Assembly: GCA_039927695.1 (NCBI GenBank)
Contig: JBDSUM010000020.1
Span: 1-63,800, forward strand
DNA length: 63,800 nucleotides
Direction: 5' to 3'
Source of the DNA: Minisyncoccota bacterium
Lineage (GTDB): Bacteria > Patescibacteriota > Minisyncoccia > Phycocordibacterales > Phycocordibacteraceae
Part shown: positions 1 through 63,800 of the stretch, piece after piece
How positions within the stretch are numbered: the first letter of the stretch is position 1
How the letters are laid out: each line of letters opens with the position of its first letter
Translations under genes and position numbers: made by a program
Notes under the pieces: generated by a model
Databases searched by the model: none
What the model saw: the letters and a program-made list of their open reading frames with translations, nothing else
What the model was told of the DNA's origin: nothing

Positions 1-23
1 GTCGGGGATAGTATTACCCCGAC
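1..23 (+). promoter_or_regulatory. Rolling-circle replication origin stem-loop of CRESS-DNA-virus type, carrying the nonanucleotide TAGTATTAC (9-17)
   Basis: Read directly: 1-7 GTCGGGG pairs with 17-23 CCCCGAC. The loop carries the circovirus/nanovirus nick-site nonamer TAGTATTAC. It lies 24 nt upstream of a Rep gene. Confidence 0.8.
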
Positions 24-39
24 TTCGGGACATTTGGAC
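20..39 (+). repeat. Iteron-like triplet CGAC/GGAC/GGAC at 20-23, 28-31 and 36-39 (8-nt period) beside the origin hairpin
   Basis: Read directly in ccccGACttcgGGACatttGGAC. The position matches where Rep-binding iterons sit in circoviruses. The repeats are short, so chance is possible. Confidence 0.3.
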
Positions 40-46
40 AAAACTT

Positions 47-946
47 ATGGATAAGCAGCTTAAAAGTCGGAGATTTTGCTTTACGATTCCGAACTACTCG
101 GAAGAAGATTTAGAGCGTTTTCACATACTTGCTCAAGAACTGAAGGATCATTGCTACATCTCGTATGGAATTGAAACTGGAGAAACTGGATTTCCTCATA
201 TCCAAGGCTACGTTGAACTCTATACAGCTCAACGATACGCATATCTACAAAAGTATTTTGACTTCAAGAAAGATGGTGAGTTATTAAAATTCCATGTCGA
301 GAAAGCAAATGGTACCGCTGAAGAAAACCGGAAATATACTCAAAAAGAAGGCAATAGCTTTGAATATGGAGAACCTTTAAAGCAAGGTTCTCGTACTGAC
401 TTAAGTGAGATTAAAGAAGCTGTAAGTATGTCCCCTAGAGATATTACAAAGATAGTTCACAACCTCATACAAAATAATCAGCAACTGAAATTTGCAGAGG
501 GTTTGCAACGTTATTATCTTCCTCATCGAGACCCTGCTATTCCTCCGAGAGTATTTTGGCTTTACGGGCAAACTGGCATTGGTAAGACCTCTCTCGTATT
601 TAGAACATTTAAGGATATCTGCGCTGTGTCCTCATATGACTGGCTTGGAACAGACTATATGCAAAACGAGTGCTTCCTTCTAGACGATTACCGAGGATTT
701 GATATTAACTTTAACGAACTACTCCGTCTCACTGATCGTTTTCCGTATACGCTCTACTTCAAAGGTGGGCAAATACCATTCAATTCTCCGTACATTGTGA
801 TTACCTCGCCCTTAAGTATTGACCAGACTTTTAGAGGAAATAATGAGAATCTCCAGCAGCTAAAACGCCGTGTTATTGAGATAGACCTTGATATGGAGCT
901 GGATATAGATTCTATTAATTTGAGGAATTATCAAGAAGGAGCATAA
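47..946 (+). CDS. rep: CRESS-type replication initiator Rep (HUH endonuclease fused to SF3 helicase)
   Basis: 299 aa. HUH motif I CFTIPNY, motif II PHIQGYVEL, motif III YTQKEG. Walker A GQTGIGKTS, Walker B FLLDDY, motif C VITSP. The block LLRLTDRFPY..KGGQIPF parallels circovirus Rep. Confidence 0.93.
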   Translation: MDKQLKSRRFCFTIPNYSEEDLERFHILAQELKDHCYISYGIETGETGFPHIQGYVELYTAQRYAYLQKYFDFKKDGELLKFHVEKANGTAEENRKYTQKEGNSFEYGEPLKQGSRTDLSEIKEAVSMSPRDITKIVHNLIQNNQQLKFAEGLQRYYLPHRDPAIPPRVFWLYGQTGIGKTSLVFRTFKDICAVSSYDWLGTDYMQNECFLLDDYRGFDINFNELLRLTDRFPYTLYFKGGQIPFNSPYIVITSPLSIDQTFRGNNENLQQLKRRVIEIDLDMELDIDSINLRNYQEGA

Positions 947-2439
947 TGCGGCTAAGTATGAAATATCTCATATACGCACGTAAGTCCTCAGAAAGTGAAG
1001 AACGCCAAGTACTCTCTATTCCTGCACAGTTAAGCGAACTGAAAGATATAGCTGAAAAAGAAGAATACGAGGTAGCTAAAATCTTTGAAGAAAGTATGTC
1101 TGCTAAGGCTTCTGGCCGTCCGTTGTTCAATCAAATGCTAGAGCTAATTCAGAAAGGTAAAGGATATTCTCTACTCGTTTGGAATGTAGACCGCCTTGCT
1201 CGAAATATGGTTGATGGTGGTATGCTCCTTGAGCTCATGGATCAAGGCAAGATTCTGGAAATTCGCACTTACGAACGTACCTATCGCAATACTCCTGACG
1301 ATAAGTTTATGATGTCGCTCTACTTCGGTATGGCTAAGAAGTATGTTGACGATCTCTCCGTAAACGTTAAGCGAGGTAACTTAGAAAAACTTAAGCGTGG
1401 TGATTGGACAAGTCGTGCTCCATTCGGTTATTCAAATAATAAAGCGACAAAGACAATAGCTGTTGATACTGTTCGCGCTCCATATGTTCATGAGATGTTT
1501 GAACTCTATTCCACTGGTCTGCATAGCTCACAAGACATTTCAAACCTCCTATACGAAAAAGGTCTGCGTTCTTCTTCTGGAAAGAAAATATATAAATCGG
1601 GCGTACAGAAGATAATTAACTCTCGTTTCTATACAGGAATCATGGAAGCTAATGGAAACGAGTATTTAGGAAATCACGAGCCACTCGTATCTACTCAACT
1701 CTTTGAAAAGTGCAAAGAAGTATCAGACAAGAAAGCACGTCGTACTCGTCCTAAAACACTAAGCTTTACACTCTCTGGCTTCATGACGTGTGCCAATTGC
1801 GGTTGCGCCATAACTGCTGAACTCAAGAAGAATAAATATATCTACTATCACTGCACTAATGGAAAAGGTATTTGTGATCAACGCTCATTTAATGCCAATG
1901 AGACTGAACTGCATAAGCAAATCACTCTCGACCTAAAGAAACTGAAGATTAGCCCGAGAATGATTGATATTGTCTACAAGGCCAAGCTCGAAGAATTGGA
2001 ACATTCAAAGGGAACAGGTGATCATGCATTAGAAGACGCTCAGAAAGCCCTTAAATTGCTCGCCACACGCAAGTCTAGACTCGTAGACACCTATACCGAG
2101 GGAGACATAGATACCGACCTCTATAGGGCTAAACTAAGAGAAATAGATAACGAGAACGTTCGCCTCACTAAGCGCATAGCTGATTTAGAGAAAGAAGTCT
2201 CTGACCCACTCGCAACTATCGAACTCATCTATTCCAAGTTTAAAGAAGGTATTTCCTTGTCGGAACGGTACAAAGCAGTTGAACCTAGCGAAAGACGCAT
2301 CATACTCTCAGAAGCACTATCGAACTCCACTCTACTAAATCGAAATATCGCAGAGATACAGTACAAAAGTCCGTATAACATATTCGCTTTAGCACCCTTA
2401 AACCCTACTTTTTCAGAAATGCTGGCGGGGTCGGTCTAG
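946..2439 (+). CDS. Large serine recombinase (resolvase/invertase catalytic domain, recombinase domain, zinc ribbon, coiled coil)
   Basis: 497 aa. N-terminal LIYARKSSESEE and VWNVDRLARN. Zinc ribbon CANCGC..YYHCTNGKGIC. The ATG overlaps the rep stop (TAATG at 944-948), with SD GAAGGAG at 935-941. Confidence 0.9.
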   Translation: MRLSMKYLIYARKSSESEERQVLSIPAQLSELKDIAEKEEYEVAKIFEESMSAKASGRPLFNQMLELIQKGKGYSLLVWNVDRLARNMVDGGMLLELMDQGKILEIRTYERTYRNTPDDKFMMSLYFGMAKKYVDDLSVNVKRGNLEKLKRGDWTSRAPFGYSNNKATKTIAVDTVRAPYVHEMFELYSTGLHSSQDISNLLYEKGLRSSSGKKIYKSGVQKIINSRFYTGIMEANGNEYLGNHEPLVSTQLFEKCKEVSDKKARRTRPKTLSFTLSGFMTCANCGCAITAELKKNKYIYYHCTNGKGICDQRSFNANETELHKQITLDLKKLKISPRMIDIVYKAKLEELEHSKGTGDHALEDAQKALKLLATRKSRLVDTYTEGDIDTDLYRAKLREIDNENVRLTKRIADLEKEVSDPLATIELIYSKFKEGISLSERYKAVEPSERRIILSEALSNSTLLNRNIAEIQYKSPYNIFALAPLNPTFSEMLAGSV

Positions 2440-2551
2440 AACTCTATTATATTAAGCCTCCGTTGCGCCTCAGAGCGAATTTGAGTGTTGATAAAACGAT
2501 GGGAGTCGGACAGTGATTTAATCCACGCACTGGACCGATTACGGTACGGCA

Positions 2552-2818
2552 TCAACCAAAGGTCGCGCCTCTTAAAGAGAAAAGTAAATACAGGAACGCG
2601 ATCGCAGCAACTAAGATACTAACATCAATGAATAGTAGAACCAGGCGAAGGATCTTATCAGAAGTTTTGGTAAATGTTCGCATCCTTGCATAAATCAGAT
2701 GCCATACCGCCAGGACAGGACCGATCACAGATGACAAGAATAGGATCGTCCAATTTGAATCTGAGAATCCTATCGTAACTAAAACGAAGAGTGCGATGTA
2801 CCCTGCGATAAATATCAT
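2552..2818 (-). CDS. Small hypothetical membrane protein (about 3 TM helices). The ORF is open up to 2914, so the start is uncertain.
   Basis: Hydrophobic segments IFIAGYIALFVLVTIGF, ILFLSSVIGPVLAVW and LVLLFIDVSILVAAIAFLYLL. No recognisable family. Confidence 0.4.
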   Translation of the reverse strand: MIFIAGYIALFVLVTIGFSDSNWTILFLSSVIGPVLAVWHLIYARMRTFTKTSDKILRLVLLFIDVSILVAAIAFLYLLFSLRGATFG

Positions 2819-2951
2819 ATCGGTAATTGTGTTACGAAGAAATAAATGAGCAGGCCAGGATTCATATACTCTATGCATACCACACATGCTGCTTCTGTAC
2901 GGGCATATCGACACAATGAGCCGCGGATGCTAAACACTAGCCTCAATCGGG

Positions 2952-3036
2952 CGGAGAGGGGGAGATTCGAACTCCCGATACCTTTCGGCATGCCGGTTTT
3001 CGAAACCGGTCGTTTCAACCACTCACGCACCTCTCC
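2952..3036 (-). tRNA. tRNA-Ser: tRNA-Ser (anticodon CGA), long variable arm, no encoded CCA
   Basis: Acceptor GGAGAGG/CCTCTCC. Anticodon arm CCGGT-TTCGAAA-ACCGG. T arm GGGAG-TTCGAAT-CTCCC. Confidence 0.9.
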
Positions 3037-3103
3037 GTGGTTTCGACATCCTAGCATTTTTGGCCTAGAAAATGTAGGATAGCAAGGTGAGAGTTCGCAG
3101 AAA

Positions 3104-3175
3104 GGTCCCATCGTCTAACGGTTAGGACGCCCGCCTTTCACGCAGGAAATCGGGGTTCGATTCCCCGTGGGATCA
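3104..3175 (+). tRNA. tRNA-Glu: tRNA-Glu (anticodon TTC)
   Basis: Acceptor GGTCCCA/TGGGATC. Anticodon loop CTTTCAC. T arm GGGGTTCGATTCCCC. Confidence 0.9.
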
Positions 3176-3181
3176 TGCAAC

Positions 3182-3220
3182 CAGAAAGCCGCCCACATGG
3201 CATATGTGAGCGGCTTTCTG
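3182..3220. terminator. Bidirectional hairpin terminator between tRNA-Glu and the pirin gene
   Basis: CAGAAAGCCGC...GCGGCTTTCTG, plus inner CACAT/ATGTG pairing. Confidence 0.7.
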
Positions 3221-3232
3221 CATTATCTACTG

Positions 3233-3940
3233 TTACTGCATCAGAACCTCAATAACAAGAAGCTCAGATGACTCGAGTGCGGAAATGTCTGCAGTAGCAG
3301 CATCTGTAACACCCATAGCGTCTCGTGCAAACAATGTTTCACCCTGCACTTCGATACTTCCGGATATAACAAATAGGTATATTCCATTCCCTTCTATGCG
3401 GGTGTTGTAAGAACTGGCGGTTCCCTTTTCCAATACAAGTTTAGAAATATACGCGTCTTGGTTAATACCCAGACCTTTCTTCGTGTCTTCAGGGCCAACT
3501 AAGAGAGTGGTGTTTTCATTCTTTTCGTTTGAAATACTTGCCTGTGCGTATCGCGGAGCAATACCAAGCTTCTTAGGAAGAATCCAGATCTGGAAAAGTT
3601 CCAATGCCTCTGTGGTCGATGCATTGTATTCAGAGTGAGCGACACCAGTTCCAGCAGACATAACCTGCACTTCTCCTGCTCGTACGGTTCCGACATTTCC
3701 CATATTATCTTTGTGCGTCAATTCACCGCTCATTACTATGGTGATTATTTCCATATCCCGGTGCTGGTGCATGCCGAAACCATTGTCTGCACTAATACGG
3801 TCATCATTTATAACAATGAGTTTTCCAAAGCCTGTGCGAGCGGGATTGTACCAATCGGCAAAGCTAAAGCTGTAACGAGTCGTAAGCCAGCCATAGTCTC
3901 CTCGTCCGCGATCCCCTGCGCGATGTACGACGTTGTTCAT
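3233..3940 (-). CDS. Pirin family protein (bicupin)
   Basis: 235 aa. N-terminal GDYGWLTTRYSFSFADWYNP and the metal-site region FGMHQHRDMEIITIVMSGELTHKD, both typical of the pirin/YhhW family. Confidence 0.85.
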   Translation of the reverse strand: MNNVVHRAGDRGRGDYGWLTTRYSFSFADWYNPARTGFGKLIVINDDRISADNGFGMHQHRDMEIITIVMSGELTHKDNMGNVGTVRAGEVQVMSAGTGVAHSEYNASTTEALELFQIWILPKKLGIAPRYAQASISNEKNENTTLLVGPEDTKKGLGINQDAYISKLVLEKGTASSYNTRIEGNGIYLFVISGSIEVQGETLFARDAMGVTDAATADISALESSELLVIEVLMQ

Positions 3941-3988
3941 CCCATAAGTATGCCTTACCGCGTGTGAAGGATACGTGGGGACAATTAA

Positions 3989-4023
3989 AATACCGCCAAT
4001 TCCTAAAAGGAATTGGCGGTATT
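3989..4023 (-). terminator. Rho-independent terminator of the 4038-4364 gene
   Basis: AATACCGCCAATTCC-TAAAA-GGAATTGGCGGTATT, followed by a T-run on the minus strand. Confidence 0.75.
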
Positions 4024-4037
4024 GAATATGCCTGATT

Positions 4038-4364
4038 TCACCATCGTATGACAGTTATCAAATATCCAACCATCGCAAGACATGCAACACCGCACAGTGC
4101 ATTACAAAGTGCACGTAAGACTCTTGGGTGACGGTACTGCAAATACGTAAGTATGGCCGCACCAATTGTAAATGGCAGTATTGTCGTCGAAAGTCTCAGT
4201 GTGTAACAAAATCTCTTGAGAGATAGGATTGATGGCACTGGCAGATTGACGTGGATAATGCACTCAGCGCTAATGCCAGTGACAAACATCAACACGCTGT
4301 ACATAACAAGGAACGAATACAATACGCGGAGCAGTGACCATGCTCGCGATATAACACGACGCAT
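4038..4364 (-). CDS. Hypothetical small membrane protein
   Basis: 108 aa with about 3 hydrophobic helices. It has its own terminator. No recognisable family. Confidence 0.5.
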   Translation of the reverse strand: MRRVISRAWSLLRVLYSFLVMYSVLMFVTGISAECIIHVNLPVPSILSLKRFCYTLRLSTTILPFTIGAAILTYLQYRHPRVLRALCNALCGVACLAMVGYLITVIRW

Positions 4365-4485
4365 GACAATTCTCCTTTCTAAAAGCGTTTGCTATACAAT
4401 ATACCACTTATTTAGCTTTAAGCAAAGCCCATAGCTCTCTTCACTATTTGAATCTGGTAGTAAATACGGTATCCTTCTGACTATT

Positions 4486-4561
4486 GCGCGGTTAGCTCAG
4501 TTGGTAGAGCGCGTCATTGACGTTGACGATGTCGGGGGTTCGAATCCCTCACCGCGCACCA
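4486..4561 (+). tRNA. tRNA-Val: tRNA-Val (anticodon GAC) with encoded CCA
   Basis: Acceptor GCGCGGT/ACCGCGC. Anticodon arm CGTCA-TTGACGT-TGACG. T arm GGGGG-TTCGAAT-CCCTC. ACCA end at 4558-4561. Confidence 0.92.
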
Positions 4562-5412
4562 TGGAAAACCCAAGAACTATCGTTCTCTATCACGGAAACT
4601 GCCCTGACGGGTTCGGTGGTGCTTACGCTGCGTGGAAGAAATTTGGTGACACTGCTGAATACATGCCGTTGCATCATAACCGGCCAGCGCCACTTGAGAT
4701 TAAAGATTCCATTTTGTACTTCATCGACTTCTGTTACCCAAAGAATGTTATGGATCAATTCGTGGCACAAAATAAAGACGTTACGGTTCTTGACCACCAC
4801 GAAGGTCTCGAAGAAGTAGTCGAGACTATGCCGCATTATGTGTACGACTCAAATCGCTCGGGTGCCACTATTGCATGGTCATACTTCCATCCAGAAATTC
4901 CCGTTCCACAAATGTTTAAGTATGTTGAAGATGGGGATCTATACCGCTTTGTACACCCAGAAGGACGCGCAATACTCGCCTATGTATATGCGCAGCCATA
5001 CACATTTCCATCATGGGAGTCCTTGATTGCAAGAGTAGAGTCTGAGGAAGGGCGAGCTGCAATAAGCAACATTGGAACAACATATCTCGAATACAAAACG
5101 ATACTGATGAAGCAGATAGCTGCTACTGCTGAACCTGTTCGCTTTGAGGGGTATGAATGTATGCTTGCTTCTGCATCACGTGTATTTGTCTCAGACGTAG
5201 GGCACGAGTTATACACCGCGCATCCTCCCATTGCACTTGTGGTTAATACTCGAGTCGATGGTCTACGCGTTTCCATGCGTGGAGACGGCACCGTTGATCT
5301 TGCGAAGATTGCTCAAAAGTATGGAGGCAATGGTCATTTCAGTGCAGCTGCGTTCTCACTCCCCTGGGGCACTCCTATTCCTTGGGAAGTGGTGAAGAAA
5401 GAAGAGGTGTAA
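4561..5412 (+). CDS. DHH-family phosphoesterase (DHH/DHHA1, NrnB-like)
   Basis: 283 aa starting MENPRTIVLYHGNCPDGFGG. Motifs VLDHHEG and GGNGHFSAAAF. The track ORF start at 4501 lies inside tRNA-Val, so the ATG at 4561 is used. Confidence 0.8.
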   Translation: MENPRTIVLYHGNCPDGFGGAYAAWKKFGDTAEYMPLHHNRPAPLEIKDSILYFIDFCYPKNVMDQFVAQNKDVTVLDHHEGLEEVVETMPHYVYDSNRSGATIAWSYFHPEIPVPQMFKYVEDGDLYRFVHPEGRAILAYVYAQPYTFPSWESLIARVESEEGRAAISNIGTTYLEYKTILMKQIAATAEPVRFEGYECMLASASRVFVSDVGHELYTAHPPIALVVNTRVDGLRVSMRGDGTVDLAKIAQKYGGNGHFSAAAFSLPWGTPIPWEVVKKEEV

Positions 5413-5422
5413 GATTTTAATA

Positions 5423-6610
5423 ATGAAGATACTCGCAATTGAAACCTCCTGCGATGAAACGGCAGTAGCTGTGCTTGAGTGCGAATCTACTGGCGAAGGG
5501 AACGCTGCGCGCTTTACGGTGCTCGGCAACGCGCTTTTATCACAAATTGAGATACACCGAGAATTTGGTGGTGTATACCCTGCTGTCGCTAAGCGAGAGC
5601 ACGCAAAGAACTTAGTTCCCCTTTTAGAAAGCGCGCTTGCTGAAGCAAACATGCTTCACGAAGATACTCAATCTATGGATTCGGGTGTGCACGATGCCAT
5701 TACGGCAACACTTGAGCGCGAACCAGGACTCACGGAAGCATTCCTTGCATCCATTGGTGAGATGGAGAAGCCCGAGATTGATGCTATAGCCGTTACGGCA
5801 GGGCCAGGGCTTGAGCCGGCTTTGTGGGTTGGCGTTAATTTCGCTAAGGCATTGTCACTTGCATGGGACAAGCCAATTGTTTCGGTAAATCATATGGAGG
5901 GTCATATTTGTACTGCACTTGCTACTTCCACTGACCAATCTCTCGATATCCCCTCAACTGAACTCCCTCTCCTTTCACTTCTTATTTCTGGTGGTCACAC
6001 CGAGCTAGTACTAGCGCGCGAATGGCTTTCATATGAACTCATAGGTGCAACGCGAGACGATGCGGTTGGTGAAGCATTTGATAAGGTGGCACGCATGCTT
6101 GGACTCCCCTATCCAGGAGGTCCTGAGATTTCAAGACTTGCTGAACTCGCACGAGCACGCGGTGGAGAGAATCCCTATACTCTCCCGCGACCAATGATTC
6201 ATGATCCCCATTGCGACTTCTCCTTCAGCGGACTTAAGACATCTGTCCTCTATTTAGTTAAAGATAAGGAACTAAGTGAGACACAAAAAGAAGACCTCGC
6301 TCTAGCCTTTGAAGACGCTGTGGCAGACGTGCTGTACGCAAAGACAAGTCGTGCGCTTATGGATACGAGCGCAAAAACACTCGCTCTTGGTGGTGGCGTG
6401 TCAGCAAACACTCATATTAAGCGCGCGTTCGCAGAGCGGATGGCAGCAGACTTCCCCGATGTGCGTCTATGCATTCCTGCTGCTTCGCTCACGTCTGACA
6501 ACGCACTTATGATCGGCATGGCTGGTTTTTATCACGCCGCAAAAGGCGACTTCGTCGTCCTCGACGAGCTTAAAGCCAATGGCAACCGTAAACTCGCTGA
6601 CGCAGCGTAA
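5423..6610 (+). CDS. tsaD: tRNA N6-adenosine threonylcarbamoyltransferase TsaD (Kae1/Gcp family)
   Basis: 395 aa. MKILAIETSCDETAVAV, VNHMEGH, SGGHTEL, and FSFSGLKTS blocks. Confidence 0.9.
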   Translation: MKILAIETSCDETAVAVLECESTGEGNAARFTVLGNALLSQIEIHREFGGVYPAVAKREHAKNLVPLLESALAEANMLHEDTQSMDSGVHDAITATLEREPGLTEAFLASIGEMEKPEIDAIAVTAGPGLEPALWVGVNFAKALSLAWDKPIVSVNHMEGHICTALATSTDQSLDIPSTELPLLSLLISGGHTELVLAREWLSYELIGATRDDAVGEAFDKVARMLGLPYPGGPEISRLAELARARGGENPYTLPRPMIHDPHCDFSFSGLKTSVLYLVKDKELSETQKEDLALAFEDAVADVLYAKTSRALMDTSAKTLALGGGVSANTHIKRAFAERMAADFPDVRLCIPAASLTSDNALMIGMAGFYHAAKGDFVVLDELKANGNRKLADAA

Positions 6611-6650
6611 CTAAGGCAAATCCGCCCTGTATTTGCTATAGTAAGAGCAA

Positions 6651-8765
6651 ATGCTTAGCGAAAACGACGAAAACGGAAAGTTTCTAAAACCGTACGATCC
6701 CGCTGCGACCGAAGGTCGTATATATAAGGTGTGGGAAGATAGTGGCTATTTCAATCCTGACAATTTGCCGAATGCCGACTCCCGCAAGCCGTTCACTATC
6801 GTCATGCCACCGCCGAACGCAAACGGTAACCTCCATGCAGGCCATGCCCTTTTCGTAACCCTCCAAGACCTCATGATTCGCTTTAAGCGAATGCAGGGAT
6901 ACAAGGCTCTCTGGATTCCCGGCGCAGACCATGCAGGGTTCGAGACTCAGGTCGTGTACGAAAAGAAACTTGAAAAAGAAGGCCGTTCTCGCTTTGGAAT
7001 GGACCCTAAAGAGCTCTACGCAGAAATCCTGGAGTTTACACTCGCGAACAAGTCGATTATGGAAGGTCAGGTTAAAGCGCTCGGAGCGTCATGTGACTGG
7101 TCACGTGAAAAATTCACCCTAGATCCAGACGTCGTTACCCGAGTTCAACAAACATTTATAAAGATGTTTGTTGACGGTCTCATATACCGTGGCAAACGTA
7201 CCGTTAACTGGTGTCCAAAACATCAAACGTCTCTTTCCGACATTGAAACTGAGAGTGTCGAAGAAAACACACCCTTCTATACCTTTAAGTATGGTCCATT
7301 CGATATTGGTACCGTGCGTCCAGAGACAAAGTTTGGTGACAAGCATGTCGTAATGCATCCAGACGATATGCGCTACGCGCAGTACAAGCATGGGGACACA
7401 TTCGATCTTGAATGGATCAATGGTCCTATTACCGCGACAGTCATAAAGGATTCATCCGTTGATCCAGAATTTGGTACGGGTGTTATGACCATTACTCCCT
7501 GGCACAGTCAGGTGGACTTCGAGATCGCAAAGCGTCACAACCTCGACATGGAACAGATTATCGACTGGCGAGGCAAACTCCTTCCAATCGCTGGGGAATT
7601 TGAGGGTATGAAGATTACTGAAGCTCGTGCAAAGATTATAGAGAAACTGGCTAGCAAGGGTCTTTTAGTATCTATCGATGAGAAATACCAAAATGTTGTG
7701 AAGCGATGCTACAAGTGTTCGACTATGATCGAGCCACAGGTTAAGGATCAGTGGTTCGTAAAGATGGCTCCGCTCGCACAAAAAGCTATCGAAGCAGTGA
7801 ATGCTGGCGAAGTGAAGTTTATTCCTGACCACGAAGAGAAAATCTTCCGACATTGGATGGAGAACACGCTCGACTGGAATATTTCTCGCCAAATAGTATG
7901 GGGCATTCCCATACCTGCCTGGTTTAAAGATGGCGACGCTATTGCAAGCCTTGAATCACCTGGTGAAGGATGGGTTCAGGATATCGATACCTTCGACACC
8001 TGGTTCTCCTCAGGACAATGGCCGCTGATGACCACAGGGTATCCGGATGGAAAAGATTTTGAAACACACTACCCTACTGACGTCATGGAAACAGGGCGCG
8101 ATATTATTTTCTTCTGGGTTGCGCGTATGATTTGTTTTGGATTGTACCTCACTGGTAAGGCTCCATTCCATACCGTATATCTGCATGGTCTTGTGAATGA
8201 CGCGCACAATAAGAAAATGTCTAAATCAAAAGGTAACGTGATTAATCCGCTTGAGCTTACAGAAAAATATGGAACCGATGCACTTCGCATGGCACTTGTT
8301 GTAGGAAATACACCGGGTACTGATCTTGCACTTCGCGAAGACAAGATTAAGGGTTATAAGAACTTCGCAAATAAGCTTTGGAATATTGCGCGTTTTATAC
8401 TTGAAAGCACTGAAGGATATGATCCATCGGCTGCTCTCTCAGAAAATGATCAAGTGATACGTTCTGAATTCGATACCATTATCGCTGACGTTACCAAAGA
8501 TATGGAGGCATATCGCATCTATCTCGCTGCCGAGAAGATATACCACTACGTGTGGGATCGTCTTGCAAGCGAATTGCTTGAAGATTCGAAGCAAATATTT
8601 GCTGCAAGTGACGAAGTTGCTAGCGCATCTCGTAAAGCACTCTTGCGTTCACTTCTTAATGACGTTCTAAAAGTTCTTCATCCTTTCATGCCATTTGTTA
8701 CTGAAGAAATATGGCAGAGTCTCTCCGATACTCAGGGATTATTAATGATTCAAGAGTGGCCGTAG
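6651..8765 (+). CDS. valS: Valine--tRNA ligase (compact form, no C-terminal coiled coil)
   Basis: 704 aa. HIGH-type NLHAGHA and KMSKSKGN motifs. ValRS blocks WIPGADHAGFETQ, TVRPETKFGD and GTGVMTITPWH. Confidence 0.88.
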   Translation: MLSENDENGKFLKPYDPAATEGRIYKVWEDSGYFNPDNLPNADSRKPFTIVMPPPNANGNLHAGHALFVTLQDLMIRFKRMQGYKALWIPGADHAGFETQVVYEKKLEKEGRSRFGMDPKELYAEILEFTLANKSIMEGQVKALGASCDWSREKFTLDPDVVTRVQQTFIKMFVDGLIYRGKRTVNWCPKHQTSLSDIETESVEENTPFYTFKYGPFDIGTVRPETKFGDKHVVMHPDDMRYAQYKHGDTFDLEWINGPITATVIKDSSVDPEFGTGVMTITPWHSQVDFEIAKRHNLDMEQIIDWRGKLLPIAGEFEGMKITEARAKIIEKLASKGLLVSIDEKYQNVVKRCYKCSTMIEPQVKDQWFVKMAPLAQKAIEAVNAGEVKFIPDHEEKIFRHWMENTLDWNISRQIVWGIPIPAWFKDGDAIASLESPGEGWVQDIDTFDTWFSSGQWPLMTTGYPDGKDFETHYPTDVMETGRDIIFFWVARMICFGLYLTGKAPFHTVYLHGLVNDAHNKKMSKSKGNVINPLELTEKYGTDALRMALVVGNTPGTDLALREDKIKGYKNFANKLWNIARFILESTEGYDPSAALSENDQVIRSEFDTIIADVTKDMEAYRIYLAAEKIYHYVWDRLASELLEDSKQIFAASDEVASASRKALLRSLLNDVLKVLHPFMPFVTEEIWQSLSDTQGLLMIQEWP

Positions 8766-8822
8766 GGTACAATTAGCGGTAACGCGCCGCCAAGCCAAGC
8801 TGCTAAGCACGTACTACAACAA

Positions 8823-9581
8823 ATGGAGTTCCTTAATTCGGTATCGTTCTCAACACTTTGTTTCGCCTTCGTAGGCGGCATGCTTCCTGCATTATTGTGG
8901 TTGTACTTCCTTCTTAAAGAAGACTATCGCCACCCAGAACCTCGCACCATTTTACTTATGGCCTTTATGGCCGGTATGGCTGCCGTGCCACTTGCTGTAC
9001 CCTTTGAAGCGTACTTCAGAGACTACGCGTATAGCATTGTCCCTGGTTGTTCTCCTTATGCTTCACTTTGTTTCCCTATTATTACCGGCTGGGCGATTAT
9101 CGAAGAAACACTTAAATATTTGCTTGCGGCAGTTGTGGTGTTGTGGCGCCGCGACGTAGACGAATCAATTGACTTGGTTATTTACATGATCACGGCGGCG
9201 CTTGGTTTCGCGGCGCTCGAGAACATGCTGTTCCTCATTGAACCTTTTGCAGCACACGACTACCTCGCAGCACTCGCCACCGACAATCTTCGTTTCGTTG
9301 GCTCAACACTACTTCATGTTATTGCTTCAAGTGCTATTGGTTTCTCTCTCGCATTTGCGCACAAACTTCCCTGCTGGTATCGCGGTTTTGCTGCATCCGC
9401 AGGACTTATCCTTGCGATCGCATTGCACACGACGTTTAATTTCCTTATAATTCCTCGAGACGACTCGCATAGCATCCTAAGTGCATTCTTGTTTGTTTGG
9501 AGCGGTGCTGTCGTATTGTTCGCACTCTTCGAATTATTAAAATACTTCCAGTATAGAGACGAACCAATAACTACTGTTTAG
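8823..9581 (+). CDS. PrsW-family intramembrane metalloprotease
   Basis: 252 aa, multi-TM. Motifs IIEETLKY, AALENMLF, LLHVIASS and LHTTFNF. Confidence 0.8.
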   Translation: MEFLNSVSFSTLCFAFVGGMLPALLWLYFLLKEDYRHPEPRTILLMAFMAGMAAVPLAVPFEAYFRDYAYSIVPGCSPYASLCFPIITGWAIIEETLKYLLAAVVVLWRRDVDESIDLVIYMITAALGFAALENMLFLIEPFAAHDYLAALATDNLRFVGSTLLHVIASSAIGFSLAFAHKLPCWYRGFAASAGLILAIALHTTFNFLIIPRDDSHSILSAFLFVWSGAVVLFALFELLKYFQYRDEPITTV

Positions 9582-9600
9582 CTTACCTACTTATTTACGT

Positions 9601-10110
9601 ATGAAAAAACGATCTTTCTTCGAACGACTTTCCGGCTCAGTTCCGGTAACAGACGACTATGACGCATTCGAAGATGACGTCGTGCCTGCACGTCGCCTTG
9701 CTCCTGCCCAAGCTCCTATGACCACAAGCTCTACGCCACAGATTCACGCTGCCTATGATGACCACGAGGATACTGAGAGCGAAGGACAACTTCCTGTAGA
9801 TGTATACCAAACAGCAAGTGAGATCGTTATCCGCACATTCATCGCAGGCGTACGCGCTGACGAAATCAACCTTTCTATAAGTCGCGACATGGTAGTCATC
9901 GAAGGAGCTCGTGCAGAACGCGAAACTATCCAGGATTCAGACTATTTCATTCGTGAACTCTTCTGGGGTACGTTCTCTCGAACAATCCTCCTCCCTCAGG
10001 AAGTAGACGTCGATAACTCAAGCGCGAATGCTAAAGACGGTCTTCTTACCCTCATCCTTCCTAAGCTCGACAAGGCAAAGCAGACAAAGCTTCGCGTTAA
10101 AGCAGGATAG
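9601..10110 (+). CDS. Hsp20/alpha-crystallin small heat-shock protein
   Basis: 169 aa. Alpha-crystallin domain LPVDVYQT..VIRTFIAGV..GTFSRTILLPQEVD..DGLLTLILPK. Confidence 0.85.
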   Translation: MKKRSFFERLSGSVPVTDDYDAFEDDVVPARRLAPAQAPMTTSSTPQIHAAYDDHEDTESEGQLPVDVYQTASEIVIRTFIAGVRADEINLSISRDMVVIEGARAERETIQDSDYFIRELFWGTFSRTILLPQEVDVDNSSANAKDGLLTLILPKLDKAKQTKLRVKAG

Positions 10111-11196
10111 TTAGCGAACTTCAGTTATTAGCGTTGGCTCGGAGCTCTCGTTCACCACAGTGAACGAGAGTTTTCCCATTACCTGGCCGTCAATTGTCTG
10201 TACTATCACACGCCACTTGCCTGCTTGAGGATCGGATTTCATTGAGTATCCTCGGTAGCCTTGCTCCCTTCCACCTGATAGCGGGAAAGCAATCGATGCC
10301 TCATCTATCCACTTCTTACTTATCGGGTTATACCACTGCCAGTGGTGCACGATGGTTGTTGTAAAGTCACCAGGCGCAAATATTGAGCTAAAGGCATAGA
10401 GCGGTGTTCCAGCTACATGATGCACAATCTGTATGCGTGGATCGAACCATGCCCGCACAGGCTCTCCAGTGAGCGCGTACATGCCCTCTGTGTGTGTAAT
10501 GGAATGGTATATACCGCCAGATTTAAGAGCAAGAGGAATTGGCGGCAATAGGTTTGTTAGATATGCAGAAACAATGAGAAAGGTCGCGATGGCAGCGGAG
10601 ATGAGAATGAGATTCAAAGCTCTGCGCAAGCGCTTCCAGCCTAAAAGACCGAGCAAGAGTAAGTACACAATAAATGCAGCAATAGTAAGCGTCGTACTTT
10701 CAAGAAATACTATCTTTCCTAACCTTCCGAGGTAGAGCGGGAGAGCAAATATTGAAAAAGCATACAAGGAGAAAAAGATGAGGAGTGATTGAAAGACTAA
10801 GTGGTCGCGATAGTTACGAAACACCTCGTTACCAAAGAAGATGAGTCCGAGAAGTATGAGGAACGGCCATGACACGGAAAGCACCGCACTCTTTGTATAA
10901 AAGATGAGAAAACCTGATAGCAAGCTACCGATCACAAACTGAGCCAGAAGTGGGCCGAGAATAGTTATGGAACGTCTTAATTTACCTCCCTGCTTACTAG
11001 CTGCTCTGTGGGAAATTAACGTCACCACAATAACAATCACCAAGTACGCAACAAACAACTTTATTACGGACGGTAAGTTTAATAATCCAAACGTAAGCAG
11101 GTCACTTACGAAGCCTCCAATAAACAGTGCCGTTGCGAGTGGACGCTCGTAGCGCTGTGCGAAAGCCAGAACGGTTTCGAAGCGTAAGTGCGTCAT
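10111..11196 (-). CDS. Multi-pass membrane protein with a C-terminal DUF2914-like domain
   Basis: 361 aa, about 8 TM helices. C-terminal IVHHWQWYNP..GYRGYSMKS..GKWRVIVQTIDGQ..SFTV resembles DUF2914, recalled from memory. Confidence 0.65.
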   Translation of the reverse strand: MTHLRFETVLAFAQRYERPLATALFIGGFVSDLLTFGLLNLPSVIKLFVAYLVIVIVVTLISHRAASKQGGKLRRSITILGPLLAQFVIGSLLSGFLIFYTKSAVLSVSWPFLILLGLIFFGNEVFRNYRDHLVFQSLLIFFSLYAFSIFALPLYLGRLGKIVFLESTTLTIAAFIVYLLLLGLLGWKRLRRALNLILISAAIATFLIVSAYLTNLLPPIPLALKSGGIYHSITHTEGMYALTGEPVRAWFDPRIQIVHHVAGTPLYAFSSIFAPGDFTTTIVHHWQWYNPISKKWIDEASIAFPLSGGREQGYRGYSMKSDPQAGKWRVIVQTIDGQVMGKLSFTVVNESSEPTLITEVR

Positions 11197-11199
11197 TTG

Positions 11200-11272
11200 T
11201 GCTTGGAGCCGGATTCGAACCGGCGACCCCTTCCTCTTCAGGGAAATGCTCTACCAACTGAGCTATCCAAGC
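11200..11272 (-). tRNA. tRNA-Phe: tRNA-Phe (anticodon GAA)
   Basis: Acceptor GCTTGGA/TCCAAGC. D arm GCTCAGTTGGTAGAGC. Anticodon loop CTGAAGA. T arm CCGGTTCGAATCCGG. Confidence 0.92.
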
Positions 11273-11353
11273 ATGTGTACTGCCCAGTCCAATGACTGAG
11301 CAATATGGCTATCCTACCATGCCTTACAAATTCTTTCAGCCCCTCCAAACAAG

Positions 11354-11665
11354 CTACTTGCTCGTGCTGCTGGCGATGGAGGCACGATATGAATTCATTA
11401 TATCCTGGATTTCTGTAGGCGATGGGAAGCCAAAAAGACTACCTCCTGCCTTGCTCGTGTCAGATGCAGGGATGAAGGTTCGCACGAATGGACCTAGGAG
11501 TATGAATGGGAGGACGAGGATAAGGAGCCACATAACTGCCTTGGTCCAGAATGCGAGTCGTCCTGTGCGAACTAAAGTTCGTAGGAGCTTATTGTTCTCT
11601 TCCGCAAGATCAATAGAATCTTGCACGAGTTGTTCCAAGCGCGAGATTGATGCTTCGTCGTTCAT
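11354..11665 (-). CDS. Hypothetical small membrane protein (N-terminal coiled segment, one TM)
   Basis: 103 aa. TM AVMWLLILVLPFILLGPFV. It sits between the 8-Cys protein gene and tRNA-Phe on the same strand. Confidence 0.5.
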   Translation of the reverse strand: MNDEASISRLEQLVQDSIDLAEENNKLLRTLVRTGRLAFWTKAVMWLLILVLPFILLGPFVRTFIPASDTSKAGGSLFGFPSPTEIQDIMNSYRASIASSTSK

Positions 11666-11686
11666 AGCTTCAAATAGTGTAGCAGG

Positions 11687-12418
11687 TTACGCGCCTGATG
11701 GTGTCTGGAGACACGTAAGCAATTCTTTGCTTTGTGTCCAGCCACACTTACCACTCGACTGACGCTCACATGCGGCTGTCTTGTAGCACGCATACTCAGA
11801 ACGATAGATACACGTAGAAACAGCGCCCGGTGTGTCTGAACATAGTTCAGACGAGCAACCACCGATGTAACAAGGTCCTGCTGATATTGGTCCTGTAGTA
11901 ACAGGATGTGGCTCTACCAGAATAGTGAACCGATATGAACTCGCAACAGGAGCTCCGTCTTTTTCATGCGGAGGTGTAACGCTCACAAACGTAATGTCAT
12001 CAGTGCCAACTGTTATAACCTTACCAAGTGCCAAATCATGGTTTGTGGTGCCAGTCTTCGTTGTTGTCTTGAGTGTTATGCGGACAGTACCAGCTTGGAT
12101 ACATTGCACGCCTACAGGACAACGACTATCTTCAAGTACCGCTGTTGGTCGCACAGAAAGCCCGTCCTTAAAGCCCGCAGATTGATTGAGTGCGAGTACA
12201 ACAGAACCGTACGGATAGTACCTGACTACTGGAGTGCCCGTAGTTGTATGAGTAGTGGTTGAGGTCGTTGTGGTAGCTATCTGCGCAGCAGGAGTCGTGG
12301 TAGACGTTGGTGGCAAAATAGCTGCGATAGGGCGAATACTGTGTACGACCAGCCAAATACCTATAGCGAGAGCAAGGACGATGACGGCACCTGGAATGAA
12401 GAAGTCTTTCTTTTGCAT
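11687..12418 (-). CDS. Membrane-anchored secreted protein with a Thr-rich linker and a C-terminal eight-cysteine domain
   Basis: 243 aa from the ATG at 12418; the longer track ORF runs into tRNA-Arg. C-terminal CYIGGCSSELC..STC..YAC..AAC..GKC..LTC has exactly 8 Cys. Confidence 0.65.
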   Translation of the reverse strand: MQKKDFFIPGAVIVLALAIGIWLVVHSIRPIAAILPPTSTTTPAAQIATTTTSTTTHTTTGTPVVRYYPYGSVVLALNQSAGFKDGLSVRPTAVLEDSRCPVGVQCIQAGTVRITLKTTTKTGTTNHDLALGKVITVGTDDITFVSVTPPHEKDGAPVASSYRFTILVEPHPVTTGPISAGPCYIGGCSSELCSDTPGAVSTCIYRSEYACYKTAACERQSSGKCGWTQSKELLTCLQTPSGA

Positions 12419-12469
12419 ATAGGTAGTATACCGCCTATTTCCTATGTCTGCAGGGTCTAGTGGATATCG

Positions 12470-12544
12470 TGGTGCCCTCGGCAAGAATCGAACTTACATC
12501 GTCTCGTTAGGAGTGAGATGCTCTATCCATTGAGCTACGAGGGC
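12470..12544 (-). tRNA. tRNA-Arg: tRNA-Arg (anticodon CCT) with encoded CCA
   Basis: Acceptor GCCCTCG/CGAGGGC. Anticodon loop CTCCTAA. T arm GTAAG-TTCGATT-CTTGC. Confidence 0.88.
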
Positions 12545-12572
12545 AATAGGGGCACATGAAGGACAGTAGCAC

Positions 12573-12601
12573 GAAAGCGCCCTCCAAAGGAGGGCGCTTT
12601 C
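12573..12601 (-). terminator. Hairpin terminator downstream of the glutaredoxin-like gene
   Basis: GAAAGCGCCCTCC-AAA-GGAGGGCGCTTTC, a perfect 13-bp stem. Confidence 0.7.
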
Positions 12602-12612
12602 TCTATAACTAC

Positions 12613-12855
12613 TTACGCTGCAATCCCTGCGAGTGAAGCCAATCTCTCCTTATCGAAGCCAACCATCATCTCGTCACCGACGAAGATAACCGGTACTCCC
12701 ATCTGACCGCTCTTCTCAATCATTTCCTGGCGCTTTGCAAGGTCTGTCTGCACGTCATAGTCCGTAAATGCTACGTTGTTTTCCTTGAGGAAATCCTTCG
12801 CCATATGGCAGAAGTGGCAAGTTGGCGTGCTGTAAATAGTGATGTTCTTATCCAT
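12613..12855 (-). CDS. Glutaredoxin-like protein (NrdH/YruB-like)
   Basis: 80 aa. Redox motif TCHFCHMAKDFL and the GVPVIFVGDEMMVGFD block. Confidence 0.85.
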   Translation of the reverse strand: MDKNITIYSTPTCHFCHMAKDFLKENNVAFTDYDVQTDLAKRQEMIEKSGQMGVPVIFVGDEMMVGFDKERLASLAGIAA

Positions 12856-12933
12856 AAAAGTTTGATTACTTCCCTGTCAGTATACCATTTTGGTTATCCC
12901 CAGGTGGCCGTCCGGAGTGATATTCGAACTCTA

Positions 12934-13893
12934 CTATTTAAATACGAACGATCCACTATCCATCTTTAGGGTCAAGACTAACTCCCCTTTTGAAGTAAAT
13001 AGATAGCTCTGCGATTCGCTAAGCATTTTATTAAATTGAGTCTCTTGTGAAGAGGGACAATACATGAGTGTCGACGTCATATCGCCAAACGTAATGTTCT
13101 TACCACTAGTACTATACGTGCCAGAAATTGAATTACAGTCCGTTGTTGCGGAAAATCTCCCATTCGCGGAAAACTTTATTACAAATGCCGACGTCTTGTT
13201 TGGCGTTACCGTTGTTCCATCGCTATAAAGCGTATGGATCCATGTCCAGTCTTTCATACCGAGAGACATGCTCGAAGGATTTGCTTCGCCTCCAAAGTTT
13301 TGAGCAACTTCTCCAAATTTCATGGTGCTAGGGTCGAGTAAAAGCCAGACACTTTTCCCAACAGAAGGTTGTACTGCAAAACTCTCTCCCGCTTTCCTGT
13401 CTGCGTAATTTATTACAACAACATTCTTTTGAGCTGGGTTACTACTCATCTGTGTTGTTTGTGGAGCAATTCGATCACCCAGTAAAAAGCCCTGTGAACC
13501 TTTGTATCCGCTAGCGGTGTTAAGAGCTGCTACAGCATAATAGAATGTTCCGCTGCCTCCGCCTGTTTGTGTAAGAAGAAAAACAGTATCAGGTCTACCA
13601 TCACCATCTAGATCGTGTGTAACTTCATTTCCAAAATACTTGGTAATTAATTTTGATGCTGAACCCGGTGCTATTTCGCTTTCCGCCACACCATTCACCA
13701 GTGTTACAGGTTTACCCTCTATGTTGTATGTCGCATTTTTAAAGCCTGAGCCGACTTCTGTTGTAGTTGGTGGTATAACTTCTGCAATGTCAGACTGCTG
13801 AATCGGGTGGAGAAGAATAAAGGTAATTATTCCTACGATAGCTATACATGCTACGGTTACCGGAATTACGTATCGTCTTTGGCTGGACGTCAT
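12934..13893 (-). CDS. Membrane-anchored protein with a C-terminal META (HslJ-like) domain
   Basis: 319 aa with an N-terminal TM. DLDGDGRPDTVFLL repeat-like motif. C-terminal FSANGRFSATTDCNSISGTY..ITFGDMTSTLMYC resembles a META domain. Confidence 0.65.
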   Translation of the reverse strand: MTSSQRRYVIPVTVACIAIVGIITFILLHPIQQSDIAEVIPPTTTEVGSGFKNATYNIEGKPVTLVNGVAESEIAPGSASKLITKYFGNEVTHDLDGDGRPDTVFLLTQTGGGSGTFYYAVAALNTASGYKGSQGFLLGDRIAPQTTQMSSNPAQKNVVVINYADRKAGESFAVQPSVGKSVWLLLDPSTMKFGEVAQNFGGEANPSSMSLGMKDWTWIHTLYSDGTTVTPNKTSAFVIKFSANGRFSATTDCNSISGTYSTSGKNITFGDMTSTLMYCPSSQETQFNKMLSESQSYLFTSKGELVLTLKMDSGSFVFK

Positions 13894-13976
13894 TGTTACT
13901 AAGTATACTGCCTGTTGTATGAATAATGGATGACAGTCTAAGATTCGAACAGTATTAGTCTATCGGAAACACAAAA

Positions 13977-14336
13977 CTAAAGCCCAAAGAAATTCCTAAT
14001 TTTCTGCCAAGTCGTAAGGGGTGGCGGAGGTACAACCTCTTTCTTCGGAACTACGATAATAACGTCCTCGCCGGGTTTAGCAACGCCAAAGGTTTCTCGT
14101 ACTGAGGCTTCCTGACCTCGTTGTGTATCCATATCCCCCACCGTTCCTGCCAGAGTCTTTGTACGCGCATCGAGTGCGGCAAGATCTGTTTGCGTCTGAT
14201 GAACAGTGCGTCGTGCAACCTCTTCTTTCTTATAAATACTGTACACAAGGAAAGAAAACCATACGATGGCTAGCAGTAATATACCGGTCTTCACCATGTC
14301 GCGCGTACTAACTTTCTTCCTCGCTCGTCGTGCCAT
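13977..14336 (-). CDS. Septum formation initiator (FtsB/DivIC-like) protein
   Basis: 119 aa. A single TM, then a coiled coil, then a RETFGVAKPGEDVIIV tail, typical of the family. Confidence 0.6.
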   Translation of the reverse strand: MARRARKKVSTRDMVKTGILLLAIVWFSFLVYSIYKKEEVARRTVHQTQTDLAALDARTKTLAGTVGDMDTQRGQEASVRETFGVAKPGEDVIIVVPKKEVVPPPPLTTWQKIRNFFGL

Positions 14337-14359
14337 TACCTATCAGTATACCAAGCTGA

Positions 14360-16165
14360 TTAGCGTTCACTATCCTGCACCATCTTCATAAACACATCCT
14401 GAGGGATATCCATCTTTGCGTGTGCGCCTCGACGCTTCTTTCCCTTCTTCTGTTTCTCCAAAAGCTTCATCTTTCGCGTAATGTCACCACCGTAGAGGTA
14501 GCCGGTAACGTCCTTACGGAGTGCAGAGATAGACTTACTCGCGAGGATGCGTCCAAGTGCGTGAGCTTGGATCTTAAGCACAAACATTTGGCGCGGAAGT
14601 ATCTTCTCAAGTTTCTCAACCATCTTCTCGCCCTCAATCTCAACACGACGACGAGCAACAACGCGTGCGAATGCCGGCACCGGTTCTTCAGCCACATATA
14701 TTTCAAGCTTTACCACGTCTGCTGGGCGCTCATCGAGGAATTCATATGAAAGCGATGCATACCCTGAAGATGCGTTCTTTACCTTATCGAAAAACCCACG
14801 CATAAGTTCACGCAGTGGCATTTCAGCACTTAATTCAATGCGTCCATCCAAATGTGTTTCCGTGTCTTTTACCTCTCCCTCATGATCGTGGAAAAGCTGA
14901 ATCATGTTTGAAAGTGATTCGTTTGGTGTAATGAGTACTACCTTTACCCACGGTTCTTCGATAGCAAGCACATCACCAAATGCTGGAAATCGCGATGGCG
15001 TATAGATAGTCTCGCGCTTGTTGTCTTTGGTCGTAACATTGTATGCAATGGTTGGAATGGTAACTATGAGCTCGAGATTGAACTCACGACGAAGTCGCTC
15101 GGTAACTATTTCCAAATGGAGCATGCCGAGGAAGCCACAGCGAAAGCCACGGCCGAGTACGCCAGACGACTCTTCTTCAAAGGAAAGTGATGAGTCGGAA
15201 AGGCGCAGACGTTCTAGTGATTGGCGGAGCACCATAAGGTCGTCCTGGCTTTCTGGATATACCGACGCCCACACAACAGGACGTGGTCGTGCAAAGCCAG
15301 CAAGAGGCTCGCGTGACCCTTTGTCAGTAAGAATAGTATCTCCCACCGCTACGATTCCTGCTTCCTTAACGCCGGTGACGATATAGCCAATCTCACCTGC
15401 TGACAGTGTTTCAGTTGGTGTTTCTTCTGGCATAGAGACACCGGTCTCAAGTGCCGTAAAACGCTCGCCAGCTGCAGAGAATCGTAATACGTCCCCTTTG
15501 CTAAAGGAGCCGTCAAAGACGCGTGCAAAGACAGCGATGCCTCGATGACTCGAGAATGAGAAGTCGAAGATAAGCGCGCGCGAGTCCGTTCCTTCGCTTG
15601 GGCGTGGTGCAGGAACACGTTCAACAACTGCTGCAAGTAGTTCTGCAACACCTTCTCCTGTGCGACCAGATACAGCCATTACCGTAGAGGGGTCAATACC
15701 GAGTAGTTCTGAAAGTTCGAGGGTAACGTCGTCAGGACGCGCCGCAGGCGCGTCTATCTTCGAGATAACCGGAATGATCACACAGCCAGCTTCCTTCGCC
15801 ATAGCAAGCGTTGTGAGTGTCTGAGCTTGAATACCTTGAGTTGAATCAACGAGCAAGATAACTCCTTCAACTGCAGAAAGCGCACGAGACACTTCATAGG
15901 CGAAATCGATGTGACCTGGTGTGTCGATGAGATTGAAGATATAGTCTTCTCCGTCAGAAGCCTTGAACGACATTCGTACTGGCTGCATCTTAATGGTGAT
16001 ACCGCGTTCACGCTCAAGATCCATGCGATCAAGAACCTGATCCTTCATGTGACGTGCCTCAATGGTGCCGGTTCTCTCGAGCATACGGTCAGCAAGCGTC
16101 GACTTTCCATGGTCGACGTGTGCAATGATGCTGAAGTTTCTTATGTTACGAATCGGAGTGGTCAT
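14360..16165 (-). CDS. lepA: Translation elongation factor 4 (LepA)
   Basis: 601 aa. NFSIIAHVDHGKSTLADR, DTPGHIDF, and the LepA C-terminal domain (GGDITRKMKLLEKQKKGKKR). Confidence 0.95.
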   Translation of the reverse strand: MTTPIRNIRNFSIIAHVDHGKSTLADRMLERTGTIEARHMKDQVLDRMDLERERGITIKMQPVRMSFKASDGEDYIFNLIDTPGHIDFAYEVSRALSAVEGVILLVDSTQGIQAQTLTTLAMAKEAGCVIIPVISKIDAPAARPDDVTLELSELLGIDPSTVMAVSGRTGEGVAELLAAVVERVPAPRPSEGTDSRALIFDFSFSSHRGIAVFARVFDGSFSKGDVLRFSAAGERFTALETGVSMPEETPTETLSAGEIGYIVTGVKEAGIVAVGDTILTDKGSREPLAGFARPRPVVWASVYPESQDDLMVLRQSLERLRLSDSSLSFEEESSGVLGRGFRCGFLGMLHLEIVTERLRREFNLELIVTIPTIAYNVTTKDNKRETIYTPSRFPAFGDVLAIEEPWVKVVLITPNESLSNMIQLFHDHEGEVKDTETHLDGRIELSAEMPLRELMRGFFDKVKNASSGYASLSYEFLDERPADVVKLEIYVAEEPVPAFARVVARRRVEIEGEKMVEKLEKILPRQMFVLKIQAHALGRILASKSISALRKDVTGYLYGGDITRKMKLLEKQKKGKKRRGAHAKMDIPQDVFMKMVQDSER

Positions 16166-17837
16166 GTATCGGGGCGTACGGCAGGAGAGCTTTCGTTGAC
16201 GTGAGTTTCCTCAAGGAAGCTCGTAGATCTCTGAATTCCTGGTTCTCCAGGAGCGCAAGCACAAAGCCTGCAACCGTTAAGCCCACGATACCAGCAATAA
16301 TGCCTTCCGTGAATACCGCGGTCAGCCTGGTGAGCGGAGCGAGCACCCCCATGAATGACAGCACGCCATAGCTTGCCGTACCTCCCAAAATCGCCGCACC
16401 GAGCCCTTCAAATAGGGGCCTTGAGAGTGATCGAGCAACACCAGGCGCAACGGTTCGCAGCGTTATGAGCGCAGCAAGACCCATAATCAACTGACCGATA
16501 GTGGCACCAAGCGCAATGAAGAGCACGCTCGAACCGCCAACATCAGTAATACGTAACAACGACTCCATGAAGTACTGGATGACTGGATGTGTGCGAGCGA
16601 GCAGCAAGAATCCGTAACTTACCAATACCGATATACCGCAGTCAGCTAACTGCACGAAGAGTGGATTCCATGACTTCCCTGCCGCATAGAATGCGCGGGC
16701 ACATAGGAGGATAAGACTCTGCGCCAAGAGACCAATCACAAGAACAGCAAGTATTGCTGCGGTAAGACGCGTATCGTTCCAATCGAACCTACCAGAACCA
16801 AGCACGATGCGCACGATGTGTGCACGCAGCACAATGGTGAGCACGGTTATGACCGATGACCAGAAGATGATGTGACGTGCGGCTGTAGTAACCGTTGTCT
16901 TAAACGCATCGAACTTTGCAAGACTTACCTGTTCAGCCATTACCGGGAATGCTGCAGTCGCGTAGGCAGCTCCAATAAGTGAGAGCGGTACTGCTTCAAG
17001 ATTTCCTGCAAGCGTATACACTGCCACACCACCTTCTCCCTGTCTGCTTGCAAGTGCTATGAGCAAGAGCGTCGTGAGTGAACCCATAGCAAGAGCCATT
17101 GAGCGTGGTACTGAGTCACGGAATATCGGCCACAAGAGCTTTGGTGAGGGCCATACAGGGCGCGGCATAAGTCCCACCCGCATCACCACCGGGATATGCA
17201 GTGCAAGGTGCAGTAATGCCCCTCCCACCACTCCTATACCAATACCAACGAGTCCATACCGTGGATACAAGAACACCGTACCCAAGATAATTCCAAGGTT
17301 GTAGAGAACCGGTGACAATGCGAACAAGAAGAACCTTCGCTCAAACTGCGTTACGCTCGAGAGAATACTCGAGAGTCCAAGCAATATTGGTTGAAGCAAT
17401 AGAATACGTGCGAGCAGAATAAACTGGTCGGCGTATTGCGGTGCTACAAATGCTGGGAATAATCGGAATAAGAAGAACGGCGCAAAGATCGCAACAATCA
17501 AACAGAACAGACCACCGAAGATAAACAGGAACGATGCAGTCTGTGAGATAAGTCTCTGCGCAGCCTCACGGTCTTCACCCTTTAGTAACTTTGAGAGTCG
17601 TGGAATCAACACATACGCTGACACTAGTGACACTACGAGCGCGAACACTAAGTCAGGAATCTTGAACGCTGCGTAGTAGAGGTCAAGCACAACGCCCGCG
17701 CCAAAGGCGTGGGCGAATATGCGGTCACGAAGCAGTGCAAGAATTTGCGAAGCAAGCGTAAGACCTGCAAGCAGGTACGCGGCCTGATGCAGGCCGCGTA
17801 CTGGTGCGCTTATTCTTGCTAGGATTGTTCGCACCAT
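16146..17837 (-). CDS. murJ: Lipid II flippase MurJ (MviN family)
   Basis: 563 aa, about 14 TM helices. N-terminal LLALLRDRIFAHAFGAG..LDLYYAAFKIPD is typical of MurJ. It overlaps the lepA start by 20 nt. Confidence 0.85.
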   Translation of the reverse strand: MVRTILARISAPVRGLHQAAYLLAGLTLASQILALLRDRIFAHAFGAGVVLDLYYAAFKIPDLVFALVVSLVSAYVLIPRLSKLLKGEDREAAQRLISQTASFLFIFGGLFCLIVAIFAPFFLFRLFPAFVAPQYADQFILLARILLLQPILLGLSSILSSVTQFERRFFLFALSPVLYNLGIILGTVFLYPRYGLVGIGIGVVGGALLHLALHIPVVMRVGLMPRPVWPSPKLLWPIFRDSVPRSMALAMGSLTTLLLIALASRQGEGGVAVYTLAGNLEAVPLSLIGAAYATAAFPVMAEQVSLAKFDAFKTTVTTAARHIIFWSSVITVLTIVLRAHIVRIVLGSGRFDWNDTRLTAAILAVLVIGLLAQSLILLCARAFYAAGKSWNPLFVQLADCGISVLVSYGFLLLARTHPVIQYFMESLLRITDVGGSSVLFIALGATIGQLIMGLAALITLRTVAPGVARSLSRPLFEGLGAAILGGTASYGVLSFMGVLAPLTRLTAVFTEGIIAGIVGLTVAGFVLALLENQEFRDLRASLRKLTSTKALLPYAPIHDHSDS

Positions 17838-17848
17838 ATGCTTGTGCT

Positions 17849-20293
17849 CTAGCGAGCAGGAGTGGTCGTTGTTGTCTTAACGCCTGTCACCGTTGTGTCC
17901 TTAACTCCTGTCTGAGGAATACCGAGTGATCCCTGGCGAGCTGGTGGGAATGGATTCTTCCCAGCAACGAGTTGTGCAATATCAGGAGCAACTGCTGCAG
18001 CGTTCTCGGCTGATAGAGCGGCAATAGCTCGAAGCTGCGTAAGAGCATCTGCATACTGACCCTTTGTTGCATACGCGACTGCAAGGAAGAAGCGAGCATT
18101 TGCATACTGCTTGTTCTGGTCAATCGCTGCAGAGAGAGCTTGGATAGCTCCATCAGTGTTCCCAGTACCAAGACGGAGGATACCGACCTGGAAGAGTACG
18201 TTCTGATCGTTCGGTGCGAAGTACATTGCGGCTTCTGCTGCCTGAAGTGCTTCTGCAGCCTTACCCTGTTGAACCTGAAGCTGTGACAAGAGCAAGATAG
18301 CTTGTGTGTAGTCACGCTTGAGGCCAATAGCAGTCGTAAGATTAGTTACTGCCGCTGCCGCATTGCCCTGTGCAATTTCTAGCTGTGCAAGTGCGTACGG
18401 AAGTGTAGGATCTGTTGGACTAAGCGTCATTGCGTGCGCGTACGCAGTCTTTGCATTCTCATACGCTCCAGCAATCTTTAGTGGCACAACAGTCTGGTAT
18501 ACATTTCCGAGAATGACCCAGTTCTGATAATTGTTTGGGGCAATCTGTGTTGCCTGCGTAGCTGCCTGAATACCATTCGAAAGCGCTGCCTGGAACTGTT
18601 GCTGTGCCTGCGCTGGCGAAAGGCTGGCATTGTTTGCAACGAGCTGCATCTGATTAATGCTTGCTGCTGCTGCAAGCTGATATGCCCTGTCGCTTGGAGC
18701 GAAGAGTACCGAGCGCTGAAGCGCAGCTTCAGCGCCACTTATATCACCCTTTGAAAGCGCTTGTGATGCCTGCGCGTATGCAACGCTACCAAGATAACGT
18801 TCAATAACGACATAGGAAGCAACAACGCTTGCAAGCAAGAGAAGCGTGAGACCGAATACGATCATGAATCCAACGCGTGGATTACGAGCGAAGATCACAC
18901 CCCATTCACGACGGCTACCACCATAGCGAAGGCTCGAGACGAAGAGGCCTGCGAGGAAGAATCCTACGAGCAAGACCACCGGGCCTGGAACTGTTGCGAT
19001 GGCAAGAATAAATACGTAGAGCGCACCGACGAAGGTTGCAATCGAAACGAATCGTGCAAATGGTTCCTCAGGTGCGCGGAACAACAGCGCACGAATACCT
19101 ATGAACAAGAAGAGTCCGAGGAATGCGAGCCACGCAAGCACGCCTACGATACCCGTCGTTATGAACGATGTTGGAATGAGACCAATACCCGCATTGAAGT
19201 TCACATTCCAGAAGATCGTGTCATTAAGAGTACGGTCACGGAATTTAAGCCACTGAGAACCAAAAGTACCAGGACCTGAACCGAAGAGTGGTGATGAAGC
19301 GTACGTATGACTTCCGACATCAAACGTCGACTGCCACGATGGACGAACATCTAGATAATTAGCACCAAAACTATTCACAAGCGCAGCGCCAATAGTGCTG
19401 CCTCCAATGAGGAAGAACAACGAGACAATGAGTACGCCAAGTGGAGCAGCGAGACCCTTTACATCACTTTCCTGTCCTACTTCTGATTCAAGAGCGACAA
19501 TTGAGACGCCTTCGAAGTCCTCGTCAGAGCCATTGCTTCCGCGACGCATGATTGCTTCGATGAAGAGGCCGAGTGCCGTAAGGGCGACGAGCGTCCAAAT
19601 AAGTGGTGAGTTAACGAGCGCAAGCACAATGAGTCCGAGCGTGCCAAGTGTCCATGTGAACTTTCGTGTACGCGATGAAAGCGTGAGAAAGCGCATTGCG
19701 AGCAATGACAGCGTGATGTACAGACCCATAAGCATACCGAGGTCAGCAAAAGAGCCGACAACGTTTGCAGTAGCCTGGAACTTTGTAGGTGCTACACGAC
19801 TAAGGATGAAGAAGATAATCTGCGCAGCGGTAACGAGACCAAGCGCAATACTACCGACCTTAAAGAAGATGCGGTATTGATTACTTCTTCGGAACGTTAG
19901 TGCTACCAGCGTTGCAAAGGCTGCAAGTATGAGCATGAATCCGAAGGTGTCGGTTTCAAGTTCAGTACCCACAAGCCCAGCGCGAATACCCGCTCCTGAA
20001 AAGAGCGTGGATAATGCGTATGCAAGTGGCACAAGCCAGAATGCTCCAAGGAGCGCGATTGGCGGTACGATAATGTTCCCTCGTGTGAGGCGAGCAAGAA
20101 TGAAGAGCGCAAGGGAGATAAGTCCACCGATTGCGATCAACGTTACCTTGCTATAGATGAACGGTATCGTTGCCGAAGGGATAAATACCAAAACAGACGC
20201 TGCCGCAGTAAGCGAAAGCATCCATATGGCGAGTGTATCGAACGTTACGCGTCGCGGGTGAGACGCAGTCGATACAGGATGTGTATCATTCAT
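17849..20293 (-). CDS. O-antigen ligase (Wzy_C-like) membrane protein fused to C-terminal TPR repeats
   Basis: 814 aa. About 12 TM helices with a large loop, then roughly 300 aa of Ala/Gln-rich TPR-like repeats (e.g. AYAHAMTLSPTDP, AIGLKRDYTQA). Confidence 0.7.
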   Translation of the reverse strand: MNDTHPVSTASHPRRVTFDTLAIWMLSLTAAASVLVFIPSATIPFIYSKVTLIAIGGLISLALFILARLTRGNIIVPPIALLGAFWLVPLAYALSTLFSGAGIRAGLVGTELETDTFGFMLILAAFATLVALTFRRSNQYRIFFKVGSIALGLVTAAQIIFFILSRVAPTKFQATANVVGSFADLGMLMGLYITLSLLAMRFLTLSSRTRKFTWTLGTLGLIVLALVNSPLIWTLVALTALGLFIEAIMRRGSNGSDEDFEGVSIVALESEVGQESDVKGLAAPLGVLIVSLFFLIGGSTIGAALVNSFGANYLDVRPSWQSTFDVGSHTYASSPLFGSGPGTFGSQWLKFRDRTLNDTIFWNVNFNAGIGLIPTSFITTGIVGVLAWLAFLGLFLFIGIRALLFRAPEEPFARFVSIATFVGALYVFILAIATVPGPVVLLVGFFLAGLFVSSLRYGGSRREWGVIFARNPRVGFMIVFGLTLLLLASVVASYVVIERYLGSVAYAQASQALSKGDISGAEAALQRSVLFAPSDRAYQLAAAASINQMQLVANNASLSPAQAQQQFQAALSNGIQAATQATQIAPNNYQNWVILGNVYQTVVPLKIAGAYENAKTAYAHAMTLSPTDPTLPYALAQLEIAQGNAAAAVTNLTTAIGLKRDYTQAILLLSQLQVQQGKAAEALQAAEAAMYFAPNDQNVLFQVGILRLGTGNTDGAIQALSAAIDQNKQYANARFFLAVAYATKGQYADALTQLRAIAALSAENAAAVAPDIAQLVAGKNPFPPARQGSLGIPQTGVKDTTVTGVKTTTTTPAR

Positions 20294-20421
20294 ATTGTTT
20301 TTTACTCCGTAATTACGGGATTAACCCCAGAACTGTTAATAACCTTATTAGTATAACCCGCACAATTATAAGGAAGTGTCTGGTTTAAGTAACCTGGGGA
20401 GAGAATTATGAAATGAAATGT

Positions 20422-20449
20422 GCAAAACCCGCCTTGCGGCGGGTTTTGC
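20422..20449 (-). terminator. Terminator of rnpB
   Basis: GCAAAACCCGCC-TTGC-GGCGGGTTTTGC, immediately 3' of the RNase P RNA. Confidence 0.75.
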
Positions 20450-20456
20450 GTGGTTT

Positions 20457-20800
20457 GGATCGACACGATAAGCCGAGTTCTGTCAGGTGCAACCTTGCGG
20501 CGCACCCGGACGATCATCTATCTAGGCCTGCCATTACTGACAAGCTCGAGCGGCGCTCCGCATGCTTCGAAAAGCTTCGGTACGGCCTTGCACAGGGGTA
20601 AGGATTTGGCCGTTTCAGTCTGGTGTCGCCACCAGCCCACTCTACGAGAGAGTATGTATCCTTTCGGAATCCATCGTTTCTGTTCGCACCTCGCGCATTA
20701 CTGCGGACGGGCGTTACCCGCTACCTTCCTGCACCTTGCGGTGCCTGTGCTCGGACTTTCCTCTCGACCTTACGGCCGAGCGATCGTCTGTATCGGTCCG
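20457..20800 (-). ncRNA. rnpB: RNase P RNA, bacterial type A
   Basis: The reverse complement contains GAGAGGAAAGTCCGAGC (P4 5' strand), GGGTAACGCCC, GCGAACAGAAAC, CCTAGATAGATGATCG and ACAGAACTCGGCTTATCG (P4 3' strand). P1 pairs GGACCGATAC with GTGTCGATCC. Ends are +/- 5 nt. Confidence 0.9.
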
Positions 20801-20805
20801 AGTAT

Positions 20806-20814
20806 ATTATACCA
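20806..20814 (-). promoter_or_regulatory. Extended -10 promoter (TGGTATAAT) of rnpB
   Basis: The reverse complement of 20806-20814 is TGGTATAAT. It lies about 7 nt upstream of the predicted RNase P RNA 5' end and 4 nt downstream of the nrdJ stop. Confidence 0.65.
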
Positions 20815-20817
20815 CTT

Positions 20818-23211
20818 CTATAGGATTTCGCACGTACCGCTGACACACGCCAACTCCTTCTTCAATTCAGTCTCATCAACGCGCTCGTAGAGCATAAGCT
20901 TTGCGTAATCGACGACCGGGAAGTTCTTGATACGGTTCTCGTACTGCTCCTTGGTGATTGTCTCGTATGGAGCAAGACGGTAGACGTGGTTATCACGGGG
21001 AAGGAATGAAAGTCCTCCAACCATATCCCAGTGTTCATATACCCAGTTAGCAACCTGGATCCATTCGTCGTCACCGACTGAGATAGTCACTGATGGGTTG
21101 TGCTCCGTGAAGTTCTTCTTTACAAGCATCCAGTGCTCAAGCTGGTCGAGCGCTGAAATATCGTCCTTGGAGATTGCACCCTCTGGAGCCTTAACTGGGA
21201 ACTCAAGTACGTACGTGTTTGCAGTCTCTGCATCCTGTCCTACTTCTGGGAAGTACGGTACGCCAGCATCACGCATGAACTTGAATAGTGAGTCGGTAGC
21301 GGAAACACGAATACGGCGGATGTAGTACGGCGCATGGCGAGCATGCATACCACTCGCAACGTCGAAGGTCTGCGAAACTGTTCCTGAAGGCTTCACACAC
21401 GTGATAGCGCTTGAGGTATTCACGCCGAACTTCTCTGCGTACTTCTTGTTCGTCTTGATAGTCTCTGCACGCATTGCCTGCAAGATGTCTGCATTACGCA
21501 CTGCTTTGCTGTCCCACTGTCCGGTGATAGATACACCGAGGAGGCGCTCGTCTTCACAGTTCTTGGTCCAATCTTTTGAAAGGTAGCCGAGCTTGGTAAG
21601 TGTTGACTGGTAGGTACCGATGATTGTAGCGAGGCGTGCCTTGCGGATGAGAGACTCCTTCGTATCGTCAGCGCGTGCAATAACCTCAGTGAGGTTACAG
21701 AACTGCTTTGACTTAAGAATGATCTCGCCACATGGGTTGGTTCCAGGAAGTCCTACGATCTTTCCGTTCTTTATATAACCAGTCTCTTCCCAGAGCTTTA
21801 GACGGCGTTCTGGAAGCTGACCCATAAGACCACCGCGGTTAAAGATTCCGCGCTCACCTGAACGACTCTTCACAAGTGCTACCCATTCATCCATGAACTC
21901 TTCGTTCGTAGGCTTCTCAAGGTATACCGCTGAGTTGTTAGCGATTGCACGGTGTGGATCGCTCATCCAGAACTGACCTTTCTTTGCATCACGAACCTGC
22001 TCATCATCGAGGTCGGAAAGGGAAATCATAGCGCTGCGACGTACGCCACCAGCAACCACGCACTCACCTATCTTGCAGATAATATCGTGTGCATCGATGT
22101 TGCGGAGACGACGTCCCTGGCGAGAAAGAATGCGATCGCGAGAGAACGCGAGGAGTGAACGAAGTGGTTCAGGACCTGATGCCTTGCCGCCCATAACCTT
22201 CAAGCGAGCGCCTGCAGGACGAACCTGTGAGAAATCAAAGTGGACTTCCTTTCCTTCAAACCAAGATGTGAGGCCAAGCGTAAGTGCATCGCACCAACCT
22301 TCCTTTGAGTCTTCAACAACGTGTAGAGGAAGTGTTTCCCCTGACTGAAGTTCAATCTGTGGAAGCGCTTGAATGTTTGCACTCTCAACTGAGTAACCAA
22401 CACCTGTACCACACATAGAGATGTACATGATCTCCGCAAAGTCGCGAAGCTTGCTTGGCGCGATGTACGAACAGTTGTACGCAGCGACGTTACAACGACG
22501 AACTGCGTCTCCAGCGAACTGCATGAGACGCATTGATGGCATAACCTGCTGACTAAGAATTGCTTCACGTAGTTCTGCATATTCTTTTTCTGAAAGCTTG
22601 TTACCGATATTCTCACGCATAAAGCTCAAGTAGCGATCTACGGTTTCGATCCATGTTTCGCGGCGACCAGCTTCTGGATTCCACTTCGCATAGCTACGAA
22701 GGTACACGAATTCACCGAGCGCGTTGTTCTTAAAATATTTCTTACTCTCATCGGCGAGTGCACGTACTTCAGCAGGGATTTCTACGTTCTCTGAACGAAG
22801 CTGATTGCGCTTATCGCGATACAGGATGTACGCCTTTGCTGCTGCGGTGAAATCGTTAAGCATGAGCTGCTTCTCGATAGCATCCTGGATGCCTTCAACG
22901 GTTGGGAGAAAATTCTTGTACTTCTTTGCAAAGCGAGCGAGCTCGCCTGCTACCTGATGCGCTACCAAAACAGCATCATCTTCACCACCTTCGTTCGCAG
23001 CGACCATCGCCTTGTGCGTGACGCTTACGATCTTCTCAAAAGAGAATGGCACTACACGTCCGTCGCGTTTCTCAATCTGTGAAATGAGTTCGCGGTACCG
23101 CTTTGTTTCCCTGCTTTCAGGAGCTTGCACTTCCTGTTTCGGCGCGACAGTTGCTTTGCTAATTTTCTTATTACGAGCAGGGGACTTAGTGGTCTTTGTG
23201 GATGCGGGCAT
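20818..23211 (-). CDS. nrdJ: Class II (adenosylcobalamin-dependent) ribonucleotide reductase with an N-terminal ATP-cone
   Basis: 797 aa. ATP-cone KRDGRVVPFSFEKIV. Active-site GTNPCGEIIL..FCNL. C-terminal Cys pair CVSGTCEIL. Confidence 0.85.
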   Translation of the reverse strand: MPASTKTTKSPARNKKISKATVAPKQEVQAPESRETKRYRELISQIEKRDGRVVPFSFEKIVSVTHKAMVAANEGGEDDAVLVAHQVAGELARFAKKYKNFLPTVEGIQDAIEKQLMLNDFTAAAKAYILYRDKRNQLRSENVEIPAEVRALADESKKYFKNNALGEFVYLRSYAKWNPEAGRRETWIETVDRYLSFMRENIGNKLSEKEYAELREAILSQQVMPSMRLMQFAGDAVRRCNVAAYNCSYIAPSKLRDFAEIMYISMCGTGVGYSVESANIQALPQIELQSGETLPLHVVEDSKEGWCDALTLGLTSWFEGKEVHFDFSQVRPAGARLKVMGGKASGPEPLRSLLAFSRDRILSRQGRRLRNIDAHDIICKIGECVVAGGVRRSAMISLSDLDDEQVRDAKKGQFWMSDPHRAIANNSAVYLEKPTNEEFMDEWVALVKSRSGERGIFNRGGLMGQLPERRLKLWEETGYIKNGKIVGLPGTNPCGEIILKSKQFCNLTEVIARADDTKESLIRKARLATIIGTYQSTLTKLGYLSKDWTKNCEDERLLGVSITGQWDSKAVRNADILQAMRAETIKTNKKYAEKFGVNTSSAITCVKPSGTVSQTFDVASGMHARHAPYYIRRIRVSATDSLFKFMRDAGVPYFPEVGQDAETANTYVLEFPVKAPEGAISKDDISALDQLEHWMLVKKNFTEHNPSVTISVGDDEWIQVANWVYEHWDMVGGLSFLPRDNHVYRLAPYETITKEQYENRIKNFPVVDYAKLMLYERVDETELKKELACVSGTCEIL

Positions 23212-23300
23212 AGTAGGTGAAGGTGATGATAATAGGCGCCGAGGAGCTGAGTACTGAATCGTATCGACGTAAGATCTATTGTATCTCTCTTCATCTAATT

Positions 23301-23321
23301 CACACTGTGCATAGCGTGCAC
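23301..23321. promoter_or_regulatory. Candidate operator palindromes in the nrdJ promoter region
   Basis: CACACTGTG (23301-23309) overlaps GTGCA-TAGCG-TGCAC (23307-23321). They lie just upstream of a TACAAT -10-like box on the minus strand. Confidence 0.3.
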
Positions 23322-23350
23322 TCTAGAATTTATTTTCCGCTTGGCAAGGG

Positions 23351-23839
23351 CTACGAGTCCAGTGGTGGAAGACGTAGTTGTGTACCAACACTCCACCCGC
23401 GACGTGCCGCTTCCCCCGCTCGCGTTTCAAGGACAAGGTGAACTGGCTGTGGTGGAAGAAATGCCTTGGGATATGTGGCAGGAGAAACTGAGGCATCAAT
23501 AGATAGAATTGTCCCATTGTCCGAGAGCCAAATTATATCGATTGAAGTAATCATATCCTTCATCCAGAACCCGTATTGTTTATCTACAGGAAACACAAAG
23601 AGCATGCCGTAGTTCTCTGGTATATCTGCCCTGCCACCGAGACCCTTTTCCTGGGCTGCTGCTGTCGTAACGATTTCATACTGCATGGGCGCAATATTTG
23701 AAACCGTGGCGGTTGTCGTTGAAGCTATATCTGGCGTAAAGGACACTGCTGCTGAGTGCGGAAAGAAGAAAAAGACAAGTGCAAAGATTAAAATAAGGGC
23801 GAGAAGTCCGTATAGGACATGATGTCTTTTAAGATTCAT
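23351..23839 (-). CDS. DUF192 domain protein (N-terminal TM anchor)
   Basis: 162 aa. MLFVFP..FWMKDMITSIDIIWL..LE blocks are typical of DUF192. Confidence 0.75.
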   Translation of the reverse strand: MNLKRHHVLYGLLALILIFALVFFFFPHSAAVSFTPDIASTTTATVSNIAPMQYEIVTTAAAQEKGLGGRADIPENYGMLFVFPVDKQYGFWMKDMITSIDIIWLSDNGTILSIDASVSPATYPKAFLPPQPVHLVLETRAGEAARRGWSVGTQLRLPPLDS

Positions 23840-23883
23840 ATACGTACATTCTACCAGGTACGGGGTAATCAGTTGAGGTATAC

Positions 23884-24216
23884 TTGGTGCATATGAAGAA
23901 CAATTTTAAGGCTAACTTTGCAAGCACTGTTTCTGCTGTTGTTGCTGGCATCCCTGCAGGCAAAGTTGCCACCTATGGTCAGGTGGCAACACTCGCTGGT
24001 AACCCAAATGCATCACGTGCCGTCGGTATGATTATGAGCAAGAATACCGACACCAAAGCAGTCCCGTGCCACCGTGTCGTTGGTTCAACTGGTGCGCTCA
24101 CTGGCTACGCATATGGCAACGGTATTAGCACCAAAAAAGAACGCCTTCAAAAAGAAGGTGTCGTATTTAAAGGTGAGAAAGTTAACCTTGTGGAGTCGAA
24201 GTGGGTGCCTAGATAA
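23884..24216 (+). CDS. MGMT-family protein (methylated-DNA-protein-cysteine methyltransferase DNA-binding/active-site domain only)
   Basis: 110 aa. GKVATYGQVA and the active-site-like VPCHRVVGSTG. The start may be TTG 23884 (GAGG 7 nt upstream) or ATG 23893. Confidence 0.8.
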   Translation: MVHMKNNFKANFASTVSAVVAGIPAGKVATYGQVATLAGNPNASRAVGMIMSKNTDTKAVPCHRVVGSTGALTGYAYGNGISTKKERLQKEGVVFKGEKVNLVESKWVPR

Positions 24217-24234
24217 AACTTTATCTAGGCACCA

Positions 24235-24843
24235 TTACGAAGTAAATTTAGATCCAAGAAGCTGCTCTAACCAAAAAGAAAGAGATTTTTCTGGTGTAAC
24301 GAGATATGAATCTCCACCGAGTTCTTTGAAAATCTCGCAAGATTGAGTGGAGTTATCTATCAATATACTTTCATCAATATTAGAACCTCCATCCAGTATG
24401 GTCTTGCGAAATGACTCTCCTTTGTTGTCATTCTTAAAGGCCTTTACCATCCAGGAATTTACTATTTTATCAAAGTGGTTATTGAGACCTAACGCTGGCA
24501 CTGTAAATCTATCAAAGGAATCCATATTGTCCGTAACCAAAACAATCCTATACAAACTCTTTAATTCTCTCAGTTGCTCAAGAGTTCCGCTCTCGATGGT
24601 CATAGTTTTACAATCGTTGACAAAGATCTCCCACAGATCTTCAAAATCTATTCCGATTTCTTCTGACAACTTTCTATTTATCTCTTCAGAGGTAAAACTG
24701 CCTTTCATCCATTGACTAACTATTTCTCTATTGGAAATGAAGAGGTGATTTTGCACCTTATCTTGCAACTCTGGTTCAAGACTGCGCCAGAACCTGTCGT
24801 GACAAAGTGTTCCGTCAAAGTCTATGAAGAGGGTTGGTTTCAT
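24235..24843 (-). CDS. HAD-superfamily hydrolase
   Basis: 202 aa. Motif I FIDFDGTLCHD. VLVTDN and a later D-rich motif. Confidence 0.7.
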   Translation of the reverse strand: MKPTLFIDFDGTLCHDRFWRSLEPELQDKVQNHLFISNREIVSQWMKGSFTSEEINRKLSEEIGIDFEDLWEIFVNDCKTMTIESGTLEQLRELKSLYRIVLVTDNMDSFDRFTVPALGLNNHFDKIVNSWMVKAFKNDNKGESFRKTILDGGSNIDESILIDNSTQSCEIFKELGGDSYLVTPEKSLSFWLEQLLGSKFTS

Positions 24844-24866
24844 AATTTACTTTGCATTGCCTAAAT

Positions 24867-24954
24867 TGGCGGAGGCGGAGAGATTCGAACTCTCGATACC
24901 TTTCGATATGCCACCTTTCCAAGGTGGTGGAATAAACCGCTATCCGACGCCTCC
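24867..24954 (-). tRNA. tRNA-Ser: tRNA-Ser (anticodon GGA) with encoded CCA
   Basis: Acceptor GGAGGCG/CGCCTCC. Anticodon arm CCACC-TTGGAAA-GGTGG. Long variable arm. T arm GAGAG-TTCGAAT-CTCTC. Confidence 0.9.
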
Positions 24955-24974
24955 GTTACTGATTGTTATAGCAT

Positions 24975-25019
24975 AAAAGGGAAGCGGGAGCTCAGTTTCT
25001 GAGCTCCCGCTTCCCTTTT
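24975..25019 (-). terminator. Terminator of htpX
   Basis: AAAAGGGAAGCGGGAGCTCAG-TTTC-TGAGCTCCCGCTTCCCTTTT, a perfect stem of about 20 bp. Confidence 0.8.
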
Positions 25020-25021
25020 AT

Positions 25022-25933
25022 TTACTTTTCTAAATCCTGCTGACGTCCTAGCAAAATCCTTACGCGTTCAGCAGTTGGTGGGTGCGTCGAGAACATACGG
25101 TTGATCCAGTCGCCAGCTTTAGGTCCATACGGGTCTCCGATAAAGAGGTGTGACGTTGCGTGACTTACCTTTAGCATCGGTCGCGTATACCCTCCTATCT
25201 TTTGCAATGCGCTCGCGAGTCCTTCTGGATAGCGAGTTAAAAGTGCCCCCGAAGCATCTGCGAGGTATTCCCGTCTGCGAGAAATGGCGAGCTGAATAAG
25301 CTGGGCTGCTATAGGAGCTAATACGAGTGCAACGATACCAAGCACGAGCAATAGCCCGCCACCCTTGCTATTGTCGTCTCTGCTTCCGCCGCCCCAGAAC
25401 GAAACACGCAAAAAGATATCAGCGATAATAGCGATGAATCCTGCAAGTACTACTGCAACGGTCATAAGGAGCATATCGCGATTACGAATGTGGGAAAGCT
25501 CGTGCGCAATCACGCCTTCAAGCTCTGGGCGCGTCATCATGGACAGAAGACCGGTCGTTGCAGCTACAACAGCGTGTTCTTCATTGCGACCCGTTGCGAA
25601 AGCATTAGGTGCTGGGTCGTCTATCACATACAACTTCGGCATCTTAATACCAGCAGTAATAGCGAGGTTTTCTGTAACGGTATAGAAATCAAAGAATTCC
25701 TCACGTGAAGCAGGGCGTGCGTTGGTCATCGAGAGCACTTGGCGATCGCTAAACCAATAGCTATACACGTTCATGAATACTGCGAATACAACCGCTACAT
25801 ATAAGATTGCGGGGCTCTGGTAGTAATACGCAACGAAATAACCGATTCCAGCGACAATAGCGAGGAACACAGTCATGAGAAGCGCCGTGCGCCAGACATT
25901 GCGAGAACGTTCTTGGTAGAGGGTAAGTGCCAT
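25022..25933 (-). CDS. htpX: M48-family zinc metalloprotease HtpX
   Basis: 303 aa from the ATG at 25933. HELSHIRNRD (HExxH), 4 TM helices, C-terminal FSTHPPTAERV. The track start at 25957 is a GTG inside the upstream terminator hairpin. Confidence 0.88.
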   Translation of the reverse strand: MALTLYQERSRNVWRTALLMTVFLAIVAGIGYFVAYYYQSPAILYVAVVFAVFMNVYSYWFSDRQVLSMTNARPASREEFFDFYTVTENLAITAGIKMPKLYVIDDPAPNAFATGRNEEHAVVAATTGLLSMMTRPELEGVIAHELSHIRNRDMLLMTVAVVLAGFIAIIADIFLRVSFWGGGSRDDNSKGGGLLLVLGIVALVLAPIAAQLIQLAISRRREYLADASGALLTRYPEGLASALQKIGGYTRPMLKVSHATSHLFIGDPYGPKAGDWINRMFSTHPPTAERVRILLGRQQDLEK

Positions 25934-25950
25934 ATACAAAGAGTATAGCA

Positions 25951-25986
25951 AAAACACGCGGAGCCCTTAAGGGCTCCGCGTGTTTT
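25951..25986 (-). terminator. Terminator of the coiled-coil protein gene
   Basis: AAAACACGCGGAGCCC-TTAA-GGGCTCCGCGTGTTTT. Confidence 0.8.
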
Positions 25987-25999
25987 ACGTAATCTTTAC

Positions 26000-26284
26000 T
26001 TATGCTGCCCTAAGTTCCAGATTCTTGATTCGTCGTGAATGGTCTTCAAGAACCGGTATGACGATAGTATCGATACGTGAGTTGGTTTCATCAAGGCGAT
26101 GATTTGTTTCTGTAACCACAAATTCCACTTTCTCCATGCGACTCTCAAGACCATCGAGTCGTCCGTCGACACCGTCAAACCGCTGGTCTATTGCGTCAAA
26201 ACGCTTATCCATATATTTCTGCATAGACGAGAAACTATCGGCAAACATTCTTGCGAGCCATTCGATCTCAGTTTCCTCTTTCAT
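26000..26284 (-). CDS. Hypothetical small coiled-coil protein
   Basis: 94 aa with a periodic repeat KRFDAIDQRFDGVDGRLDGLESRMEKVE. No recognisable family. Confidence 0.55.
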   Translation of the reverse strand: MKEETEIEWLARMFADSFSSMQKYMDKRFDAIDQRFDGVDGRLDGLESRMEKVEFVVTETNHRLDETNSRIDTIVIPVLEDHSRRIKNLELRAA

Positions 26285-26371
26285 ATGTCTATTCTACCAC
26301 CGGCACAATGACGGAAGAATTAACAAAAGATAAAGAAAAACTGAAGAATTTATCGAGTGACTGTGGAAACC

Positions 26372-26932
26372 TTAGAAACTAACCTTCACCGGCTCACGTG
26401 CTGCAGAATCAGCATCTGAAAGCTCGAAGAGATCCATCTTCGCAAAGTTGAATGAGTTCGCGATAACATTGCCAGGGAACGACTGAATAGCAGTATTAAG
26501 TGCCATAACATTGCTGTTGTAGAAGCGACGAGCTGCCTGGATCTTGTCTTCCGTGTTGCTGAGTTCAGCCTGAAGCGAGAGGAAGTTCTGATTCGCCTTA
26601 AGATCTGGGTACGCTTCAGCGACTGCAAAGAGAGTCTTGAGCGTACCCGTGAGCTGGTTCTCAGCATCAGCTTTTGCGGCTGGAGTTCCCGCCTGCATTG
26701 CCTGTGAACGAGCTTTCGTAACGTTCTCAAACGCTGCGCTTTCATGCGTTGCGTATCCCTTCACTGTTTCAACGAGGTTAGGGATGAGGTCATAGCGACG
26801 CTTGAGCTGTACGTCGATATCTGCCCAAGCTTCCTTGGTGCGATTTACTTTAGAGACGAATCCGTTGTACGCGAATATTACGTACAGCACGAGAAGCACG
26901 ACAATTGCGAGCACAATGTAAAGTGGTGTCAT
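26372..26932 (-). CDS. lemA: LemA family protein
   Basis: 186 aa from the ATG at 26932. A TM, then NGFVSKVNRTKEAWADIDVQLKRRYDLIPNLVETVKGYA. The longer ORF start overlaps the groEL terminator. Confidence 0.85.
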   Translation of the reverse strand: MTPLYIVLAIVVLLVLYVIFAYNGFVSKVNRTKEAWADIDVQLKRRYDLIPNLVETVKGYATHESAAFENVTKARSQAMQAGTPAAKADAENQLTGTLKTLFAVAEAYPDLKANQNFLSLQAELSNTEDKIQAARRFYNSNVMALNTAIQSFPGNVIANSFNFAKMDLFELSDADSAAREPVKVSF

Positions 26933-26962
26933 ATACGTATAGTGTAGGTCACTCAGGCATAA

Positions 26963-27010
26963 AAACAAGACCTCCACTTTGGCAAAGTAGCCAAAGTGGA
27001 GGTCTTGTTT
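26963..27010 (-). terminator. Terminator of groEL
   Basis: AAACAAGACCTCCACTTTGGC-AAAGTA-GCCAAAGTGGAGGTCTTGTTT, a 21-bp stem. Confidence 0.8.
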
Positions 27011-27051
27011 AGAACAGGGAAGTGAACTCTCCTTTTGTCAGCAAATTCCCT

Positions 27052-29036
<1,985 letters not shown>

Positions 29037-29126
29037 GGAAAAATGTGCTCTTAGCGAATTAATAAAGTCTGACTTCCCTGCAAAAAGTTATCCACAGGTG
29101 CAAATTATATCAGTTTTACAAGGCGA

Positions 29127-29155
29127 AGTATAAATTTGTGACTTTTTGTCGTCAA
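29127..29155 (-). promoter_or_regulatory. Sigma-70-type promoter of groES-groEL (TTGACG-17 nt-TATACT)
   Basis: Reverse complement: TTGACG at 29150-29155, a 17-nt spacer, TATACT at 29127-29132. It lies about 90 nt upstream of the groES ATG. Confidence 0.6.
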
Positions 29156-29375
29156 TATGAGCGCCGGCAAGTGCACTCTGGATCGCTCGCTGGAGTCGGG
29201 TGCGGCTTGCCTGCTTTGCAGTCTGTACTTTGTGCAAAGCTCCTAGCGCTCCAGAGCCCACTTCCCTTTGCTCAGTTCTGCTAACTTAGCAGTAATCGCT
29301 TACAAAGCTGTGTGACTTTGAAACTCTGATAGCTGTATGCAATGTAATAAGGCTTTCTAAGCAAGTAAAGAAAAA

Positions 29376-29414
29376 GAGCCCACCGCACTAAGCAATTGCT
29401 TGTGAGATGGGCTC
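29376..29414 (-). terminator. Terminator of the 29422-29859 gene
   Basis: GAGCCCA..AAGCAATTGCTT..TGGGCTC long hairpin, followed by TTTTT on the minus strand. Confidence 0.75.
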
Positions 29415-29421
29415 CATGCTT

Positions 29422-29859
29422 CTAGGCCTTTTTGGTCGCTTCCGCCACCTTGAGGTGGAGACGATACTCAGAGGTGCCGTCCCAGCCTGCTTCCTTAAGC
29501 AGGAGCTCCTTCATCTTCGAGCGCACATGGGACGCGTCGATTGCGGGGATCATCAGCACAAACATGATGCTGGCAACGAAAACGAGAGGTACAAAACCCC
29601 TGCCATCGTCGCATTCTCCGTGATAGAAGTTGGTGCATTCTGCCGACATCACTCCCAGAGGGTCGAAGTAGAAGAAAACTATTAAGAGGATAACGAGTAG
29701 CACCGGATAGAAGATGCGGTTGAGACGGGACGTTTTTCGATTCGCGTCGAGAACGTCTTTCGTTTCCTGGTCGACCGTAAGAACCATTATGTTCTTGATC
29801 ACCGCCGCTTTGGCGGGGACGGCTGCTTCGACGACGACTTCTTCAAAGGCTGCGCTCAT
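29422..29859 (-). CDS. Hypothetical two-TM membrane protein
   Basis: 145 aa from the ATG at 29859, with SD GGGAGAA at 29865-29871. The longer track ORF start lies inside the gene's own -35 box. Confidence 0.55.
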   Translation of the reverse strand: MSAAFEEVVVEAAVPAKAAVIKNIMVLTVDQETKDVLDANRKTSRLNRIFYPVLLVILLIVFFYFDPLGVMSAECTNFYHGECDDGRGFVPLVFVASIMFVLMIPAIDASHVRSKMKELLLKEAGWDGTSEYRLHLKVAEATKKA

Positions 29860-29899
29860 GTTAATTCTCCCTAAAAGGAACGGTGAGACTTTCCCTATC

Positions 29900-29928
29900 A
29901 TATTATTACATATTCTAGGATTTGTCAA
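29900..29928 (-). promoter_or_regulatory. Sigma-70-type promoter (TTGACA-17 nt-TAATAT)
   Basis: Reverse complement: TTGACA at 29923-29928, a 17-nt spacer, TAATAT at 29900-29905. Confidence 0.65.
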
Positions 29929-29978
29929 GTAATCAACAAGGGTGGCGAGCTCGTAGAGCAGGTATCGAACCAGCGATA

Positions 29979-30007
29979 TTGCCCGGGTTTGTGGGTTATG
30001 GTAAAAT
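29979..30007 (+). promoter_or_regulatory. Promoter of secG (TTGCCC-17 nt-TGGTAAAAT extended -10)
   Basis: TTGCCC at 29979-29984. TG at 29999-30000. TAAAAT at 30002-30007. The ATG is 11 nt downstream. Confidence 0.55.
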
Positions 30008-30018
30008 GGCGGGTACAG

Positions 30019-30255
30019 ATGGAGAAACTCGCGGCAGCATTGCCTTACATAGAAATAACGCTCTCCCTACTCCTTATTATAGGTATCGTGCTCCAGCAGC
30101 GCGGTGCTTCTCTCGGAGGAGCCTTCGGAGGCGACAATTTCTCTTCAACGTTCTATAAGCGCAGGGGCGCGGAGAAATTCCTTTTCAACGCGACTATCGT
30201 GATTGCGGTACTTTTCGTAATTGCTGCGATAGCAAACCTCCTTATCGTTACGTAA
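30019..30255 (+). CDS. secG: Preprotein translocase subunit SecG
   Basis: 78 aa. LSLLLIIGIVLQQRGASLGGAFGG..., then a second TM. The start is chosen at MEKLAAAL, downstream of the promoter. Confidence 0.8.
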   Translation: MEKLAAALPYIEITLSLLLIIGIVLQQRGASLGGAFGGDNFSSTFYKRRGAEKFLFNATIVIAVLFVIAAIANLLIVT

Positions 30256-30321
30256 GCGCGGCATTGTAGTGCCCGCTTCGCCATCTGCGTGCTCGCTTGG
30301 CAGAGATGATTTTTGAGCCAC

Positions 30322-32073
30322 ATGGCTAACTACCCTTCCCCTTTCATGCGTACGGAAGATACGACTCGCAGGTTTCGCCTGCCGAGCTTCCCTCCTTTTG
30401 CTCGATTGAGTAGGTTTGTGAAGTCATTGCCGCCAAGCGACAAGTTCATTGTCCTTATATTAGGAATACTGATCGGCATCGTGAGCGTCATGAGTCTCTT
30501 TGCACTTATGCGACATTTCCAAGTAGTTGTTCCTGCTCATGGCGGAACACTCAACGAAGGTGTTGTTGGAGCTCCACGTTTCGTGAATCCCCTTCTTGCG
30601 ACGTCAGATACTGACCGCGACTTGGTGGCCCTCACGTATGCAGGACTTCTCGGTCACGATGCTTCAGGCTCACTTGTGCCAGTACTCGCTGAGTCATATA
30701 CGGTTTCTGACGATGGCACGATGTATACGTTCGTACTTCGCAGCAATGCGAAGTTTAGTGACGGTACGCCGGTCACCAGCGACGATGTTGTGTATACGGT
30801 ACAGAAGGCACAGGATCCTGGTCTTAAGTCACCGCTTCTTGCGAGCTGGGCACATATCCGAGCTGAAGCGATAGACGCACGCACCGTGCGCTTCACGCTT
30901 CCGAAGGCGTATGCACCATTCCTCGAAGATACGACGCTGGGTATATTGCCAAAGCATGTGTGGTCGGGAGTCACGAACGAAGAGTTCCCTTTCTCGCCCT
31001 ACACGGCAGATCCGGTGGGAGCAGGACCGTTCACGGTGACGACTGTCGCACGTGATGGCAAGGGAGTTGTTACGAGCTACACGCTAGACAGCTTTAATGA
31101 CTTCGCGACGGGTCGTCCGTATCTTGCACACATTCGTTTGTCTTTCTTTGGCGACACCGCAAGCTTGAAGCAGGCTCTTGTGGGAGGAGCGGTGCAGAGT
31201 GCATATGGTGTTGCCGTAAAGAACGCACAAGTGGTTCCGTACGCTCGCGTCTTTGGAGTCTTCTTCAATCCGACTGCGGAACCACTACTTGCCGATGTTG
31301 GTGTGCGTAAGGCGTTATCACTTGCCATTGATCGTACTGCGCTTGTAGAAAAGGTACTCGGTGGATATGCGACGGCAACGGCAGGACCGTTGCCTGCAGG
31401 AAGCGATGTTGCTCCTGTTCCCCTTCCTGATCCTGCGACACACCTTGAGGACGCAAAAGCAGCTCTTGTGGCAGCGGGTTGGAAATTCGATACGACGAAA
31501 AGTCTTTGGACTAGCGCAAAAGGCGAAAAGGAATTAAAGCTTGTACTTAAAACTTCAAACGTACCGGAACTTAAGGCCGTAGCGACGCAGGTACAAAGCG
31601 ATTGGCAGGCGATTGGTGTTCCAACGGAACTCCAACTGCATGATCCAAACGAACTTACACAGACAGTCATTAGACCCCGCGCCTACGGTGCACTTCTCTT
31701 CGGAGAAGTCATCGGCACCAGTCCTGACCTCTTTGCCTTCTGGGACACGAGTGGAAAAACAAATCCAGGACTAAACATTGCGAACTACAGCAATACGGCC
31801 GTGGATACGCTCCTTGAAAAAGCACGTACAGAAGTGGAAGGAGTAGACAAACAAGCTACGCTTGCAGACATACAAACACGCATCGCTGCCGACTATCCTG
31901 CTGCCTTCTTGTATACACCTGACTTTGTGTACAGCGTTCCGCAAGGACTACACGGAGTTGCTCTCACCCGCGTGAGTTCTCCTTCAGACCGATTCTGGGA
32001 CGTTGCCCACTGGTACTTGTATACTGAACATGTCTGGCCGTTCCTCTTGAAGAAAACTTCACCAATATTTTAG
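30322..32073 (+). CDS. ABC-transporter family-5 substrate-binding protein (peptide/nickel type), membrane-anchored
   Basis: About 583 aa with an N-terminal TM (FIVLILGILIGIVSVMSLF). SBP_bac_5-like blocks LTYAGLLG, KFSDGTPVTSDDVVYT and GAGPF. No permease or ATPase genes are adjacent. Confidence 0.75.
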   Translation: MANYPSPFMRTEDTTRRFRLPSFPPFARLSRFVKSLPPSDKFIVLILGILIGIVSVMSLFALMRHFQVVVPAHGGTLNEGVVGAPRFVNPLLATSDTDRDLVALTYAGLLGHDASGSLVPVLAESYTVSDDGTMYTFVLRSNAKFSDGTPVTSDDVVYTVQKAQDPGLKSPLLASWAHIRAEAIDARTVRFTLPKAYAPFLEDTTLGILPKHVWSGVTNEEFPFSPYTADPVGAGPFTVTTVARDGKGVVTSYTLDSFNDFATGRPYLAHIRLSFFGDTASLKQALVGGAVQSAYGVAVKNAQVVPYARVFGVFFNPTAEPLLADVGVRKALSLAIDRTALVEKVLGGYATATAGPLPAGSDVAPVPLPDPATHLEDAKAALVAAGWKFDTTKSLWTSAKGEKELKLVLKTSNVPELKAVATQVQSDWQAIGVPTELQLHDPNELTQTVIRPRAYGALLFGEVIGTSPDLFAFWDTSGKTNPGLNIANYSNTAVDTLLEKARTEVEGVDKQATLADIQTRIAADYPAAFLYTPDFVYSVPQGLHGVALTRVSSPSDRFWDVAHWYLYTEHVWPFLLKKTSPIF

Positions 32074-32135
32074 TACGCACGAATTCGTGCATCTTAGTTA
32101 GATCTATTATCATCAATCATTAGCATTCATTATCT

Positions 32136-34178
32136 ATGTCTCCAGCACCAGCACCTGCTCCAGCACCTAATAACGGCTCTACGCAGCAGTCTAAATCAGA
32201 AACATCTACATCACGCCCACCACAGCGGGGTGAGGGCGCTCGCCCAACCTCTGCACCTATGAACGGTGAGCAAAATTCTTCACAGCCTCGTGACAATCGC
32301 GGTCCTCGTGGAAACGGTGGACCTCGTTCCGCAGGACCAGGCGGTTCTCGCCAGAACGGCGGACCATCAGCTTCTCGCGGAAGTCGCGGAGGTTCACGTG
32401 GTGGTAACGGCGGAAATCGTGGTGGCGGTGGCCGCAACATGCCTCGTCGTGGCGCACCAACAGCAACTGCAAAGCGCGGCGCTGACTACTTCCCTCTTCC
32501 CGTAACACCAAACGTCGTACGTATCGTACCGCTTGGTGGCGTTGAAGAAGTGGGACGCAACATGATTGCGCTTGAAGTCGGCAACGACATCTTCGTCTTC
32601 GACGTGGGATTCCAGTTCGTCTCCGAGGAATCAGCACCGGGTGTCGACTACATGCTCCCGAACACCGCATACCTTGAACAAAACAAGGATCGCGTTCGCG
32701 CAGCAATCATTACGCACGGTCACCTCGACCACATTGGCGGCATTCCATTCCTTATGGATCGCTTCGGTAATCCACCGATTTACACACAGGCTTTGACCGC
32801 CGTCATGATCGCAAAGCGTCAGGAAGAATATCCAGACGTGCCAAAGCTCAATATCATCACCGTTGAAGTCGGCAACAGCGTAACTATTGGTTCGACCAAA
32901 GTTAAGTTCTTCCCGGTTACTCACTCTATTCCTGATTCAATGGGTATCTCTGTTGAGACCCCGTACGGCAACGTTGTTATCACCGGCGACCTCAAGCTCG
33001 AACACGAAGACGGAGTTCCTACTGCGAAGGAGCAAAAGGTGTGGGGCGACCTCGCAAAGGACAACAACCTTATGTTCATCGCTGACTCAACCAACGCAGA
33101 AAAAGATGGCTTCTCAATTCCTGAGAGCCGCGTGAACACAACCCTCGAAGATATTGTTAAGACCGTATCTGGTCGCCTTATCATTGGTACTTTTGCTTCT
33201 CAGTTTGAGCGCATGGTTCGCATCATTCAGATTGCAGAGTCTATGGGTAAGAAGATTGTGACGGAAGGCCGTTCAATCAAGACGAACCTCGAGATCGCAC
33301 AGAAGACTGGTCTTCTCACCGTTAAAAAGGAAACTATCATTTCTGCACAGGAAATCGGTGACTACCCTCCGGATAAGATTGTAATCCTTTCAACAGGTGC
33401 ACAGGGAGAAGAGTTTGCTGCACTCATGCGTATTGCAACCAAGCAGCATAAGAACATTACGCTCACACCACGTGACACCGTCGTTCTTTCTTCTTCTGTT
33501 ATTCCTGGTAACGAAATTAGTGTTCAGAAGTTGAAGGATAATTTGTACCGCAATGGCGCTGCAATCATCAACTACCGCACCAGTGACGTGCACTCAACCG
33601 GTCATGGAAACAGTGGTGAGCTCGTCTGGATCAACCAGCAAGTGAACGCGAAGTACTTCATGCCAGGTTACGGGTACTACTCTATGACCTGGAACCACGC
33701 GAAAGCAGTGGAACAGGCAGGGCGTGCGCGCGAAAGCATCATCCTTGCAGACAACGGTACTGTTATCGACATCGTTGATGGTGAGCGTTTGAACATCCAC
33801 AAGGAGAAAGTCCCGTCTGCTCCTCTCGTCGTCGACGGCTTCGCTATCGGAGATATGCAGGAAGTGGTCATTCGTGATCGCCAAATGCTTTCGAAGGACG
33901 GTATGTTCGTGATCATTGCGACTGTGAACCTTAAGACGGGTAAGCTTCGCAAGTCACCTGACATTATCTCTCGTGGATTTATCTATCTTCGCGAAAGTCA
34001 GGATCTCTTGAACGAAGCGCGTCTTCTTATTAAGAAGACTGTTGAAGACTCGACCCAGGGCATGAACCCTGTCGACCTCGACTACGTGAAGAACAACCTC
34101 ACGGACGTTATGGCCGGCTATCTCTTCACCCGCACTAACAAGGCACCGATGGTGATTCCTGTGTTGATCGGAGTGTAA
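32136..34178 (+). CDS. rnj: Ribonuclease J with a ~125-aa N-terminal Gly/Arg/Ser/Asn/Pro-rich extension
   Basis: 680 aa. Metallo-beta-lactamase HGHLDHIGG, beta-CASP, and the HSTGHG motif. The N-terminus starts APAPAPAP, followed by SRGG/NRGGGG repeats. Confidence 0.9.
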   Translation: MSPAPAPAPAPNNGSTQQSKSETSTSRPPQRGEGARPTSAPMNGEQNSSQPRDNRGPRGNGGPRSAGPGGSRQNGGPSASRGSRGGSRGGNGGNRGGGGRNMPRRGAPTATAKRGADYFPLPVTPNVVRIVPLGGVEEVGRNMIALEVGNDIFVFDVGFQFVSEESAPGVDYMLPNTAYLEQNKDRVRAAIITHGHLDHIGGIPFLMDRFGNPPIYTQALTAVMIAKRQEEYPDVPKLNIITVEVGNSVTIGSTKVKFFPVTHSIPDSMGISVETPYGNVVITGDLKLEHEDGVPTAKEQKVWGDLAKDNNLMFIADSTNAEKDGFSIPESRVNTTLEDIVKTVSGRLIIGTFASQFERMVRIIQIAESMGKKIVTEGRSIKTNLEIAQKTGLLTVKKETIISAQEIGDYPPDKIVILSTGAQGEEFAALMRIATKQHKNITLTPRDTVVLSSSVIPGNEISVQKLKDNLYRNGAAIINYRTSDVHSTGHGNSGELVWINQQVNAKYFMPGYGYYSMTWNHAKAVEQAGRARESIILADNGTVIDIVDGERLNIHKEKVPSAPLVVDGFAIGDMQEVVIRDRQMLSKDGMFVIIATVNLKTGKLRKSPDIISRGFIYLRESQDLLNEARLLIKKTVEDSTQGMNPVDLDYVKNNLTDVMAGYLFTRTNKAPMVIPVLIGV

Positions 34179-34206
34179 CTCGCAAAAAAACATAAAGAGA
34201 AGAATT

Positions 34207-34234
34207 GAGCCCGCAGCACTAGTGCTGCGGGCTC
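34207..34234. terminator. Bidirectional terminator (perfect 28-nt palindrome)
   Basis: GAGCCCGCAGCACT|AGTGCTGCGGGCTC, then TTTGCTTTT. It overlaps the last codons of the convergent 34219-34497 ORF. Confidence 0.8.
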
Positions 34235-34497
34235 TTTGCTTTTACTTTTTGGCTCCCGAACGATACCCCCTTATGCTGGGCATGCTGTTTCCAACCTGGG
34301 TATGGAGCGCTTCTGTCGTCGCGATATTTGATGCTTTCCCACTTGCCGCAACTACAGACCCCGTAGTCAAACATGTCTTGGTGCACCCGCAAGATTAGTT
34401 CGTGGCCAGCTAATTCCCCGATTTTCATATCGCGTTCCATGTACGGGTGCTCGTCTTCCGGTAGCTGACGAGTAATACTGACAGGACTATATGCCAT
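34219..34497 (-). CDS. Hypothetical small protein
   Basis: 92 aa. No TM and no recognised motif (contains CSCGKW). Confidence 0.45.
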   Translation of the reverse strand: MAYSPVSITRQLPEDEHPYMERDMKIGELAGHELILRVHQDMFDYGVCSCGKWESIKYRDDRSAPYPGWKQHAQHKGVSFGSQKVKAKSPQH

Positions 34498-34574
34498 AAA
34501 GAACCTTCCCCTTTTCGAGTTTGCTGAAGAATTCGCAAATCACACCATACCAGGCTACAAACAAATCCACAATA

Positions 34575-35198
34575 TTACTGTGCGGGGAGCGTACGAAATG
34601 TAATCGAATACCGTAGACCCTTAGTTGGAGCTACACGGTGCTGATACTTCCATCGACTATCGTTTTGCATGACGTATAACGAACGTGGTTCAACGGTCAT
34701 GGAAATAGGTTCAATATTTTTATCACTCTCAAAGTCAGAGCCCTCCGCAAGTTTTCGCATTTCAAATTTGCACCAGCCCGATAGCGATACACCAAGTATC
34801 TTTTCGAATGATTCATTGTCACGATGCCACCCTACACCTGTACCAGGTTGATATTCAGTGACCAATGCCTCGACGATATGATCTGCCGGTAAATCAATAA
34901 AGTTACCAAGCTTTTGGGTAAGCGGTGATAGGAATTCGGGAAGTGGATCACCCGGTACGAGACTTTTCGTGCGATCGTCATATCCCCAACCAAAGCTAAT
35001 AATGCGTCTGTTCGCCATGTATTCTCGAAATGGCGCCTGCCTCAGTTCAAGCTTTTCAATAGCAGCGACGAGCGCATTCTCTTCATCGGCTGTTAGGAAT
35101 TCTGGATGATACTCAAAGCCATTCGGATACGAAGTCTCGAGATCAAAAAGTGGATATTGGTCTGGCGGCCTGCTTCGCATAGTCAGGCATTGTAGCAA
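34575..35198 (-). CDS. alkB: Alpha-ketoglutarate/Fe(II)-dependent dioxygenase AlkB
   Basis: 207 aa. GVGWHRDN (HxD), YQHRV (distal His), and RYSITFR (2OG-binding RxSxTFR). Confidence 0.8.
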   Translation of the reverse strand: MLQCLTMRSRPPDQYPLFDLETSYPNGFEYHPEFLTADEENALVAAIEKLELRQAPFREYMANRRIISFGWGYDDRTKSLVPGDPLPEFLSPLTQKLGNFIDLPADHIVEALVTEYQPGTGVGWHRDNESFEKILGVSLSGWCKFEMRKLAEGSDFESDKNIEPISMTVEPRSLYVMQNDSRWKYQHRVAPTKGLRYSITFRTLPAQ

Positions 35199-35224
35199 AT
35201 TCTAAATATGCGACGGATGAAGCG

Positions 35225-36034
35225 TTACATGGGAAGACGATAGGAGCGCCCTAGTTTTTCAATGATTCCTTCGTTTAAAAGCTTTTGTATCTGGGTGATT
35301 ATTTGTGGCTCTCGCTCCGTACCAAAAAGCTTTACTAGTTGTTGCTTCGTTGCAGGTCTAGTAGTGAGCTCTCGCACGATAGCGCCCCGTACTTCACGAC
35401 CAGAACCTGCAAAGACTGACTGCTTTGTGTAACTCTTACTCTTGGCATTAATTCGTATACCTGAGCGTTTAAGAAATGCGCCGTAGTCCATGAGCGCTGC
35501 GTACCATTCGCGGGCGCTGCCTTTAGGCAGCGCCCGCTCTATTACCTCGAATATCTCTGCGTCAGAAACAACCTCACTATCTGTAAAGAAATGATGCGTT
35601 ACTACGGTGCGAATATTTGTTTCGATAAATACAACGTCTTGGTTATGGGCAAACGCAGCTATCGCCCGTGCAGTGTAGTTACCAACACCTGGAAGTTTTT
35701 CTAGCTCCTGAACGGAGGCAGGCATTTTGCCACGGCAATCACGAACAACTACCTTAGCTGCCTCATGGAGCATTTTCGCTCTACGGTTGTATCCCATACC
35801 TTGCCAGTGTGTGAGCACATCCTTTAATGGTGCTTCTGCGAGTTTCTTTATTGTTGGATATGCCGTAAACCACGCACGATAATATGGCAGAACTCTATCA
35901 ACCTGCGTTTGTTGCAACATGACTTCGGAAACAAGAATTCTGTACGGATCTTTTGTTTTGCGCCAAGGGAGCGAGTGCCTGCCCTGCTCCTCATAGTGCT
36001 TCCAAACAATTTTTCTAAACTGCGGTATGGTCAT
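35225..36034 (-). CDS. MutY-like HhH-GPD adenine glycosylase lacking the Fe-S cluster loop and NUDIX domain, with a C-terminal wHTH-like tail
   Basis: 269 aa. LPWRKTKDPYRILVSEVMLQQTQVDRV, GMGYNRRAKML and LPGVGNYTARAI. It has only one Cys in total. Confidence 0.8.
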   Translation of the reverse strand: MTIPQFRKIVWKHYEEQGRHSLPWRKTKDPYRILVSEVMLQQTQVDRVLPYYRAWFTAYPTIKKLAEAPLKDVLTHWQGMGYNRRAKMLHEAAKVVVRDCRGKMPASVQELEKLPGVGNYTARAIAAFAHNQDVVFIETNIRTVVTHHFFTDSEVVSDAEIFEVIERALPKGSAREWYAALMDYGAFLKRSGIRINAKSKSYTKQSVFAGSGREVRGAIVRELTTRPATKQQLVKLFGTEREPQIITQIQKLLNEGIIEKLGRSYRLPM

Positions 36035-36048
36035 CGCAATACACTTAT

Positions 36049-36771
36049 CTAAATTTCATAAATAACGTCCTTTCGCTCAACGATTGTTTTCCAACCATGC
36101 TGCTGCGCATGACGATACAGCGCGCGATTCGGATTAAAGGCAATTGGTTCTTCTACAAGATCGAGCATTGAGATGTCGCTTTCTGTATCTCCAACCCCAA
36201 TCGAACCAGTGAGTGTTAGATTCTCTTTCTCGATAGCCCGCATAAGTGTTGCCGACTTATTCATGATGATGTGTTCGTCTTCAATCTCTCCGGTAAAACG
36301 TCCCGATGCACCAGTGGAATAGAACGTTCCATATGACTTATGAAACCCAAGTTCATACGCGAAACCATCGACAATGAATTTCGGTGAGCGAGAAACAGCA
36401 AGAAGGAAGTACCCTTTCTGTCGTAATTCTTTAATAAGATCGCGAGTGTACCGATACGTGCGATTATGTTTCTCTTCAATTATCTCACCAGCTATGTCTG
36501 CAACTTCCCCGTACGGCAATCCCTTTATATATTTTGCAAATGAAGCGACTACCTTTTGAATATACGGCTCGTAGTCACCGTTCCTATCCATCCAGTCTTG
36601 CTGCGCTTTCTCATATGCCGTGCGTGCTTCTTCAGGGATAACACCTCGCAGAATCATGCGGTCCACAAGCTCAATAAGGAGCGACGAACGAAAGACCGTT
36701 CCATCAATATCAAAGACTGCAACGGGTCGCTTTCCATCCATATGCGTATATCGTACCGCAATGCCAACCAT
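36049..36771 (-). CDS. HAD-IB family hydrolase (phosphoserine-phosphatase-like)
   Basis: 240 aa. VAVFDIDGTVFRSS, SRSPKF and GVGDTESD motifs. The start may be the internal MDGKRP at 36741. Confidence 0.75.
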   Translation of the reverse strand: MVGIAVRYTHMDGKRPVAVFDIDGTVFRSSLLIELVDRMILRGVIPEEARTAYEKAQQDWMDRNGDYEPYIQKVVASFAKYIKGLPYGEVADIAGEIIEEKHNRTYRYTRDLIKELRQKGYFLLAVSRSPKFIVDGFAYELGFHKSYGTFYSTGASGRFTGEIEDEHIIMNKSATLMRAIEKENLTLTGSIGVGDTESDISMLDLVEEPIAFNPNRALYRHAQQHGWKTIVERKDVIYEI

Positions 36772-36849
36772 ATTGATAAATTCTCAATTTGTTGTAATGT
36801 CTGTTGGTGGGTGTATTCACGCCTATAAGATAAAACTTGGGAGAAGATT

Positions 36850-37641
36850 GTGACAATAATAGCTGATCCTTGTGGATTCACGGCGATGGTAGACATCGCA
36901 ACCGACGACGCAGAAGGACTGTCGCGCATTAGCGACCTTCCGCTACTGAAAGTGGTAGTCATGCGAATCGCGCGCAGAATCTCCGTTGCAGGCGTTCTCG
37001 AGCGTATTGCCAATTCTCAGTACCAGACAGAACTCTTACTCTATTTGCCACACGTCTATGGCTCCAGCAGCCAAGAATTGTGGCCTATAGCAGACTGGCT
37101 GATCAACGATGAAGGCAATTCATTCGACGACGACCAATACCGGTTGTTCGCCAACCTCTATTGGACGACGTGTATTTGGGAGCACATAACGCACAAGGCA
37201 TATCGCACGGCATATAAGGCCATCCATAAGGCTTTTTGCGGGATTTCTTCGGGAGAAGATTTCTTGGACATTCTCTGGACACCACCAACGCCAGGTACGG
37301 TATTGGAGCTTCCTGCGACGGCAGAATGTTTGCGCACGATAGTGCACGAATTGCATGTCGCCATGTTCGGAGATCGGCTGGGCCACATCCATACTCTCGC
37401 GGCCGCGGGATCGGAATTGAGGTTTGGTTTTGGATCACACGAACCAAACGGCCTCCCTCTCGCATTTGCGTTAGGGTGGTATCGGGAACTTTCAGTTGAT
37501 CCCACAGATCCCGCCAAGGGATTACAATCAGAATGGGGATTTCCTGCGCTCGAGTTGATATCAATCGCGAAGTCCCTGGCACCGACCAAAAAGACTTGTG
37601 GAGGGAAAGGTCATCCGGCCGACTTGGCCTTCACTCACTGA
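36850..37641 (+). CDS. Orphan hypothetical protein (soluble, Trp/His-rich)
   Basis: 263-aa ORF with a GTG start preceded by SD GGGAG, and its own strong terminator. No family recognised. Confidence 0.55.
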   Translation: MTIIADPCGFTAMVDIATDDAEGLSRISDLPLLKVVVMRIARRISVAGVLERIANSQYQTELLLYLPHVYGSSSQELWPIADWLINDEGNSFDDDQYRLFANLYWTTCIWEHITHKAYRTAYKAIHKAFCGISSGEDFLDILWTPPTPGTVLELPATAECLRTIVHELHVAMFGDRLGHIHTLAAAGSELRFGFGSHEPNGLPLAFALGWYRELSVDPTDPAKGLQSEWGFPALELISIAKSLAPTKKTCGGKGHPADLAFTH

Positions 37642-37658
37642 GCTACTAGCTAGCTCTC

Positions 37659-37679
37659 CCGGACGTCTTAGACGTCCGG
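37659..37679 (+). terminator. Terminator of the orphan gene
   Basis: CCGGACGTC-TTA-GACGTCCGG, followed by TTTTATTTT. Confidence 0.8.
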
Positions 37680-37681
37680 TT

Positions 37682-38371
37682 TTATTTTGCTTTTGGCCAA
37701 CGAAATGCCGCTGGAGGCCATATCTTGGTTAGTGGATGCTCACTGCAATCATGTGGGCGCGCTGGGCAGACATAGCGTCCATACAGCACCAGACCGTTGT
37801 TTACATACTTCCAATCTGCTTTCAGGATAAGATTCTCAAGGTCTTTGGAAATCTTCGTGAGTACTGTCTTTTCAGTGAGATCAAAGCGAAGTGCAAAACG
37901 CCTCACATGAGTGTCAGTTGGGATTCCTTCCCATGTACTAAAAAGCTCACCCATAATTACGTGCGCTGACTTATACGCAATGCCTGGCAGACGCACAAGT
38001 TCTTCCTCTGTTTGCGGTACCTTTCCGCCAAATTCGTCGCGTATCATTTTCGCAGTTGCGATCATATGCTTAGACTTTGTTCGGTAATACGTAATACCCT
38101 TTGTTTCTTCTGAGAGAGTTTCCCAATCCGCTTCGGCAAAGTCGTCAACCGTTTGGTATTTCTTATAGAGTGTTTCGGTCAATTGATTAACCTTTTTGTC
38201 GGTGCACTGAGCAGACATCATGACTGCAGCCAAAAGTTGGAACTGTGTTTTGTATTTCAACTCAGTTTTTGGAACAGAGTATTCCTTTTTCAAATACGCA
38301 ACTATTTTGCGCGCCCGAGCTTTTCTCTCTTCGTGTGAACTTAGTACTGGGAGTGCGCCCGTTACGGTCAT
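37682..38371 (-). CDS. nth: Endonuclease III (Nth)-like HhH-GPD glycosylase with an incomplete Fe-S ligand set
   Basis: 229 aa. MSAQCTDKKVN, LPGIAYKSAHVIMGE (catalytic Lys) and DTHVRRF. The C-terminus CPARPHDCSEH has only 2 of the 4 cluster Cys. Confidence 0.8.
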   Translation of the reverse strand: MTVTGALPVLSSHEERKARARKIVAYLKKEYSVPKTELKYKTQFQLLAAVMMSAQCTDKKVNQLTETLYKKYQTVDDFAEADWETLSEETKGITYYRTKSKHMIATAKMIRDEFGGKVPQTEEELVRLPGIAYKSAHVIMGELFSTWEGIPTDTHVRRFALRFDLTEKTVLTKISKDLENLILKADWKYVNNGLVLYGRYVCPARPHDCSEHPLTKIWPPAAFRWPKAK

Positions 38372-38853
38372 GCCAATTCTTTCAAGTCAGCGAGGACCTC
38401 TGCTGCATGCACTTCAGGCTTCACACCTTCATATACTTTCGCAATAGTGCCATCCGGAGCTATCAAGAACGACGTACGGGATACACCATCGTATTCGCGA
38501 CCCATAAACTTCTTCTTTCCCCATACGCCATATACTGAAGCAACCTTATGACCTTCGTCTGCTAACAGTGTAAATGGGAGATTGTATTTCTGTACAAACT
38601 TTGCGTGACTCTTTACCGTGTCTGGCGAAATACCAAGAACGACAGCGCTCGCACCCGTGAAGTCAGGAAATGCATCGCGAATGGCACACGCTTCTTTAGT
38701 GCAACCAGGAGTGTCGTCTTTTGGATAGAAATACATGAGAACGTACTTGCCGCGATATTTTTCAAGCGCATGCATGATTCCCTCTTGATCTTGTAATTCA
38801 AAAGAAGGTGCTAGCGATCCGACTGAAGGTAGTTTTGTTGGTGTAGATTCCAT
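38368..38853 (-). CDS. bcp: Thioredoxin-dependent peroxiredoxin Bcp
   Basis: 161 aa. FYPKDDTPGCTKEAC motif. Its stop overlaps the nth start by 4 nt (38368-38371). Confidence 0.9.
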   Translation of the reverse strand: MESTPTKLPSVGSLAPSFELQDQEGIMHALEKYRGKYVLMYFYPKDDTPGCTKEACAIRDAFPDFTGASAVVLGISPDTVKSHAKFVQKYNLPFTLLADEGHKVASVYGVWGKKKFMGREYDGVSRTSFLIAPDGTIAKVYEGVKPEVHAAEVLADLKELA

Positions 38854-38864
38854 AAGTGTATGAA

Positions 38865-40061
38865 TTATGAGTACCTGTCTATATCAAACCGGTGAGTCTG
38901 GAAAGCAAACATATACGCAAGAGCAGCGATACTTCCAGCGGCAATAGCGGTTAGTAGTAATGAAATAATAAGACCAATCATCGGTATGAGGCTTATCGCA
39001 TAGAGCACAAGCGTACCTATAACGGCGTCACGCCAGGTAAAGACATGAATGCCTCGCAGTCGGTAGAGCACAAACACACGTAGTACTGCCCCTACAAGTA
39101 TGCCCGCAAATACATATCCGAGTAGTGCCAAGAGCGCGTAGAGAGCGCTCAGTAAGAGTGCGAGACCACTACCAACGAATGATATAAAGAGAAGCAATAT
39201 GAATATCGGTGTTGCAACGAAGAGTCCGAAGCCGAGCAACCCAGTGAGAACAAGTTTACGTGGTTCTATGGGAAGCACGAAATCAATTACAGCATCTGCA
39301 AATAGTGGGAAAAGACCAACGAGAAGTCCTGCCACAATGATGGTTGCGAGCACGCGAACAATAAAGAAGATACCTGCGCCGGCAAGCGCATAGCGCTGTG
39401 CCTCTTCATTTGTTGGCACATACGCATATGAGCCGGTATACATGATGGTACCAGTAATTGTGCTATCTGCGGGTATAGTCACCTGCTGTGGTGCGTTGTA
39501 ATGAAGATTCCCTATAATGTGCGTGTCACTTCCTAAAATGAATCTATTAGACGCAACAACAGTAACGTTTCCCCCATACGTACCAGAAAGAGTTACGTTT
39601 GCGCCATAGATAGTTACGTCACCGGTAGAGCCGCCTGAAGCCTCAACCGTTCCAGCGAGCGCAAAAAGGTTTGCTGAGTGACCAGAGACAATAACTGACC
39701 CACCTGCAACAGCGATATCTCCTCCAGCATCTCCACTCACTGTTACGCGTCCACCAAATGCACGAACATTACTACCAACAGGCTTCTCCACGAGCACCGT
39801 TCCACCTGTTGAAAGCACGTCACCAGCTATAGGTGCGTATATATCGATTACTCCGCCAAATGCAGTGAGGTCTCCTGTTACGGGAGCGGTAATAGTTACC
39901 TGCGTATCAGCAACGTATGTATTAGGTGATGATTTATGCGTAGTAGTGGCAACATCAGTAGTTGCTGTGTCTAGAGATTTTTCTTGAGCGAGAACACTAA
40001 CGGGAACTACCCCGCTCATGAGCAGAAGTGCTAGGGGGAGAAAGAAAGTAATGCGCTTCAT
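38865..40061 (-). CDS. Secreted beta-helix-repeat protein with a C-terminal multi-TM anchor (bactofilin-like repeats)
   Basis: 398 aa with a signal peptide. Repeats of G(G/D)xVxVxG type (GDLTAFGGVIDIYAPIAGDV..., GGRVTVSGDAGGDIAVAGGSVIVSG), then about 5 TM helices. Confidence 0.55.
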   Translation of the reverse strand: MKRITFFLPLALLLMSGVVPVSVLAQEKSLDTATTDVATTTHKSSPNTYVADTQVTITAPVTGDLTAFGGVIDIYAPIAGDVLSTGGTVLVEKPVGSNVRAFGGRVTVSGDAGGDIAVAGGSVIVSGHSANLFALAGTVEASGGSTGDVTIYGANVTLSGTYGGNVTVVASNRFILGSDTHIIGNLHYNAPQQVTIPADSTITGTIMYTGSYAYVPTNEEAQRYALAGAGIFFIVRVLATIIVAGLLVGLFPLFADAVIDFVLPIEPRKLVLTGLLGFGLFVATPIFILLLFISFVGSGLALLLSALYALLALLGYVFAGILVGAVLRVFVLYRLRGIHVFTWRDAVIGTLVLYAISLIPMIGLIISLLLTAIAAGSIAALAYMFAFQTHRFDIDRYS

Positions 40062-40064
40062 AGC

Positions 40065-40517
40065 TTATGCGACTACTGCAATGCGATGTGGCATATACCG
40101 ACGATAGAGTATGAGCGCACATACAAAAATAAGGAGTGAGATCACAAATGAACCGAGACAATAAATGCACAAAGCTTTAATCACAAAGATCTGCAATCCA
40201 ATGAAGTAGACCGAGGAGAGAAAACCGAGAATGGCAACGACAAAAAGTGCATGATAAAAGTGTCGCTTTGAAATGATCAGCAAAAGTCCTGAGAGCATGA
40301 ATAAGAATGCATAGAACACTACGCCATACACGGCAAGAGGAATACCAAGAACACGCGAATGAGCACTTTGCGCTACAACATTGCAGCCATCGAGCACTGA
40401 GTCGATACCGCACGAGAGCGCTGATCCAGTGAGCGCGCTGTGAGCCAGATAGGTGGCATCAGCGAGTCCGAGGAACGCTAGCACGAGAATAAGAGTTAGT
40501 AAGGCCGTTCGGCTCAT
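40065..40517 (-). CDS. Vitamin K epoxide reductase (VKOR) family protein
   Basis: 150 aa with 4 TM helices. Loop Cys pair SCGIDSVLDGC and the CIYC (CxxC) motif in the last TM. Confidence 0.75.
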   Translation of the reverse strand: MSRTALLTLILVLAFLGLADATYLAHSALTGSALSCGIDSVLDGCNVVAQSAHSRVLGIPLAVYGVVFYAFLFMLSGLLLIISKRHFYHALFVVAILGFLSSVYFIGLQIFVIKALCIYCLGSFVISLLIFVCALILYRRYMPHRIAVVA

Positions 40518-40604
40518 ATACCAGTATTCTACCCCTTCATGAACGCCTGTCTATAACACAATTTCGCTGTGCGAAAGTACGTGATAGGAATATACTTATC
40601 CTAT

Positions 40605-41006
40605 ATGGAAATAAACGAAGAAGAACTCAAGTCGACCCTTACCCCAGAGGAATATCAGGTTCTGCGTGAAGGAGGCACAGAAGCTCCCTTCAAGGGCGAA
40701 TACGTCAATAACCATGACGATGGCATGTACCACTGCAAAGTATGCGGCGTGGCGCTCTTTAGTTCAGACGCTAAGTTCGACTCGAAGAGTGGTTGGCCGT
40801 CATTTACTGATCCTGCTGTTGCAGAGAACGTAGGACTTCGTAGCGACGACGCTCATGGCATGCACCGTACCGAAGTCTTCTGCAAGAACTGTGGCAGCCA
40901 CCTCGGCCATGTTTTTGACGATGGCCCTGCAGACAAAGGTGGAAAACGATACTGCATCAACTCCATTTGTCTTGATTTTGAGAAGGACGAGAAGCCAGCT
41001 ACGTAG
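40605..41006 (+). CDS. msrB: Peptide-methionine (R)-S-oxide reductase MsrB
   Basis: 133 aa from MEINEEELK. CKVCGVALF..GWPSF, CKNCGSHLGHVF and RYCINS. Confidence 0.9.
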   Translation: MEINEEELKSTLTPEEYQVLREGGTEAPFKGEYVNNHDDGMYHCKVCGVALFSSDAKFDSKSGWPSFTDPAVAENVGLRSDDAHGMHRTEVFCKNCGSHLGHVFDDGPADKGGKRYCINSICLDFEKDEKPAT

Positions 41007-41133
41007 TGAAACCTTTTTGAGACTGGTGCAGTTGTAATGGGTGGAGGAAGTAGCGCAGCACTTTAGAGACCAAGGAATTGTCTCGTCGTCGTGAGCAAGT
41101 TCACACGACTTATTATTCTTAATCTCTAACCGT

Positions 41134-41373
41134 ATGCCTATCTTTCGCGCGATCGGGTTTGGAGTATTACTTATAATCCTCCGCATCATGATCCCCTCCG
41201 TCCTTTCCGAAGGTGAGCAAACTGCTATATCGTTTCTGCATGGCGCTCGCGTCTCCGCAGATACTATGTCGCAAATTGCTGGTACTGCTGGAAGCGCATC
41301 TGCACTTTCATCACTACCACCACTCATCTATCCTCAAGCGCCGACAACTCTTCCCTTGTCAGCCCTTCCCTAA
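41134..41373 (+). CDS. Hypothetical small membrane/secreted protein
   Basis: 79 aa with an N-terminal TM (AIGFGVLLIILRIMIPSVL). It is followed by its own terminator. Confidence 0.45.
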   Translation: MPIFRAIGFGVLLIILRIMIPSVLSEGEQTAISFLHGARVSADTMSQIAGTAGSASALSSLPPLIYPQAPTTLPLSALP

Positions 41374-41385
41374 ACCTTCTCTTAC

Positions 41386-41407
41386 AACCGGATGCTTGCG
41401 TCCGGTT
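41386..41407 (+). terminator. Terminator of the 41134-41373 gene
   Basis: AACCGGATGC..GCGTCCGGTT hairpin, followed by TTTTTCTTTT. Confidence 0.65.
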
Positions 41408-41430
41408 TTTCTTTTCTATACGTATAAAGC

Positions 41431-41458
41431 AAAAGGCGCAGCTTTCGCTGCGCCTTTT
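41431..41458 (-). terminator. Terminator of the DUF4383 gene
   Basis: AAAAGGCGCAGC-TTTC-GCTGCGCCTTTT. Confidence 0.8.
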
Positions 41459-41477
41459 GCAAACGTGAGAACCGTAC

Positions 41478-41870
41478 TTACATCGGCATTCCAGAAGCAG
41501 TCGTCATAGAAGGCTTGCTGGAAATAATTCCACCGATAAGGAGAACGACACCGAGCACAACATGGAGCCAGTGGTCAGCTGTGTTCATCATAACGAGGCT
41601 AAGCAATGCGCCGCCTGAAGGAACCAAGATGAATCCGAGCACCGCAAGGAGCAAGTAGATAACACCAAAGACTTTGAGCCAAAGCGCAGACTTCTCTGGT
41701 GCTGACATTGCTACGATGAGAAGAACGACACCAATGAGCAAGTGCACAATATTATGGAGCGTATCCGTAACAAAGAGTGCTGTCGAACCGACAAGCGGGT
41801 TCGGAATGAAGCCGAGAACACCGACGAGAACAAAAACGATACCGAACAGAACTGCAAGCTTTTTAGCCAT
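41478..41870 (-). CDS. DUF4383-like small membrane protein
   Basis: 130 aa from MAKKLAVLFGIVFVLVGVLGFIP. 4 TM helices with conserved His (NIVHLLIG, HWLHVVLG). Confidence 0.65.
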   Translation of the reverse strand: MAKKLAVLFGIVFVLVGVLGFIPNPLVGSTALFVTDTLHNIVHLLIGVVLLIVAMSAPEKSALWLKVFGVIYLLLAVLGFILVPSGGALLSLVMMNTADHWLHVVLGVVLLIGGIISSKPSMTTASGMPM

Positions 41871-41983
41871 AGTAAGTAGTTGTGATAAGTAGCTGATAAA
41901 GGCTGGTGCCCTATCAGATGTAAGTATACTCCTCGCTTCATGAAGGTTTAGAGAATGTAGTACCCCTGTGGATATCACCTATA

Positions 41984-43087
41984 TTGATGCCGTGGACAGT
42001 AGTCCCAGACGTAAGCAATACGCGGTATGCTAGGCATATGAATCACTCATCTGTCAGGCCGTATTTTCTTACCGCCATTATCTTACTCGTGCTCGTTGTT
42101 ACCTACTGGATTTTCAAGCCGTTCCTTATCGCCCTATCATTGGCTGCCGTTTTTGCTGTCATATTGCGACCAGTCTATAGACGCATCTTACGAATGATGC
42201 CGAAGTGGCGTGGGAGCGCTGCCATACTTGCTCTCGTTGTTGGTGTTATCTGCATACTCGTACCCCTCAGCTTTATTGGCTTCGAACTCTTTTCACAAAC
42301 GAAGAGTGTCTATTCTTCGGTTTCTGGGCCTGGAGCATTGGTACACCTTCAACACTTGGCAGATTCTGCTGCGCAACATCTCGACCCTATTGCTCCCAGC
42401 GCAGCCGCCCGCGCACGTGCTCTTCCCGAAGATATTCGAGGGTATTCAAGCCAAATCTTTAGTCTCGTGCTTGCAAATGCAGCAGGAGCGTTCACTCAGG
42501 TTCTCGACGTACTATTGAAGTTCTTCATATTCTTCCTAGCGCTCTTCTTCTTCCTTAAGGAGAATGTGAAAACCCACGAAGCGGTTCTACGTCTTTCACC
42601 TCTTACCGATGAAGAAACAGACGCTATCCTTTCCAAGCTTGCTCTCACCGTTAACTCAGTTGTTAAAGGTAGTCTCTTCGTTGGGGTTATTCAAGGTATT
42701 CTTGCGTGTATCGGCTTTACGGTCTTCGGTCTTCCTAACAGCATTCTGTGGGGCACCATAACAGGCTTTGCTGCATTCGTTCCTGGAATCGGCACGTCAC
42801 TCGTACTTATTCCGAGTATTGCGTACCTCTTTATCGTCGGGCACACATTGCCGGCAATTGGATTGTTGCTTTGGAGTATGTTCGCTATTGGCCTCGTAGA
42901 CAACTTCCTCAATCCAAAGATAATTGGGAATCGTATGAGCATTCACCCGCTTATCATTCTTCTCTCCGTACTTGGTGGTCTCGTCTTCTATGGCCCCGCA
43001 GGAGTCTTCCTTGGCCCCCTTACTGTGAGCTTGCTCGTAAGTCTTCTCTCAATATACGCTCCTGATGATACAAAGAAGGTGTCGTAA
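41984..43087 (+). CDS. AI-2E family transporter (PerM/UPF0118)
   Basis: Multi-TM protein of 350-367 aa. The C-terminal half has VVKGSLFVGVIQGILACIGF..VPGIGT..GLVDNFLNPKIIG. The start is uncertain (41984 TTG, 41987 ATG or 42038 ATG). Confidence 0.8.
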   Translation: MMPWTVVPDVSNTRYARHMNHSSVRPYFLTAIILLVLVVTYWIFKPFLIALSLAAVFAVILRPVYRRILRMMPKWRGSAAILALVVGVICILVPLSFIGFELFSQTKSVYSSVSGPGALVHLQHLADSAAQHLDPIAPSAAARARALPEDIRGYSSQIFSLVLANAAGAFTQVLDVLLKFFIFFLALFFFLKENVKTHEAVLRLSPLTDEETDAILSKLALTVNSVVKGSLFVGVIQGILACIGFTVFGLPNSILWGTITGFAAFVPGIGTSLVLIPSIAYLFIVGHTLPAIGLLLWSMFAIGLVDNFLNPKIIGNRMSIHPLIILLSVLGGLVFYGPAGVFLGPLTVSLLVSLLSIYAPDDTKKVS

Positions 43088-43094
43088 GGAACGT

Positions 43095-43736
43095 CTATTT
43101 CCCAAAATTAATAACTGAACGTGGGAGCATGAATACCACCGACAGCCAGAAGAGGCCAAGCAGGAATCCTGCTATAACGTCGGTGAAGTAGTGGTAGTTC
43201 AATACCATGCGGCTAAAGCCGATCATAAATATTAGAAGACCAGGTATAAGAACTGAAAGCGTCTTTGCAAGCGTTGAGTTTGCTCGACGATACAGAGAAA
43301 CTGCTATGAACCCATAGAATGCCATTGAGAGTGTTGAGTGACCGCTGGGAAATGAGAAAGAAGACTCCGGGGTGAGCCAGGTGAGTACTTCAGGGCGTGC
43401 CCGTGCCACAAAGAGTTTGGCAGCGTCGACCGAGAGTCCTGCACCTGCGAGAAGTACTACGAGCCGGACAATGCTTGCACGGCTGGTACGTAAAAAGAAT
43501 GCCGCGCCAAGTGCTAGGATAGCGACACCAAGCACGCTTCCTAACGTCGTAATTGCCAAGAAGATTTCAGTTGTACCAAAAGACTGCAACCAGATTATGT
43601 GAGGACTAACAATGCTATCAACGTCTTCGAGAATATCGGGAGAATATCGTGCGAATATAAGCATCTTCGCAAAGACGAAGCCGGAAAGAATTGAGACAGC
43701 GAGCCATGGCGATTTGGAATGTAGTACTTTAGACAT
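43095..43736 (-). CDS. PAP2-family phosphatase
   Basis: 213 aa from MSKVLHSK. Motifs KLFVARARP, SFPSGHS and SRMVLNYHYFTDV. The longer track ORF contains the DsbA-gene terminator hairpin. Confidence 0.8.
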   Translation of the reverse strand: MSKVLHSKSPWLAVSILSGFVFAKMLIFARYSPDILEDVDSIVSPHIIWLQSFGTTEIFLAITTLGSVLGVAILALGAAFFLRTSRASIVRLVVLLAGAGLSVDAAKLFVARARPEVLTWLTPESSFSFPSGHSTLSMAFYGFIAVSLYRRANSTLAKTLSVLIPGLLIFMIGFSRMVLNYHYFTDVIAGFLLGLFWLSVVFMLPRSVINFGK

Positions 43737-43755
43737 TTGCCTATCATACCAAGCC

Positions 43756-43787
43756 AAAAGGCCTGTTCCCTTGGGAACAGGCCTTTT
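43756..43787 (-). terminator. Terminator of the DsbA-like gene
   Basis: AAAAGGCCTGTTCCC..GGGAACAGGCCTTTT. Confidence 0.8.
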
Positions 43788-43807
43788 GTTGCGAACAAGC
43801 ATTCTCA

Positions 43808-44527
43808 CTACTTAAGTTCTTTGTTTATCTCTCCAGAGATTCCTGCGTAGAACTGATCAGGAGACATACCGGTGAAGAGCGACTTTCCAACAATGATACT
43901 TGGCGTACCATTGATACCCTGCGCCGCACCTTCGGCGCGGCTTGCGTCAATGAGCTTAATATAGTCACTGCCCTTACTCTTTACGAGTGCATCAACTTTT
44001 GCAACATCGAGTCCAGGAATAGTCTTTGCAAGCGCATCGATAGTCGACATCTTACCAAAGCCCTTATCCCCTTCCTCATCCTGTGCATTAAACATAGCTA
44101 CGTACCATTCGTAGAACTTGTCTGGCTGTGACTCCCAAAGTGCGCGTCCAAAGACCGCAGCATCAAGTGAGTCATTGCCCAAGAACTGGAAGTCCTTGAT
44201 AACAATCTTCAACTTTCCAGTTTTAACGTAATTAGTGAATAGTTGTGGCGATACTACCTGCTCAAACTGCTTACAGAATGGGCACTGGTAGTCATAGAAG
44301 AGCGCCATCGTGACAGGCGCATGTGCGTCTCCAATGAATGGCTCTCCTTCAGTCGTTATCTTAGAGATATCAGCAGCAGGAGCTTTGGTTGTGTCGGTAG
44401 GTGCAGTTGCGCCTCCCATACCGCGTCCATAAATAAAGGCGAAGGCGATGATAACCGCTGCCACAATCAACGCGATGGGCGTGAGGTAGCGATCGAGAAA
44501 AGCCTTGGTGTCGTTTGTTGTTTCCAT
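43808..44527 (-). CDS. DsbA-family thiol:disulfide oxidoreductase, membrane-anchored
   Basis: 239 aa with an N-terminal TM. FYDYQCPFCKQF (CPFC) and GINGTPSIIVG. Confidence 0.85.
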   Translation of the reverse strand: METTNDTKAFLDRYLTPIALIVAAVIIAFAFIYGRGMGGATAPTDTTKAPAADISKITTEGEPFIGDAHAPVTMALFYDYQCPFCKQFEQVVSPQLFTNYVKTGKLKIVIKDFQFLGNDSLDAAVFGRALWESQPDKFYEWYVAMFNAQDEEGDKGFGKMSTIDALAKTIPGLDVAKVDALVKSKGSDYIKLIDASRAEGAAQGINGTPSIIVGKSLFTGMSPDQFYAGISGEINKELK

Positions 44528-44550
44528 GAGTACGTTCCTATCTTAATTAC

Positions 44551-45042
44551 TTATTTCTTGCCTTTCTTTGTAGATTTCTTACCAGCTTTTTTAACAGCCT
44601 TTTTTGGTGCAGCCTTCTTCACCACCTTCTTTACGCTTTTCTTTGCAGAAGCAACAGTCTTCTTTACGCTCTTTGTTGCTGACTTGCCAGCTGAAGCAAT
44701 TTCACGTTGTACTTCCTTCCAGTTCTTCTTAAGCTCAGTTGCTGCAGAAGCAAGATTCTTCTTATCAATAGAGCGAACGGTACTGTACGCAGCAGAAGCA
44801 CGATCAACGATGGTAGCAATAGCCTTCTGATCAAGCTTCTTAACTTTCTTTGCTTCCTTTACTACATCGTTCTTCATATCCTTTGCCCACTTGCTTGCTG
44901 AAGCGCGATGCTTCTTTGCGTTCTTATCGCCATAGAAGTAGTAACCAGCACCTGCTGCAGCTGCTGCAGCGAGAACTCCAGCACCCACTTCCATTACGGT
45001 TGTCGCAGTACTCTGACCTTTCTTTCCTTTTGATGATGCCAT
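44551..45042 (-). CDS. Lys/Ala-rich protein (YtxH-like N-terminus, histone-H1-like basic C-terminal tail)
   Basis: 163 aa. GAGVLAAAAAAGAGYYFYG, then KK-rich helices ending KKVVKKAAPKKAVKKAGKKSTKKGKK. Confidence 0.6.
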   Translation of the reverse strand: MASSKGKKGQSTATTVMEVGAGVLAAAAAAGAGYYFYGDKNAKKHRASASKWAKDMKNDVVKEAKKVKKLDQKAIATIVDRASAAYSTVRSIDKKNLASAATELKKNWKEVQREIASAGKSATKSVKKTVASAKKSVKKVVKKAAPKKAVKKAGKKSTKKGKK

Positions 45043-45059
45043 AAAAATGTAATGAGTTA

Positions 45060-45347
45060 TTAAGATTTAGATTTACTCTTTTTCTTCGTTGAGGAGAGGC
45101 GCTTGGCCGTCTTTTTGAAGAACGTGAACAAAGGTACAAACCGGAGCCCTCGCTTGATATCATCGCGCATGTCACCAAGGTCCGCACGTATTGCGCCGGT
45201 TTCCTCTTCCACTTCAATCGCAATACGATTGGCAGTGTTGAGGAAACGAGCAACGTAGACCAAGACAACACACACAAGTATCCCGACGATCACTACAATG
45301 ATCGTCGTTACTGCGAAGAAGATATCCATTTTTAGGAATTCGTTCAT
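45060..45347 (-). CDS. Small membrane protein (DUF948-like)
   Basis: 95 aa. An N-terminal TM, then a charged coiled region and a basic tail. Confidence 0.5.
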   Translation of the reverse strand: MNEFLKMDIFFAVTTIIVVIVGILVCVVLVYVARFLNTANRIAIEVEEETGAIRADLGDMRDDIKRGLRFVPLFTFFKKTAKRLSSTKKKSKSKS

Positions 45348-45515
45348 GGCTCGGGACTTAGTAAGTATAGCGTGTTCAGGGTGAACGGGAGGTTAATCCA
45401 CAGCACTTCGCATCGGCATGAGCACCTGACACGCAGCCCCTGCTACATGGCGCCAGGGACTCACGCCTCGCCAGGTCATCTAGATATAACAGTCTCGGGC
45501 GATATTCGAACAAAT

Positions 45516-45956
45516 CTATCTAGTTACATTGCCATCAACATGTAGCTCAAAGGTCTCATTCTCTGCTACACTCTTACCGCATTCTTCAGGTACAAATACA
45601 GTTATTTTTTTGCTATCAGGTGACCATTCTTTAAAGTAGCCACAGTACGTCGCACTAACATCAGTACCGCTGCTGGTAGTAAGGTATACCCCAGAATCAC
45701 CTTGTTCATTATCAAAGGTATGAGAGATGAACTTACCATCTGGAGATCGATTCTCGGTAAATGTACCGCTAAGAAGTTTTGATCGATCAATAGGAGCTGG
45801 AATATATGACGTTGATGAACTTGAAGAACTGACAGAATCTTTGGTCTCATTTGTATGAGGCGTAGTTATTGTATTATTCCTATTCATTGCAATTACCAGA
45901 CCAACTATAATGATCAGTAGGAGTAATATAGGTAGCAATATTTTTTTCTTATTCAT
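45516..45956 (-). CDS. Membrane-anchored hypothetical protein (partial propeller-blade-like WSPD motifs)
   Basis: 146 aa with an N-terminal TM and a Ser-rich linker. Contains SPDGKFISH and WSPDSKKITVF. In an AT-rich segment. Confidence 0.55.
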   Translation of the reverse strand: MNKKKILLPILLLLIIIVGLVIAMNRNNTITTPHTNETKDSVSSSSSSTSYIPAPIDRSKLLSGTFTENRSPDGKFISHTFDNEQGDSGVYLTTSSGTDVSATYCGYFKEWSPDSKKITVFVPEECGKSVAENETFELHVDGNVTR

Positions 45957-45964
45957 AAGAATGA

Positions 45965-46984
45965 TTATAAGTTGATAAGCTGATCTTCAGTAACTGAACT
46001 TGCTGTCGTTGCTGAGTTAGTAACTTTATTTTCTGAAGTTGAACTTGCTATTTCATTACCAGAGTTGTTTAGGTCGGAAGCTGAATCTTTAATAGCATTT
46101 GAGTTAGAACTCTCGAGACTTAATATATTCTCAGTATATCTAGATTTTGCTATATAAGTAATAGTCTCTCCATCAAGTGAATACTCAGGGTGCATAGCTA
46201 ATTGATAGCCATCTTGATTAGTAAGGCGTTTAAGAGTCTTATCTTGAATACTATATTCCCAGATATCGCCAGCGTTTGCGAAAGCTATACTCATACCATC
46301 TGGCGACCATGCAGCAGGGTAATCCCAATCAATTGGCGTAATCTTTTCCTTATTACTTCCGTCAGAATCCATTATCCAGAGATATTGATTGCCTGGCCTA
46401 AGTAGTAAATCAGATTGCATAAACAGTATCTTATCTCCATGAGGTGACCATCTTAACCAAGTCAATATATTTTGACCTCCTTCCATGATTAACGAGTCTT
46501 CTCCTTCTGGACTTCTAACATATATGTCTGAATTATCAGTTCCTTTCCTGGTTAGTGAATAGACTATATCTGAATTAGAACTGGAATAATAAGCGCTTAT
46601 TGTACCAACGGGTAAGCCAGAATTTTTATAAGAGCCGTCAGTATCCAGAATGTATAATTCTCTGCCTTTTGGGCTTTGAGTTTCTGATAGGAATAATATT
46701 ACTTTAGAACTATCTGGCGACCATGACACGAAACTACCCGTGTGAGGTTTTATAATAGTTCGTCCATTCTCATCGAGAATATACGTCTGAACAACTTCTT
46801 CATTCTTTTGAATTGTAATTGCCTGATATCTTCCATCTGGAGAAGTATAGATATCCTTGCTATCAAAAGGGCTGAGGCCAATTTTCTGCTCAGCAAAAGC
46901 AATTCCTGAGATTATGAAGAAAAGACTCAAAACACTGAATACCGTGCCGAGATTAATCTTTTTATTTATAGTTAAAGTTTTCAT
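45965..46984 (-). CDS. TolB-like/DPP-IV-type beta-propeller repeat protein, anchored or secreted
   Basis: About 339 aa. Repeated WSPDSSKVILF, WSPHGDKILF, WSPDGMSIAF and DGETITY blades. The ATG at 46984 overlaps the M23 gene stop (ATGA). Confidence 0.7.
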   Translation of the reverse strand: MKTLTINKKINLGTVFSVLSLFFIISGIAFAEQKIGLSPFDSKDIYTSPDGRYQAITIQKNEEVVQTYILDENGRTIIKPHTGSFVSWSPDSSKVILFLSETQSPKGRELYILDTDGSYKNSGLPVGTISAYYSSSNSDIVYSLTRKGTDNSDIYVRSPEGEDSLIMEGGQNILTWLRWSPHGDKILFMQSDLLLRPGNQYLWIMDSDGSNKEKITPIDWDYPAAWSPDGMSIAFANAGDIWEYSIQDKTLKRLTNQDGYQLAMHPEYSLDGETITYIAKSRYTENILSLESSNSNAIKDSASDLNNSGNEIASSTSENKVTNSATTASSVTEDQLINL

Positions 46985-48036
46985 AAGGAAGGTGGGTTGG
47001 TTCTCCATAAATATCCCTTATTATTAGTTCTAGGATCTGTAGTTGTAGCACTCCATCCAAATGGATCAATTGATTGACTTGCGTCACCTGTATCGCCCAG
47101 AGTCACTCCAAAGTGTAGGTGCTGGCCAGTAGGCCCGCTTACGCTACCTGTTGCTCCGCTTAAGAGAATAGTGTCTCCTCTATTAACGGTGTCATTCACA
47201 GAAAAGAATGATGATGTGGTGGTAGCATGTGCATAGATGGTAGATTGATCAAATTGAGGGTGATAAATACGCATACGGTATCCATAACCTTGATTGTGAT
47301 TGCTAGGATTTTCCCATCCTAAAGTTTCTACAGTACCGCTTGCAGCTGCCAGTATATTCTTACCCTCAGCATTTGTTCCGAAATCAATTCCATGGTGTCC
47401 GTCGTAACATCCTTGTGCATCCACACAATGACCTGCGCCTATATCTGCATCATTGCCGTAGAAAACTGTTCCATCATATCTGGTCATTTGTGAAGAAGTA
47501 GCGTCATGGTCAAATAAAGAAGTCGTAGTGCTAAAATCGGATAGATCTATCGGTAGGCTGTAATCTGCTAGGAGAAGAGAACTAGCTACGCCAGAGGTTA
47601 CCTTATATGCAATCTGTACTGCTGATCCCGCAGGAGTACTGTGTGTATTGTCAGTCCAAAACCAAGTATAAATTCCATCTCCATGAGAGGTATCAACACC
47701 CTCATACATAAAAGCATGACCTTTCGGATAACTTACAGAATAATCGCAGATATCATGAATATTTAAAAAAGTAGCCCAAGCATCGTCAGCAATCATATGA
47801 TTTGAGGCGTCAGGCCATTGAAGATTCTCCCGCAAAGAACTTTTAATAGGGTTTATGTCGGTATAACACTGACCACTACTAAAGTAAAAATCAATAGGAG
47901 CAATAATCGGCGCAGAACTATATGCGTTATATGGTGGAAGTATTTCAGAATCAACTAATCCACTAGCATAAACTAGAGAAAGAGGAGCAAAGCAGGTAGT
48001 GCTTAAAAGAAAAAATATATAAAATATTCTCTTCAT
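46981..48036 (-). CDS. Secreted M23-family metallopeptidase (peptidoglycan endopeptidase type)
   Basis: 351 aa with a signal peptide. HHGIDFG (HxxxD), the GYRMRIYHPQ..YAH block, and GQHLHFGV (HxH). Confidence 0.85.
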   Translation of the reverse strand: MKRIFYIFFLLSTTCFAPLSLVYASGLVDSEILPPYNAYSSAPIIAPIDFYFSSGQCYTDINPIKSSLRENLQWPDASNHMIADDAWATFLNIHDICDYSVSYPKGHAFMYEGVDTSHGDGIYTWFWTDNTHSTPAGSAVQIAYKVTSGVASSLLLADYSLPIDLSDFSTTTSLFDHDATSSQMTRYDGTVFYGNDADIGAGHCVDAQGCYDGHHGIDFGTNAEGKNILAAASGTVETLGWENPSNHNQGYGYRMRIYHPQFDQSTIYAHATTTSSFFSVNDTVNRGDTILLSGATGSVSGPTGQHLHFGVTLGDTGDASQSIDPFGWSATTTDPRTNNKGYLWRTNPPSL

Positions 48037-48249
48037 AAGAATAGTGGTAGGTTCGAAAGACTAACAAGGATAAGACTAAAAGTGCGTAGTAGAAAGATCT
48101 CTAGCCACCTTTCCAACTACCCTGCCCATTCAAATCATCAGCACTATTTATAGTTGATAATGATTGTTGAATTTGGTCAACGCAATAGTGTTGATAACAT
48201 TACGTAATCAAAGCGAAAATCTAATTGATAGGAGGATATTAGAAAACAA

Positions 48250-48284
48250 GCAAAACACCCAGGACTACGTCCTGGGTGTTTTGC
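48250..48284 (-). terminator. Terminator of the DEAD-box helicase gene
   Basis: GCAAAACACCCAGGA..TCCTGGGTGTTTTGC. Confidence 0.8.
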
Positions 48285-48302
48285 TTACTCACGTACCTTG
48301 GA

Positions 48303-49634
48303 TTACTCCGCGATAAACGTAAGTGCCTTACCTGTCTTACCAGCGCGGCCAGTACGACCGATGCGGTGCGTGTAGTCTTCGTAGGTTGCAGGCAAGTCAA
48401 AGTTGATGACGTGCGATACACCTGAGATATCAAGTCCGCGTGCAGCAACGTCAGTCGCTACGAGTACGCGAACATGATTCTGCTTGAAGAGACCGAGAGC
48501 CTTCTGGCGGCGTCCCTGAGTCTTGTCTCCGTGAATACTCTCAGAAGGAATGCCCGCGCGATTAAGATCGTTCGTAAGACGCTCAACACCATGCTTGGTG
48601 CGACCGAATACGAGAACCTTATCGAACTCTTTAGCGTCCGAAAGCAAATCTAGGAGCTTCGCAAGCTTATCCTGTGAACGCACACGAACCACGTCCTGGT
48701 CGATAGTCTGCGCCGTGTCGCGAGTCTTCACTGATACACGTGCAGGGTTGTGCAAGAATCCTCCAATGAGTGCTTCGATATCGCGTGAAAGCGTAGCGGT
48801 GAAGAAGAGCGTATGGCGAGGGGTCGGCATAGTGCTCATGATCTCGCGCATGTCATTAATGAATCCCATGTCGAGCATGCGATCAGCCTCGTCGAGAACA
48901 ACCGTGTTGAAGCCTCCGAGTGAGAGAGTACGACGCTCCATAAGATCCTTAAGACGTCCTGGGGTACCAATGACGAAGTTAGGGTTACGTCGAAGTCCGC
49001 GCATCTGGGGTTCGATTCCCGCGCCACCTACACAGGTAACGGCGTTAATCTGGAGACGCTTAGCGAATCCGTAGAACTCTTCCTCGATCTGAATAGCAAG
49101 CTCACGGGTCGGAACCATAATGAGCACACGTTCAGCACGGTTCTTGAGAACCTTGTCGATAAGGGGAATAAGGAATGCAGCAGTCTTGCCGGTTCCGGTG
49201 TTCGCCATACCAACGATATCCTCGCCGTTAAGGACGAAAGGAATTGCCTTGTCCTGAATTGGTGTTGGATGTAGGTATCCCTTTGAGATGATGTTCTGCT
49301 TGAGCTGGTCGTCGATTGGGAAATCAGCGAATGCTACGTCGGGCACGTATGCCACGACATCTTCTTGAGGCTTTGCCTTGTTAATAAGCTTTGAGAGGTC
49401 GACATCCATTTCCTGGTGTCCACGCTTCCCTCCTCCAGAGCGAGAACCGCCTCCGTTTCCACGAGAGCGTCCGCCACCGAAGCTGCTGCCTCCGCGACTG
49501 TTGTTGTCATATGAGCGTCCGCGGTCTCCGCCTCCGCGAGAACCACCTCCGTTACTTGAAGAACCACCGAAATTGCTGCGCGATCCTTGCGGTGCGCGGC
49601 GGCCGTCGGTACGGCGAATATATGTTGTAGCCAT
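48303..49634 (-). CDS. DEAD-box ATP-dependent RNA helicase with a ~80-aa N-terminal RGG-rich extension
   Basis: 443 aa from MATTYIRR. Q-motif region PTPIQ, Walker A ANTGTGKTAAF, VLDEADRML (DEAD), FTAT (SAT-position motif III) and HRIGRTGRAG. The upstream 157 codons of the track ORF are judged non-coding. Confidence 0.9.
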   Translation of the reverse strand: MATTYIRRTDGRRAPQGSRSNFGGSSSNGGGSRGGGDRGRSYDNNSRGGSSFGGGRSRGNGGGSRSGGGKRGHQEMDVDLSKLINKAKPQEDVVAYVPDVAFADFPIDDQLKQNIISKGYLHPTPIQDKAIPFVLNGEDIVGMANTGTGKTAAFLIPLIDKVLKNRAERVLIMVPTRELAIQIEEEFYGFAKRLQINAVTCVGGAGIEPQMRGLRRNPNFVIGTPGRLKDLMERRTLSLGGFNTVVLDEADRMLDMGFINDMREIMSTMPTPRHTLFFTATLSRDIEALIGGFLHNPARVSVKTRDTAQTIDQDVVRVRSQDKLAKLLDLLSDAKEFDKVLVFGRTKHGVERLTNDLNRAGIPSESIHGDKTQGRRQKALGLFKQNHVRVLVATDVAARGLDISGVSHVINFDLPATYEDYTHRIGRTGRAGKTGKALTFIAE

Positions 49635-49929
49635 TTGTTGTTTGTGAAATCCAGCACAAGAGCGCCATAGCAAAGAAAGCGTATGTGTGCGCCAATACCG
49701 GACAGAATAAATTCTGGCGTTAAATCCAGACCCAAGCGGTCTCATGAGTTTCTTGGGTGGACCTTGTAAGGTCTGTGGTCCCGGTAGAGCGCTGTGCGCA
49801 ATAAAAACTTGGAGAACGGTTGTAGGGATAGTATGACAGATTTCTCTATAAAATGCAAATGGGTGCCGGTCAAATGCGAACGACCCCCGTATTGCTACGG
49901 AGGCCGTGTTGGCGGGCGATTGCCGCGCT

Positions 49930-50085
49930 TCAGCTGAGGTGAAAGAACTTGGCGACCGGTGCCGGCAAGCCCCAGATATTGGCCGCGACGGCGACGGCGA
50001 CCAAGGCGACGGCGACCATGACAATAAGAAAGATCGTATTTGTCCGTGCTTTTGCAACGGCCGTTTCGCGCTGATCATAACCCAT
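49930..50085 (-). CDS. Possible 51-aa single-TM protein
   Basis: ATG at 50085, preceded by GGAAGAAGGAAG. TM IFLIVMVAVALVAVAVAANIW. Short and unsupported by homology. Confidence 0.35.
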   Translation of the reverse strand: MGYDQRETAVAKARTNTIFLIVMVAVALVAVAVAANIWGLPAPVAKFFHLS

Positions 50086-50164
50086 CGTTGACTTCCTTCT
50101 TCCATTGCCGTCCTCTTTAACGGCTGCCGTTAGAATACTCCTTCCTACACCTTCGTCAATTGCC

Positions 50165-50530
50165 CTACCCCACCTTAAAGTTAGGGTTGTAAATAAGGCC
50201 CAGCAGGTTATCAAATGGATCCTTGAGGGTTGCGACCATGATCTCATCGCCAACACTCATAGGTGGTTCGACGGCAACTGCACCGCAGGCGAGGAAATGT
50301 TCATATTGCGCCTGGATATCTTCGACACCCCAGAACGTCGCTACGTTCTCACCTTTCAGAGTTTCTTCAGCTTGCAGACCAAGTTCGTATCCACCGATAT
50401 TGAAACCCACATAATACGGTTCATCGAAATACGGTGTTGCTTGGAATACTTTTGAGTACCATTCTTTGGCTTTATCCAAATCAGAAACTTTATAGATTGT
50501 TGTGCGAAGGCCGAGTATAGGTGAAGTCAT
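50165..50530 (-). CDS. VOC (glyoxalase/bleomycin-resistance) family protein
   Basis: 121 aa. Single beta-alpha-beta-beta-beta paired module (VSDLDKAKEWYSKVF.., DPFDNLLGLI). Confidence 0.75.
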   Translation of the reverse strand: MTSPILGLRTTIYKVSDLDKAKEWYSKVFQATPYFDEPYYVGFNIGGYELGLQAEETLKGENVATFWGVEDIQAQYEHFLACGAVAVEPPMSVGDEIMVATLKDPFDNLLGLIYNPNFKVG

Positions 50531-50546
50531 AGAAAGTACATTAGAT

Positions 50547-50897
50547 TTAAACTGCTCCGCTCAATACGAGCACTAAGCATATGAAACCAAACACTGCAGC
50601 CCATACCACCGCACCCGCTGCCATGTCCTTGCTGCGACCAATTGCCGCATGATGTTCTGGGTGTACTTGGTCGAGTGCAATTTCAATAGAAGAGTTTTGT
50701 AGTTCGGTAACAACAACGAAGAACCAACAGAACACGAGTAGTAACAGTTCTTGATTTGTGAGTGGTCCACATAAGAAGTACACCAATGGTATTCCGATTA
50801 CGCCAAGGGCAGTATCAATCTGTATAGCGGAGTCATGTCTTAGGGCATACACCAGGCCGTGAAGTGGGTGCGAAAGTCGCATAATCCAATATTTCAT
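50547..50897 (-). CDS. dgkA: Diacylglycerol/undecaprenol kinase (DgkA family)
   Basis: 116 aa with 3 TM helices. ELQNSSIEIALD and SKDMAAGAV motifs. Confidence 0.8.
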   Translation of the reverse strand: MKYWIMRLSHPLHGLVYALRHDSAIQIDTALGVIGIPLVYFLCGPLTNQELLLLVFCWFFVVVTELQNSSIEIALDQVHPEHHAAIGRSKDMAAGAVVWAAVFGFICLVLVLSGAV

Positions 50898-50911
50898 ACT
50901 GGCAGTATACC

Positions 50912-50947
50912 AAGACTAAAGCCCCGCCATGGCGGGGCTTTAGTCTT
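50912..50947 (-). terminator. Terminator (17-bp perfect palindrome arms) after the lmo0937-family gene
   Basis: AAGACTAAAGCCCCGCC-AT-GGCGGGGCTTTAGTCTT. Confidence 0.75.
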
Positions 50948-50963
50948 GCAACAGATACAGCAC

Positions 50964-51113
50964 CTAAATAACTTTCTTACCTTGAACTAAACGAACGATA
51001 ATAAGAACGATGGCAATAACAAGGAGAAGGTGCACGAGCCCTCCCAGGGTGTAGGAAGTAACGAGACCTATAGCCCAAAGCACGAGCAAGACAATAGCAA
51101 TAGTCGTAAGCAT
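50964..51113 (-). CDS. lmo0937-family small membrane protein (49 aa, below the ORF-track cutoff)
   Basis: Hand translation: MLTTIAIVLLVLWAIGLVTSYTLGGLVHLLLVIAIVLIIVRLVQGKKVI. It matches the conserved pattern of this small-protein family as I remember it. Confidence 0.65.
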   Translation of the reverse strand: MLTTIAIVLLVLWAIGLVTSYTLGGLVHLLLVIAIVLIIVRLVQGKKVI

Positions 51114-51200
51114 AGGTGAAAAATTAAAGTAGTGATGCCTAAGACATTCGTCTTAAGTTACTCTTAGAATATATAAAACAGGCTGAAGCAAGTATGAACG

Positions 51201-51290
51201 GTAAAAAGCTATTACTTGTAGAGGCGGTTGAAATCGCCAAGTGCATCATTCCTATGCGGAACGGCGACTCTACAAGTAATAGCTTTTTAC
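51201..51290. repeat. Perfect 23-bp inverted repeat enclosing a 44-nt spacer
   Basis: 51201-51223 GTAAAAAGCTATTACTTGTAGAG is the exact reverse complement of 51268-51290. It begins 6 nt downstream of the typA stop. Confidence 0.9.
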
Positions 51291-51296
51291 GTCTAC

Positions 51297-53084
51297 TTAT
51301 CCGCGCTTCCCACGAGAGCGATCACTCTCCGTAAGGCCTTGCTTACGCAAACGAACGTTCGTTGGAGTGATCTCGAGGTACTCGTCGTCAGTCATGACTT
51401 CAAGACCGCGCTCGATGGTGAGTGTGTATGCAGGCACAAGGTTGATAGCCTCATCCATACCTGAAGAACGGACGTTACTCTGGTTCTTACCCTTCGTAGG
51501 GTTCACCACCATTTCTTCACCCTTACTTGTGTTACCGACAACCATACCCTCATACACTTCCGTAGCTGGAGTGATATAGAGCACACCGCGCTCCTGCATG
51601 CTCCAAAGAGCGTAGCCGAGAGCCTTTCCAGTTGCCATTGAGATCATCGAACCAACCTGACGCTTCTTGATTTCACCAGCATATGGCTTGAAGCCGATAA
51701 CACGTGACGAGAGGATTCCCTCACCCTTGGTGTCCACAACGAACTGGTTGCGATAGCCGAGGAGACCACGTGTAGGTCCTTCGAGCGTAAGACGCACTGA
51801 GTTGTCGTGCTGTACCAAGTTCTGAAGAACGAATGCACGAGTACCGAGGCGTTCGATAATTGAACCCTGGTATTCCGAAGGAGTATCGATAGTAACTTCC
51901 TCGTAAGGTTCGAGCTTCTGACCTTCTTCCTCACGGATAATTACCTGAGGCTGGCTCACCTGCATTTCGTATCCTTCACGACGCATGTTCTCAAGGAGAA
52001 TTGCAATGTGGAGTTCACCACGTCCTGAAACCTTGAACGCGTCTGGTGAAACAAAGTCCACTTTGAGTCCAACGTTCACTTCAAGTTCCTTCTCGAGGTA
52101 TTCACGGAGCTGACGGCTCGTTACGTACTTACCTTCGCGACCAGCGAATGGTGAGTTGTTCACGAGGAAGTTCACGGTGATTGTTGGCTCATCGATTGCG
52201 ATAGCGGTCATCGGCTCAACTGAAGCATCAGTAGTAACGGTCTCACCGATGTATGCGTCGCTGATACCTGCGATGATGACGATGTCACCTGCGCCAGCTT
52301 CTGGAACATCGGTTCGCTCGATACCTTTGAAGGTAAAGACCTTGGTGATCTTTGCATTGCGAGATTCGCCGTTTGGCTTCTTTACGATGACTGCTTGACC
52401 AGCCTTTACGACACCTTCGTATACGCGACCAATAGCAAGACGTCCGAGGAAGTTATCGTACGCAAGGTTAAACGTCTGAAGCTTAAGCGGCATTGCTGAA
52501 CTTTCATCGCTTGAGGTTGGCTGAACGTTCTCAAGGATGACGTCGAGAAGTGGGGTGAGATCTTTGCGCTCGTCATCAAGCTTACGCATTGCTACACCTT
52601 CGCGACCGATAGCGTATACCGTTACGAAGTCAGACTGTTCATCTGAAGCACCGAGTTCAAGGAAGAGTTCAAGAACCTGTTCTTCAGCGCGATCAGGATC
52701 AGCTGCTGGCTTATCAATCTTATTCAAAACAACGATAGGCTTGAGTCCAAGCTCAAGTGACTTCTTAAGCACGAAGCGTGTCTGTGGCATTGGACCTTCC
52801 TGTGCGTCGACAATGAGGAGAACAGAGTCGATTGAACGAAGCACGCGCTCAACTTCAGAACCGAAGTCGGAGTGGCCTGGAGTGTCAACGATGTTGATCT
52901 TTGTTCCCTTGTACTCAATAGAGGTGTTCTTTGAGTAAATGGTAATACCGCGCTCGTGTTCGAGAGCGTTTGAGTCCATGGATGCACCTTCAGCAGCAGC
53001 GCCGGTCTGCTTCATGATGGCGTCGGTCAGCGTGGTCTTGCCGTGGTCCACGTGGGCGATGATGGCGATGTTACGAATTTCCAT
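51297..53084 (-). CDS. typA: Translational GTPase TypA/BipA
   Basis: 595 aa. NIAIIAHVDHGKTTLTD, DTPGHSDF, NKIDK, and the TypA-specific C-terminal domain. Confidence 0.95.
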   Translation of the reverse strand: MEIRNIAIIAHVDHGKTTLTDAIMKQTGAAAEGASMDSNALEHERGITIYSKNTSIEYKGTKINIVDTPGHSDFGSEVERVLRSIDSVLLIVDAQEGPMPQTRFVLKKSLELGLKPIVVLNKIDKPAADPDRAEEQVLELFLELGASDEQSDFVTVYAIGREGVAMRKLDDERKDLTPLLDVILENVQPTSSDESSAMPLKLQTFNLAYDNFLGRLAIGRVYEGVVKAGQAVIVKKPNGESRNAKITKVFTFKGIERTDVPEAGAGDIVIIAGISDAYIGETVTTDASVEPMTAIAIDEPTITVNFLVNNSPFAGREGKYVTSRQLREYLEKELEVNVGLKVDFVSPDAFKVSGRGELHIAILLENMRREGYEMQVSQPQVIIREEEGQKLEPYEEVTIDTPSEYQGSIIERLGTRAFVLQNLVQHDNSVRLTLEGPTRGLLGYRNQFVVDTKGEGILSSRVIGFKPYAGEIKKRQVGSMISMATGKALGYALWSMQERGVLYITPATEVYEGMVVGNTSKGEEMVVNPTKGKNQSNVRSSGMDEAINLVPAYTLTIERGLEVMTDDEYLEITPTNVRLRKQGLTESDRSRGKRG

Positions 53085-53188
53085 GACGAAAAGTGTTTAA
53101 GAGTGTGTAAATAAAGCTTGAAATAAGGCCGGGAAGCTTGCTAAAAGCAAATCCGCCCGCAGGCGGAGCCCCAAAAGGCATTGCTCAT

Positions 53189-53217
53189 ATTGTACTATTT
53201 GCTCTCGGTTAGGTCAA
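53189..53217 (-). promoter_or_regulatory. Sigma-70-type promoter of typA (TTGACC-17 nt-TACAAT)
   Basis: Reverse complement: TTGACC at 53212-53217, a 17-nt spacer, TACAAT at 53189-53194. It starts 2 nt after the DUF72 stop codon. Confidence 0.6.
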
Positions 53218-53218
53218 T

Positions 53219-53971
53219 CTACAGAAACTCCTTTAACTCTTTCGCATTCTCAATGGCATAGCCGTGGAAATCATTATTGAAATATACGTAAACCCTTTTG
53301 GTCTTCGAGGAGATAGACTTTATATAGCTGCTCCAATCTTTCATTTGTTCTTCTGTATATTTCGAAGCAAATAGCTTTTCTGGTCCGTGAAGGCGAATGT
53401 ATGCGATATCAGCTGTTACCTCACGTACTCCTGGGTATCGGGAAGACTGGGCAGCGACCAAGGCTACATTATATTTCTTTAGCACTGTATATACTTCTTC
53501 GGTAAACCAATATGCATTTCTGAATTCAATCGCAACATCAAACTTATATTCAAGCTTCGCTATTTGCGAAGTGAAATATTTAAGAAAGCGGTCGAGTACT
53601 TTGAGCTCGACCCGAAAACTCGGTGGTAACTGAATTACCATCGCTCCCATCTTTTCTTTGAGAACTTGGGTGGTCGTAAGTATGTGGAGGACTTTTTCTT
53701 TTACTTCGTCATTCAGTTCTAGTTTGTGAACGTGAGTGATGACCTTATTGAGTTTCATTGAAAACTTGTATCCCTCTGGAGTCATTCGTGACCACGTCTT
53801 GTATGTTCCCTCTCCTGCGATGCGGTAGAAGGAGGAATTATTTTCCACGGTATCAAAGAACTTAGAATGGTATTCAAGTTCTCGGTACCCTGTTATTTCT
53901 TTAGGATAAAAGGTGCCCACCCAATGAGGATAGTGCCAGCCCGAAGTTCCTATATATACGTGCGCTTTCAT
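53219..53971 (-). CDS. DUF72 domain protein
   Basis: 250 aa. YIGTSGWHYPHWVGTFYP and later NNSSFY and QLPPSF blocks, typical of DUF72. Confidence 0.8.
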   Translation of the reverse strand: MKAHVYIGTSGWHYPHWVGTFYPKEITGYRELEYHSKFFDTVENNSSFYRIAGEGTYKTWSRMTPEGYKFSMKLNKVITHVHKLELNDEVKEKVLHILTTTQVLKEKMGAMVIQLPPSFRVELKVLDRFLKYFTSQIAKLEYKFDVAIEFRNAYWFTEEVYTVLKKYNVALVAAQSSRYPGVREVTADIAYIRLHGPEKLFASKYTEEQMKDWSSYIKSISSKTKRVYVYFNNDFHGYAIENAKELKEFL

Positions 53972-54198
53972 ACTGATTCACTATGAATAATACTCAGCGC
54001 TAACTATAATTTAGATGAAAGAGACTGTGCCTGAAAGACACTTACTCTATATATGCGCCTACTCAGGTCAATTAATGCGAGCAGTCGTGGGTGTGCGGCG
54101 GATTAAAATAACTTTGAGCGAATATGAACGAATAGAGACAGGCGGCCTATATAAAATGAGTAGTACTTAGAGTCGGTAAAATATTATAAATTACCCCT

Positions 54199-54645
54199 TT
54201 AGTTAGGCTGTTGTATATGGAAATATAGTATTTTCCATATACCACCTTCTTTAAGTAGTCTTATATCAATATCAGCTGAACCTTTCTCGAAATCAGCTTT
54301 GGCCACATATTCGGCAGATATCGTTTGTTTTCCATTATTTATATGAATACCTGACTCACCAGTGGAGCCATTATATTTCTTCATTGAACCAAGACCATCG
54401 CGTGCAGAAGCTATGAAAGCATTTGCTTGATCTTTGTTCATTATTACCAATAACTCAGGACTACTGTGATCAATAAGCTCATTTGAGTTCCAGTTTGAAA
54501 CAATCTTAGGCACTTCGTTATCTACCCACGCTTTACTTTCTTTATCATAAGCAGTTCCTTTAATGCTGGCATAGATGAAAAATGAAATGATAGCCAAAAT
54601 TAGAACTATACACGCTATTCCTAATCCTATTAAAATCCTCTTCAT
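54199..54645 (-). CDS. Membrane-anchored hypothetical protein
   Basis: 148 aa. An N-terminal TM, then a soluble domain of about 115 aa. AT-rich; third gene downstream of the giant toxin gene. Confidence 0.5.
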   Translation of the reverse strand: MKRILIGLGIACIVLILAIISFFIYASIKGTAYDKESKAWVDNEVPKIVSNWNSNELIDHSSPELLVIMNKDQANAFIASARDGLGSMKKYNGSTGESGIHINNGKQTISAEYVAKADFEKGSADIDIRLLKEGGIWKILYFHIQQPN

Positions 54646-54673
54646 AAATTAATAGACATTGTTTAAGGTTGCT

Positions 54674-54892
54674 CTAAAAATAAAAGAGAAACGCTCCAAG
54701 AATAAAGACTAGACTAAATATAAGAATAAACCCCTCGAATGTAGAGAAGGCTCTTTCTGCGGCAATCGAACTGAGACCGAACTTTGAGAAATATCCAACC
54801 CCTCTTTTGTTAAAGTCTTTGTTTTTATCGACAGATAATAACCATCCTATTAGGACTAGCGCTAGTAGAGCAAAGATGGCTGGTATATACAT
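54674..54892 (-). CDS. Hypothetical two-TM protein (candidate immunity paralogue)
   Basis: 72 aa with TM-loop-TM topology. Second gene downstream of the giant toxin gene. Confidence 0.5.
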   Translation of the reverse strand: MYIPAIFALLALVLIGWLLSVDKNKDFNKRGVGYFSKFGLSSIAAERAFSTFEGFILIFSLVFILGAFLFYF

Positions 54893-54984
54893 AGTTTTAT
54901 TATTTATAATTCTTATCTTTTTTCTGTTGTTGAGTAAGTTGCGTTAGGTTAGAGACAACAGGTCATGAGGGTGAAATAGATAAT

Positions 54985-55236
54985 CTAGCGAAAAAGCCAA
55001 TTATAGCCAAGAAATATAAAGATGATGCCTACGCAAAGAAAATAAGGTGTTATTTGAGCTAATAAATTCTTTGCAGATTCACTAGGATTGGAAGATTTTT
55101 TAAAGAAACGAGCTGCTGACCAAACTATGAAATTATAATTGCCTATCCAGTTTGTATAAATTACAAATATTAACAGAAGTATCCCTAAGAGAAATACCGG
55201 AACAGAAACTATATATTCGTTAATTAATGTATTCAT
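54985..55236 (-). CDS. Hypothetical two/three-TM protein (candidate cognate immunity)
   Basis: 83 aa. It starts 4 nt after the stop of the giant RHS-type gene. Confidence 0.55.
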   Translation of the reverse strand: MNTLINEYIVSVPVFLLGILLLIFVIYTNWIGNYNFIVWSAARFFKKSSNPSESAKNLLAQITPYFLCVGIIFIFLGYNWLFR

Positions 55237-55240
55237 GAGT

Positions 55241-58200
55241 CTATTTAGAATTAGTTTTCTTGAAGTCTTTACTATTAGAAGTCTGAGTTCTATTTGCTAC
55301 ATTTTTTATAAGGTTAACCTCTGCAGTAAATAAACTGACAACATCAGTCATTCCTCCTACTTTCTCACCAGCGAGTGCAGGAATTGTATTATATGCAGCT
55401 GTAACAGCAGCTTTTGCCCTGACATATGGATCTTTTGACTTCAGCCCTGAAGAGACTATGTCAATAGTGTTAGGGATATTCCTAAGAGCTTCATAAGTCA
55501 AGTATGAATAACCTGCTGTTTGCAGAGCTCTTCCTGCAAGGAATGATGTGCCTGCACTTAGATTAGTCGTTGTTACTGCTGCAACAGAACTCATACCGGC
55601 CTCAGCGACTGGTACTGACAATACACCCACTCCCATTCCCGCGACAATTGGATGACTTAATGCCGTTCCCCATGTTGAATTTACTTGTGGTAAATAAGTT
55701 GCGGCGCTATTAATTTCATTCCCAAAACTTGAGAACGACTGCTGGCCACTGAGTAATTCTCCATACCAGAGCCCTGTAGGATCTGATTTTGTGATTGGAT
55801 TGTCTCGAGCGTATGAATATGAGTTTAGACTCTGAGGATCTGAGAGGACTGTAGCCTGATCTATACCGGCAAGACTCTTCAATTTCTGTGGATCGCCAAT
55901 TGCGAGGAATGTAGGGTCCTCTGACAAGAACTGCCCTCTCGCAGGATCCTGATACCGTGCATTCAAATAATTGAGTCCCGTACTTCCGTCATACTGCTGC
56001 CCTATGTATTTACGCTGCTCAAGTGGCGAACCAGTATCAATTCGTAACGCTCCATACGGATAGTAGTCTGTGGTTTCGTTTAGGTGCCCGAGTGAATTGC
56101 TGGTGACATTCGTTGAGCCCAGATTGTCTGCATGGAGGTACGTGTAGGTCTGTGTAGATGAAGAGAGTTGGTACGTAGCAACAGGGTTACCTTGCGTATC
56201 GTAGATATGGTCTGTAGTGGTTGTTCCGCTGATGTTGTACAGATTGTTTGGGTTGCTGGTGGTGACTCCTCCAATCACCGTCTTTATTCGTTGTGAGAGG
56301 TAGTCATAGAAATTAGTGGTCGTAGTGCTACCCGTTACACTACCTGTCATTCGATTCTTATAGTCCCACTGATAGGTTGTAGTGCCGTAGTTAGTTAGGT
56401 TTCCATTGTTGTCGTACGTTAACGCTGTGGCACCAATAGTGGTAGGTGCGTGTGGGTTCGCATACCCTGTTCCAGCGTAGGTGTAGTTACCTACGTCAGA
56501 CTTATTTGTGAAGTTACCCAGAAGGTCATATGTGTACGATTGCGAGAATGGTAAGGTGCTGGCCGCAGTGGTGGATGCGTTTAGGAGTCTGTTGAGACTG
56601 TCGTATGTAAATCGTTCAACCTTTCCGGCAGTGGTACCAGAAAGATCATTTATCTGAAGAATGTTTCCATTATTGTCATATGTGTAGAAAATATCTTGCA
56701 GGTCTGCTGTCGCAAGCCCTGAAGCAATTCCAAAAGTAGCAGTGGTTGTACTCCATGCTCCTACGGAATCTTCGCTATTCCAAAAACGGATACGCCAGTC
56801 GTAGGCACTTCCCGAAATCAACGTTTGACCACTATAGGTAACGGGCTGTATTTGTATCCCACTCGGAGTGCTACTCGCCAACGTCTGCTTTAAAGAATCC
56901 CACGTGGGGGCAATCCATCCTGCTCCAGAATTTGTTACTTGGATTTCATAACTCGACGCAGTATCTGTAGCAATGGTGTTGTTATAGGTTGCAGTGAAAG
57001 TTGGTGTCGTACTTGATAGCGACATTGGACTCGTGGTTCCATTTACTAAGAGATTTGTTGGCGCGCTTGGGTTGTACCAAGGCGCAATACTGAATGATGC
57101 TGTTTCTGTACTCCAAACGCTTGGGCTATTGAATGAATCCCAAAACCGTATTCGCCAGTAGTACGGTGTAGACGCGCTCATGGGAGAACCGCCGTATATA
57201 ATATCTGGCGAACGTGCACCATTCGTAGTAGATGCTGTTATTGCATGCTGTGAACTGTCCCAGAAAGGATTTGTCCAAATTGTAGAGGATGTAGAAATTT
57301 GAAGCTGGTAATTTGTTGCGTAGTCTCCTACGTCTGCATCACTAAACAGAGCAGAAAATGATGGGGTGTGATTTCCCAGAGTTGTTGGATTTGCCTGACC
57401 CTCTGTAAGAAGGGTGTTTGGCGTACCCGGAGCTAACGAATAGGTAATTACAAGTTGTGGCGCGGTACTTACACCTGATTCTGCAGAAGCCCAGTTTGTG
57501 TCGTAGGTAGTTGAAGCTGTGGGAGCGATATTATACATATCGTTATACGTCTTTACACCAAAATGAGATATTCCCGCATTTGTAATTTGAGCTATTCCTG
57601 CAGGAGTTAAGTTAATTTGGTTATATGCATTTGTGATATACGTACCAGACGACGAGCCCACAGCAATATTTCCTAGGGTCGCGTAATCATTTAGATATAC
57701 ACGATCGTCGTGATAAGGAGCTGCCGTAGTTATAAATACTCTATTCTCCGAACCTGATTGAGTATGAATCGTGATATAGAGGTTGATACTTGCACTTGAA
57801 ATGACGGCTCTGCTATCTAGTGATGTTGCATTAAAGCCTATAAGTGCTCGGGTAATCCCGTAAAAGTCTGGTCCGTACCCTGTACCATATTTAGCGTTAA
57901 CTCCTTCATGAGTACTTAAGTAATCATAATTATTTGAAGCCGGATAATCCCATTCAGAAAACCAGTCAGTAAAATTATCTAGGTACATATTTCCATCAGC
58001 ACCATACGCTCCCTCGCCCGCGCCTGGATAAAATGTTGCTCCCGTTGCCAAGGCTCTCTGTGGTACAAAGAAACTAATCAATGCATCGATAAAACTCTTT
58101 GGGGCGGGCTTCATTTGCGCATCAAATGCTGTTGGGGTTGTGACCGCATATGATGCAAGCCACCAACTGCCATCAGTATCTTTGTAGTAGCTTGGTTCAC

Positions 58201-61200
58201 CCGAATTTATCTCTGCAACAAATACTTGTGGATTATTGGTTGCGAATGTTCTGGTCGTAGCAGTTCGCTTTCCCACAACTTCACTGCCTAGAATAACTCC
58301 ATCTTTACGAGCTTCTTTGAGGGTTCCATCACTCGCTGGAAGATTATCGACCGATATGTTTGTTCGGTACGCGTATTTGATTAATCCTTCTTTAAGTAAA
58401 ATTTCGCCTAGAATACTTACCCGCGGAGCTTTCAACGCTAGCTCGGGAGAATTATCTGGAAGCATCTTAAGTTCATCGGCAAAAGTGCGTTGAAACTTTT
58501 GTGTAGTACTCGCTGTGAATCCTGACTGAGTAGTAGTGGCAAGCAAAATGGTACTTGCATCAGGCAGATTAAGTGTTGGAATAATCTTTGGGAGACTTTG
58601 TTCTGCGCTTGAAGTTGTTGCAGTAGTAGTTGACGCTATCGAACCGTCAGTGGTAGAAGCTGAGACATCAGGCACATCTTTTTTGTCTTTACTACTTTGC
58701 ATGGAAGTAGATGCGTCGACTTTAGGTACGTCAGGCTGAGTTGCTGGTGTGGTTGAGTCTGCTGAGGCCGCTGGGTAAAAAGTAGGCTGATATGTTGGAT
58801 CATCGTTGAATGCCAAGATTATCTTTTTGTTTATATCTTTGAAGCTTAGTAGTGACGATGTTGCAGTCTGTGTAGTTGCTGGTGATCGGCTTTCAGTAGT
58901 TGTTGCAGACATTGCAGGAGTAACCATTAACGTACCGAAACCTGAAGAAGAGACTGTCTGTATGCGAGATAGCCGGTAAAGATGTGCTGCATCGTAGGTA
59001 TTTGTAGTTGTAACTCCGTTTCCAAATTGCTTGTAGGCTATTTGACTAGTGGGAGAATAATTAAAATTGGTAACAATACCTGTATATGTATTTGCACCAG
59101 ATGGCTTTTGACTTATGGATTCAAGTAATCCTGCGTTGTTATAGGTATAAAGCACCTGAGAATTATCAGGATACGTAATACTTGTGGTATTTCCGAGACG
59201 ATCAAATGCCCTGAAAGTAGAATAATTTACTCCTCCTATAGCCTCCTTCTCTTGAACGGTGTTTCCCGAAATATCATAAGCGTATGATGTTGTGGCGGTA
59301 GAAGTTGCTACAGTTGCAGAGCAAAGGTGACCGATACCAAATGCACATGAATCATAGACATAGGTCGTCTCAATTCCCGTGAGTCCAGAATAATCTTCAG
59401 TAAGGGGACGATTTAATAGATCATATGTGTAATTTATTACTTGATTCTTAGGATCAGTCTGCTGTGTCAGATTACCCGTATCATCGTACACAGAATTCCA
59501 AGCACCATAGGATGAATCCGCGGTGGGATGTAAATCCTCAGCTCGTAAGCGTCTACCTAAGAGATCGTAGTTAAAGTTACGTACGTTTCCAGCCGCATCA
59601 ATGATTTTAGTTAGATAATTATTACCGTTATAGACGTATTGAGTTGTCCCAGAGAGAGAACCTGGATGCTCTATAATGCTCGATAGATTTCCGTATGCAT
59701 CTTTGTAAGCATCTTTAACATTATTATTTGGATCAATTGTTGTTACATGCCACGGACTATATGAATTTATTGTTGAACCTACGGAATTAGTAATTCGAAG
59801 AGGACGTTGTAACGGGTCATAAGCATATGTTGTTAAGAGAGACGTTGAGGGCGGTAACGTGACTCCTGTATACGAGGTCCCAGATCCAAAATAAGGAAGA
59901 GATTGCGAGGAAAGTAATCCGACACCGTTATAGTACGAATCCTTTACAGCATAGGTACTTGTTCCTTCAGCTTGCGCTCGTGACTCTACTTCCCTGCCAT
60001 AACCGTCCTTATAAAGATATGTATGTACACTAGAAGTTGCATTGAGATAATCTATTTGATGTGTAAGTCGAGGCATTCCTGTGTCTGTATATATAAATTC
60101 CGTGCTCGTAGACAGGGTAGAGGTCGCAATAGGATCTGGCTTTAATACTCCAATTAAACGATTGAGGAGGTCGTACGTATTCTTTTTTACAAATCCATTT
60201 GGATCAGTCGTTCTAGTAGGCTGGCCGTTGTAATAGTTATATAGAAAGGCCGTGCTTTGTGAAAAAGAGTTAGTTACTTTTGCTGGATACAGATTGTATG
60301 TATCATATACATATGTAGTTGTTGCGGAACGAGGATTTATTTCTTGCGTAACAAGACCGAACGAATTATAGACTTTTCGTATTGATTGAATAAACGTACT
60401 TGATGCTGTCTTTAAGTCATCTTGTTCCGTCATGTTTCCTTTCGCGATTGAACCAAGACCGAGTCCGTCATAGAGGTATCGAGTATCACCAAGTAAGGCA
60501 TTATTCTGATCAAGTGTTATTTTTTCAGATACCTTACTAAAAGGTAGAGTCGTGCTCGCAGCGTAGCTAAGATTTGTAATGCGCTCGTCGGTGCCTATAT
60601 CTGTAAAAGAACCATCGTCTCCTAAAGCTGAAACTTCACCCCATGATATTTTCTGTAACAGATCTCCCGTAGTGGTACTGTATGAGGATTCTTCTGCTAC
60701 TACTTTAGGGGTCGAGCCTCCGTCGTAATCATAGGACGTGGTGCGTATCGGCCATATAAAATTAGCTAAGCCACGAATCACATTATCCCATTTTGTTATA
60801 AGTACTTTAAAAAGTGTTGTTGCAGAATTATAGTTTTCTACACGATATACCTTTCCGATTTTTGATTGAGTATCAAGATATTCACCAGTACTCGTAGCAC
60901 TACCATTTCCAGTGTGGAAATACGAAGTACTCTTATTTCCTACTGCATCAGTCTTTGTAATGCTTCCGAAGCCGCCGGAACGTCTGTCTGTAGAGCTTCC
61001 AAAGTAAAGGGTTCCATCTTTGTATTGATACGACTCTGTTGAAGTAGCAGCTACGCCATCATATGTCTGAATTTTTTGTACTGCGGGAAAGAATGATGCG
61101 AGTTTTGGATTCAGGAGATTATTGTTACTATCTCGAAATTTACTCGTAGATTGATATGTTGGGGTAATTTGTTTGCCACCTGATTCTGTCACGTGATTGA

Positions 61201-63391
61201 GGAGATCGGCCGCGTCGCCCAATGCAAATTGAATTCCTCCGTAATTATAAATACTTATAAAACTACTAACCATTAAATCACTCAGTCCATTGCCACTTAT
61301 ATTTCCCGTTCGTGGACCAACATCCCCATAGCTATCCGGATTGGATATAAAGTATGGAAGAGGTATGAATCTTGAGGGGTCATATTTCCAACCGGAACCT
61401 GTATTAAGATATGAGAAATTAGTAGTCCAGGAGAAACTTGCCGGATTATTGGTGTACGGTAAATATCCTACGGCTGAAGAAACATCAGGCAAGCCATCGC
61501 CATTGAGATCTGAAATTATCATTCCCGGCTGTTGGGCTTGAAGTGAGCCAGGGAGAATCCATGTTGGATCATTGGTCCATCCATGTCCATTGTTTATATA
61601 AGCCTGATTCTGAACACCATAATTTCCATCCATCCCTTGCAAGATATCAGCAAGACCATCGCCATTTATATCCGCCAAAACTCCGCCGCCCGCTCTTCCT
61701 GTATCATTGGTAAATATAACCGGCAGTCCATTTGGATCAATTGGGATGTTCCATGAGTAATTACGAGCCCATCCGGAACCAGTATTTAAATACACTTGCT
61801 GGGTATATAAAAAGGAGGAATTTGATGGAACGAACTTTCTGTCTGAATACACCAAATCCACTAACCCATCCCCGTTTATGTCACCAAACCTAACTCCCAT
61901 ATCTGTATATTTACCTAAGGCAGAATCAAGGTAATTCATACTAACAGGTGTATCCCAAGTGGAGCTTGCCATCCAATTCGTACCAGTATTTATAAATACA
62001 CTATTAGTACATATAAAATCTGGGAGTCCATCTCCATTAACGTCCACCAATCTTCCTCCTCCGTCATCTGTATAGTGCGGTTCGACAATGAAATTACAAG
62101 GCGGGTTAAATGTTGGTGAATAACTTGTTGACCATCCGGAACCAGTATTTAAATACACTCCCCTTGAGACTGAATATCCTAGATTTTCATACGATTGGAC
62201 CAGGTCTGCAAGACCATCTCCATTAACATCTGCCATGGATATACCTCTATCTGTACCATTTTCTACAAAATTACCGGCAGGATTACTCCACGTACTCGTA
62301 GCCATGGCTGACGTAGAAGTTGAGTAGTTGAAGGTAGTTGGTGGAAGCGCAAGAGTAGTAGAAGCATTCTTTCCTATCTCAGTTATATTCTTTAGTAGTG
62401 TTCTAACAGAGTTATCACCGGCACCATATCCAAGCGTGTAACTTTTCGTTGTTGAGCCATTTATTTGTATGTCGATTTGATTCACCTGATATCTGGTCTT
62501 TACAGGAAAGCCTGCGGCCGAAGATGTAGCCGTGGACGTTGCCAGCAAGCCAAGAGTAAAATTTATTGCAAACGGGGGTGTCGACGTTGAAGTATTATTA
62601 GCACTATAGGTGATTGATGAGGGGTATATTTGACCCAAATCTTTTGAGTAAGTATAGGTAATACTGTTACCGTTTGTATCTATCTGCTTCTGGAGATACC
62701 ACCTGAATATTTTCGTACTTGTCGTGTCATCTTGCCGACTTTGAGGGGCGAGACCAAATCTATAAATCGTACCCGCCTTATCGACGGCAGTCCAAGCATT
62801 ATTGCCAAAACTGTATTGCATATTGGATCCATCATCATTTCTTGCAACAAACATTGCACTTGTACTTGTGGCAGTAAGCTCTCCTGACACTGATGAATAA
62901 AAAAATGTTGAAAGAGTCGTGGTTGAATATAAGTCATCAAGACCAGTTTTGTTATATCTCTGAATATACGGAATCGAGAGTCCCCATCCATATCCAAATC
63001 CGGTATCAGAATGATCGTTTGAAGAATATGACAGCATAAGATCAGGAGTCATTCCTGATCTTCCTGGAGGTATTGAAAATGTAAACTGGTATGCAAATGT
63101 ACCAGGCTGACTGCCCCTGCTAGGATCAATGACGTTTCCCGTACTTACAGCTTCTTTACTGCTTATAGGTATTGGTTGAGTACCGCCGCCGCCAGCTGAC
63201 ATAGGACTCAGGGTGGAAGCTTTTGATGCGGTTACAGAAGGGCTCTTAGCTGTAGCCACTTTTGTAGGCGCAGGAGCAATTGAGGCTGCGAAGCTGAAAA
63301 GTGGTGCGCTTAAAAGAAAAAAGAGGGCTAGAAAGACCACCTCTTTTTTAAAAGTGGAGAGAGCGCACACCATCCGGTGAGTGTTCCTCAT
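55241..63391 (-). CDS. Giant secreted RHS/YD-repeat polymorphic toxin with a Tc-toxin TcB/TcC-like fused architecture
   Basis: 2716 aa. Signal peptide; SpvB-type N-domain (FTFSIPPGRSGMTPDLMLSYSS); six DxNGDGxxD FG-GAP/VCBS blades; YD repeats; RHS core ending DPTGL; a 175-aa C-terminal domain. Confidence 0.9.
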   Translation of the reverse strand: MRNTHRMVCALSTFKKEVVFLALFFLLSAPLFSFAASIAPAPTKVATAKSPSVTASKASTLSPMSAGGGGTQPIPISSKEAVSTGNVIDPSRGSQPGTFAYQFTFSIPPGRSGMTPDLMLSYSSNDHSDTGFGYGWGLSIPYIQRYNKTGLDDLYSTTTLSTFFYSSVSGELTATSTSAMFVARNDDGSNMQYSFGNNAWTAVDKAGTIYRFGLAPQSRQDDTTSTKIFRWYLQKQIDTNGNSITYTYSKDLGQIYPSSITYSANNTSTSTPPFAINFTLGLLATSTATSSAAGFPVKTRYQVNQIDIQINGSTTKSYTLGYGAGDNSVRTLLKNITEIGKNASTTLALPPTTFNYSTSTSAMATSTWSNPAGNFVENGTDRGISMADVNGDGLADLVQSYENLGYSVSRGVYLNTGSGWSTSYSPTFNPPCNFIVEPHYTDDGGGRLVDVNGDGLPDFICTNSVFINTGTNWMASSTWDTPVSMNYLDSALGKYTDMGVRFGDINGDGLVDLVYSDRKFVPSNSSFLYTQQVYLNTGSGWARNYSWNIPIDPNGLPVIFTNDTGRAGGGVLADINGDGLADILQGMDGNYGVQNQAYINNGHGWTNDPTWILPGSLQAQQPGMIISDLNGDGLPDVSSAVGYLPYTNNPASFSWTTNFSYLNTGSGWKYDPSRFIPLPYFISNPDSYGDVGPRTGNISGNGLSDLMVSSFISIYNYGGIQFALGDAADLLNHVTESGGKQITPTYQSTSKFRDSNNNLLNPKLASFFPAVQKIQTYDGVAATSTESYQYKDGTLYFGSSTDRRSGGFGSITKTDAVGNKSTSYFHTGNGSATSTGEYLDTQSKIGKVYRVENYNSATTLFKVLITKWDNVIRGLANFIWPIRTTSYDYDGGSTPKVVAEESSYSTTTGDLLQKISWGEVSALGDDGSFTDIGTDERITNLSYAASTTLPFSKVSEKITLDQNNALLGDTRYLYDGLGLGSIAKGNMTEQDDLKTASSTFIQSIRKVYNSFGLVTQEINPRSATTTYVYDTYNLYPAKVTNSFSQSTAFLYNYYNGQPTRTTDPNGFVKKNTYDLLNRLIGVLKPDPIATSTLSTSTEFIYTDTGMPRLTHQIDYLNATSSVHTYLYKDGYGREVESRAQAEGTSTYAVKDSYYNGVGLLSSQSLPYFGSGTSYTGVTLPPSTSLLTTYAYDPLQRPLRITNSVGSTINSYSPWHVTTIDPNNNVKDAYKDAYGNLSSIIEHPGSLSGTTQYVYNGNNYLTKIIDAAGNVRNFNYDLLGRRLRAEDLHPTADSSYGAWNSVYDDTGNLTQQTDPKNQVINYTYDLLNRPLTEDYSGLTGIETTYVYDSCAFGIGHLCSATVATSTATTSYAYDISGNTVQEKEAIGGVNYSTFRAFDRLGNTTSITYPDNSQVLYTYNNAGLLESISQKPSGANTYTGIVTNFNYSPTSQIAYKQFGNGVTTTNTYDAAHLYRLSRIQTVSSSGFGTLMVTPAMSATTTESRSPATTQTATSSLLSFKDINKKIILAFNDDPTYQPTFYPAASADSTTPATQPDVPKVDASTSMQSSKDKKDVPDVSASTTDGSIASTTTATTSSAEQSLPKIIPTLNLPDASTILLATTTQSGFTASTTQKFQRTFADELKMLPDNSPELALKAPRVSILGEILLKEGLIKYAYRTNISVDNLPASDGTLKEARKDGVILGSEVVGKRTATTRTFATNNPQVFVAEINSGEPSYYKDTDGSWWLASYAVTTPTAFDAQMKPAPKSFIDALISFFVPQRALATGATFYPGAGEGAYGADGNMYLDNFTDWFSEWDYPASNNYDYLSTHEGVNAKYGTGYGPDFYGITRALIGFNATSLDSRAVISSASINLYITIHTQSGSENRVFITTAAPYHDDRVYLNDYATLGNIAVGSSSGTYITNAYNQINLTPAGIAQITNAGISHFGVKTYNDMYNIAPTASTTYDTNWASAESGVSTAPQLVITYSLAPGTPNTLLTEGQANPTTLGNHTPSFSALFSDADVGDYATNYQLQISTSSTIWTNPFWDSSQHAITASTTNGARSPDIIYGGSPMSASTPYYWRIRFWDSFNSPSVWSTETASFSIAPWYNPSAPTNLLVNGTTSPMSLSSTTPTFTATYNNTIATDTASSYEIQVTNSGAGWIAPTWDSLKQTLASSTPSGIQIQPVTYSGQTLISGSAYDWRIRFWNSEDSVGAWSTTTATFGIASGLATADLQDIFYTYDNNGNILQINDLSGTTAGKVERFTYDSLNRLLNASTTAASTLPFSQSYTYDLLGNFTNKSDVGNYTYAGTGYANPHAPTTIGATALTYDNNGNLTNYGTTTYQWDYKNRMTGSVTGSTTTTNFYDYLSQRIKTVIGGVTTSNPNNLYNISGTTTTDHIYDTQGNPVATYQLSSSTQTYTYLHADNLGSTNVTSNSLGHLNETTDYYPYGALRIDTGSPLEQRKYIGQQYDGSTGLNYLNARYQDPARGQFLSEDPTFLAIGDPQKLKSLAGIDQATVLSDPQSLNSYSYARDNPITKSDPTGLWYGELLSGQQSFSSFGNEINSAATYLPQVNSTWGTALSHPIVAGMGVGVLSVPVAEAGMSSVAAVTTTNLSAGTSFLAGRALQTAGYSYLTYEALRNIPNTIDIVSSGLKSKDPYVRAKAAVTAAYNTIPALAGEKVGGMTDVVSLFTAEVNLIKNVANRTQTSNSKDFKKTNSK
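55244..55768 (-). other. C-terminal cargo (toxin) domain, 175 aa, of unrecognised family
   Basis: It lies after DPTGL. Gly/Ala-rich hydrophobic stretches (HPIVAGMGVGVLSVPVAEAGMSSVAAV). No nuclease, deaminase or ART motif was recognised. Confidence 0.6.
55769..56699 (-). other. RHS/YD-repeat block 2 with the RHS core, ending at the DPTGL motif (aa ~2231-2541)
   Basis: DIFYTYDNNGNIL, FTYDSLNRLL, YTYDLLGNF, LTYDNNGNL, YYPYGALR, RKYIGQQYDGSTGLNYLNARYQDPARGQFLSEDP, and DPTGL at 55769-55783. Confidence 0.85.
56700..58949 (-). other. Non-RHS module of about 750 aa inserted between the RHS blocks
   Basis: An S/T-rich linker, an unknown domain, a DNRLRE-like beta-sandwich (TRALIGFNATSLDSRAVISSASINLYI), and two tandem ~119-aa FN3-like repeats ending YWRIRFWDS..WS and DWRIRFWNS..WS. 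Confidence 0.65.
58950..61204 (-). other. RHS/YD-repeat block 1 (aa ~730-1481)
   Basis: Many YxYDxxGNL/RL-type repeats (YVYDTYNLYP, NTYDLLNRLIG, FNYDLLGRRL, YTYDLLNRPL, YAYDISGN, YTYNNAGLL). Confidence 0.85.
61232..62254 (-). other. FG-GAP/VCBS beta-propeller region (aa ~380-720)
   Basis: DVNGDGLADL, DVNGDGLPDF, DINGDGLVDL, DINGDGLADI, DLNGDGLPDV and NISGNGLSDL. Most are followed about 20 aa later by YLNTGSGW-type motifs, with a 60-65 aa period. Confidence 0.8.
62342..63139 (-). other. SpvB/TcB N-terminal-like domain of the giant protein (aa ~85-350)
   Basis: PPGRSGMTPDLMLSYSS, GFGYGWGLSIP and WYLQKQIDTNGNSITYTY blocks. Confidence 0.7.
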
Positions 63392-63498
63392 AATACGTTG
63401 TTACCTATACAGTAGCCCGAACTATTCAATAACCTGATTTAAAGCTGTGGACATCTTTATTTTGAGGACTTCTGCGAATCTTAACTCTCTCCTTTTTG

Positions 63499-63519
63499 CC
63501 GCATCCATTCTGGATGCGG
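63499..63519. terminator. Hairpin between mltG and the giant toxin gene
   Basis: CCGCATCCA-TTC-TGGATGCGG. The T-run lies on the plus-strand side and an A-run on the other, so its orientation and efficiency are uncertain. Confidence 0.5.
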
Positions 63520-63524
63520 TATTT

Positions 63525-63800
63525 TTATTTCAAATACTTATTAACATTACTCTTCTGTCCTCCATACGTAACAGAACAATGAATATCGTGGCTCGCGTCA
63601 TGGAGGTAGAAAAGGCAATTCGTACTTTCAGGATTGAGTACTGCAGCGATAGACTCAAGGCTCGGGTTATTGATAGGGTGCGGCGGAAGACCAGTGTGTT
63701 GGTACGTATTAAAAGGAGACTTTAGATATTTGTCGGCACTTAAGGGCGTGGGCCACCAATTCCCTTCTGTTCCCTTTATATATTGCAGCGTTGCATCTGC
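63525..63800 (-). CDS. mltG: Endolytic transglycosylase MltG (YceG-like), C-terminal 91 codons only; the gene continues beyond the window
   Basis: Hand translation of the minus strand: ..SPFNTYQHTGLPPHPINNPSLESIAAVLNP..CLFYLHD..H..SVTYGGQKSNVNKYLK, stop at 63525-63527. It is absent from the ORF track because no start codon lies in the window. Confidence 0.75.
   Translation of the reverse strand, partial: ADATLQYIKGTEGNWWPTPLSADKYLKSPFNTYQHTGLPPHPINNPSLESIAAVLNPESTNCLFYLHDASHDIHCSVTYGGQKSNVNKYLK

Follow-up and report, generated by a model that had tools for sequence, protein, structure and literature searches.

To our knowledge, experiments have revealed almost nothing about the means by which ultra-small Patescibacteria (CPR) attack other cells or manipulate them. 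In the window analysed here, a 63,800-nucleotide stretch of a Minisyncoccota contig, a secreted RHS protein ends in 175 residues of unfamiliar sequence, and the genes directly downstream encode small membrane proteins. An earlier note had suggested that this end is an ionophoric effector and that the downstream proteins confer immunity. The locus raises the question of what such a tip does, and whether it acts in the membrane.

The RHS protein (2,716 aa; 55,241..63,391, minus strand) was identified as an open reading frame (ORF) with Pfam and NCBIfam matches, and comprises, in order, a signal peptide, an SpvB N-domain (Pfam, 1.3e-14), an FG-GAP propeller (FG-GAP_3, 4e-12), an RHS/YD shell (RHS_repeat, 1.7e-20), the RHS core and the tip. 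The core matches TIGR03696 (Rhs_assc_core) at aa 2443–2541 (55,769..56,065, minus strand), covering model positions 1–76 of 76 with 50.4 bits against a cutoff of 32.5. This match ends in NPITKSDPTGL, exactly at DPTGL (aa 2537–2541, nt 55,769–55,783), and NPITKSDPTGL can be read directly as the PxxxxDPxGL autoproteolysis motif. The tip follows at 55,244–55,768 on the same strand, by direct reading of the ORF; the earlier note had placed both the motif and the tip to the nucleotide. This arrangement suggests that the 175 residues are the toxin tip, probably released by cleavage at DPTGL, of a Sec-exported, TcB/TcC-like RHS cocoon protein.

As in the BC (TcB/TcC) cocoon of Tc toxins, SpvB, an FG-GAP propeller, an RHS shell and a core aspartyl-protease motif are combined with an encapsulated variable cargo, here in one fused chain, and relatives of the RHS protein also match TcdB_toxin_midN. 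Unlike the Tc system, the locus has no adjacent TcA-type partner: there is no large neighbouring gene, and the upstream gene is YceG-like. PF18276 (TcA_TcB_BD) is unmatched in the genome, and control genomes are equally silent. The shell also differs in being interrupted by an insert of about 750 aa, which carries two Ig_Rha78A_N domains, and the cargo is a hydrophobic helical peptide accompanied by a putative immunity gene, which points to inter-bacterial use.

Composition alone excludes active sites of the HNH and deaminase types, because the tip contains one His and no Cys. Searches of the tip against Pfam, NCBIfam, PHROGs, PADLOC and PDB sequences returned no match above threshold, and none of 28 members of its family matches any Pfam family at E < 0.02. 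The Pfam colicin pore domain is matched by neither the RHS protein nor its tip, and a SLATT_1 hit (E 0.078, 13.5 bits against a cutoff of 26.3) was taken as compositional; the tip thus differs from colicin pore domains and SLATT in showing no detectable homology to them. A profile of the family found no match among PDB sequences. The AF2 model of the tip is all-helical, with a pLDDT of 64 and a pTM of 0.39, and a Foldseek comparison of this model with the PDB gave nothing below E 0.29, the hits being chance-level helical bundles; because the model has low confidence, the failure to find a fold carries little weight. A word-indexed homologue search yielded nothing for the tip alone and only four short fragments for the family alignment, which gained no depth from it. 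The earlier observation that the tip bears no recognisable enzymatic motif therefore held up in both profile and structure searches of the 175 residues, which matched no enzymatic toxin family or fold.

The tip has relatives. A phmmer search against 1.84e9 representatives gave 53 matches, one of which, P0004 (786 aa, E 2e-18), has eight identical repeats and no RHS core and was excluded as a repeat or coiled-coil artefact. About 50 representative proteins bear the tip, nearly all directly after an RHS core: DPxGxW lies immediately upstream in 45 of 51 tips, and none of the 51 occurs in a non-RHS context, a setting that the earlier note had named as potential evidence against a toxin. By sequence, then, the tip belongs to a rare, unnamed but recurrent RHS-only family; the claim that it falls into no recognised toxin family stands for the curated collections, but the tip is not an orphan. 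Unrelated tips are found on the RHS proteins of relatives and on a second RHS protein of the same genome, and one family member, P0003, is an orphan cassette (core fragment, tip and immunity gene) downstream of a 2,780-aa RHS protein. The spread is sporadic, with any RHS core present in 2 of 25 genomes of the genus and the tip in 2 of 401 genomes of the phylum.

The family alignment divides the tip into two modules and a tail, all on the minus strand. Module A (tip aa 1 to about 73; 55,550..55,768) is a conserved pre-toxin module with the consensus W[YF]xEFLTGQQSWxSF..E.G.A...L....W..A..HP...G...G. It is made up of amphipathic helices (aa 2–38) followed by a 27-aa uncharged hydrophobic helix (aa 40–66, nt 55,571–55,651) that is hydrophobic on all faces. 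Module B (aa about 74–165; 55,274..55,549), with the consensus PGVG..Y.A......Y..L....L..IP...P...GE..G...D, is a charge-poor helical half specific to one class of tips, hereafter class I. The C-terminal tail (aa 166–175; 55,244..55,273) is polar, rich in Ser, Asn and Lys, and variable in the family. Helices 12–29 and 92–109, one in each module, are significantly amphipathic. The polar positions conserved in the family are E18, Q10, S11, H39 (His or Asn), Y87 (invariant) and D142 (82%); most of them fall in module A, and module B has almost no invariant polar residue, with Y87 and D142 its only conserved ones.

Kyte–Doolittle (KD) means over 19 residues reach 1.63 across aa 36–60, the family mean is 1.0–1.4 across aa 41–90, and the charged fraction of the family stays at or below 0.12 across aa 31–150. 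Hydrophobicity near the grade of a transmembrane (TM) helix is confined to aa 40–66, a segment that includes E56 and P53. Of the two hydrophobic stretches singled out earlier, the first is accordingly hydrophobic and conserved in the family, whereas the second (AKAAVTAAYNTIPALAGEKVGG) is merely mildly hydrophobic. The likeness to a glycine zipper did not survive: the tip contains 7 small-xxx-small pairs against 8.2 ± 1.8 in shuffled sequences, the sole GxxxG conserved in the family is G44/G48, and the Gly-zipper family of Pfam has no match to the RHS protein.

Three ORFs with membrane helices lie directly downstream on the minus strand, encoding proteins of 83 aa (two TM helices), 72 aa (two) and 148 aa (one). 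The first (‘83-type’; 54,985..55,236) starts 4 nt past the toxin stop codon, and its product is homologous to those of the genes after the P0003, P0016, P0048 and L016 tips; the prediction puts its K/R-rich loop in the cytoplasm and leaves almost nothing exposed outside the cell. It is likely to be the cognate immunity gene. The second (‘72-type’; 54,674..54,892) encodes a member of the same superfamily that is 48% identical to the product of the gene after the P0034 tip, and probably serves, as an extra or orphan immunity gene, against a sister toxin subtype. The third (54,199..54,645) encodes an N-terminally anchored protein with no family match and no homologue in the other family loci compared; it was rejected as a member of an immunity array, and its place in the cassette is doubtful. 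The proposal that the downstream membrane proteins confer immunity is thus likely to hold for the 83-aa protein, probably shifts to a sister subtype for the 72-aa protein and is doubtful for the 148-aa protein, which is not conserved with the cassette. A drop in GC content (0.29–0.36) was considered as a signal of horizontal transfer and set aside, as only the small membrane-protein genes show it and their amino-acid composition may suffice to explain it.

Related loci were found with a nine-sequence alignment of module A. This module is not restricted to tips with module B. Eleven tips share aa 1 to about 75 and then continue with GTACxxxCG and other domains, among them Tox-REase-7 (2.3e-16) and a DUF4258/RelE-like RNase (DUF4258 at 25.7 bits, above cutoff); module B is restricted to class I tips. 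In an AF2 model of one nuclease-type (class II) tip, the toxin domain (pLDDT about 90) is closest to the CdiA-CT(NC101), colicin E5 and RelE RNases, with CdiA-CT NC101 as the best fold match, and module A has a pLDDT below 50 and is not packed against the toxin domain. Because the same RHS clade also places it before RNase and DNase domains, module A most likely serves the domain behind it as a means of membrane insertion or entry. For the same reason, the most hydrophobic stretch of the tip is not in itself evidence for an ionophore, and may be an entry or insertion device; nor can hydrophobicity alone prove pore formation, as module A also accompanies nucleases that act in the cytoplasm.

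A homologous ORF of 71–91 aa with two TM helices is the next gene in 9 of 9 class I loci and in 0 of 5 others (Fisher p 0.0005), and the next gene after a nuclease-type tip encodes DUF2283, Imm26 or another soluble protein. The similarity of the two-TM proteins tracks that of module B (Mantel r 0.36, p 0.026; 9 pairs) and not that of module A (r 0.12, p 0.20). A survey of tip and immunity co-variation therefore ties the two-TM partner to module B, the putative membrane-acting part of the toxin. This pattern indirectly favours action in the membrane, as the earlier note had proposed, but shifts the argument away from the hydrophobic stretch it had quoted, which lies in the shared module A.

We put at about 55% the probability that the tip is a membrane-inserting, pore- or leak-forming toxin neutralised in the membrane by the 83-aa two-TM protein. 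Modules A and B together would insert into the cytoplasmic membrane of a target cell and open a pore or leak through which the membrane potential is lost. In the producer and its kin, the 83-aa protein would counteract the toxin within the lipid bilayer. The best reading by analogy is that the tip functions like Tse5-CT and Tsi5. Tse5-CT, the 149-aa Rhs tip of a T6SS effector of Pseudomonas aeruginosa, has no enzymatic prediction and makes pores that prefer cations, and two TM helices are predicted in Tsi5, its immunity protein (PMC9637101); the shell of Tse5, once purified, is able to deliver the tip to bilayers (PMC10684867). Both systems have a tip of about 150–175 aa without an enzymatic motif directly after the RHS DPxGL autoproteolysis motif, predicted TM and amphipathic helices in the tip, and a small two-TM immunity protein, here a candidate, encoded adjacently. 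They differ in that our tip has no sequence or fold similarity to Tse5-CT detectable by phmmer, family profile against the PDB or Foldseek; PDB entry 8cp6, present in the searched library, is matched by the RHS shell part only and not by the tip. Moreover, the carrier has a Sec signal, SpvB and FG-GAP and no PAAR match in Pfam, and its tip is bipartite, with one module shared with nuclease tips.

That bipartite layout has a parallel in CdiA-CT tips, in which an N-terminal cytoplasm-entry domain precedes a C-terminal nuclease. Here too, a conserved N-terminal sub-domain can precede any of several exchangeable C-terminal toxin domains, BECR/RelE-like RNases among them. In contrast to CdiA-CT, however, module A follows an RHS core and not a VENN motif, it presents a hydrophobic helix where CdiA-CT has a soluble receptor-binding domain, the two share no detectable homology, and its entry function is a prediction. 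The parallel nevertheless allows a tentative reading, to which we give well below even odds, in which module A is an autonomous membrane-entry device that carries RNases and DNases in without T6SS, T7SS or TcA, and class I tips are derived pores. After release from the Sec-exported RHS cocoon, the hydrophobic helix of module A would enter the target membrane, and class I tips would have arisen when extra helices replaced the cargo, giving a lethal pore.

Immunity embedded in the membrane would also fit a toxin directed at a lipid-linked substrate, which counts against a pore. Module B might then be a membrane-associated enzyme acting on the head groups of lipids or on cell-wall precursors linked to a lipid (undecaprenyl-linked intermediates, for example), akin to Lipocone or colicin M toxins, with the two-TM protein blocking it at or in the membrane. 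Lipocone tips, which include those of RHS toxins, are likewise helical and partly hydrophobic polymorphic-toxin tips with TM or lipoprotein immunity proteins (PMC12419801), and our tip has the few conserved polar positions listed above. We nonetheless regard this enzyme as unlikely. The absence of Pfam matches extends to all 28 members, and no PDB profile or Foldseek match, the latter with a low-confidence model, links the tip to TelC, SAA, Wnt or VanZ-like folds. The conserved polar residues lie mostly in the module shared with nuclease tips, and module B, with just two, has no conserved polar constellation. Finally, the two-TM proteins have nearly no extracytoplasmic residues, whereas known Lipocone immunity proteins act periplasmically or at the surface of the membrane.

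Somewhat less probable still, module B could be a soluble toxin of novel fold that acts in the cytoplasm and is carried there by module A, the two-TM proteins blocking entry and not a pore. Module A precedes bona fide cytoplasmic nucleases and so is a plausible entry device, and the helices of module B are amphipathic and not strongly hydrophobic. However, nuclease tips with module A have soluble immunity genes, the two-TM proteins co-vary with module B and not with module A, and module B has few charges and next to no invariant polar residues. Least probable of all is a channel or anchor that an episymbiont puts into its host membrane for metabolite tapping or attachment, with the two-TM proteins stopping self-insertion: the source genome is only 831 kb, the family carriers with names are metagenome-assembled genomes (MAGs) of Patescibacteria, which are thought to be largely episymbiotic, and the protein is Sec-exported without T6SS-type domains, but the locus bears the hallmarks of polymorphic toxins (the shell is conserved and its tip varies, there are orphan cassettes of tip and immunity genes, and an additional immunity gene is present), its distribution is sporadic, and one family member sits on a 5.3-Mb contig and so does not come from a small-genome symbiont.

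The locus provides a compact and testable candidate toxin–immunity pair from Patescibacteria, consisting of the 175-aa tip and the 83-aa two-TM protein. Its family also offers a natural experiment, in which one pre-toxin module stands before either nucleases, with soluble immunity, or a helical segment, with immunity that would act in the membrane. Were the tip no more than a pore former like Tse5, it would be a new sequence family of a functional kind that is already known. How extracellularly released cargo reaches the cytoplasm is an open question for Sec-exported RHS and WapA-type toxins, and a membrane-entry role of module A, if real, would account for such passage of RHS cargo without an injection apparatus. 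Should module A prove to be an autonomous entry device, Patescibacteria would be using a protein-translocation module that is both new and self-contained.

The RHS protein of the window, encoded by a 2,716-aa open reading frame (55241-63391, minus strand), has a typical signal peptide at its N terminus and, N-terminal to its tip, Pfam matches to SpvB, FG-GAP/FG-GAP_3, RHS repeats and two Ig_Rha78A_N domains, which together identify the carrier as a Sec-exported, fused TcB/TcC-like cocoon. The NCBIfam Rhs_assc_core domain (residues 2443-2541) ends exactly at DPTGL (nt 55769-55783, minus strand), where the sequence NPITKSDPTGL matches the PxxxxDPxGL motif of RHS cores. Exactly 175 residues follow (55244-55768, minus strand; hereafter the tip, numbered from its first residue).

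The tip has no significant match in Pfam, NCBIfam, PHROGs, PADLOC or PDB sequences; the best Pfam candidate, SLATT_1, was rejected at an E-value of 0.078, far short of the cutoff. A profile of the class I family to which the tip belongs (defined below) matches no PDB sequence, and none of 28 class I members matches any Pfam family at E<0.02. An AlphaFold2 model built with a 28-sequence class I alignment is all-helical (helices 2-7, 12-29, 31-38, 40-66, 74-109, 114-133 and 137-169) at modest confidence (pLDDT 64, pTM 0.39), and a Foldseek search of this model against the PDB returned only generic helical bundles (best E 0.29). The earlier note's description of a 175-residue tip, free of any recognisable enzymatic toxin family and containing a genuine hydrophobic stretch, holds at the coordinates it gave.

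The tip contains one histidine and no cysteine. Across the family only W33, P40 and Y87 are invariant; at position 39, several members have Asn instead of His. Kyte-Doolittle 19-residue means reach 1.63 over residues 36-60, the family mean hydropathy is 1.0-1.4 over residues 41-90 and the charged fraction stays at or below 0.12 from residue 31 to 150. Against shuffled sequences, two helices, 12-29 and 92-109, prove significantly amphipathic; helix 40-66 is hydrophobic throughout (muH 0.10). The suggested glycine zipper finds no support beyond a single conserved G44xxxG48, because small-xxx-small periodicity is not enriched.

An exhaustive phmmer search of 1.84 billion representative proteins with the tip recovered 53 proteins at E<=1e-3, 13 of them at E<=1e-10. 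One match, P0004 (786 aa with eight identical ~97-aa repeats; E 2e-18 against tip residues 94-161), has no RHS core and was set aside as a probable assembly or repeat artefact that inflates the match list. Among the 51 tips kept, D-[PE]-x-G-x-W directly precedes the matched region in 45; in the others the gene call is truncated at its 5' end, or some residues after DPxG differ. All members lie in an RHS context.

Alignment of the 51 tips reveals a bipartite architecture. Residues 1 to ~73, common to all (module A), follow the pattern W[YF]xEFLTGQQSWxSF..E[VL]GxA...L....W..A..HP...G...G and then a Gly/Ala-rich uncharged stretch to G71-V-G73, beyond which the tips diverge. About 32, including that of the window, continue with PGVG..Y.A......Y..L....L..IP...P...GE..G...D (class I; module B, in which only Y87 and D142, at 82%, stand out as conserved); 11 continue with GTACxxxCG and then unrelated domains (class II); and eight have still different tails. 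Among the domains found in class II are Tox-REase-7 (P0032, E 2.3e-16) and DUF4258 (P0037, 25.7 bits, above the cutoff; P0033 more weakly). In the class II tip of locus L014, from a Patescibacteria metagenome-assembled genome (MAG), AlphaFold2 predicts a toxin domain with pLDDT of about 90 over residues 92-196, and residues 39-91 of module A fall below 50 and do not pack on it. The best fold matches of this domain, with weak E-values but probabilities up to 0.97, are the CdiA-CT(NC101) tRNase, colicin E5 and RelE/HigB, which are BECR-type RNases. Of the two hydrophobic stretches quoted in the earlier note, the first, ALSHPIVAGMGVGVLSVPVAEAGMSSVAAVTTT, therefore belongs to module A, which is also found ahead of nucleases that act in the cytoplasm, and the second, AKAAVTAAYNTIPALAGEKVGG, belongs to module B.

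An invariant G-T-x-C-x3-C-G ends module A just before the variable domain of class II tips (for example, L014:2815-3591 and L004:1171-1713), with C77 and C81 invariant in 10 sequences; class I tips, including that of the window, have no cysteine there. At the Lloydbacteria locus L016, an orphan RHS-core fragment (5407-5868) extends through DPSGLWYKEFITGQQSWPS, beyond which all similarity is lost; recombination may have broken the sequence here, within the conserved beginning of module A. Both this locus and L004 have a gene for an IS200/RAYT-like transposase close by. A second RHS protein in the window's 831-kb genome (39 contigs, estimated completeness 91%; contig C7:10524-10787, open frame of 2,031 aa) has an unrelated tip, with no module A and with a long C-terminal tail rich in Ser, Thr and Asn.

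Downstream of the tip lie three small membrane-protein genes: an 83-aa frame (54985-55236, minus strand) with two strong transmembrane (TM) segments that starts 4 nt past the toxin stop codon, a 72-aa frame (54674-54892, minus strand) with two TM segments, and a 148-aa frame with one. GC content is 0.29-0.36 across these genes (54150-55350) versus 0.45-0.47 in the RHS gene and tip. In all eight class I loci fetched for comparison (those of family members P0003, P0010, P0014, P0016, P0024, P0034 and P0048, and L016), the frame directly 3' of the tip encodes a 71-91-aa two-TM protein, giving 9/9 class I loci with the window against 0/5 loci with other tips (Fisher p 0.0005). The latter are followed by DUF2283 (L014/L015, E 5.2e-16), Imm26 (L022), soluble 96-aa and 106-aa frames (L004 and L012) or an unrelated 194-aa polytopic protein (L024). 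In the tip at L024 (3333-3917), P0054, module A is joined to a tail rich in Gly, Ala and Ser, and the neighbouring protein has 3-4 TM helices; this could be another type of tip that acts in the membrane and has a membrane immunity protein of its own.

The two-TM partners are homologous: the 83-aa protein is 34% identical to the P0003 partner (E 3e-8) and 32% to that of P0016 (E 6e-7), the 72-aa protein is 48% identical to that of P0034 (E 2e-20), and the P0010 partner bridges the two groups. Their pairwise similarity tracks module B (Mantel r 0.36, p 0.026) but not module A (r 0.12, p 0.20), and the correlation with module B weakens if the 72-aa protein is taken as the window's partner. With 83-type partners accompanying the window's tip, P0003, P0016, P0048 and L016, and 72-type partners accompanying P0010, P0014, P0024 and P0034, these coupled subtypes make the 83-aa gene the probable immunity partner of the window's tip. 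The 72-aa gene looks like an additional, stockpiled orphan immunity gene against the sister subtype; the window's tip is only ~26% identical to that of P0034. The 148-aa gene has no counterpart in the other loci compared. The positive-inside rule would place the K/R-rich loop that joins the two TM helices in the cytoplasm, and each terminus comprises just a few residues; on this topology, the toxin must be neutralised inside the bilayer or at its cytoplasmic face.

We favour, at a probability of roughly 55-60%, a tip for which the membrane is the site both of action and of neutralisation; pore formation specifically is a more tentative proposal. An enzyme acting on lipid head groups or lipid carriers, akin to Lipocone or colicin M toxins (PMC12419801), would be compatible with a membrane immunity protein, but finds no sequence, fold or active-site support. 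Two observations contradict the idea that the two-TM protein blocks entry of a cytoplasmic toxin: nuclease tips bearing module A have soluble immunity genes, and the two-TM proteins covary with module B rather than module A. For a membrane-acting tip, the closest functional precedent is Pseudomonas aeruginosa Tse5, whose tip (149 aa after DPxGL) has no predicted enzymatic activity, contains TM and amphipathic helices, and forms cation-preferring pores that depolarise cells; two TM helices are predicted in its immunity protein, Tsi5 (PMC9637101). Unaided, the shell of Tse5 can deliver its tip to model bilayers (PMC10684867), offering a route that needs no injection machine. No homology between the two tips is detectable, 8cp6 being matched by the RHS shell part only, and unlike Tse5 the window's carrier lacks PAAR and has a Sec signal. 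In the mechanism that the evidence fits best, the RHS core would cleave after DPTGL, as the motif and Tse5 suggest (PMC9637101); the ~19-kDa tip would leave the cocoon at the target membrane, insert through helix 40-66 and the module B helices, and form a pore or leak that collapses the membrane potential. In producer cells and their kin, the 83-aa protein would block this within the membrane.

The tip is rare, occurring in 0/60 closest relatives and 2/401 genomes sampled across the phylum, and RHS cores are sporadic (2/25 genomes of the genus). Named genomes with the same tip module are all Patescibacteria MAGs (Ca. Saccharibacteria, Kaiserbacteria, Lloydbacteria and 'Patescibacteria group'), which points to a CPR/Patescibacteria host for the window as well. 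The class I member P0016 lies on a 5.3-Mb contig (ENA ERZ25074452 ctg12157) beside a phage-type integrase, with two two-TM genes downstream, and the loci of P0010, P0014 and P0034 adjoin serine recombinases. These settings suggest that the loci are carried on integrative elements and transferred beyond small-genome bacteria; the family is thus a mobile one whose range extends past the smallest genomes. A channel by which an episymbiont taps its host is contradicted by the member in a 5.3-Mb genome and by the polymorphic-toxin hallmarks of the locus.

An RHS tip acting as a membrane toxin with a two-TM immunity protein is an already known kind. What appears to be new is the tip sequence family, for which four curated libraries have no entry; its presence on Sec-exported TcB/TcC-like proteins of Patescibacteria; and the use of one shared pre-toxin unit, module A, ahead of either nucleases or module B. 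Full-text searches for RHS toxins in Patescibacteria and Saccharibacteria yielded no description of the family, which is not proof of absence. Module A could possibly be a self-contained membrane-entry device, which, if true, would be considerably more interesting.
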